Positions 1-35,258 of a stretch of 35,258 nt of DNA are shown piece by piece (within the stretch, counting starts at the first letter, position 1; each line of letters opens with the position of its first letter). The stretch lies in the IMG/VR virus record IMGVR_UViG_3300045988_142641. One strand, written 5' to 3'. The position numbers and the translations under genes are program-made. The stretch comes from a virus. Its lineage: Duplodnaviria; Heunggongvirae; Uroviricota; Caudoviricetes. The notes below the pieces were generated by a model, which made no database searches, had not been told where the DNA came from, and was given only the letters and a program-made list of their open reading frames with translations.

Positions 1-27
1 ACCAGGAACCACCTCCTTAGCCTGTGT
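1..27. other. host chromosomal flank left of prophage
   Basis: Lies outside the 28-bp att direct repeat; too short to identify the host locus. Confidence 0.5.
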
Positions 28-55
28 AATCTCCCTTACACGGGCTTATTTTTTA
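28..55. repeat. attL: prophage attachment core (attL), 28-bp direct repeat with 35204-35231
   Basis: aatctcccttacacgggcttatttttta is identical at 28-55 and 35204-35231. Its reverse complement matches the P2 attP core as I recall it (AAAAAATAAGCCCGTGTAAGGGAGATT). Confidence 0.85.
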
Positions 56-114
56 CGCGTAATACAATGAAATAAAAGGATTTATTTCTGGTCACGTCCA
101 CACATTGACCACAT

Positions 115-142
115 CGACAAAAAAGCCCCTCGACTGAGGGGC
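115..142 (-). terminator. intrinsic terminator downstream of ogr
   Basis: 7-bp GC stem gcccctc/gaggggc (125-142) with 4-nt loop, followed on the minus strand by a T6 run (plus aaaaaa 115-124). Confidence 0.6.
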
Positions 143-155
143 TTCCTGTTTGTAA

Positions 156-374
156 TTACATCCACATAATTTGCTGCCCTGACGGCAACGGGTGCGGCCT
201 TACGGCGTGGACTTCTCCCGGCTTCACGATGTATCGCTGTACCGACTCATAAGTGATGAACGTGGCACTGCAATTCACGTTCTGACACTGGTGATAACGC
301 TCTTTTGTCGTGTCAGTGATATAGCGGCTTGTACGCGCATGTGCGGCATGCTGGCATAAAGGACAATGAAACAT
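156..374 (-). CDS. ogr: Ogr late-gene transcriptional activator (zinc-finger, 72 aa)
   Basis: Translation from internal Met: MFHCPLCQHAAHARTSRYITDTTKERYHQCQNVNCSATF..., with CxxC...CxxxxC zinc-binding pattern and P2 Ogr length. The ORF track's longer 93-aa form (to 437) is probably an upstream in-frame extension. Confidence 0.85.
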   Translation of the reverse strand: MFHCPLCQHAAHARTSRYITDTTKERYHQCQNVNCSATFITYESVQRYIVKPGEVHAVRPHPLPSGQQIMWM

Positions 375-455
375 CGCGAGCACCTCTTCCGGTTTTGTTG
401 ATGGTGCCATTTTAGTTAATTTATCCTTATAAAACAAACAGATAAAATAAAAACA

Positions 456-1619
456 TCACTCATTATCTTCTGTTTCGTACTCCACATCAGAAAGCCTAAC
501 CTCAAGCTCCAAGGACGTCGTGAAGCCGCTATTATTCAGAAAATGTGTCACCTTAGTGATTGTCCAGTCCTGCTCGTCTATGACGCGCTTAAAGCCTGAC
601 ACTTTAACCGGTGTTTCCGTGTAAATATCTGCCCGACCGGTAGCCAGGCTGATGGAGAACTCCGCAACGCCCCGTTGCAGTTTATCCCACTTCGCCTGAG
701 CGGCGCGCATGGCCTGCGCTTTCGTGGCATATACCGTGGTCAGGGCAAAAACATTGTCAGCCTCACCGGCCATATATTCACCTTCGCGCGCTTCCGGTAC
801 TTTTGGCTCTTTCTTCTGCCTGACCGGTTTCGCTTTCGGGTGCTCCAGTGCGCGCAGGTGTTTTTCTTTCTTTTTGCGTTTCAGTTTTACCTTCTGCTTT
901 TGCGGCTTCGGGTCTTTGGTGTGTAACCACTTTGCCGTTACGCCGGTATAGGCTCCACGGTCAGCAATCGCAAAATGATGACGGTCGCCGTCGCTGCGGG
1001 TGATGGTAATCTGCGGGATTTTTTTACCGCTGGCCGTCACCCCCTGCCCCGCTTTGAGAAACAGCAGTTTTCCCATTTTTACCGACACCTCACTGCCGTT
1101 GCGTTCAGCAAGACGGGTCAGGAATTTCGCATCAGACTCCTGCGACTGGTCGATGTGCGGGATTTTAATTCCTGCCAGTGACGGCGCGACACTGGCTTCC
1201 AGCCTGTTACGGGAGGCTATCGCCTCAACAATCGCACCGAGCGTGGTGTCATGCCATGAGCCTTCCCGGCGGGAATTGAGCGTCCCGCGAAAATCTGCAC
1301 TCCGGGCACGGATGGTGACCACATCCGGCGCGCCCCGGTGTTCAACCTCATCAACGGTAAATTTCCCTTTGCATACCAGGGCAAAACCTTTCCAGCCGAT
1401 ATACACCGTCAGGACAGCGCCACGAACCGGCAGCCCGACCTGCCCGTCGGCATCGTTCAGTTCAATATCAAGCTGGTCAGCCTCAAAGCCCCGGTTATCC
1501 GTCAGGGTCATGCTCATCAGACGGTCACTGATATTGCCGGTAATATCTCTGCTGTCGAGCATCAGCATGTAATCCGGCGTCAGCGTACTGCCTGCATCAA
1601 ATGTCAGCGTATCCAGCAT
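456..1619 (-). CDS. D: tail protein D (387 aa)
   Basis: 387-aa ORF at the P2 gpD position next to ogr; length and synteny match P2 D. Confidence 0.85.
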   Translation of the reverse strand: MLDTLTFDAGSTLTPDYMLMLDSRDITGNISDRLMSMTLTDNRGFEADQLDIELNDADGQVGLPVRGAVLTVYIGWKGFALVCKGKFTVDEVEHRGAPDVVTIRARSADFRGTLNSRREGSWHDTTLGAIVEAIASRNRLEASVAPSLAGIKIPHIDQSQESDAKFLTRLAERNGSEVSVKMGKLLFLKAGQGVTASGKKIPQITITRSDGDRHHFAIADRGAYTGVTAKWLHTKDPKPQKQKVKLKRKKKEKHLRALEHPKAKPVRQKKEPKVPEAREGEYMAGEADNVFALTTVYATKAQAMRAAQAKWDKLQRGVAEFSISLATGRADIYTETPVKVSGFKRVIDEQDWTITKVTHFLNNSGFTTSLELEVRLSDVEYETEDNE

Positions 1620-2098
1620 TATCCCGCCCCCGTCATACCCGTGAATTTAGTTGCCATACTGCCCGCCTTACCGATGAGCGATTCCGCCTGTTTACCGATA
1701 TCGCCATAAAGCGCGGCCAGTGATTCATCAACGCGGGTAAGTGACAGCGTAAAATCAATTTTCCGGGGTGTGCCGTCTGCAAAGAAAATACTCCCTGTTT
1801 CACTCACCCTGCTGATGACATACATGCCGTAAATCATGCCGGTGCCATCCAGCAACGGCCACGCCCGGCCTTCCTCTGCCATCAGCCTGAGCGTGGTCAT
1901 CGTCAGCTTTCCGCCGGTCAGTTCGGGATAAAGCACACCGGCAAGCGTGATGTTTTCCTCGCCAACACCGAGAAACTGAAAGGCATCCCGTTTACCGATA
2001 CGGGAATTTGACGGCCAGCGATAATCTGATTCACGCTGCATGGTCTGGTGTGGCAGCGTCTGGCGCATAAAAACAAACATACCTAACGCGAGCATCAT
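1619..2098 (-). CDS. U: tail protein U (159 aa)
   Basis: 159-aa ORF between T and D, stop/start overlapping with D; P2 synteny and size. Confidence 0.85.
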   Translation of the reverse strand: MMLALGMFVFMRQTLPHQTMQRESDYRWPSNSRIGKRDAFQFLGVGEENITLAGVLYPELTGGKLTMTTLRLMAEEGRAWPLLDGTGMIYGMYVISRVSETGSIFFADGTPRKIDFTLSLTRVDESLAALYGDIGKQAESLIGKAGSMATKFTGMTGAG

Positions 2099-2112
2099 TT
2101 TTCGTCACCTCC

Positions 2113-4560
2113 TTAACCGTCATGCATCATGCTGGCACGGGCGCGCGCACGTTTATCCCGCTCGTATTTTTCGAGCGCATCCTGTAACTGGCGGTCGAGC
2201 TGTGTCCCCGGCGCAGTACCACCCGTCAGGCTGATGTGATATTCGTTTTTACTCTGGTCCACATAAGAGCGGCCAGCCGGTGCCGTGACCGGCTGATAAG
2301 CCTGATAGCCTGCATAAGAGCTGGTCGCCGGAATATAACCACCGGTGCCATACGTGGCGGCATGAGTTCTGGCGGCGGTCTGGTCAAGTGTGTCTGACTC
2401 TTTGTTGATAACACCGAGTTTTTCCAGTACCCAGTCAATACCGCTGCGCAGTTTGTTGAACGCATTAAGCGGCAGCATCAGCGCGTCAGCCAGTGCCTGC
2501 CCGAACATGACGCCCGTGTCACGGCAACGGTTCAGGGTGTCCTGGGTGGCTTTAACCGGAGCAATCAGGTTTGTAAACCACTGCCACGCGGCCTGTAACT
2601 TTTCGCCCAGCCAGTCAAACACCGGTTTCAGTGGCGTGAACAGTTCCCCCACCGGCGCAAAGGCCGCTTTCAGCCCTTCCACCACACCGCCAAAGAATGC
2701 GCTGACAGGCTCCCAGTATTTACGGATAAGCAACGCCCCGGCGACAATGGCAGCCACCACGGCCACAACCGGCCAGCTAATCGCCCCGATGGCCGTCATA
2801 ACGGCACTACCAACCGTCGTGAAGATTGCCCCCATTGCGCCTGCTGCCGCGATGATGGCATTGATGCCGGTGATAACCGGCCAGGCTATGAGGCCAATGG
2901 CACCGATGACACCAGTCAGCGCCAGTGCACCACCGACAATGATGCCGATGGTTGACGCCAGTGATTTGTTTTTCTGTATCCAGCCGTCGAGTTTTAACAC
3001 ATACTTTGTGGCCGTCTGCGTGAGATTACGCAGTGCGCCTTCCTGTTGGTCAAACAGGTCAGTCCCCACCGCCTCATAAGCGGACTGAAACTCCTTAAAG
3101 TCACCGCCGAGGTTATCCTGCATGATATTTACCAGCTCGGCGGTCTTCCCGTCTGAGGCTTTAAACGCAGCGGTCAGTTTGTCCAGCTTTCCGGTTGAGG
3201 CGGCAGTCATCAGCACGGCGGCGGCTGAGCTGGCCTCCTCCCCGAAAATAGTTTTCATGTATTCAGCCTGCTGGGCAGTACCGAGCCGGTTTTTCTCAAA
3301 ACTGGCCTGCATTTCTTTCAGAATGGTAAATATTGGCCGGGTGTTTCCCTTGCTGTCTGAGGTTTTCACTCCAAGCTCTTTGAGTGCATCCCATGCTTTT
3401 CCCGTCGGTGCCTGCAGGCGGCTTAACACGGCACGGCTTCCCGTCCCCGCCATTGAGCCTGTGATTTTTGCATCATGCAGCGCCCCGACCATTGAGGCGG
3501 TTTCTTCAATGCTGACACCGGCATTTTTTGCCACAGGTGCGGCATAGGTCAGCGCATCGCTCATGCCGTCAAAATCGGCGGCGGTTTTGTTCATCGTCAT
3601 GGAGAGAACATCCCCGATATGAGCGACCTTATCGTTTGAAAGCTGAAAGGCGGATTTCATCCCCATCAGCAGGGCGGCGTTTTCTTCCATCGTGCGGCGG
3701 TTCGCCAGCGCCATATTCAGCGTGACCGGCGTTGCCGCCTGAATGGCATCAACATCCCCACCCGCTTTCGCGATGATTATCTGTGCACCGGCCGCATCAT
3801 CCGCCGAGGCTGCGGTATTGTCACCGAGCTGGCGCGCCTGTTTGCGTAGTGCGGTCATTTCGGCGGAGTCTTTTGCCACTCCGAGCACGGCCTGCAATTC
3901 TGAGTTTTTCTGCGCAAACTCATAACCGGGCATCAGCAGCTTAACTCCGGCCATCGTTCCCGCCGCCGCAATCCCCACACCGGCAGCGCCCACCGAGGCC
4001 ATATTTCCGGCCAGTTCCTTTCCGGCCTGATAACGCTGTTTGACTGCGTTAAGTTTTGCCTGTTGCGCACTGACACGCGCCAGCGCATCACGCTGACGGT
4101 TAAGCTGTGCGGTGGTTTCACTGATACGTTTTTTCAGTCCCTGCTCATCATGTGCAAGATTGCGGGTATTAATTCCCACAGCGGCCAGTTCCCGCTGCTG
4201 GCGTTTAACGGAATCCGTCAGGCGGTTATATTTCGCCTGTAAGTCCTCCGCCGCACGCTTTGCGGATTCCAGCACTTTCGCCTGAGCACGGGTCGGACGT
4301 TCGGTGTTTTTAAACTGTGTGGCAAGGGCTTCGGCTTCCTGCCGTGCCTTTTCAAGTGCATGACCAGTCACGGCAAGCTGTGCACTGGTCTTGCGGAATC
4401 CCTCAATACGGGATGCGTGACCGTTCAGCTCGCGCAGTGATTTTTGTGTTTCCCGGATATCCCCCGACAGCGACTTACTCGCTGTACGGATGGATTTAAA
4501 CGGGCGGGATGCCTGGTCAACAGCCCTGAGCAATACCTGTAATTTTACATTGTTACTCAT
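2113..4560 (-). CDS. T: tail tape measure protein T (815 aa)
   Basis: 815 aa, Ala/Gly-rich with a central hydrophobic segment and coiled-coil-like N-terminus; position after E/E'; size equals P2 gpT. Confidence 0.9.
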   Translation of the reverse strand: MSNNVKLQVLLRAVDQASRPFKSIRTASKSLSGDIRETQKSLRELNGHASRIEGFRKTSAQLAVTGHALEKARQEAEALATQFKNTERPTRAQAKVLESAKRAAEDLQAKYNRLTDSVKRQQRELAAVGINTRNLAHDEQGLKKRISETTAQLNRQRDALARVSAQQAKLNAVKQRYQAGKELAGNMASVGAAGVGIAAAGTMAGVKLLMPGYEFAQKNSELQAVLGVAKDSAEMTALRKQARQLGDNTAASADDAAGAQIIIAKAGGDVDAIQAATPVTLNMALANRRTMEENAALLMGMKSAFQLSNDKVAHIGDVLSMTMNKTAADFDGMSDALTYAAPVAKNAGVSIEETASMVGALHDAKITGSMAGTGSRAVLSRLQAPTGKAWDALKELGVKTSDSKGNTRPIFTILKEMQASFEKNRLGTAQQAEYMKTIFGEEASSAAAVLMTAASTGKLDKLTAAFKASDGKTAELVNIMQDNLGGDFKEFQSAYEAVGTDLFDQQEGALRNLTQTATKYVLKLDGWIQKNKSLASTIGIIVGGALALTGVIGAIGLIAWPVITGINAIIAAAGAMGAIFTTVGSAVMTAIGAISWPVVAVVAAIVAGALLIRKYWEPVSAFFGGVVEGLKAAFAPVGELFTPLKPVFDWLGEKLQAAWQWFTNLIAPVKATQDTLNRCRDTGVMFGQALADALMLPLNAFNKLRSGIDWVLEKLGVINKESDTLDQTAARTHAATYGTGGYIPATSSYAGYQAYQPVTAPAGRSYVDQSKNEYHISLTGGTAPGTQLDRQLQDALEKYERDKRARARASMMHDG

Positions 4561-4980
4561 TCGTGTTTCCGCTTCGCCGGAGCGCCTTTTCGCGCCATGT
4601 GATGAGTTCGGTCAGGCTCATGGGATACAGTTCTGATGGCGGCCAGTGAAATATCACTGCCACATCCGCCATCAGGTCATCGACCGACAGATTTTTCGGA
4701 AACGTCACTGTACCGAGTTCGGCGACAAAAAACCGACCACCTTACCGGCCAGCGCCACAAGGTCAGGCAGTTCCAGTGCGGCGACTTCCTGCTCGGTCAG
4801 CATCGGTGCAGTCATGCGCGGCAGCACCTTAATCAGTGCATCGACTTCGGAGTTCGCGACCGCAGCCAGACTGACACCGCGCAGCGTCCCGGCATTGGGT
4901 TTCATCAGCGTGACCTGTTCGATGACCTGCTCACCACGCTTGACCGGATTGTCCAGGGTAATCACATTTTCTTTGTTCAT
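4553..4980 (-). CDS. E': tail assembly chaperone E+E' (programmed -1 frameshift product, ~142 aa)
   Basis: After the -1 slip at T_TTT_TTG (plus 4726-4732) my hand translation of the -1 frame runs ...VAELGTVTFPKNLSVDDLMADVAVIFHWPPSELYPMSLTELITWREKALRRSGNTNE* to a TAA at 4553-4555, just inside the T start. Confidence 0.75.
4705..4980 (-). CDS. E: tail assembly chaperone E (91 aa, zero-frame product)
   Basis: 91-aa ORF ending ...VGFLSPNSVQ*; contains the slippery heptamer near its 3' end. Confidence 0.85.
   Translation of the reverse strand: MNKENVITLDNPVKRGEQVIEQVTLMKPNAGTLRGVSLAAVANSEVDALIKVLPRMTAPMLTEQEVAALELPDLVALAGKVVGFLSPNSVQ
4726..4732 (-). other. -1 ribosomal frameshift slippery heptamer TTTTTTG
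   Basis: Plus-strand caaaaaa equals minus-strand TTTTTTG, in the zero-frame phasing GG T TTT TTG near the end of E. Confidence 0.75.
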
Positions 4981-5008
4981 GGTTTTCTCACTTCTGAATC
5001 AGGGTTAA

Positions 5009-5029
5009 CCGGTCAGCCTGGCTGACCGG
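5009..5029 (-). promoter_or_regulatory. GC-rich hairpin between FII and E
   Basis: ccggtcagc-ctg-gctgaccgg, a 9-bp perfect stem; no clear T-run, so function (attenuator or RNA-stability element) is uncertain. Confidence 0.3.
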
Positions 5030-5036
5030 ATGAAAA

Positions 5037-5555
5037 TCACAGGCCGATATTGCGGCGGTGTTGCTCCAGCCGGTCGACGCCGTTCACCTTCTCAATCATG
5101 TTGATGGTGTCGATTTCGACCAGCTCCTTACCGTCCATCGTCAGCCGGAAATAGGTGCAGACCACGGAGATTTTCGACTCAGTGTCTTCTCCCTGTTTCC
5201 CCTCGCCGGTGTCGATTTCTTTCTGACGTCCACGCATGACCACCTCGACGGCCACCGTTTCGCCGGTATCGTCGCGCTGGTAAGAGCCAGCAAAACGAAT
5301 CGGTACGGCATCCACGCCGGTTGCGGCGTAAAGCTCCCAGATAACCGAATTCGGGAAGCCCCCGAGCGACCACTCCATTGACAGCGCATCGTCATCAAGG
5401 CCGAGGTCTACCGGTGCGCTGCCGTTCATCCCCGCACCGCGATAGTTTTCGAGCTTACGGGTCAGTTTTGGCAGCGTGACGGACTTTGCAACGCCCTGAT
5501 AGCTGTAGCCGTTCAGAAAGACGTTCATTAACTTGAGTTTGCGCGGCATTGCCAT
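5037..5555 (-). CDS. FII: tail tube protein FII (172 aa)
   Basis: 172-aa ORF directly downstream of the sheath gene; P2 synteny and size. Confidence 0.85.
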   Translation of the reverse strand: MAMPRKLKLMNVFLNGYSYQGVAKSVTLPKLTRKLENYRGAGMNGSAPVDLGLDDDALSMEWSLGGFPNSVIWELYAATGVDAVPIRFAGSYQRDDTGETVAVEVVMRGRQKEIDTGEGKQGEDTESKISVVCTYFRLTMDGKELVEIDTINMIEKVNGVDRLEQHRRNIGL

Positions 5556-5567
5556 CGGTCAGGCTCC

Positions 5568-6758
5568 TTAATTGCTGTTAACCGAAGTGACCAGATTTGC
5601 CAGGTATTTATCGGTAATACGCTGGCGCAGGGTCAGGTTTTCAAGAGGAGGCACCGGTGTATAGTCGTAGTCGATATACAGTTTTCCGGCCTTGAGGGTT
5701 TCCGCATCGTTGGATTCTTCGCTGAACCAGCAGGTCGCATCCACGATATAGCCGTTTGTTTTCAGCTCACGGAATTTGGCATTGATGCCGTCAACGATGT
5801 CGCGAATCAGCGTTGCGGTGATGGGCTTGTCCACCGCCCACATGTGCGCCTCAGCCATCGTGTCGGCCAGCACCTGCGCGGTGCGGGTGTAGTTTTCAAA
5901 GAGGAACAGCGGGTCATCAGAGCAGGTACGGTTACCCCAGAAGCGGAAACCGTCGCGGCGAATCAGCGTTGTGACGCCTGACTCGTTAAGCAAGTCAGCA
6001 TCGGTGCCGGACTCCTGCAAATCCCAGAATACAGAGGCGCTGATGCCGGTAACACCGTTCACCCCGACATTGGACAGCGTTTTATGCCAGCCCTGCTCCT
6101 GGTCAATTCTGGCACGCAGACCCAGCGCACGGGCGGTGGCATACGCGGTGGCGGTAGTACTGGTGACCGTATCCCATGCGAGGAAATCCGGCCAGATGAC
6201 CATCAGCTCACGCTGGCTGAAATTCTGACGGTAGGCTTTCACCTCGGAAATGGTTTTACAGCCCCATGCGCTGATATACCCGAAAGCGCGCAGCTTCTGA
6301 CAGACGGATGCCAGTGCAACAGCCACCTCTTTGGTATCCAGTCCCGGCACACCGAGAATACGCGGTTTAACACCGGTTACCGACTCCGCCGCCAGCAGTG
6401 CTTTTAGTCCGGTGTACTGACCGTTTTCGTCGGTGGTGCCGATGATATTGGAAACGGTCTGCGCGAGTTTCGTTTCCTCGTCGTCGCCGGCGCCGTCTTC
6501 CACACGCACGACAACGGTGACCGGTTTTGACTGGTCAGCGATGGCCTGCAACGATGCCGCCAGCGTGCCTTTTTTACCGGCCTTTGCAATTGCGCTCTGC
6601 ACATTGGTAATCAGCACCGGTTTATTGAGGGGGAAGGTTTCCGCATCCGCATCGCTGGCCGTGCAGACCATGCCGACAATGGCAGTGGATACGGTGGAAA
6701 TGACACGGGTGCCGTCGTTAATCTCCAGCACCTGCACGCCGTGATGATAGTCACTCAT
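5568..6758 (-). CDS. FI: tail sheath protein FI (396 aa)
   Basis: 396-aa ORF; first gene of the FI-FII-E-T-U-D tail operon; size equals P2 FI. Confidence 0.9.
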   Translation of the reverse strand: MSDYHHGVQVLEINDGTRVISTVSTAIVGMVCTASDADAETFPLNKPVLITNVQSAIAKAGKKGTLAASLQAIADQSKPVTVVVRVEDGAGDDEETKLAQTVSNIIGTTDENGQYTGLKALLAAESVTGVKPRILGVPGLDTKEVAVALASVCQKLRAFGYISAWGCKTISEVKAYRQNFSQRELMVIWPDFLAWDTVTSTTATAYATARALGLRARIDQEQGWHKTLSNVGVNGVTGISASVFWDLQESGTDADLLNESGVTTLIRRDGFRFWGNRTCSDDPLFLFENYTRTAQVLADTMAEAHMWAVDKPITATLIRDIVDGINAKFRELKTNGYIVDATCWFSEESNDAETLKAGKLYIDYDYTPVPPLENLTLRQRITDKYLANLVTSVNSN

Positions 6759-6944
6759 CCGTTTAACTCCGTGGTTAATGGGTGCAACTATTTTCTGTTG
6801 TGCAGAGCATGAGACGCTATTTGACCTGGCTGGTCAGGGGATGAAACAACAGACAAAGAAAAGGCGGGTAATCCGCCAGCCTGCCATGATTTGCACTCAC
6901 TCATTTTCCAACTGACAATTTACATAGCCCAAACGCTATCAAAT

Positions 6945-7017
6945 CTGACAGTCTGCTTTGAGCGAATAACGGACATTGGGAACAGCATTCTGTGTGAATC
7001 AAGGGGGAGCAGGTCAC
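6945..7017. repeat. island-1 boundary repeat R1 (about 82% identical to 9914-9986)
   Basis: Shared blocks aacggacatt, aacagcattctgtgtgaatca and gggagcaggtca in the same order and spacing as in R2. Confidence 0.7.
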
Positions 7018-7285
7018 TGACTATGAACACCTCATCATTGACATGAAGCAACAATTTTCAATGCTTGGTATGTACAACATTTTCATGTCATCCTCATTGA
7101 TGTAGAATCGTCTATGATTTTTGCTTACGTGAAATATATGGAAATTCTCAGGTTGAATGTTAATGAAATAAACCATCTAAAGATTTTCAAATGCAACTTG
7201 AACTGTTATTGGTGTGCACACTGAATTCTAATTAAATATATGGGTATTGAGTAAAATATAAAACATTGATTAATAAGGAGCGTAT

Positions 7286-8155
7286 ATGATTTTTGATGAT
7301 ATTGATGGTTATTACGATTATCGGGAACTTCAATCCATTGCTGATGAAAAAAGAGTGCTGAATAAAGTCAATGCTTTTCGTCAGGAATTCACCGCTCTTG
7401 CTAGAGAATGGTCTCCTGAACGTAATTCTCAATGGATTTGCCGTATCTATTTCTGTACTAAAATGATTCTAAATGCAACTGTCGTTCTAAAACAGGCTGA
7501 ATTCGCCGAAGAAAAAAACCTGAGGGCAGCCATTCCTTACTTTCACTATTATGCTATGCTCTCAATCTTACGTTGTGTGGTCCTAACTTTGCCGACTGAA
7601 GACTGGGATAATGAGGATATTCTGAGTATCTCTCATAAAAAAGCGAGAGACAAAACCAGAGAATGGTTGGCTCGATATGATAGAGCACTGGCCACACGAT
7701 TTGATGATTTCTTCCTGACCCTTAAATCAAACAGAGAATTACTATCATATAAGGCGCCTGCCAGTGCAGACCGAAACATTAGCAACCAAGATGAGGTAAT
7801 ATATTTCTGTACTTTACTAGCAGAAGTCGCGCAATTTAACACGGCTATATTGCATAACGCTGTTGTTAGACACGCATCAGAGGATGATTTCGTTGTGTTC
7901 GATCATGACATGGCCCGCATTTATAACGTTGAGATTGAAGGGAAACGTTTCTATGATAGCGAGGACAGATATCGTCTGGATTATCTGAGACGAAAAGGCA
8001 ATATTCCTCACAGCATTCACATGACCATGACAGAGGGGCAGACTGAAGATTTCATTGGTGCCTGGGATGCTCATGACGATGATGTCGATAACGAAGAAAG
8101 CCGTTTTTACTCTGGCTCACCTTCATCATGGCAGGACATATTCGATATTCCCTGA
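7286..8155 (+). CDS. hypothetical protein (289 aa), AT-rich cargo gene
   Basis: Strong SD (aaggag, 5-nt spacer, ATG); AT-rich codon usage unlike the phage backbone; acidic C-terminus; no motif I recognise. Confidence 0.65.
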   Translation: MIFDDIDGYYDYRELQSIADEKRVLNKVNAFRQEFTALAREWSPERNSQWICRIYFCTKMILNATVVLKQAEFAEEKNLRAAIPYFHYYAMLSILRCVVLTLPTEDWDNEDILSISHKKARDKTREWLARYDRALATRFDDFFLTLKSNRELLSYKAPASADRNISNQDEVIYFCTLLAEVAQFNTAILHNAVVRHASEDDFVVFDHDMARIYNVEIEGKRFYDSEDRYRLDYLRRKGNIPHSIHMTMTEGQTEDFIGAWDAHDDDVDNEESRFYSGSPSSWQDIFDIP

Positions 8156-8274
8156 ATCATAAAAATAATTGCCAATCAATAAAACACCATACCTTTTCAA
8201 TTTTAATGGTGTAATCAGGTCGATAACCCCCTTGATGTGACCGGCTACCCGTTATCAACACTAAGTGCTGTTCG

Positions 8275-8610
8275 CTACTTCCGTTTTAGGCACAGGGCTG
8301 CTATTGCAGCCCTGACAACCTTAGACTCAATCGATTCAGAGATCTCTAACGCATCATCTACTTCAATGCCCAGATAACGGACCGTGCTTTCCAGTTTCTT
8401 ATGGCCTAACAGAAATTGGATCACTCGTAGATTCTTGGTTTTCTTGTAGATGAGGCAAGGTTTTGTTCTTCTCATGGAATGTGTGCTGTAAAGCGAATCT
8501 TCGAGACCAAGCTTTTCTACCCACCCATGAAAGATTCGGTTGTATTGCCGGGTTGATATGTGCCGATTAGTTCCGATCCGAGATCGGAACAAGAAGTCTT
8601 TACTATGCAA
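8275..8610 (-). pseudogene. tyrosine recombinase/integrase C-terminal remnant (111 aa)
   Basis: Contains HSMRRT (HxxR), LLGH and a downstream Y in RYLG, i.e. the C-terminal catalytic motifs of a tyrosine recombinase, but lacks the N-terminal half and box I Arg. The upstream space is occupied by the 3' end of the 379-aa ORF. Confidence 0.6.
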
Positions 8611-8616
8611 ATTAAA

Positions 8617-8634
8617 AGGCTGTATACACAGCCT
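8617..8634 (-). terminator. hairpin downstream of the 379-aa ORF
   Basis: aggctgt-atac-acagcct (7-bp stem), followed on the minus strand by tttaatttg. Confidence 0.4.
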
Positions 8635-8645
8635 GTTAATTTATG

Positions 8646-17419: not shown

Positions 17420-17699
17420 TGAGTAATCTCGTGATGGTTTTCTCGCGCTGTGCTTCACGCTTCGCGGCGTTCTCCAGTTCCTGACGCAGAGCCACCTGCG
17501 CCAGCTCGTTTTTGTCTGCCCTGGTGAGCGCAACATGAAGCTGATTTTTCAGCATGGTGATGGTCGTCTGCTGCCCGCTGGCGACGTTGTTCGCCCTGTC
17601 CAGCGAGGCGCGCAGGCTGGCATTTTTATGTTTCACCAGAAACAGACCGGCCACCGCCAGTGATAACAACACAACCAGCACAGTCATCAGCTTTGACAT
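17274..17699 (-). CDS. lysB: LysB inner-membrane spanin (i-spanin, 141 aa)
   Basis: N-terminal TM helix (LMTVLVVLLSLAVAGLFLV), then a coiled-coil-like charged region; 141 aa, P2 position. Confidence 0.8.
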   Translation of the reverse strand: MSKLMTVLVVLLSLAVAGLFLVKHKNASLRASLDRANNVASGQQTTITMLKNQLHVALTRADKNELAQVALRQELENAAKREAQREKTITRLLNENEDFRRWYGADLPDAVRRLHQRPACTDASDCRQRLPKSESLPDAGQ

Positions 17700-18112
17700 G
17701 GTTCCCGCCCCTCAAAACGCTGACGGCAGGCCGTACGTATCAGCCGGAAGAACACCGATGCCACGAGATAAATCAGCGCGGTAAAAATCCACCCGGCAGC
17801 GACCAGCGAGATAAACGTCGCCACCATCACTACCAGAGCCACTGACCGCCTGCGCCACGGCACCGGCTGCAAAAACAGCGCCGTGACAATCTTCACGGCC
17901 AGCGATTCCGGCGGCAGCTCCCGCCCGTAGCGTTCCTGCACATACTCAGTGGCATACACGCCGACACCACCGGCAACCACACAGATAACCGTCGCCAGAA
18001 TCGCCCAGGCGGCGACAAAATTGACGGCCACGCTCTGGGGGTAAATCAGGGACAGTGCCAGCATCAGCGCCAGCGACACATTCAGCATCAGTGAAAGGGA
18101 TAATTTCTTCAT
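17687..18112 (-). CDS. lysA: LysA lysis-timing membrane protein (141 aa)
   Basis: Multi-pass hydrophobic protein, 141 aa, between K and lysB. Confidence 0.8.
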   Translation of the reverse strand: MKKLSLSLMLNVSLALMLALSLIYPQSVAVNFVAAWAILATVICVVAGGVGVYATEYVQERYGRELPPESLAVKIVTALFLQPVPWRRRSVALVVMVATFISLVAAGWIFTALIYLVASVFFRLIRTACRQRFEGREPCQS

Positions 18113-18126
18113 GGTGTTTACTCCGT

Positions 18127-18624
18127 TTAAGCCGGTACGCCGCCAGCGGTACGCCAGACGGTGACCAGTTTTTCCAGTGAATGCTCACGCTGACCGTAAC
18201 CGGCTCCCGGCAGGGACGCCCAGATATTGCGACAGCGTGAAATGGCGCGCTCAATACGTCCCGCCCGGATGTCATCCAGCGCATCGCGTTCGCGGATCAA
18301 CTGAATGGCGAGTCTGTCCTGTGACAACGAACTGAAATCCGGCAGGGCAAGCTGTTTGCGGTAATGCGGCCAGAACAGGTAAAGCTGCTGATAGCGACCG
18401 GAGGCCGTGGATTTTTCACCGCGACGGTTAAACACCTTCGCCGGTCGGCCATGCGCGAACGGGTGGTCACTGTAGTCGGTGAAAATTTCCGGCTTTCCGT
18501 CCAGTCCGGTGACTATCACGTCATAGCCCCGGTTTTTCGTCAGCGGATGATTCGCCGTCCCTTCGGACACGGCCAGCATGTCGAGAAAGGCGGCGATATT
18601 CTGATGCGTGTTAATTACCGGCAT
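18127..18624 (-). CDS. K: endolysin K (165 aa)
   Basis: 165 aa, N-terminal ...FLDMLAVSEGT... lysozyme-like motif; sits between holin and lysA. Confidence 0.85.
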   Translation of the reverse strand: MPVINTHQNIAAFLDMLAVSEGTANHPLTKNRGYDVIVTGLDGKPEIFTDYSDHPFAHGRPAKVFNRRGEKSTASGRYQQLYLFWPHYRKQLALPDFSSLSQDRLAIQLIRERDALDDIRAGRIERAISRCRNIWASLPGAGYGQREHSLEKLVTVWRTAGGVPA

Positions 18625-18905
18625 TACGGTTTCCCCCTGCCCTTAAAGCGGCGCTGAATGGCAATCTCAATCACCTGATAACCGGCGATACCCAGCATGG
18701 AGCCGATGCCGCACACCGCAGGCAGTGACAGGTCAGGAAACTGCACCAGAACAACACCGGCAACCATCGAGACAAAACCACCGAGCAACATGCGCCCGAT
18801 AAACAGACGCGGGGTGATGGGTTCACCACCGGCAAGCACCTTGCCGACAACAATCAGCACCCCAATCATGAAAAGCGACAGGACGCTTTTTTCTTCTGCT
18901 GTCAT
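18624..18905 (-). CDS. Y: holin Y (93 aa)
   Basis: 93 aa with two or three predicted TM helices and a charged C-terminus; ATGA overlap with K. Confidence 0.85.
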   Translation of the reverse strand: MTAEEKSVLSLFMIGVLIVVGKVLAGGEPITPRLFIGRMLLGGFVSMVAGVVLVQFPDLSLPAVCGIGSMLGIAGYQVIEIAIQRRFKGRGKP

Positions 18906-18908
18906 GCG

Positions 18909-19112
18909 TTACTCCCACAGATTGACAGTTTCAGCCACGGGCGCGGTCTGAACGTCGGGCAGTTCGACGGCGGTGCCGTGTGGCAGCACCGCACCCAGTT
19001 CAGCCAGTCCCGGATTTGCGGCGAGCACGGTCTCAACCACGCCCTCAGTGCGCCCGTAATACCGGACACAGATGGCGTCGAGCGTGTCGCCCTGTAGCGC
19101 AAAGGTCTTCAT
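18909..19112 (-). CDS. X: tail protein X (67 aa)
   Basis: Internal Met MKTFALQGDTLDAICVRYYGRTEG... gives 67 aa, a LysM-like small protein; ATGA overlap with L stop. Confidence 0.8.
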   Translation of the reverse strand: MKTFALQGDTLDAICVRYYGRTEGVVETVLAANPGLAELGAVLPHGTAVELPDVQTAPVAETVNLWE

Positions 19113-19621
19113 CAGATTTGACTCACGATGCAGCGCGGCTTGTCCTGGATACGCGCCACCGCCCAGCGCATATCCCGCCACAGCTCATCAATAGTGCTGT
19201 CAATGCTGTCGGCCTTCTTGTCGCCTTTCGCACTGGCATCCACGCCGCGATAACGCTCATAAAGCGACGCGGTCGCCATCGCACACACGGCGCGCTCGTA
19301 GTAAAAAACCTTGATGCTTTCACCGTCGATATCGTCCGCCGGGACGTCAGCCAGACGCGTAAAACCGGCGGCAATTTTCTGTTCGCGGTACTCGTACAGC
19401 TCCGCATTCGTCTCCGCCATGCCTGACTTGATGGCCTCACGCAGACGGGCGGGGGCGACGGTCTGCTCAAGGCGCATACGTTCCCGGACGCGCTTCGGGT
19501 CGATATCGGGAAAAAAGAACGTGTTTTTAATCACCGGCTCGTCGCCTGCCGGTTGCGGGATGACCACCGTACCCTCACCGGACACGGGAGCCTCCTTTCG
19601 CGGAATAATCAGCGTCATCAT
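19112..19621 (-). CDS. L: head completion protein L (169 aa)
   Basis: From internal Met MMTLIIPRKEAPVSGEG..., 169 aa; the ORF track extension to 19681 is probably not translated. Confidence 0.8.
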   Translation of the reverse strand: MMTLIIPRKEAPVSGEGTVVIPQPAGDEPVIKNTFFFPDIDPKRVRERMRLEQTVAPARLREAIKSGMAETNAELYEYREQKIAAGFTRLADVPADDIDGESIKVFYYERAVCAMATASLYERYRGVDASAKGDKKADSIDSTIDELWRDMRWAVARIQDKPRCIVSQI

Positions 19622-19720
19622 GACTACCTCAGAAAAGTCGGGCGGTGGACGCCGGTACAATGTCAGGTGATTCACCCACACTGACCGGCGTGCCGCCCTG
19701 GCGCGGGGCGCATTCGGTTG

Positions 19721-20464
19721 TTAACTGGCTTTCTTTTTCGGGCGTCCACGTTTTGCCGGTGTCGCACTCCGGGTCTTACGCGGGGCACGGGTGGCCGCTT
19801 TGGGCTGCGGCTCCGGCTTCGGTTTCAGCTCCCGTTCCAGTCGTTCAATCTCTTTTTTGACGCCTGCCTGACAGTCGAGCTGTGTCGCACGTTGCAGGTG
19901 CGCCAGCGCACCTGCGGCATCACCAGCGTCACGCAGAAACAGACCGGTGATTTTGTGCAGCTTTGCGCGCACTTCATCAGGCATGTCAGCCGTGGCGGTC
20001 AGTTCAAGGGTGTCCGTCAGCAGGCGGGGATTCACAGACTCACCGGCAGCGTGAGCGCGCATGGCCGCAAGCGCCACCTCCTCGGTGAACATGTACGGCG
20101 GGGTGCGGCGGTGTTTACCCGGCATGGTCAGACCGTACTTCAGGGCATAACGGGCAATCTCCAGCGCACCGGCAATATCGCCGGTATCCAGACGCCACAG
20201 CATGACCGTCATCAGAATGTCATCCTGTGCACCTTTGCCCTGCTCCAGCACGCCGTTCACCCACGGCAACCAGAACGGCAGCAGTTCGCGTTTTTTCGCG
20301 GCCTTAAGCTCTTTTGAATAAATCGCTTTCAGTGTGCGCTGGTCTGCGGCGAGCTTAACCAGCATCTGCTCATAGACAGTTGCATGTCGCAGCGGGGCGG
20401 CTTCCCGCTGCGCGGTCATCGCTGCCGAGACCCGCATCATGTGGCGCTGTGCGGGACTCGTCAT
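19721..20464 (-). CDS. M: terminase small subunit / endonuclease M (247 aa)
   Basis: 247 aa with a basic Lys/Arg/Pro-rich C-terminus; P2 position between N and L. Confidence 0.85.
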   Translation of the reverse strand: MTSPAQRHMMRVSAAMTAQREAAPLRHATVYEQMLVKLAADQRTLKAIYSKELKAAKKRELLPFWLPWVNGVLEQGKGAQDDILMTVMLWRLDTGDIAGALEIARYALKYGLTMPGKHRRTPPYMFTEEVALAAMRAHAAGESVNPRLLTDTLELTATADMPDEVRAKLHKITGLFLRDAGDAAGALAHLQRATQLDCQAGVKKEIERLERELKPKPEPQPKAATRAPRKTRSATPAKRGRPKKKAS

Positions 20465-20467
20465 CGG

Positions 20468-21541
20468 TTACGCTCCCGGCTCTGCGGTCGCTTTAGCCGG
20501 TGTGGAGAAATCACCGACCTTAATTTTTTCCACCAGACAACCGGCGGCGTAGTCCTCCACCACGTAATCAATGTTCATTGACTCGTAGTTCTCCACGCGG
20601 TCGAGTTTCGGGTTTTCCTCAATCACGCGGCGATGGCTGTCATCCATGTAGTAGATGGACAGGTTTTCCAGCTTCGTGATGAGCATCGCATCCGCCGGGA
20701 AGTACGGGACGCGTACCGCCGGCAGGTTGCCGATGCGTTTCTGGCTGATGATGACGTCAGCGGCCAGCATTTCGCTGTTGTCCTGCTCCTTGTTGACGAT
20801 GGGAAAATACTTGTCCGCCAGTAGCTGACGTCCCACAATCACCACAAGGTCAGGGTCTTCCTGATACCACGGCTCAATCAGGTTGTTGGTCGCATCCATC
20901 ACCAGTGCATCGAGGCTGGCATAATCACCGCCCTTACCCACGCGGATGACCTCAGAGGTCGTGTGACCTTCCTCGTCAGTGACCTTGCTCATCACGCGCG
21001 CCGGGGCTTCATTGCGGTATTTCTGCAGCCAGCCGACCGCCACATCCTGCAGCATCGGATTGCTGCTGCGGTCAGAGGTTTCGGCACGCCTCACGCCGTT
21101 AAAACCGGCCATGATGAAATCAAGGGACTGGCGTTTGATAATGGCGTTACGGACACGGAGCTGGAAATCCTGATAACGCGCCCACAGGTCCAGCGTTTTG
21201 TAGCGGATATAAAAATCGAAATTAATCTGGTCGCATTCGTACTTGTTTGACGCCAGCTTCGAGAAGTCCTTCGGCTGACGCTCGGTGCCACCGGCGGTGT
21301 CGGTGGTGCTGGCAATGGAGCCGGTGACACCAATACCAATTTTTTCCCCTTTCATTTCGCTGACCGGCACAATGTTGATGCGGGTCAGAAAGTCAGAGGA
21401 CTCCTGCATGGTGTTCATCAGGGTCTGGGTGACCGACGGTTCAACGGTGAATTTTTTCGACACATCACCGGCGTCGATGCCGTTCAGTTCGGCAACACGG
21501 GACAGGTAGGCATTAAATTTAAAGCGGGTTTCCTGGCGCAT
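20468..21541 (-). CDS. N: major capsid protein N (357 aa)
   Basis: 357 aa; P2 synteny and size. Confidence 0.9.
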   Translation of the reverse strand: MRQETRFKFNAYLSRVAELNGIDAGDVSKKFTVEPSVTQTLMNTMQESSDFLTRINIVPVSEMKGEKIGIGVTGSIASTTDTAGGTERQPKDFSKLASNKYECDQINFDFYIRYKTLDLWARYQDFQLRVRNAIIKRQSLDFIMAGFNGVRRAETSDRSSNPMLQDVAVGWLQKYRNEAPARVMSKVTDEEGHTTSEVIRVGKGGDYASLDALVMDATNNLIEPWYQEDPDLVVIVGRQLLADKYFPIVNKEQDNSEMLAADVIISQKRIGNLPAVRVPYFPADAMLITKLENLSIYYMDDSHRRVIEENPKLDRVENYESMNIDYVVEDYAAGCLVEKIKVGDFSTPAKATAEPGA

Positions 21542-21599
21542 AGTTTTTCCTGAAATTAAGGGTTAATCGTGAAGGTTTTCCCGGACTGACTGACGCCGG

Positions 21600-22454
21600 T
21601 CAGCAGTTCGTCATCAGGGCGTCACCGCCACCGCCGGTGGCCTTGCTGCGGCGCTGCTGGGTCAGACTTTCGGTGTGGTCGAGACTGTTTTTCAGGCGGG
21701 TGAATGCCTGGCTGGTTTCATCCGCCCTGTCAGTCACATCCTGCTTAAGTGCGGAAAAGGCGTTTTCCATCTCAGCGAGGCGCTGCTCAGTGGTGCTCAG
21801 TTTTTCCTGCACATGTTCAGCAACAGCGGTCACCGCTTCATGCACGTCATTCAGACGGGCGTCATCGCTGGCCTGTTTGCGGCCAAAAATGGATTTCACC
21901 TTTTCGGTCAGGGCGGTGAACACGGTTTCAGGCAGGTCTTCAAATTCCAGCTCAACAGGCGTTGCCACTGAAATCAGGTTTTCAGGGCTTAATTTGAAGC
22001 GGTTCAGAGGGTTGTGTTTTGCCGTGCGGCAGAATTCCAGGTATTCCGTGCCGAGGCTTGCCGGGTCATCGGTGACGGCCAGACCCACCAGATAACATTT
22101 GCCGGTGTTGGCAAAGTTCGGCTGAATTTCCATTGAGGTGTAGACCTTCTGCGCAGCCTTGTTCATCGCGATAAGGTCATCGGTCGGGGTGATTTTCGCA
22201 AACAGCGCCCATTTGCCTTTCAGCGCCGAATCATCGTCAATCTTTTCGGCCTTCAGTTCGGCCACATCGCCATAACGCTTAAAAATACCGTCAGGCAGGA
22301 TGCCGCGCAGATGTTCCAGGTTAATGCGGCAACCATAGACACGCGGGTCAAAGGTTTCGGCCATTTCCTGAATATCCTGCGCACTGATGACACGCCCGTC
22401 ACAGGTGTCACCCTCAACGCCGATACGAAAGAATTTTGAGACTTTTTTTGCCAT
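21600..22454 (-). CDS. O: capsid scaffold protein O (284 aa)
   Basis: From internal Met MAKKVSKFFRIGVEGDTCDGR..., 284 aa; the ORF track's 306-aa form runs into the divergent promoter region. Confidence 0.85.
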   Translation of the reverse strand: MAKKVSKFFRIGVEGDTCDGRVISAQDIQEMAETFDPRVYGCRINLEHLRGILPDGIFKRYGDVAELKAEKIDDDSALKGKWALFAKITPTDDLIAMNKAAQKVYTSMEIQPNFANTGKCYLVGLAVTDDPASLGTEYLEFCRTAKHNPLNRFKLSPENLISVATPVELEFEDLPETVFTALTEKVKSIFGRKQASDDARLNDVHEAVTAVAEHVQEKLSTTEQRLAEMENAFSALKQDVTDRADETSQAFTRLKNSLDHTESLTQQRRSKATGGGGDALMTNC

Positions 22455-22627
22455 TGTCAGGAGTCCTGAATAGTGATTAGAGGAGTCACATGTCGGCATC
22501 AGTTTCCCGACGATGCGCATCCTCCGCCATCAGTCCCGGATGGCTTATCACTGACACAACAGCACCTTAGCGAATCGCGGGGCGCGACTCAGTAGCCTTG
22601 CCGTGTATTCATCACGGCGAGGTATTC
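22455..22627. promoter_or_regulatory. divergent late promoter region (P2 PO / PP equivalent)
   Basis: 173-bp intergenic region between the divergently transcribed O and P operons; P2-type phages carry Ogr-dependent divergent late promoters here. Individual -35/-10 or Ogr boxes not resolved. Confidence 0.45.
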
Positions 22628-24400
22628 ATGACCATCACCACAGACACCACTCTTTTACACGACCCGCGTCGTCAGGCGGCGCTGCTGTACTGGCAGGGGT
22701 TTTCCGTGCCGCAGATTGCCGCCATGTTGCAGATGAAACGCCCGACAGTGCAGAGCTGGAAACAGCGCGACGGCTGGGACAGCGTTGCCCCCATCAGCCG
22801 TGTCGAAATGAGTCTGGAAGCGCGGCTGACCCAGCTCATCATCAAACCACAGAAAACCGGCGGTGACTTCAAGGAAATTGACCTGCTGGGACGCCAGATT
22901 GAACGACTGGCACGGGTCAACCGCTACAGCCAGACCGGCAACGAGGCAGACCTTAATCCGAACGTCGCTAACCGCAACAAAGGCGGGCGTCGCAAACCGA
23001 AAAAGAATTTTTTCAGTGACGAGGCCATCGAAAAGCTGGAGCAGATTTTCTTTGAGCAGTCTTTCGAATATCAGTTGCACTGGTATCGCGCCGGGCTTGA
23101 GCACCGCATCCGCGATATCCTGAAATCCCGCCAGATTGGCGCGACGTTTTATTTTTCCCGCGAGGCGCTGCTGCGCGCCCTGAAAACCGGTCATAACCAG
23201 ATTTTTCTGTCGGCCAGTAAAACGCAGGCGTATGTGTTCCGCGAATACATCATCGCCTTTGCCCGGCTGGTTGACGTTGACCTGACCGGTGACCCGATTG
23301 TCCTGGGCAATAACGGCGCAAAACTGATTTTTCTCGGCACCAACTCCAACACCGCGCAGAGCCATAACGGCGACCTGTACGTCGACGAGATTTTCTGGAT
23401 CCCGAATTTTCAGGTACTGCGTAAGGTGGCATCAGGTATGGCCTCACAGAGTCACCTGCGCTCGACCTATTTCTCCACCCCGTCCACGCTGGCGCACGAC
23501 GCCTACCCGTTCTGGTCGGGTGAACTGTTCAACCGGGGACGCGCCAGCGCCGCCGAACGTGTGGAAATCGACGTCAGTCATAACGCCCTTGCCGGAGGTC
23601 TTCTCTGTGCGGACGGCCAGTGGCGGCAGATTGTCACCATTGAGGATGCCCTGAAAGGTGGCTGCACACTGTTCGACATTGAGCAGCTCAAACGTGAAAA
23701 CAGCGCCGACGATTTTAAAAACCTGTTCATGTGTGAATTTGTTGACGACAAGGCGTCGGTGTTCCCGTTCGAGGAGCTGCAACGCTGCATGGTCGACACG
23801 CTGGAAGAATGGGAAGACTATGTGCCGTTTGCCGCCAATCCGTTCGGCTCCCGTCCGGTATGGATTGGTTACGACCCGTCACACCGTGGCGACAGCGCCG
23901 GATGCGTGGTACTGGCACCGCCGGTGGTGGCCGGTGGCAAATTCAGAATACTTGAGCGTCACCAGTGGAAAGGCATGGACTTTGCCACCCAGGCGGAATC
24001 CATCCGCAAACTCACCGAAAAATACAACGTCGAATACATCGGCATTGATGCCACCGGCCTCGGTGTCGGCGTGTTCCAGCTCGTGCGCTCGTTCTATCCC
24101 GCCGCGCGCGACATCCGCTACACGCCGGAAATGAAAACCGCAATGGTGCTCAAGGCAAAAGACGTTATCCGCCGAGGCTGTCTGGAATATGACGTCAGCG
24201 CCACCGACATCACCAGCTCGTTTATGGCTATCCGCAAGACCATGACCAGCAGCGGACGCAGTGCCACCTATGAGGCCAGCCGCAGCGAGGAAGCCAGCCA
24301 CGCCGACCTCGCCTGGGCGACCATGCACGCCCTGTTAAATGAGCCACTCACCGCCGGTATCAGCACCCCGCTGACATCCACCATTCTGGAGTTTTACTGA
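22628..24400 (+). CDS. P: terminase large subunit (ATPase) P (590 aa)
   Basis: From internal Met MTITTDTTLL..., 590 aa; stop overlaps Q start (ATGA). Confidence 0.85.
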   Translation: MTITTDTTLLHDPRRQAALLYWQGFSVPQIAAMLQMKRPTVQSWKQRDGWDSVAPISRVEMSLEARLTQLIIKPQKTGGDFKEIDLLGRQIERLARVNRYSQTGNEADLNPNVANRNKGGRRKPKKNFFSDEAIEKLEQIFFEQSFEYQLHWYRAGLEHRIRDILKSRQIGATFYFSREALLRALKTGHNQIFLSASKTQAYVFREYIIAFARLVDVDLTGDPIVLGNNGAKLIFLGTNSNTAQSHNGDLYVDEIFWIPNFQVLRKVASGMASQSHLRSTYFSTPSTLAHDAYPFWSGELFNRGRASAAERVEIDVSHNALAGGLLCADGQWRQIVTIEDALKGGCTLFDIEQLKRENSADDFKNLFMCEFVDDKASVFPFEELQRCMVDTLEEWEDYVPFAANPFGSRPVWIGYDPSHRGDSAGCVVLAPPVVAGGKFRILERHQWKGMDFATQAESIRKLTEKYNVEYIGIDATGLGVGVFQLVRSFYPAARDIRYTPEMKTAMVLKAKDVIRRGCLEYDVSATDITSSFMAIRKTMTSSGRSATYEASRSEEASHADLAWATMHALLNEPLTAGISTPLTSTILEFY

Positions 24401-25434
24401 TGAGCAAGAAAAAAGGGAAAACACCGCAACCTGCGGCAAAAAAAATGACCGCCAGCGCCCCGAAAATGGAGGCATTCACCTTTGGTGAGCCGGTGCCGGT
24501 ACTCGACCGCCGTGACATTCTGGATTACGTCGAGTGCATCAGTAACGGCAGATGGTATGAGCCGCCGGTCAGCTTTACCGGTCTGGCGAAAAGCCTGCGT
24601 GCTGCCGTGCATCACAGCTCGCCGATTTACGTCAAACGCAATATTCTGGCCTCGACATTTATCCCGCATCCGTGGCTTTCGCAACAGGATTTCAGCCGCT
24701 TTGTGCTGGATTTTCTGGTGTTCGGTAATGCGTTTCTGGAAAAGCGTTACAGCACCACCGGTAAGGTCATCAGACTGGAAACCTCACCGGCAAAATATAC
24801 CCGCCGTGGCGTGGAAGAGGATGTTTACTGGTGGGTGCCGTCCTTCAACGAGCCGACAGCCTTCGCGCCCGGCTCCGTGTTTCACCTGCTGGAGCCGGAT
24901 ATTAATCAGGAGCTGTACGGCCTGCCGGAATATCTCAGCGCCCTTAACTCTGCCTGGCTGAATGAGTCGGCCACGTTGTTCCGCCGCAAGTATTACGAAA
25001 ATGGCGCACATGCCGGATACATCATGTACGTCACCGATGCCGTGCAGGATCGCAACGATATCGAAATGCTTCGCGAAAACATGGTCAAGTCGAAAGGCCG
25101 CAACAACTTTAAAAACCTGTTTCTCTATGCCCCACAGGGGAAAGCCGACGGCATTAAAATTATCCCCCTCAGTGAAGTGGCGACGAAGGACGATTTTTTT
25201 AATATCAAAAAAGCCAGCGCCGCTGACCTGCTGGACGCGCACCGCATCCCCTTTCAGTTGATGGGTGGCAAGCCGGAGAACGTCGGGTCGCTGGGTGATA
25301 TAGAGAAAGTGGCAAAGGTCTTTGTCCGCAATGAGCTTATCCCGTTACAGGACAGGATCCGCGAGATAAACGGCTGGCTCGGTCAGGAGGTCATCCGCTT
25401 TAAAAACTACTCACTGGACACTGACAACGGCTGA
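24400..25434 (+). CDS. Q: portal protein Q (344 aa)
   Basis: 344 aa; last gene before cos; P2 synteny and size. Confidence 0.9.
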   Translation: MSKKKGKTPQPAAKKMTASAPKMEAFTFGEPVPVLDRRDILDYVECISNGRWYEPPVSFTGLAKSLRAAVHHSSPIYVKRNILASTFIPHPWLSQQDFSRFVLDFLVFGNAFLEKRYSTTGKVIRLETSPAKYTRRGVEEDVYWWVPSFNEPTAFAPGSVFHLLEPDINQELYGLPEYLSALNSAWLNESATLFRRKYYENGAHAGYIMYVTDAVQDRNDIEMLRENMVKSKGRNNFKNLFLYAPQGKADGIKIIPLSEVATKDDFFNIKKASAADLLDAHRIPFQLMGGKPENVGSLGDIEKVAKVFVRNELIPLQDRIREINGWLGQEVIRFKNYSLDTDNG

Positions 25435-25439
25435 ACATC

Positions 25440-25461
25440 GCCGCCTGTGGGCGGCTTTTTT
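25440..25461 (+). terminator. intrinsic terminator after Q
   Basis: gccgcc-tgtg-ggcggc stem-loop followed by a T6 run. Confidence 0.65.
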
Positions 25462-25603
25462 ACACCCCGCCATCACGCCCTCACACGCTCACCACCGCAC
25501 AAAACAGCCCGCATACACACCAACGCCCCGGCGAACAATCTAAACGCCATCACAACGCGCTCAGACGCTGAAAAAATAAAATCAGCACCACCGCCAGCGC
25601 GCA

Positions 25604-25622
25604 GTGCTTTCCCCGCCTCGCC
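25604..25622 (-). other. cos: cos site (19-nt cohesive end)
   Basis: The reverse complement of 25604-25622 is GGCGAGGCGGGGAAAGCAC, which I recall as the P2 19-nt cohesive-end sequence; position between Q and the A-side cargo is as in P2. Confidence 0.8.
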
Positions 25623-25665
25623 CGCCCGCTTCATGGGTCGATTTTAATGCAGTTGTATTTAATGG

Positions 25666-25694
25666 AAAAAGCCCTCCAGGACTGGAGGGCTTTT
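25666..25694. terminator. bidirectional intrinsic terminator downstream of the kinase operon
   Basis: aaaaa-gccctcca-ggac-tggagggc-tttt: an 8-bp GC stem flanked by an A-run and a T-run, so it can terminate on either strand. Confidence 0.65.
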
Positions 25695-25750
25695 CTATTA
25701 GAGTTCGTAAAATGCTCATGCAAATTCACGCGTTATGCTGCAAAAAACAA

Positions 25751-26818
25751 TCATTTCTTAGCTTTCACAACCGGATGCGCGCGATCATGTCCACCGCCAC
25801 GATGCTTAGAAAATATAACCTTTTCATTAGTAAAAGGTTTTTGGCCATAGACACTATCATAGTGGAAAAAGACGTTCGGAAGATGAGGCACACGGATGAA
25901 TCCATACTTCACTCTAGTATCACCGATGACCCCAAAAACCCTTGTACTTACTGGGTAGCATAGTTCACCACAACGCATCACTAATTCATCTGCTGTTGGG
26001 CGTTCAGAAGGTTCCAATTTTAAACAATCTTCTATAAGTTTAATTATTTCATTTGCCAATGGCGCATACTGTCTATTTGAAAATATAAAGTCAGGGTAAG
26101 GAACATGCGTGCCAGAAAGTATATTTGGTATAGCCATATAACCAATACCAAAAGGGTATTTTCCAGTAAGAATCCTGAACATCATCGCACCCAATGCCCA
26201 AATATCTGTAGGTTTCGAAACCTTACCTTGACTCTGTATGATTTCCGGTGCCATATATGGCAAAGCCCCGATAGCCGTTTGCGAAGAACTAATTGAATCT
26301 TGACCATTTCTTGCAGCCTCATCAATTTCATCTCCGGCCATCTTTGAAATGCCGAAATCCGTAATTTTTATCTCTGTAGCATTGATACCACCGCCTACCA
26401 TTATATTTGAAGGTTTGAGGTCCCGGTGTATGACGTCAACATGATGCGAAGCAGACAGAGCTTTAGCTAAATTATGAAATATTTTAGCAGTTAAATATGG
26501 ATCAACACTTGAATAAGTGTCTAAAATAGCCTTATCCAAGTCAACTCCATCAATAAATTCCTCCGTTAAAAACTCTCTACCCTCATCATCAATGAAGTAA
26601 TCTAAGGTTTTAGCCACATTAGGATGATTAACTCTTGATGCTAATATTGCACTTCTATGAAACCTTTTTTCAGCAGATTTATTTTTGGGAGTTTTGAGAG
26701 CCACATGCCTCGAGAGAATATTATCCATTGCCAAATAAACTTTTTGCATACCGCCTTCACCAATCTCCCTCAATATTGTATATCTGCTAACTTGAATGCC
26801 TGGAGTCAGATTTATCAT
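25751..26818 (-). CDS. Hanks-type Ser/Thr protein kinase (355 aa), cargo
   Basis: G-loop GEGGMQKV, VALK lysine, catalytic loop HRDLKPSN, DFG, APE and DIWALG all present; SD GGAGG 7 nt upstream; ATGA overlap with the upstream kinase; ~60-aa C-terminal extension. Confidence 0.85.
   Translation of the reverse strand: MINLTPGIQVSRYTILREIGEGGMQKVYLAMDNILSRHVALKTPKNKSAEKRFHRSAILASRVNHPNVAKTLDYFIDDEGREFLTEEFIDGVDLDKAILDTYSSVDPYLTAKIFHNLAKALSASHHVDVIHRDLKPSNIMVGGGINATEIKITDFGISKMAGDEIDEAARNGQDSISSSQTAIGALPYMAPEIIQSQGKVSKPTDIWALGAMMFRILTGKYPFGIGYMAIPNILSGTHVPYPDFIFSNRQYAPLANEIIKLIEDCLKLEPSERPTADELVMRCGELCYPVSTRVFGVIGDTRVKYGFIRVPHLPNVFFHYDSVYGQKPFTNEKVIFSKHRGGGHDRAHPVVKAKK

Positions 26819-35258: not shown

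Follow-up and report, generated by a model that had tools for sequence, protein, structure and literature searches.

Evidence for programmed −1 ribosomal frameshifting of the P2 type in the tail-assembly chaperone gene of a P2-like (Peduovirus) genome

The closest described counterpart of the locus studied here is the E/E′ region of phage P2, in which E′ is reportedly essential for lytic growth and the E+E′ fusion is said to be made at roughly 10%. In the passages of PMC3091744 that deal with P2, which cite Christie et al. 2002 (J Bacteriol 184:6522; PMID 12426340) and Xu et al. 2004, a −1 shift at TTTTTTG gives rise to two proteins, E of 91 aa and E+E′ of 142 aa. It is stated there too that Burkholderia P2-like phages keep the frameshift site and that P2 is without a downstream structure (PMC3091744). 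The P2 RefSeq record (NC_001895) is annotated with E at 19430..19705 (NP_046781.1), a joined E+E′ coding sequence at 19430..19857 (NP_046780.1), and a "site of -1 translational frameshift" at 19685, which is the base right after the heptamer at 19678..19684. Yersinia phage L-413C is annotated alike, with a two-piece E+E′ coding sequence and a −1 frameshift. Another well-described system is the gpG/gpGT pair of phage lambda, where the short form and the shared domain bind the tape-measure protein and the T part binds the major tail protein, where the gpG:gpGT ratio is about 30:1, and where neither protein is found in virions (PMC5009743, summarizing Levin et al. 1993 and Xu et al. 2004, 2013, 2014).

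We analysed a stretch of viral DNA of 35,258 nucleotides, referred to below as the window. A megablast search with it returned 82 phage records, 72 of them at 95–99% identity and all of Peduovirus type (Escherichia, Yersinia, Klebsiella and Salmonella phages). The first 25 kb of the window is 96.5% identical to P2 over 81% of its length and 97.7% identical to phage pro147, and these similarities indicate that the window is a P2-like (Peduovirus) genome. All features described below lie on the minus strand. The open reading frames and profile matches give the gene order FI-FII-E/E′-T-U-D, which is that of the P2 F operon, with E located between the tube gene FII and the tape-measure gene T. The sheath gene FI (6758..5568) neighbours FII (5037..5555), which encodes the tail tube protein (PF04985 Phage_tube, E 2e-60) and is directly upstream of E, and gene T (2113..4560) encodes the tail tape measure protein (PF10145, E 7e-45; phrog_28, "tail length tape measure protein", E 3.5e-253).

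Gene E occupies 4980..4705, from an ATG at 4980..4978 to a TGA at 4707..4705, and its computed translation is the 91-aa zero-frame product of the tail assembly chaperone gene. The heptamer TTTTTTG is found at 4732..4726, offset by 248 nt from the E start codon, where the E frame reads GG[T TTT TTG]. This is the X_XXY_YYZ phase of tandem slippage, T_TTT_TTG, with TTT as the P-site codon and TTG as the A-site codon. Reading in the −1 frame from the final G of the heptamer gives VAELGTVTFPKNLSVDDLMADVAVIFHWPPSELYPMSLTELITWREKALRRSGNTNE (VAELGTV...SGNTNE), which is the E′ extension (4553..4725) of 57 sense codons followed by a TAA at 4555..4553. The complete E+E′ coding region (4553..4980) thus specifies, by way of a −1 shift at the heptamer, a 142-aa fusion with the junction ...VVGFL/VAELG.... 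The end of E′ is overlapped by the T start codon (ATG 4560..4558) such that the E′ stop lies 3 nt inside T, and both are contained within ATGAGTAA. An earlier note on this DNA, made from the letters and a list of their open reading frames, had placed T_TTT_TTG near the 3′ end of E at 4726–4732 and had read the −1 frame as open for about 58 more codons to a TAA at 4553–4555, just inside the T start. The computed position, phase and translation agree with that first reading on each of these points, the figure of 58 being obtained when the stop is counted along with the 57 sense codons, and there is no early stop after the heptamer.

Upstream of the heptamer, the −1 frame is shut by a TAA at 4742..4744, where the frame-2 translation reads ...GR(stop)GGRFFVAELG. 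Because of this stop, E′ is without a long open lead-in of its own, and a productive shift is confined to the stretch of about 34 nt between that TAA and the E stop, in which the heptamer is the sole slippery site.

The comparison with P2 is very close. The 428-nt E/E′ segment of P2 aligns with that of the window without gaps and with 11 differences, and the heptamer and its immediate flanking bases are identical. The genes and their order, the codon position of the heptamer, the lengths of the two products (91 and 142 aa) and the ATGAGTAA overlap with T are all the same as well, and the P2 E+E′ protein (NP_046780.1) differs from the window fusion only by N29S and T91A, with a few silent changes in the DNA besides. 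To place the junction we used the rule that the zero frame is read through TTG and the G is then re-read. When it is applied to P2 DNA, this rule yields exactly NP_046780.1, which is also UniProt O64312 (TAPFS_BPP2, "Tail assembly protein E'").

Both halves of the predicted fusion belong to the protein families expected for the P2-type gpE/gpE+E′ tail assembly chaperone pair of Peduoviridae. Residues 7–85 in the E part match Pfam PF10109 Phage_TAC_7 (E 2.8e-12; 46.9 bits against a cut-off of 25), and E also matches phrog_103, "tail protein" (E 4e-43). In the −1-frame part, fusion residues 104–139 match Pfam PF06528 Phage_P2_GpE (E 1.2e-21; 76.3 bits against a cut-off of 23), and the extension matches phrog_1756 and phrog_6416. 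A scan of the fusion against NCBIfam gave no matching family, and a search of solved structures by sequence gave no meaningful match (best E 0.65). The frameshift supports the calling of E and T, as the earlier note holds, and the larger claim of the note, that this is the conserved tail-chaperone frameshift giving E and E+E′, is upheld by the neighbouring genes, the P2 alignment, the two Pfam families and the survey of related loci described next.

For this survey, a collection of species-representative genomes was scanned once with the fusion protein, which gave 79 loci from Escherichia, Kosakonia, Yersinia, Serratia, Rahnella, Cupriavidus, Ralstonia, Sphingobium and Sphingomonas. These loci range from Enterobacterales to alpha- and beta-proteobacteria, covering three proteobacterial classes, and identity in the E part goes down to about 40%. 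In 77 of the 79, E′ lies in the −1 frame relative to E and an in-phase T_TTT_TTG or T_TTT_TTA is present at the equivalent place. The two exceptions are L059, which has a disrupted E gene, and L080, in which no N-terminal part was detected. The former is from Enterobacter sp. EA-1, and its interrupted E part gives it the look of a decayed prophage copy. No stop interrupts the −1 frame between the heptamer and the conserved E′ motif in any of the 77 loci, whose linkers vary from 17 to 45 codons, and the motif itself (ADVAVIFHWPP...L.EL..WR..A..RS) is kept out to the alpha-proteobacteria.

Within the heptamer, the six T's are invariant among 77 distinct sequences and the seventh base is G in 69 of them and A in 8. 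Several of these bases are at positions where the E protein sequence leaves a choice of codon. In 57 distinct sequences from Enterobacterales, Phe is encoded by TTT in 100%, the Gly codon before it, which is four-fold degenerate, has T as its wobble base in 100%, and Leu is encoded by TTG or TTA only, while the mean majority fraction at wobble positions elsewhere in E is 0.70. The fixed wobble bases of the heptamer show that selection acts on the nucleotides as such. Substitutions in the E′-specific region, when counted by −1-frame codon position, number 291, 193 and 711 at positions 1, 2 and 3, an excess at the third position as expected of a coding frame, and the −1 frame is under purifying selection. 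A third-position excess is seen again in the linker from the E stop to Met104 (88, 60 and 183), and this bias shows translation of the −1 frame from the heptamer onward and not just from the internal methionine.

We also looked for elements that could stimulate a shift at the heptamer. The 90 nt downstream of the heptamer fold at −30.2 kcal/mol (z = −1.68), and the consensus energy calculated by alifold over 47 distinct relatives is just −5.2 kcal/mol; thus, no conserved stimulatory RNA structure was found downstream of the heptamer by folding and alifold. A small CCG...CGG hairpin that begins 3 nt past the heptamer was considered as a stimulator and rejected, being too near to the heptamer and explained by the Ala-Glu-Phe/Leu-Gly coding of E′. 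An Rfam scan of 4300..5200 gave two chance matches only (E 0.39), far under the gathering scores. The rejection of a downstream structure agrees with what is stated for P2 (PMC3091744), and since no stimulatory element was found, the efficiency of the shift would be set by the heptamer alone, as is reported for P2 in the same source.

A Shine-Dalgarno-like AAGGTGG (4743..4737) precedes the heptamer by 4 nt. Its wobble bases are well conserved among the 57 distinct Enterobacterales sequences (Lys AAG 96% and Val GTG 95%, against the mean of 0.70), and conservation of the element does not extend to the beta- and alpha-proteobacterial loci. We consider it unlikely that AAGGTGG is a functional modulator of the P2-group frameshift, acting for example by ribosome pausing or anchoring through pairing with 16S rRNA at a spacing unlike that of dnaX, and it may sit outside the frameshift signal. 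We know of no description of such a modulator for the P2 group.

Could the slippery heptamer and the open −1 frame be a coincidence of a T-rich heptamer with a frame that has no function? Taken as a raw pattern, the two together are not statistically compelling. TTTTTTG occurs 21 times in the window when both strands are counted, the ORFs of at least 80 aa in the window contain 91 in-phase X_XXY_YYZ heptamers, and 7.8% of positions in long ORFs are followed by a −1 frame with 57 or more open codons. The case for a frameshift therefore rests on the homology (the Pfam match of the −1-frame part at E 1.2e-21) and on the conservation of the arrangement in 77 loci of three proteobacterial classes. 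When these are considered along with the invariant heptamer and the substitution pattern expected of purifying selection on the −1 frame, coincidence is refuted, and we give it virtually no chance of being correct.

We considered two other explanations. In one, RNA polymerase would slip on the T6 run and add an extra U, and the minority of mRNAs so altered would be read normally into E′. The six-T run needed for this is present and invariant, and one inserted U would indeed bring E′ in frame, with the junction then reading G-F-F-V. However, the run is exactly six in 77 of 77 distinct sequences, with no T directly before it and only G or A directly after it, and efficient transcriptional slippage in bacteria usually needs longer homopolymer runs. 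Moreover, every locus keeps the codon phase T_TTT_TTR, on which tRNA re-pairing depends and polymerase slippage does not, so we regard transcriptional slippage as very unlikely. The remaining possibility is that there is no frameshift and E′ is a separate small gene with a start of its own, either the ATG of Met104 (39 aa) or a GTG at 4708 (51 aa). Automatic pipelines do annotate the 39-aa form, on about 1000 contigs, PF06528 and phrog_6416 cover the 39-aa part only, and the 51-aa GTG ORF (4553..4708) is in the ORF list. Yet the ATG has no Shine-Dalgarno sequence before it (its context is gtcgatgacctgATG), Met104 is replaced by Ile or Val in 10 related loci, and the GTG is not conserved, being for example a Thr codon in L031. 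Nor would a separate gene account for the fixed synonymous sites of the heptamer, or for a −1 frame that is open from heptamer to motif in 77 of 77 loci and a linker whose substitutions (88/60/183) are of the coding type, and the fusion has been reported in the literature (PMC3091744). We therefore hold a separate E′ gene to be extremely improbable.

Given the anatomy, the codon phase, the homology of both halves, the conservation and the purifying selection on the −1 frame established here, we conclude that the locus is, with very high probability, a P2-type programmed −1 ribosomal frameshift in the tail-assembly chaperone gene. Actual production of the fusion through a −1 shift at this site is taken from the literature on the near-identical P2 sequence, as given in the P2 passages of PMC3091744. 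By analogy, the slip would be a tandem ribosomal one. The majority of ribosomes would make the 91-aa E and halt at the TGA at 4707..4705, and a minority would slip back by one base when tRNA-Phe is in the P site on UUU and tRNA-Leu is in the A site on UUG of U_UUU_UUG. The slipped tRNAs would re-pair on UUU_UUU, and 57 more codons would then be read in the −1 frame to produce the 142-aa E+E′ with the junction ...GFL-VAEL.... In this way, the frameshift would set the ratio of two proteins with a common N-terminal domain. Tandem ribosomal slippage would be expected to give the junction tryptic peptide VVGFLVAELGTVTFPK, which contains G-F-L-V, and the peptide VVGFFVAELGTVTFPK, with G-F-F-V, would point instead to transcriptional slippage or to a slip of the P-site tRNA only. 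The roles of the two proteins in a contractile-tailed phage can be proposed from lambda. If the pair works as gpG/gpGT do, the E domain common to both products would coat the tape-measure protein T, and the E′ extension would bring in the tube protein FII, by which the tail would polymerize to its proper length. Neither E nor E+E′ would be expected in the finished virion.

The E/E′ frameshift found here is already known, in that its site, mechanism and conservation are documented for P2 and its relatives, and it presents no new biology. Its value is for annotation. The exact 91-aa sequence of E is present on at least 1000 public contigs under the label "phage tail assembly protein", and on about 1000 contigs the 39-aa MADVAV...NTNE goes under the name "GpE family phage tail protein". 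An exact copy of the window's 142-aa fusion is absent from the protein collection, since the fusion goes uncalled by pipelines. Pipelines thus usually call E and a spurious 39-aa "GpE family phage tail protein" and miss the 142-aa E+E′, and recognition of the frameshift leads to the correct proteome of this prophage.

Among known −1 frameshifts, that of E. coli dnaX takes place at A_AAA_AAG, which has a Shine-Dalgarno element on its upstream side and a hairpin on its downstream side. The locus described here is similar in having an X_XXX_XXG tandem-slippage heptamer with a Shine-Dalgarno-like sequence upstream, which is AAGGTGG in our case, although the dnaX element is said to be about 10 nt from its heptamer and AAGGTGG is 4 nt from ours. 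In contrast to dnaX, no downstream hairpin is conserved here, and the products and biology of the two systems are unrelated. In lambda the slippery heptamer is G_GGA_AAG, as opposed to T_TTT_TTG here. There is no detectable sequence similarity between the lambda proteins and E/E′, for which Pfam gives PF10109 and PF06528 only, and P2, unlike lambda, has a contractile tail with a sheath, such that binding of the tube protein is a putative activity of E′. What the two systems share is their organization. As with E and E+E′, gpG and gpGT have a common N-terminus, the −1 shift occurs near the end of the upstream ORF, and the gene is situated between the major tail (tube) and tape-measure genes. 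This is the pattern of the conserved tail assembly chaperone frameshift of long-tailed dsDNA phages (Xu, Hendrix and Duda 2004), and it is what we find here: two overlapping ORFs lie between the major tail and tape-measure genes with a slippery sequence, and the second ORF is without a convincing start of its own, having no Shine-Dalgarno sequence before Met104 and neither that Met nor the GTG conserved. In lambda, as is proposed here, the short form predominates over the long one, in proportions that are set by the efficiency of the frameshift (PMC5009743).

Immediately upstream of the slippery heptamer (TTTTTTG, 4732..4726, minus strand), at which ribosomes would shift by −1 to produce the 142-aa fusion of the tail chaperone E with E′, we find a Shine-Dalgarno (SD)-like sequence, TAAGGTGGT (4736..4744, minus strand), that shares 8 of 9 bases with TAAGGAGGT. 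The 3′ limit of TAAGGTGGT lies 4 nt upstream of the heptamer, and the element includes the TAA stop by which the −1 frame is closed on its upstream side. When wobble positions were compared among 57 distinct Enterobacterales relatives, those of two codons within the element, Lys AAG and Val GTG, were 96% and 95% conserved, compared with a mean of 0.70 for wobble sites elsewhere in E; the beta- and alpha-proteobacterial relatives are without the SD-like element.

Among the 79 related loci, only L059 (CP025776.1, Enterobacter sp. EA-1) has E and E′ parts that are not in a −1 relationship, and a search of this locus for the slippery heptamer did not find one. Its match to E is shortened to about 53 codons, so L059 is probably a prophage copy that has decayed.

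The public databases routinely list the E′ tail as a protein of its own, a 39-aa "GpE family phage tail protein" carried on about 1000 contigs, and it is only in curated phage records, P2 among them, that the true 142-aa fusion appears. For P2-like prophages this is a systematic annotation gap.

The whole window is essentially a single P2-like (Peduovirus) genome, with ogr/D at its left end and an integrase gene (337 aa, 34111..35124, plus strand) at its right end. Of the phage records, that of Escherichia phage pro147 is closest, covering 83% of the first 25 kb at 97.7% identity. A three-gene cargo cluster (25751..29038, minus strand) had no match among the P2 core gene families tested. It encodes two Ser/Thr protein kinases of 355 and 354 aa (Pfam PF00069, E 6e-45 and 2e-42), which also match PADLOC mad6 / PD-T4-6 with E down to 1e-54, and a PP2C-like phosphatase of 388 aa (Pfam PF13672, E 5e-06). 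The cluster looks like a candidate module for anti-phage defence or lysogenic conversion, placed where the prophage is variable.

A further variable region, at 7286..11056 between the sheath gene FI and the tail-fibre genes, contains three sizeable ORFs of 289 aa (7286..8155, plus strand), 379 aa (8646..9785, minus strand) and 314 aa (10112..11056, plus strand), none of which has a Pfam or PADLOC match, along with a C-terminal tyrosine recombinase fragment of 111 aa (8275..8610, minus strand; PF00589, E 1e-11). In P2, whose map runs in the opposite orientation to that of the window, this region corresponds to the position of fun(Z).

Follow-up and report, generated by a model that had tools for sequence, protein, structure and literature searches.

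The window analyzed here, a stretch of 35,258 nucleotides, is a P2 (Peduovirus) prophage whose tail sheath gene FI is 99.5% identical to that of P2 phages. The gene under study (7286..8155, + strand) occupies the slot between FI and the tail-fibre gene G, which is the Z/fun site in P2, and falls within a low-GC island (7001-11000; 34-43% GC vs roughly 51-61% in the flanking phage genes). It is divergent from FI (5568-6758, - strand), in agreement with an earlier note, made from the DNA letters alone, that had described it as transcribed away from the tail genes. This slot within the P2 tail genes is a hotspot for accessory and defence genes, and in the P4 satellite hotspots examined together with those of P2 six of eight tested loci of unknown function conferred defence; how cargo is exchanged in P2/P4 hotspots awaits elucidation according to the same 2026 study (PMC13586616). 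The known P2 accessory cargo, including the G-FI slot gene and the genes old and tin between gpA and gpQ, follows the same logic of variable, low-GC genes in fixed slots, and several such genes exclude other phages. The P2 G-FI slot gene differs, however, in lying on the opposite strand to the target, and the 299-aa coding sequence that Peduovirus P2 OU784549 carries in this slot is unrelated to it (BLASTP E 0.91), so that the Z/fun-like kinship for which the earlier note had allowed is absent.

The target belongs to a 3.0-kb cargo module (6951..9942) that also contains an integrase remnant and a 379-aa gene and shares 98-99% identity with two loci outside P2, L017 and L020 (blastn). A 57-nt direct repeat lies at the module's left edge (6960..7016, + strand) and again at its right (9929..9985, + strand), where the homology to L017 stops inside the repeat, at 9942; the repeat gave two matches, with none expected in shuffled sequences, and another copy is found upstream of the 314-aa homologue in E. 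coli IPCEC31. The integrase remnant is the C-terminal part of a tyrosine recombinase (111 codons; 8275..8610, - strand) that matches Pfam Phage_integrase (E 1.2e-11) over profile positions 92-166 of 172, and the annotation of E. coli SF-468 lists it as a partial integrase. The 379-aa gene (8646..9785, - strand) is convergent with the target and belongs to PHROG 12525 (E 7e-139), a family of unknown function. Together, the module, its flanking repeats and the recombinase remnant may bear on how cargo is swapped in P2 hotspots.

The target coding sequence, as read from the sequence, extends from an ATG at 7286 to a TGA at 8153-8155 and encodes 289 aa. It is preceded by the Shine-Dalgarno sequence AAGGAG (7275..7280, + strand) and a 5-nt spacer, CGTAT; the motif and the spacer length are as reported in the earlier note. 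DNA similarity to homologues of ~70% identity is confined to the borders of the open reading frame (7286-8151), and the only upstream features that the target has in common with them are an AGGA-type ribosome-binding site and the ATG, with the translation start kept. The dN/dS ratio is 0.12 against a 98% copy; comparison with more distant copies gives a dN of about 0.2, dS being saturated. The target is a genuine gene under selection, and homologues, ORF-confined similarity, dN/dS and the structural model place it in a HEPN-like family that has no name and whose members are about 285 aa long. Moreover, the Shine-Dalgarno sequence and the conserved start indicate that the gene is probably expressed, as had been proposed; scans for promoters and terminators performed no better than on shuffled sequences.

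Although the protein had been described as an orphan, a word-indexed search identified 137 homologues, and an exhaustive HMM search extended the family to 354 clusters at 50% identity from many bacterial phyla. Family members are nearly all 270-320 aa in length and none is named. A tblastn search of 50,697 INPHARED phage records returned no match, five members were present in IMG/VR, and the family is thus rare in phage collections; no copy of the target turned up in 5,426 complete RefSeq E. coli genomes, yet an identical protein is on record from draft assemblies of E. coli and other Enterobacterales. The family is a conserved hypothetical one, rare yet widespread.

Structure prediction, one of the checks suggested in the earlier note, yielded an AlphaFold2 model (pLDDT 91, pTM 0.91) with a predicted up-down helical bundle of HEPN topology, a fold of RNase-type toxins, at residues ~44-196 (7415..7873, + strand), comprising helices 44-76, 83-100, 117-129, 133-156 and 171-196 and further extended by an N-terminal helix. 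To describe conservation we used 111 representatives sharing ≤50% identity. The most conserved positions include R53 (100%), Y88 (99%) and Y89 (96%; Y88-Y89 at 7547..7552, + strand), H117 (95%; 7634..7636, + strand), which lies in an insert between core helices 2 and 3, and the R150-E151-L-L-S154-Y155 stretch, in which the penultimate core helix ends (7733..7750, + strand), with R150 at 99%, E151 at 94%, S154 at 96%, Y155 at 99% and the following P158 at 98%. This stretch occupies the place of the canonical HEPN motif Rx4-6H and carries Tyr for His, as R150-E-L-L-S-Y155-K-A-P has no His at +5 to +7. The earlier statement that no catalytic motif is evident therefore holds for the canonical Rx4-6H motif and does not extend to the conserved YY, H and R-E-x-x-S-Y set.

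Three parts specific to the target family follow the core, namely a small C-terminal domain, then an acidic linker and finally a conserved hydrophobic tip, and no match in structure searches extended past the HEPN core. The C-terminal alpha/beta unit (residues 206-260; 7901..8065, + strand) comprises a predicted beta-hairpin at 214-223 and helices (pLDDT 92-95), with conserved residues D224, D227, R230, G251, D255 and W260. The linker, DAHDDDVDNEESR (residues 261-273; 8066..8104, + strand), has a pLDDT of ~71 and varies in length within the family, and the conserved tip, FYSGSPSSWQDIFDIP (8105..8152, + strand), follows the family pattern [FY][ND]PD..W..[IL][IL]F[DP]xP. The last ten residues have a pLDDT of ~94 in the model, which suggests that the tip packs against the folded body. 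The acidic C-terminus noted earlier, DAHDDDVDNEESRFYSGSPSSWQDIFDIP, is as quoted (nine D/E vs one K/R in residues 261-289). Of 110 family sequences, 105 have a tail with a net negative charge (median -5), and the pI of the whole protein is 4.94. A likeness between the tail and the C-terminal tip of SSB (an acidic stretch followed by D-I-P) was set aside because the final residue is different and the tip is predicted to be docked.

Searches did not assign the protein directly to a known family. Scans of the target and 55 relatives against Pfam, NCBIfam, PHROGs and PADLOC returned nothing meaningful, including no match to the PF05168 HMM by hmmscan; no PADLOC-DB v2 family matched the target at E ≤ 0.1; searching PDB sequences with profiles returned noise only; and no hit was significant in Foldseek searches of PDB and BFVD, where only 2hsb reached probability 0.95, at E 0.14. 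An hhalign comparison of 110 family members with an AF0298-like PF05168 alignment gave a probability of 74% and an E-value of 2.7e-5 over 63 columns, narrower inputs (a narrow family alignment, or single sequences) not being significant. In this alignment Y88-Y89 pairs with the YY of the AF0298 'AYYAMF', H117 with the H of 'KTH', and R150..Y155 with the R..Y of 'REESDY', the sequences of AF0298 and 9xbd being used for the motif comparison. Taken together, the predicted fold and the profile alignment mark the target core as a HEPN domain, divergent and probably of the AF0298/PF05168 ('HEPN-T') type.

AF0298/UPF0332 (PF05168) proteins share with the target three motifs in the same order, a YY pair in helix 2, a His within the helix-2/3 insert and an R-x4-Y closing helix 3, and they too lack the canonical motif His. 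They differ in size (about 125 aa, vs about 285 aa in the target family), in usually being paired or fused with MNT nucleotidyltransferases, which the target family does not have as partners, and in lacking its extra N- and C-terminal modules. In AF0298-like HEPN-T proteins and AbiV the motif His is lost, the Arg is kept and an alternative His comes from the helix-2/3 insert, an arrangement suggested to be an alternative active site (Anantharaman et al., 2013; PMC3710099). Class II HEPN/MNT proteins have been described only as lacking RX4HXY, and we found no report of catalytic activity in the AF0298/PF05168 branch.

Two characterized HEPN proteins offer functional parallels. AbiV is an rRNase by experiment, degrading rRNA and stopping translation, and resembles the target in being a small HEPN-only defence protein (a role that is predicted for the target) and in its alternative-His grouping (Anantharaman et al., 2013). 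The lactococcal AbiV differs in having the motif RNHKSKH (RX5H) and in requiring an upstream RNA antitoxin, with no such RNA evident at the target, and the AbiV models of PADLOC and Pfam did not match the target at E ≤ 0.1. HepS, encoded by the Gifsy-1 prophage, is a solo HEPN abortive infection protein that rests as an oligomer and, once activated by a phage structural protein, cleaves tRNA, a sequence of events that could serve as a mechanistic model for the target. Like the target, it is a single-gene prophage HEPN protein in an accessory slot without a conserved partner; it differs in length (about 218 aa), in its canonical R100-x4-H105 and in the absence of the C-terminal domain and tail, and sequence similarity between the two is not detectable. 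An AbiU2-type HEPN, the UniRef label on a 90% relative, was also considered and rejected: HEPN_AbiU2 did not match the target at E ≤ 0.1 and was absent from the 25 families listed for the 55 relatives, and the target lacks the Rx4-6H that AbiU2 proteins keep.

The homologues reside on diverse mobile elements. A Serratia P2-like prophage carries one in the gpA-gpQ hotspot beside a SIR2 gene, a Ralstonia P2-like prophage at the prophage end, and a Morganella lambdoid prophage next to the integrase and beside an SMC-like ATPase gene. A Klebsiella island encodes one beside an AAA_21 pair and YaaC, together with a CbtA/CbeA toxin-antitoxin, RadC and anti-restriction genes; other homologues are on plasmids, and loci in Bacteroidales adjoin genes for type IV secretion coupling proteins. 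Among nearest neighbours we found matches to models of Lamassu, Thoeris/SIR2, PARIS, AbiL, Hachiman, Septu, PD-Lambda-2, type IV restriction and AbiE, as well as resolvases and integrases, each defence or mobility type occurring in at most three loci in this descriptive tally. The co-occurrence analysis that had been suggested, carried out as a survey of neighbours in ~75 dereplicated loci, revealed no conserved partner gene: no neighbour family recurred in more than five loci, and no nucleotidyltransferase (MNT) family was among the recurrent neighbours. Same-strand downstream ORFs of ~180 aa, which looked recurrent and were considered as a possible partner, proved unrelated to one another. 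The target family is a solo gene carried as horizontally mobile cargo. At one Rhizobium locus, a lone nucleotidyltransferase-domain gene lies about 0.7 kb upstream of the homologue, beside a pentapeptide-repeat gene.

A HEPN fold that travels alone in the anti-phage hotspots of mobile elements points most readily to a single-gene phage-defence protein, and we give about an even chance to the target being a solo HEPN abortive-infection or defence effector, for which RNase activity, auto-inhibition, a phage trigger and a defence phenotype are inferred together. Under such a mechanism, the gene's own promoter would drive constitutive production of a protein that stays inactive in uninfected cells, perhaps because its C-terminal module or its oligomeric state restrains it, until a component of an infecting phage switches it on; HEPN sites commonly arise across a dimer. 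The active protein would then cut or sequester RNA through a putative R150/H117/Y155 site and stop translation, and the lysogen population and its prophage would be protected from competing phages. Counted against this reading are the lack of any PADLOC, Pfam, NCBIfam or annotated PHROG match, the missing canonical Rx4-6H His, the doubtful nuclease status of PF05168-type HEPN domains, given that lactococcal AbiV itself has an RX5H motif, the descriptive nature of the defence-neighbourhood evidence, the rarity of the family in phage collections, and an overall acidity (pI 4.9) not usual in RNA-binding enzymes.

A more specific form of the effector reading, which we regard as speculative and distinctly improbable, is that the family is a new, self-gated class of solo HEPN immune protein, with R150/H117/Y155 as the effector site and the C-terminal module as an 'antitoxin' in cis. 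The alpha/beta unit, the acidic linker and the tip (...W-x-[IL]-[IL]-F-D-x-P) would plug or close the site, and a phage protein that binds or strips the tail would release the activity. If this were true, the protein would be the equivalent of a toxin-antitoxin pair in one polypeptide, and would provide a first function for an extended PF05168-type HEPN.

Several alternatives to the defence effector can be weighed. The target may instead be a non-catalytic HEPN-fold protein that binds RNA or nucleotides and serves as a regulator, adaptor or sensor, with a possible accessory role in a conflict system or prophage, a reading that we consider unlikely. It would accommodate both the replacement of the motif His by Tyr and the acidity of the protein as a whole, but conservation of about 95% or more at R53, Y88, Y89, R96, H117, R150, E151, S154 and Y155 holds across phyla among sequences that are 21-48% identical in pairwise comparison (apart from one relative at 72%), and such near-invariance resembles an active site more than a scaffold. 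In addition, the alternative-His arrangement that the target appears to share has itself been proposed to be catalytic (Anantharaman et al., 2013; PMC3710099).

It is rather improbable that the target is the toxin of a toxin-antitoxin module with its antitoxin in a host factor or in a small RNA or micro-ORF of the leader, as for AbiV/abiV2 and AbiF. AbiV was once thought to be a solo HEPN protein and turned out to depend on an upstream non-coding RNA, and the target is preceded by a long leader (~270 nt; 7017-7285) with a 36-codon upstream ORF whose start region (7104-7123) is an 85% duplicate of the Shine-Dalgarno and start region of the target (7276-7295). This 20-nt duplicate is, however, borderline chance by our estimate, and the leader has no tandem repeats, no Rfam match and no unusual folding, being no better than shuffled sequences in this respect (z +0.47), although an unstructured or fast-evolving RNA would escape such tests. 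Furthermore, the upstream sequence is not kept beyond the ribosome-binding site in homologues of ~70% identity, and no protein partner is conserved.

That the target and the convergent 379-aa gene (8646-9785) form a two-gene system, with the 3-kb module moving as a unit, is highly unlikely. Co-inheritance of the 379-aa gene with the target and the integrase remnant, at 98-99% identity, is seen in the P2 hotspot, on the chromosomal island L017 and in Serratia sp. Ag1 (L020), but the linkage is limited to such near-identical copies. Homologues of the target at ≤75% identity have no relative of the 379-aa gene nearby, and in E. coli the 379-aa gene and integrase remnant occur beside a DUF4365 gene (SF-468) or a gene for a 417-aa protein (ES5); moreover, the two genes are convergent, with a recombinase pseudogene between them. 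The 379-aa gene is not a conserved partner of the family.

Least probable of all is an anti-defence role in which the acidic C-terminus would mimic nucleic acid, as the earlier note suggested it could, or bait a host protein: the acidic tail is conserved in the family, the overall pI is low and a number of loci belong to conjugative or integrative elements with anti-restriction genes, but the acidic stretch is a short, variable, low-confidence linker of ~13-20 residues with a folded domain on one side and the hydrophobic tip on the other, the bulk of the protein is a predicted HEPN-fold bundle with enzyme-like conservation, the neighbours are mostly defence genes rather than anti-defence clusters, and no structural match to known mimic proteins was found.

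Were the solo defence effector reading correct, the target would represent an unlisted single-gene anti-phage system in the P2 prophages that reside in E. coli, Salmonella, Proteus, Serratia and their relatives, and on the mobile elements of many phyla. An experimentally tractable member would become available for the AF0298/PF05168 branch of HEPN proteins, which is poorly understood and lacks the canonical His, and HepS and AbiV would be joined by another solo HEPN effector, one whose C-terminal regulatory module is built in. At 870 bp and with clear point mutants, the gene is a compact candidate.

Within the family, we also observed a single fusion protein, P0177 (798 aa), whose N-terminal 514 residues have no Pfam domain; by eye, the protein contains a putative PD-(D/E)xK-like motif.

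The 289-codon reading frame at 7286-8155 on the plus strand (ATG at 7286, TGA at 8153-8155) follows an AAGGAG Shine-Dalgarno sequence (7275-7280, plus strand) and a 5-nt spacer, CGTAT, and is oriented divergently to FI, the tail sheath gene (5568-6758, minus strand), all as described in an earlier note. The same note called the protein an orphan, a label that has to be dropped because the protein belongs to a conserved hypothetical family, with 137 homologues in a word-indexed search and 354 family clusters at E <= 1e-3 (154 of them at E <= 1e-30) in an exhaustive HMM search covering 1.84 billion cluster representatives. Against a 98% copy dN/dS is 0.12; against more distant copies dN is ~0.2 and dS is saturated; and DNA likeness to the ~70%-identical genes of Morganella, Serratia, Klebsiella and Pantoea has its two limits right at the ORF borders, 7286-8151. 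These data show that this is no chance ORF but a gene under selection.

Structure prediction and a Foldseek search, the checks proposed for this protein, gave a confident AlphaFold2 model (pLDDT 91, pTM 0.91; built on 55 sequences) with helices at residues 21-40, 44-76, 83-100, 117-129, 133-156 and 171-196 and a small alpha/beta unit at residues 206-258, and a top Foldseek match, 2hsb, in weak agreement with it (prob 0.95, E 0.14). Also listed in the structural comparison were TT1696, SsR10, ST0689, the HepT toxin, the sacsin HEPN domain and HI0074. A profile built from 110 diverse family proteins could be aligned with AF0298-like PF05168 proteins (Prob 74%, E 2.7e-5), pairing Y88-Y89 with 'AYYAMF', H117 with 'KTH' and R150-E-L-L-S-Y155 with 'R-E-E-S-D-Y'. 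The motif residues and R53 are the positions conserved most among 111 family representatives: R53 (100%), Y88 (99%), Y89 (96%), R96 (96%), H117 (95%), R150 (99%), E151 (94%), S154 (96%), Y155 (99%) and P158 (98%). The view that no catalytic motif is evident stands for the canonical Rx4-6H, which is missing from the family, but not for the conserved arrangement, which at the level of sequence matches that of AF0298-like HEPN-T proteins and AbiV. Those proteins retain the motif Arg where helix 3 ends and have lost the motif His; an insert between helices 2 and 3 supplies a second conserved His, an arrangement for which an alternative active site has been suggested (Anantharaman et al., 2013, PMC3710099). 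R150, H117 and Y155 would be spatially close in the protein studied here. PDB entries 9xbd and 9xbc (2026), of an AF0298-like 'HEPN domain-containing protein', differ by a Tyr to Phe change in the R-x4-Y motif (RNRSDY vs RNRSDF), which suggests that someone is probing that tyrosine; a literature search for the two entries found no paper.

The protein probably descends from AF0298-type HEPN domains and may act like them, although it is twice their size, lacks their association with MNT nucleotidyltransferases and, like its relatives in our scans, escapes their Pfam model, PF05168. By sequence it falls outside the AbiV, AbiU2 and HepS families, and it has zero PADLOC v2 model matches. No source names the family, aside from the UniRef label 'HEPN AbiU2-like' on one close relative. 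Pfam scans did not reproduce that label, and AbiU2 proteins retain Rx4-6H. HEPN-based conflict proteins are a known kind and this family is a variant of it, a plausible, testable candidate for the specialist rather than a surprise.

The reading we favor, at about an even chance, is that of a solo HEPN effector giving abortive infection. It draws on the analogy to HepS, a solo HEPN protein of a prophage and an anticodon nuclease switched on by a phage tail-tip protein (PMC13043305), to the HEPN rRNase AbiV, and to the hotspots of P4 satellites, examined together with the P2 ones, where six of eight tested loci of unknown function gave defence (PMC13586616). The gene would be transcribed from its own promoter and the protein would stay silent in uninfected cells; a phage product would activate it, whereupon it would cut or sequester RNA via the R150/H117/Y155 site and block translation, and the resulting abortive infection would protect the lysogen and its prophage. 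A non-catalytic HEPN binder, which we consider unlikely, is favored by the missing Rx4-6H but not by the conserved Arg/His arrangement. Somewhat less likely is a toxin restrained by an unseen RNA antitoxin, as with AbiV; searches of the upstream region turned up no repeats, conserved leader, unusual folding or Rfam match. A 20-nt, 85% copy of the SD/start region (7276-7295) does lie 172 nt upstream, at 7104-7123, where it heads a 36-codon uORF also starting MIF. A rough estimate puts this copy at the border of chance, and it deserves mention solely in view of the upstream small-ORF/RNA element that AbiV requires.

Nearly all proteins of the family in the HMM search are 270-320 aa long and share a single architecture; in the top-scoring 150 of its 354 clusters the sole fusion is P0177, a metagenomic protein of 798 aa with the family domain at residues 520-798 and no Pfam match in its N-terminal 514 residues. 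A segment of that N-terminal part, CDVFVEEENLLIEAKA, appears PD-(D/E)xK-like by eye. The family extends across Gamma-, Beta- and Alphaproteobacteria, Bacteroidota, Verrucomicrobiota, Firmicutes, Acidobacteriota, Gemmatimonadota and others, with 68 loci in a scan of one genome per species (185,579 species); the 90% cluster of the window's protein includes E. coli, Salmonella, Proteus/Morganellaceae, Citrobacter, Serratia, Cronobacter, Kosakonia and Enterobacter. Such rare, phylogenetically scattered spread is typical of mobile cargo. The more distant homologues occupy different cargo sites: a Serratia P2-like prophage, in the gpA-gpQ hotspot next to a SIR2 gene; a Morganella lambdoid prophage, after the integrase and opposite an SMC-like ATPase; a Klebsiella island with CbtA/CbeA, RadC and anti-restriction genes, where an AAA_21 pair and YaaC flank the gene; the end of a Ralstonia P2-like prophage and a decayed one in Pantoea; plasmids of Acinetobacter, Rhizobium and Sphingobium, beside toxin-antitoxin modules, an ABC-three-component system and a type I restriction-modification system; and Bacteroidales, beside type IV secretion coupling-protein genes. 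Nearest neighbours (n=129) match models of Lamassu, Thoeris/SIR2, PARIS, AbiL, Hachiman, Septu, PD-Lambda-2, type IV restriction and AbiE, as well as resolvases, integrases and gpA, each model being seen at most three times. In the co-occurrence analysis that the earlier note had called for, no neighbour family recurred in more than five of ~75 dereplicated loci and none held a fixed position; ~180-aa downstream ORFs, considered as a recurrent partner, proved mutually unrelated. On this descriptive tally the gene therefore stands alone as a unit, surrounded by genes of defence and mobility.

The window itself is a P2 (Peduovirus) prophage: its sheath protein shares 99.5% identity with the one in P2-type coliphages, and it has the customary genes for tail, baseplate, lysis, capsid and portal as well as gpA. 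Two low-GC islands break up the phage genes, which are themselves roughly 51-61% GC. One (7001-11000, 34-43% GC), lying between FI and the tail-fibre assembly gene G, contains the 289-aa gene, whose product is unrelated to the protein in P2's own G-FI slot (BLASTP E 0.91), so that the Z/fun-like homology once raised for it was not found. The other (~25500-29200, 34-39% GC), lying between portal gpQ and gpA, holds two Ser/Thr protein kinases followed by a PP2C-like phosphatase (25751-29038, minus strand; Pkinase E 6e-45 and 2e-42, phosphatase E 5e-6) and looks like a kinase/phosphatase defence-type cassette; the kinases match PADLOC mad6 and PD-T4-6. The gpA-gpQ interval is an accessory/defence hotspot of P2-like phages (PMC9122126), and 16% of P2 defence systems reside in the tail-gene hotspot (PMC13586616).

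Within the first island, a 3.0-kb module (6951-9942) comprises the 289-aa gene, the C-terminal remnant of a tyrosine recombinase (8275-8610, minus strand) and a 379-aa gene (8646-9785, minus strand; PHROG 12525, function unknown, E 7e-139). Copies with 98-99% identity are present in Serratia sp. Ag1 (L020) and in a chromosomal island that is not P2 (L017), and many assemblies have the exact 289-aa gene in the FI-G slot of P2. That the 289-aa and 379-aa genes form a two-gene system is improbable; the two share this module, but the 379-aa gene is never near more distant homologues. The 379-aa gene has no Pfam or PADLOC match and is widespread among prophages of E. coli; it, too, may be an uncharacterised cargo or defence gene. 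In E. coli, the left neighbour of the remnant and 379-aa gene is DUF4365 (SF-468) or a 417-aa hypothetical protein (ES5 P2-like prophage); the slot beside the remnant is therefore variable. A 57-nt direct repeat (6960-7016 and 9929-9985; two matches, none expected in shuffles) flanks the module and may be a cassette-swap/recombination site or a shared promoter. Both copies are in divergent intergenic regions, one upstream of the 289-aa gene and the other upstream of the 314-aa gene, two plus-strand cargo genes, and homology to L017 begins at the left copy and stops within the right one. The 314-aa gene (10112-11056, plus strand), third of the island's cargo genes, is weakly GIY-YIG-like at its N-terminus (Pfam E 0.017; TIGR01453 E 0.027; PADLOC PDC-S14 and UzuA weak). 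E. coli lambdoid prophages carry a 99%-identical copy, and in one a further repeat copy lies 5' of the homologue (L088, 8701-8721).

Three elements follow the HEPN core in this family: a C-terminal alpha/beta unit, in which D224, D227, R230, G251, D255 and W260 are conserved, an acidic linker of varying length and a conserved tip, [FY][ND]PD..W..[IL][IL]F[DP]xP, which reads FYSGSPSSWQDIFDIP in the subfamily of the window's protein. The acidic C-terminus was quoted correctly (nine Asp/Glu vs one Lys/Arg over residues 261-289; pI of the full protein 4.94), and 105 of 110 sequences have a tail of net negative charge (median -5). In the model the acidic loop is of lower confidence (pLDDT ~71), and the high pLDDT of the final segment (~94) suggests that the tip docks on the protein body; the acidic segment would thus be a tether rather than the nucleic-acid-like surface proposed for it. 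The tethered tip could serve as both gate and sensor, making the protein a self-gated, one-polypeptide equivalent of a toxin-antitoxin pair, for which we see a slim chance. Least probable of all is an anti-defence or mimic protein: the tail is indeed acidic but is better read as a tether. A divergent, mostly alphaproteobacterial subgroup (loci L002, L003, L062, L070, L076, L077, L080 and L082), where the match stops at about residue 265-268, seems to be without the acidic linker and tip or to have different ones. L003, L077 and L080 have a common upstream ORF, of 308 aa in L003 and 339 aa in L080 (full-length, neither with a Pfam match) and an 81-aa fragment in L077.

Follow-up and report, generated by a model that had tools for sequence, protein, structure and literature searches.

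A decayed small tyrosine recombinase gene and a candidate cassette-exchange system in the tail-gene hotspot of a P2-like prophage

In integrons, a tyrosine recombinase gene lies beside an array of cassettes separated by imperfect palindromes; defence genes are frequent among the cargo, and cassettes could leave as circles between direct repeats. The integron attC site is 57-141 bp long and is conserved only in structure. The Xer-dependent pdif modules of Acinetobacter plasmids are small accessory modules that are bracketed, in many replicons, by sites with the layout arm - 6 bp - arm. Invertases of the FimB/FimE type are comparably small to the recombinase discussed here, at about 200 aa and essentially a catalytic domain, and laboratory cassette exchange with lox or FRT brackets a segment with two site types that share arms and differ in their centres.

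For the hotspots of P2-like phages, recent studies mention neither repeats nor a recombinase and treat the mechanism of exchange as open. Rousset et al. 2022 offered only speculation on cos-proximal recombination, and a 2026 survey covering thousands of P2 and P4 elements saw no transposable elements in their hotspots and pointed out that exchange with unrelated elements cannot be put down to homologous recombination. For P2-like coliphages, inverted repeats on either side of fun(Z) have already been reported (Nilsson, Karlsson and Haggård-Ljungquist, Mol Biol Evol 2004, summarised in PMC8987985). The summary names no recombinase; these repeats lie at the same locus as the A and B sites described below and are very probably the same sequences, and the sites at the P2 fun locus are therefore not new. 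What the present analysis would add is the 200-aa gene family, the division of the sites into two types with their B·A and B-int-A grammar, and the apparent mapping of crossovers to the centres of the sites. In the literature searched, we found no link between the fun repeats and the 200-aa recombinase family, and nothing specific on the A and B sequences or on a system of small recombinase and defence cassettes.

The DNA analysed here (hereafter the window) is a single stretch of 35,258 nucleotides holding a P2-like prophage, with flanks 93-98% identical to P2, Wphi, L-413C, P2_AC1 and other Peduoviruses. Its genes include the tail sheath gene FI (5568-6758, minus strand), FII (5037-5555, minus strand), the tail-fibre assembly gene G (11179-11706, minus strand), the portal gene (24400-25434, plus strand), gpA (29260-31587, minus strand) and the complete integrase of the prophage itself (34111-35124; 337 aa, Int_N plus catalytic domain). 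The recombinase fragment lies inside the 4.4-kb stretch from G to FI, which is the fun(Z) position of P2, and as at the P2 Z/fun locus, foreign DNA sits between G and the pF promoter of FI with inverted repeats flanking it. Four ORFs occupy this stretch: a 289-aa gene with no family match (7286-8155, plus strand), the 111-codon fragment (int'), a 379-aa gene belonging to phrog_12525, function unknown (8646-9785, minus strand), and a 314-aa gene with a weak GIY-YIG-like N-terminus (10112-11056, plus strand). Read along the minus strand, the slot runs from G through site A1, the 314-aa gene, the B1·A2 junction, the 379-aa gene, int', a degenerate site A3', the 289-aa gene and site B2 to pF and FI; the 314-aa gene is the sole gene of the A1..B1 cassette and the 289-aa gene the third gene of the A2..B2 cassette. 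The 314-aa cassette also adjoins a live int gene and PD-T7-1 in E. coli F070.

The int' ORF (8275-8610, minus strand) opens with a TTG and is a pseudogene composed of the 3' half of a 200-aa tyrosine recombinase gene plus a 16-residue frameshift tail. An initial annotation, made from the sequence alone, had read it as a truncated tyrosine recombinase with HxxR, LLGH and Tyr motifs and without the box I Arg, and the searches bear this out. The ORF matches Pfam PF00589 (Phage_integrase) with an E-value of 1.2e-11 and 45.1 bits (cut-off 27.1) over profile positions 92-166 of 172. The tblastn search with a full-length relative that had been proposed as a check did find the parent, a protein of 200 aa, and its sole match in the window was 8625-8326 (minus strand), covering residues 100-199 at 93% identity (E 4e-58). 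These two matches rule out a chance resemblance of the motifs, which lie on the minus strand at 8481-8467 (HxxR, as HSMRR), 8412-8401 (LLGH) and 8382-8371 (Tyr, as VRYL). Arg-I (KLRGCDL in the parent) and the beta-hairpin Lys (QQKTG in the parent) are absent from the whole window, and the catalytic set of int' is incomplete, whereas the parent has the full set. Protein and DNA searches found no trace of the parent's first 100 codons anywhere in the window, which excludes a sequencing frameshift within a larger intact gene; the frame 5' of the ORF also contains many stops. The intact 337-aa Int elsewhere in the window likewise removes int' as a candidate for the prophage's own integrase.

The description of the ORF as the C-terminal ~110 aa of an integrase-like protein holds in part. 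The fragment is real, but only 95 of its 111 codons are homologous to the parent (residues 105-199), and the final 16 residues (SKVVRAAIAALCLKRK) are read-through that replaces the final Val because of a 1-nt deletion just before the stop (ATTG-AGTC versus ATTGAAGTC). The supposed loss of an N-terminal domain does not hold, as the parent is merely 200 aa long and has no separate N-terminal domain to lose. The 379-aa gene does, as had been noted, occupy the place of the recombinase 5' half: at the truncation junction (8612-8639, minus strand), the terminator-like palindrome of that gene (TTAACAGGCTGTGTATACAGCCTTTTAA) is fused to int codon ~100 at a microhomology (ATACAGC..AATTTGCA), and the 379-aa gene, fused to int' by deletion, travels with it. 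At the other end, directly past the int' stop region, lies A3' (8279-8302, minus strand; AGCAGCCCTGTGCCTAAAACGGAA), a degenerate A-like site whose position is taken in intact loci by a hairpin plus GTGCCAnnAGCGGAC, marking the 3' end of the conserved int unit. The B-like site expected 5' of int was deleted together with the 5' half of the gene. At the DNA level int' is 90.6-95.3% identical to the loci L001-L003, and the annotation of E. coli SF-468 lists this fragment as a pseudogene ('missing N-terminus'). What the ORF preserves is codons ~100-199 of a catalytic-domain-only tyrosine recombinase; it is non-functional, and almost certainly a decayed member of the 200-aa family.

The intact parent gene is 603 nt long and encodes essentially a catalytic domain alone, with no arm-binding or core-binding domain. 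Intact copies turned up within a Qin-like prophage of F070 (protein WP_023147793), in the chromosomal islands of ATCC 25922, AR_0089, SC422 and SCU-313, and on plasmid pC5103; the ATCC 25922 protein, WP_001305361, is also that of Nissle. In a DNA search, at least the 3' half of the gene was present in 820 of 5426 complete E. coli genomes (~15%, with intact and truncated copies counted together), mostly at 90-95% identity. The family is large and strongly conserved; it comprises at least 7999 protein clusters at E <= 1e-10, and contigs representing one genome per species in GTDB gave 547 confirmed hits in Gamma- and Betaproteobacteria, from Enterobacterales to Pseudomonas, Alteromonadales and Burkholderiales. 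None of 50,697 deposited phage genomes carries a close relative; the best match there, at 58% identity, came from unannotated faecal contigs. Among PDB sequences, phmmer found no match to the parent at E <= 0.001, and the AlphaFold model of the recombinase (pLDDT 52) was too poor for a fold search. The protein scores far under the curated cut-offs of the models for XerA, XerC/D, the FimB/E-type invertase and the integron integrase, and its matches to the XerA, XerC, XerD and XerS models cover C-terminal halves only.

The initial annotation had taken the parent to be the integrase of an element. The features of a classical phage or ICE integrase are missing: the parent is not a 300-450 aa protein with an N-terminal domain, there is no attL/attR-bounded element edge, and the prophage has its separate Int. 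Instead, intact copies lie within arrays, with variable genes on both sides, and were never seen at an element end beside att duplications. Among the neighbours of intact int are PD-T7-1, HEC-08, a DUF4365 nuclease, an HNH endonuclease with a restriction endonuclease, SIR2+HerA and NsnAB, along with ordinary accessory operons (ars, MFS transporters, LysR regulators), and in some cases one 'cassette' comprises several genes. Within Enterobacterales, intact int always lies in a conserved unit of ~710 bp consisting of a B-like site at -63, a hairpin over the ribosome-binding site, int, and an A-like site right past the stop, and the neighbours of this unit on both sides are unrelated genes. A perfect 14-9-14 palindrome over the int start codon was first considered as a lox-like site. 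It is more likely a hairpin hiding the ribosome-binding site than a DNA site, because across 80 loci its arms always contain GGAG and the complement and co-vary, the sequence changing while the pairing is kept.

Upstream, the homology among int loci starts ~65 nt before the start codon, at the B-like site (in five E. coli contexts), and downstream, across 14 enterobacterial loci, it reaches ~45 nt past the stop, to the end of GTGCCAnnAGCGGAC. Each edge carries a version of a 24-bp palindrome that is repeated in the island of the window. The palindrome occurs in two related, imperfect forms, B (GTCCGCTnnTCGCTCnnAGCGGAC) and A (GTCCGCTnnGTGCCAnnAGCGGAC), with the same arms and different 6-bp centres (TCGCTC in B and GTGCCA in A). 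Allowing up to 3 mismatches, we found 73 sites in 17 enterobacterial loci, and no hit in shuffled sequence even at a looser limit of 4 mismatches. Orientation is the same as that of int for 69 of the 73 sites (p = 2e-16), 72 fall outside long ORFs (p = 1e-35), and there are 15 B·A pairs with a start-to-start spacing of 42 nt, in a sample whose loci are not fully independent and whose arrays could share sites by common descent. The sites, usually as B·A pairs, separate neighbouring genes into cassettes, many of them with defence systems. Read in the direction of int, the grammar is …A–cassette–B·A–cassette–B–int–A–cassette–B·A…, and the int gene therefore occupies the spacer of one B·A junction.

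In Pseudomonas members of the family, a 22-nt site (CCGCTTCTGGCCGGTTAGCGAC) lies at -88 and is repeated in inverted orientation at +633 (~45 nt past the stop), and the site sequence appears to change along with the recombinase clade. The A and B sites are not a high-copy repeat such as REP or ERIC, the B·A element having a median of one copy per genome. They do not belong to a known RNA family either, as Rfam gave no above-threshold match in 6700-11250 (two sub-threshold chance matches only). In folding predictions, A1 and A2 form hairpins and B2 does not (-1 kcal/mol, z = 0.17). The missing fold of B2 speaks against sites that serve only as structures or terminators, and the sites are not followed by a T-run.

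The window contains exactly four such sites, all within the island and all oriented as int' (minus strand). Site B2 (6951-6974; GTCCGTTATTCGCTCAAAGCAGAC) forms the FI-side border of the slot and A1 (11094-11117; GTCCGTTCTGTGCCAAGAGCGGAC) the G-side border. Between them, B1 (9920-9943; GTCCGTTCCTCGCTCTCAGCGGAC) ends the 314-aa cassette and A2 (9878-9901; GTCCGCTCTGTGCCAGTAGCGGAC, 0 mismatches) starts the cassette of the 379-aa gene, int' and the 289-aa gene; B1 and A2 together make a typical B·A junction with the 42-nt start-to-start spacing. The initial annotation had proposed a search of the island repeats for the att sequence of the parent, and the repeats at 6951-6974, 9878-9943 and 11094-11117 are indeed both of the site types that flank intact copies. 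In P2, fun(Z) is bracketed by an A site ~60 nt past G and by a B site that precedes the pF activator site by ~100 nt, and in Wphi, A and B likewise surround orf44; P2_AC1 and R18C each have one of the two sites at the threshold used.

The points at which homology breaks coincide with these sites. Compared with P2, Wphi, P2_AC1 and R18C, the window loses backbone homology at 6965-6977, which is within B2 or at its margin, and regains it at 11091-11106, in A1 or 3 nt ahead of it. The locus L098, a chromosomal context that is not P2, shares 6951-9942 of the window, from B2 through the 289-aa gene, int' and the 379-aa gene to A2·B1, at 98.9%. With all half-sites written in int' orientation, A2 reads GTCCGCT CT GTGCCA GT AGCGGAC in the window and ATCCGCT TC GTGCCA GT AGCGGAC in L098, differing in the left arm alone, and B2 reads GTCCGTT AT TCGCTC AA AGCAGAC in the window and GTCCGTT AT TCGCTC AC AGCGGAC in L098, differing in the right arm alone. 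The right arm of B2 in the window is of the P2-backbone type. The left arm of A1 is P2-type, and its right arm is as in L002, which carries the same 314-aa cassette. Between P2 and the foreign contexts, the sole sequence shared at the slot borders is one 24-bp site (a half-site plus centre of ~15 bp), and a shared stretch of ~15-24 bp is short for efficient RecA-dependent exchange. The breakpoints in the site centres point to site-specific cassette exchange.

Compared with integrons, the loci are similar in that a recombinase gene adjoins site-delimited cassettes, here on both sides of int (73 sites and 15 B·A pairs in the 17 loci), with imperfect palindromes between cassettes, frequent defence cargo, and direct repeats between which cassettes could leave as circles. 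In contrast, the parent scores 17.2 and 17.6 bits against the integron integrase models TIGR02249 and NF011946, whose cut-offs are 265 and 435. The A and B sites also differ from attC in being 24 bp long, conserved in sequence and of two types, and site B2 does not fold; the cassette genes lie on both strands, sometimes several to a cassette; and int sits inside the array, between B and A, rather than at one end. Short dyad sites of the form arm - 6 bp - arm around accessory modules recall the pdif modules, but the parent scores far under the cut-offs of the Xer models (44.7 versus 335 bits for XerC and 27.6 versus 330 bits for XerD), and the A/B consensus is unlike dif. The invertases of the FimB/FimE type resemble the parent in size and domain content, and int is flanked by inverted copies of ~16 bp. 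Nevertheless, the parent reaches 27.5 bits where the invertase models require 222, no invertible promoter segment is apparent, and the sites in the arrays are mostly direct repeats. For an enzyme that would act on 24-bp sites, a length of 200 aa and the lack of a core-binding domain are unusual, which counts against the link between the recombinase and the sites. The closest parallel in site design is engineered lox/FRT cassette exchange, with its two site types of shared arms and, here, different central 6 bp bracketing a segment, and with hybrid sites at the borders; that, however, is a laboratory design, and the behaviour of the A and B sites is deduced from comparative sequence.

The junction between int' and the 379-aa gene is older than its present surroundings. 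The same junction sequence occurs in the loci L001, L092, L093 and L098; in SF-468 it lies in an unrelated prophage with a different gene downstream of int', and it is present in 18 complete E. coli genomes at two levels of divergence. In STEC 2012EL-2448, a live int is followed by a 373-aa homologue of the 379-aa protein and then by a badly decayed int' (50% protein identity to the parent), and Ecol_AZ147 carries the same block. The int' of L092 and L093 is 50% identical to live int in protein and 75% in DNA, compared with 93% for the int' of the window. The first ~130 nt of the window int' are 90% identical to the old L092/L093 lineage, whereas its 3' part is 93% identical to live int and only 75% to the old int'. 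The simplest reading is that the 3' part was refreshed by gene conversion or crossover with a live copy, which would explain the differing genes after int' among loci. As the same junction occurs elsewhere and an older, decayed copy exists, the truncation predates the present content of the slot, and the fragment therefore arrived dead, as passive cassette cargo, with nothing overwritten in place. No intact int copy was seen in the P2 slot among the contexts sampled.

We propose an ancestral array of the form A-[379 aa]-B-int-A-[289 aa or other]-B, in which a deletion running from the terminator of the 379-aa gene to int codon ~100 would have taken the B site, the 5' leader, Arg-I and the Lys and welded two cassettes into one. 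The welded block would then have moved whole between A/B-bounded slots in a lambdoid prophage, a chromosomal island and the P2 slot of the window, most likely through A×A and/or B×B exchange for which a live member of the family supplies the recombinase in trans. This dependence on action in trans, which follows from the lack of a close relative of the gene in the deposited phage genomes, counts against the proposal. With shared arms and differing 6-bp centres, A and B may behave like heterospecific lox/FRT pairs, and recombination between like sites could insert or excise [cassette–B·A] circles or swap A…B segments. Separately, the conserved 3' part of int' may serve as a patch for homologous recombination with live int, swapping the content downstream. 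The earlier proposal that the slot gains DNA by site-specific as well as homologous recombination thus agrees with our reading, in which site-bounded exchange and homologous recombination both appear to have left traces. To the full account, including recombinase-mediated exchange at A and B, we assign a probability of roughly 0.6; the link between the recombinase and the sites is suggested by position, orientation and co-variation.

The strongest case against this account is that the A and B sites are mere intergenic punctuation (terminators, insulators or relics of miniature elements) and that cassettes move by homologous or short-homology recombination, leaving the recombinase a passenger, or a mobiliser of itself only, and the fragment uninformative on how the slot is loaded. 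Homologous recombination does act here, as seen in the 3' part of int' that follows live int rather than the older int', and the 66-nt B·A junction, 94% identical between unrelated loci, could itself be a patch of homology. The B and A sites around int also amount to inverted terminal repeats of ~16 bp, and B·A pairs could thus be what is left of an int unit, in the manner of a MITE; moreover, the gene is lacking in deposited phages, and the hairpins of A1 and A2 would suit punctuation. Against this, P2 backbones and foreign cassettes are linked by one 24-bp site only (~15 bp shared), yet the four phage comparisons and the chromosomal one all break inside or at the edge of sites. B2 without a fold and the lack of T-runs would make poor terminators, and punctuation accounts poorly for the co-orientation of 69 of the 73 sites with int and for the parallel change of site and recombinase clade in Pseudomonas. 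We regard punctuation as unlikely overall, while granting it some weight.

Recombinase-mediated exchange of a block that was already dead also fits better than what the initial annotation had envisaged, namely a classical integrative element that entered the P2 slot with its own integrase and was later overwritten in place by the 379-aa gene. Such a history would account for a recombinase fragment abutting an unrelated gene in a slot known for gaining foreign DNA. It is very improbable, however, given a 200-aa parent without arm-binding or core-binding domain that sits inside arrays and never at an element end beside att duplications, and given that the identical junction occurs outside P2 (in SF-468 and L098), that L093 carries an older, decayed form, and that a non-P2 locus has the block of the 289-aa gene, int' and the 379-aa gene in common with the window at 98.9%. 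Retention of the fragment for some use, whether through its truncated product (which might, for instance, regulate the live recombinase in a dominant-negative way) or through DNA that provides an A-like site and the terminator of the 379-aa gene in cis, has in its favour an ORF open over 111 codons, C-terminal 30 residues that match the family consensus, an island that is 99.96-100% identical across the three assemblies compared in full (L094, L095 and L099), and a 289-aa protein indexed in 307 blocks of the collection. Yet the TTG owes its status as a start to ORF calling; the terminator-like hairpin of the 379-aa gene (8617-8634) immediately precedes it, no ribosome-binding site is visible in the sequence, and a search of 8150-8800 gave no promoter-like site. 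The frame has substitutions at two almost invariant positions (Y156C and L170F) and a frameshifted end, the older copy, now at 50% identity, has decayed as neutral drift predicts, and the high identity here is explained by recent gene conversion. We give a useful fragment next to no weight; int' itself probably does nothing now.

Taken alone, the fragment is an ordinary, inert pseudogene. Its interest is that it ties the repeats bordering the hotspot to a specific, widespread and apparently uncharacterised family of small recombinases, and to two 24-bp sites that bracket cassettes in many defence islands as well as the tail-gene hotspot of P2. Together, the small protein and its two putative sites are a candidate for how such slots swap defence genes. 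More broadly, and tentatively, since we put this at somewhat less than an even chance, the 200-aa recombinase and its two heterospecific 24-bp sites may form a natural cassette-exchange platform across Gamma- and Betaproteobacteria that loads and swaps defence and accessory genes in chromosomal islands, plasmids, lambdoid prophages and the P2-like Z/fun hotspot. The phage would then contribute docking sites only and the host would supply the enzyme, with the dead gene in the window as a fossil of the platform. If true, this would explain the precise borders of the P2 tail-gene hotspot, would make A…B intervals a search rule for new defence genes, and would offer a compact recombinase with natural heterospecific sites for genome engineering.

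In L002, an E. coli locus with an intact copy of the 200-aa tyrosine recombinase gene int, a perfect 14-9-14 palindrome, ATACTCAAATCTCC-CACATTGCA-GGAGATTTGAGTAT, lies over the start codon of this gene (L002:6649-6700, minus strand). A palindrome lies at the equivalent position in L003-L006 and L008-L087. Because the arm sequence varies while complementarity is kept, with GGAG and CTCC always within the arms (80 loci compared), the palindrome is suggested to be a conserved hairpin that would mask the int ribosome-binding site and hold recombinase translation low.

Within the G/FI slot of the window, a 72-nt repeat (6945-7016 and 9914-9985, 82% identical) includes tails of about 45 nt (6975-7016 and 9944-9985; TGACCTGCTCCC..GATTCACACAGAATGCTGTT..AAT) just inside B2 and B1, two copies of the B palindrome that borders gene cassettes. 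Certain cassettes in L002, L012, and L014 have the same tail ahead of B, but most lack it; it could be an accessory site, or else it could belong to a cassette subfamily. Directly outside B2 and A1, the sites at the two slot borders, is a 10-bp inverted repeat, AATCTGACAG / CTGTCAGATT (6942-6951 and 11117-11126), which is kept in P2, Wphi, P2_AC1, and R18C. When joined, the backbone-side half-sites of B2 and A1 read as though a single longer palindrome had been split between them, a hint that they derive from an ancestral single site.

A decayed copy of the truncated recombinase, int', fused to a 373-aa gene, was also found in E. coli 2012EL-2448 (L093:4826-6943), where it lies one cassette downstream of a live int; the same block is present in Ecol_AZ147 (L092:4845-6208). 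This shows that the fusion block can reside in an array still holding an active copy. In the Ecol_AZ147 chromosomal island, the sequence after the B site resembles the region upstream of P2 pF (L092:3025-3092, matching window 6907-6965 at 85%), and cassettes leaving the phage may thus carry scraps of P2 backbone. The E. coli SF-468 prophage has a gene for a small serine recombinase (L001:2634-3173) roughly 3 kb away from its int' block; such recombinases were recently proposed to mark defence loci (PMC13552941).

No match to a known defence family was obtained for any of the island's three intact genes (window 7286-8155, 8646-9785, and 10112-11056). The first (289 aa) had zero family matches, the second (379 aa) matches phrog_12525, of unknown function, and the third (314 aa) has a weak GIY-YIG-like N-terminus with nothing further matched; their location makes them candidates for new anti-phage genes. 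The other P2 hotspot, flanked by gpA and the portal gene (window 25751-29038, minus strand), has no A or B sites and encodes two Ser/Thr protein kinases, which match the PADLOC models mad6 and PD-T4-6 at E 1e-50 or better, then a PP2C-like phosphatase, a trio that looks like a candidate three-gene defence system.

Some A…B intervals next to int, in three loci (L015:6977-9938, L012:6690-9936, and L013:10645-13039), carry, as annotated by eye from translations only, an ars operon, an MFS transporter with a LysR regulator, and a monooxygenase with a LysR regulator. On these annotations, the cassette platform is not limited to defence genes.
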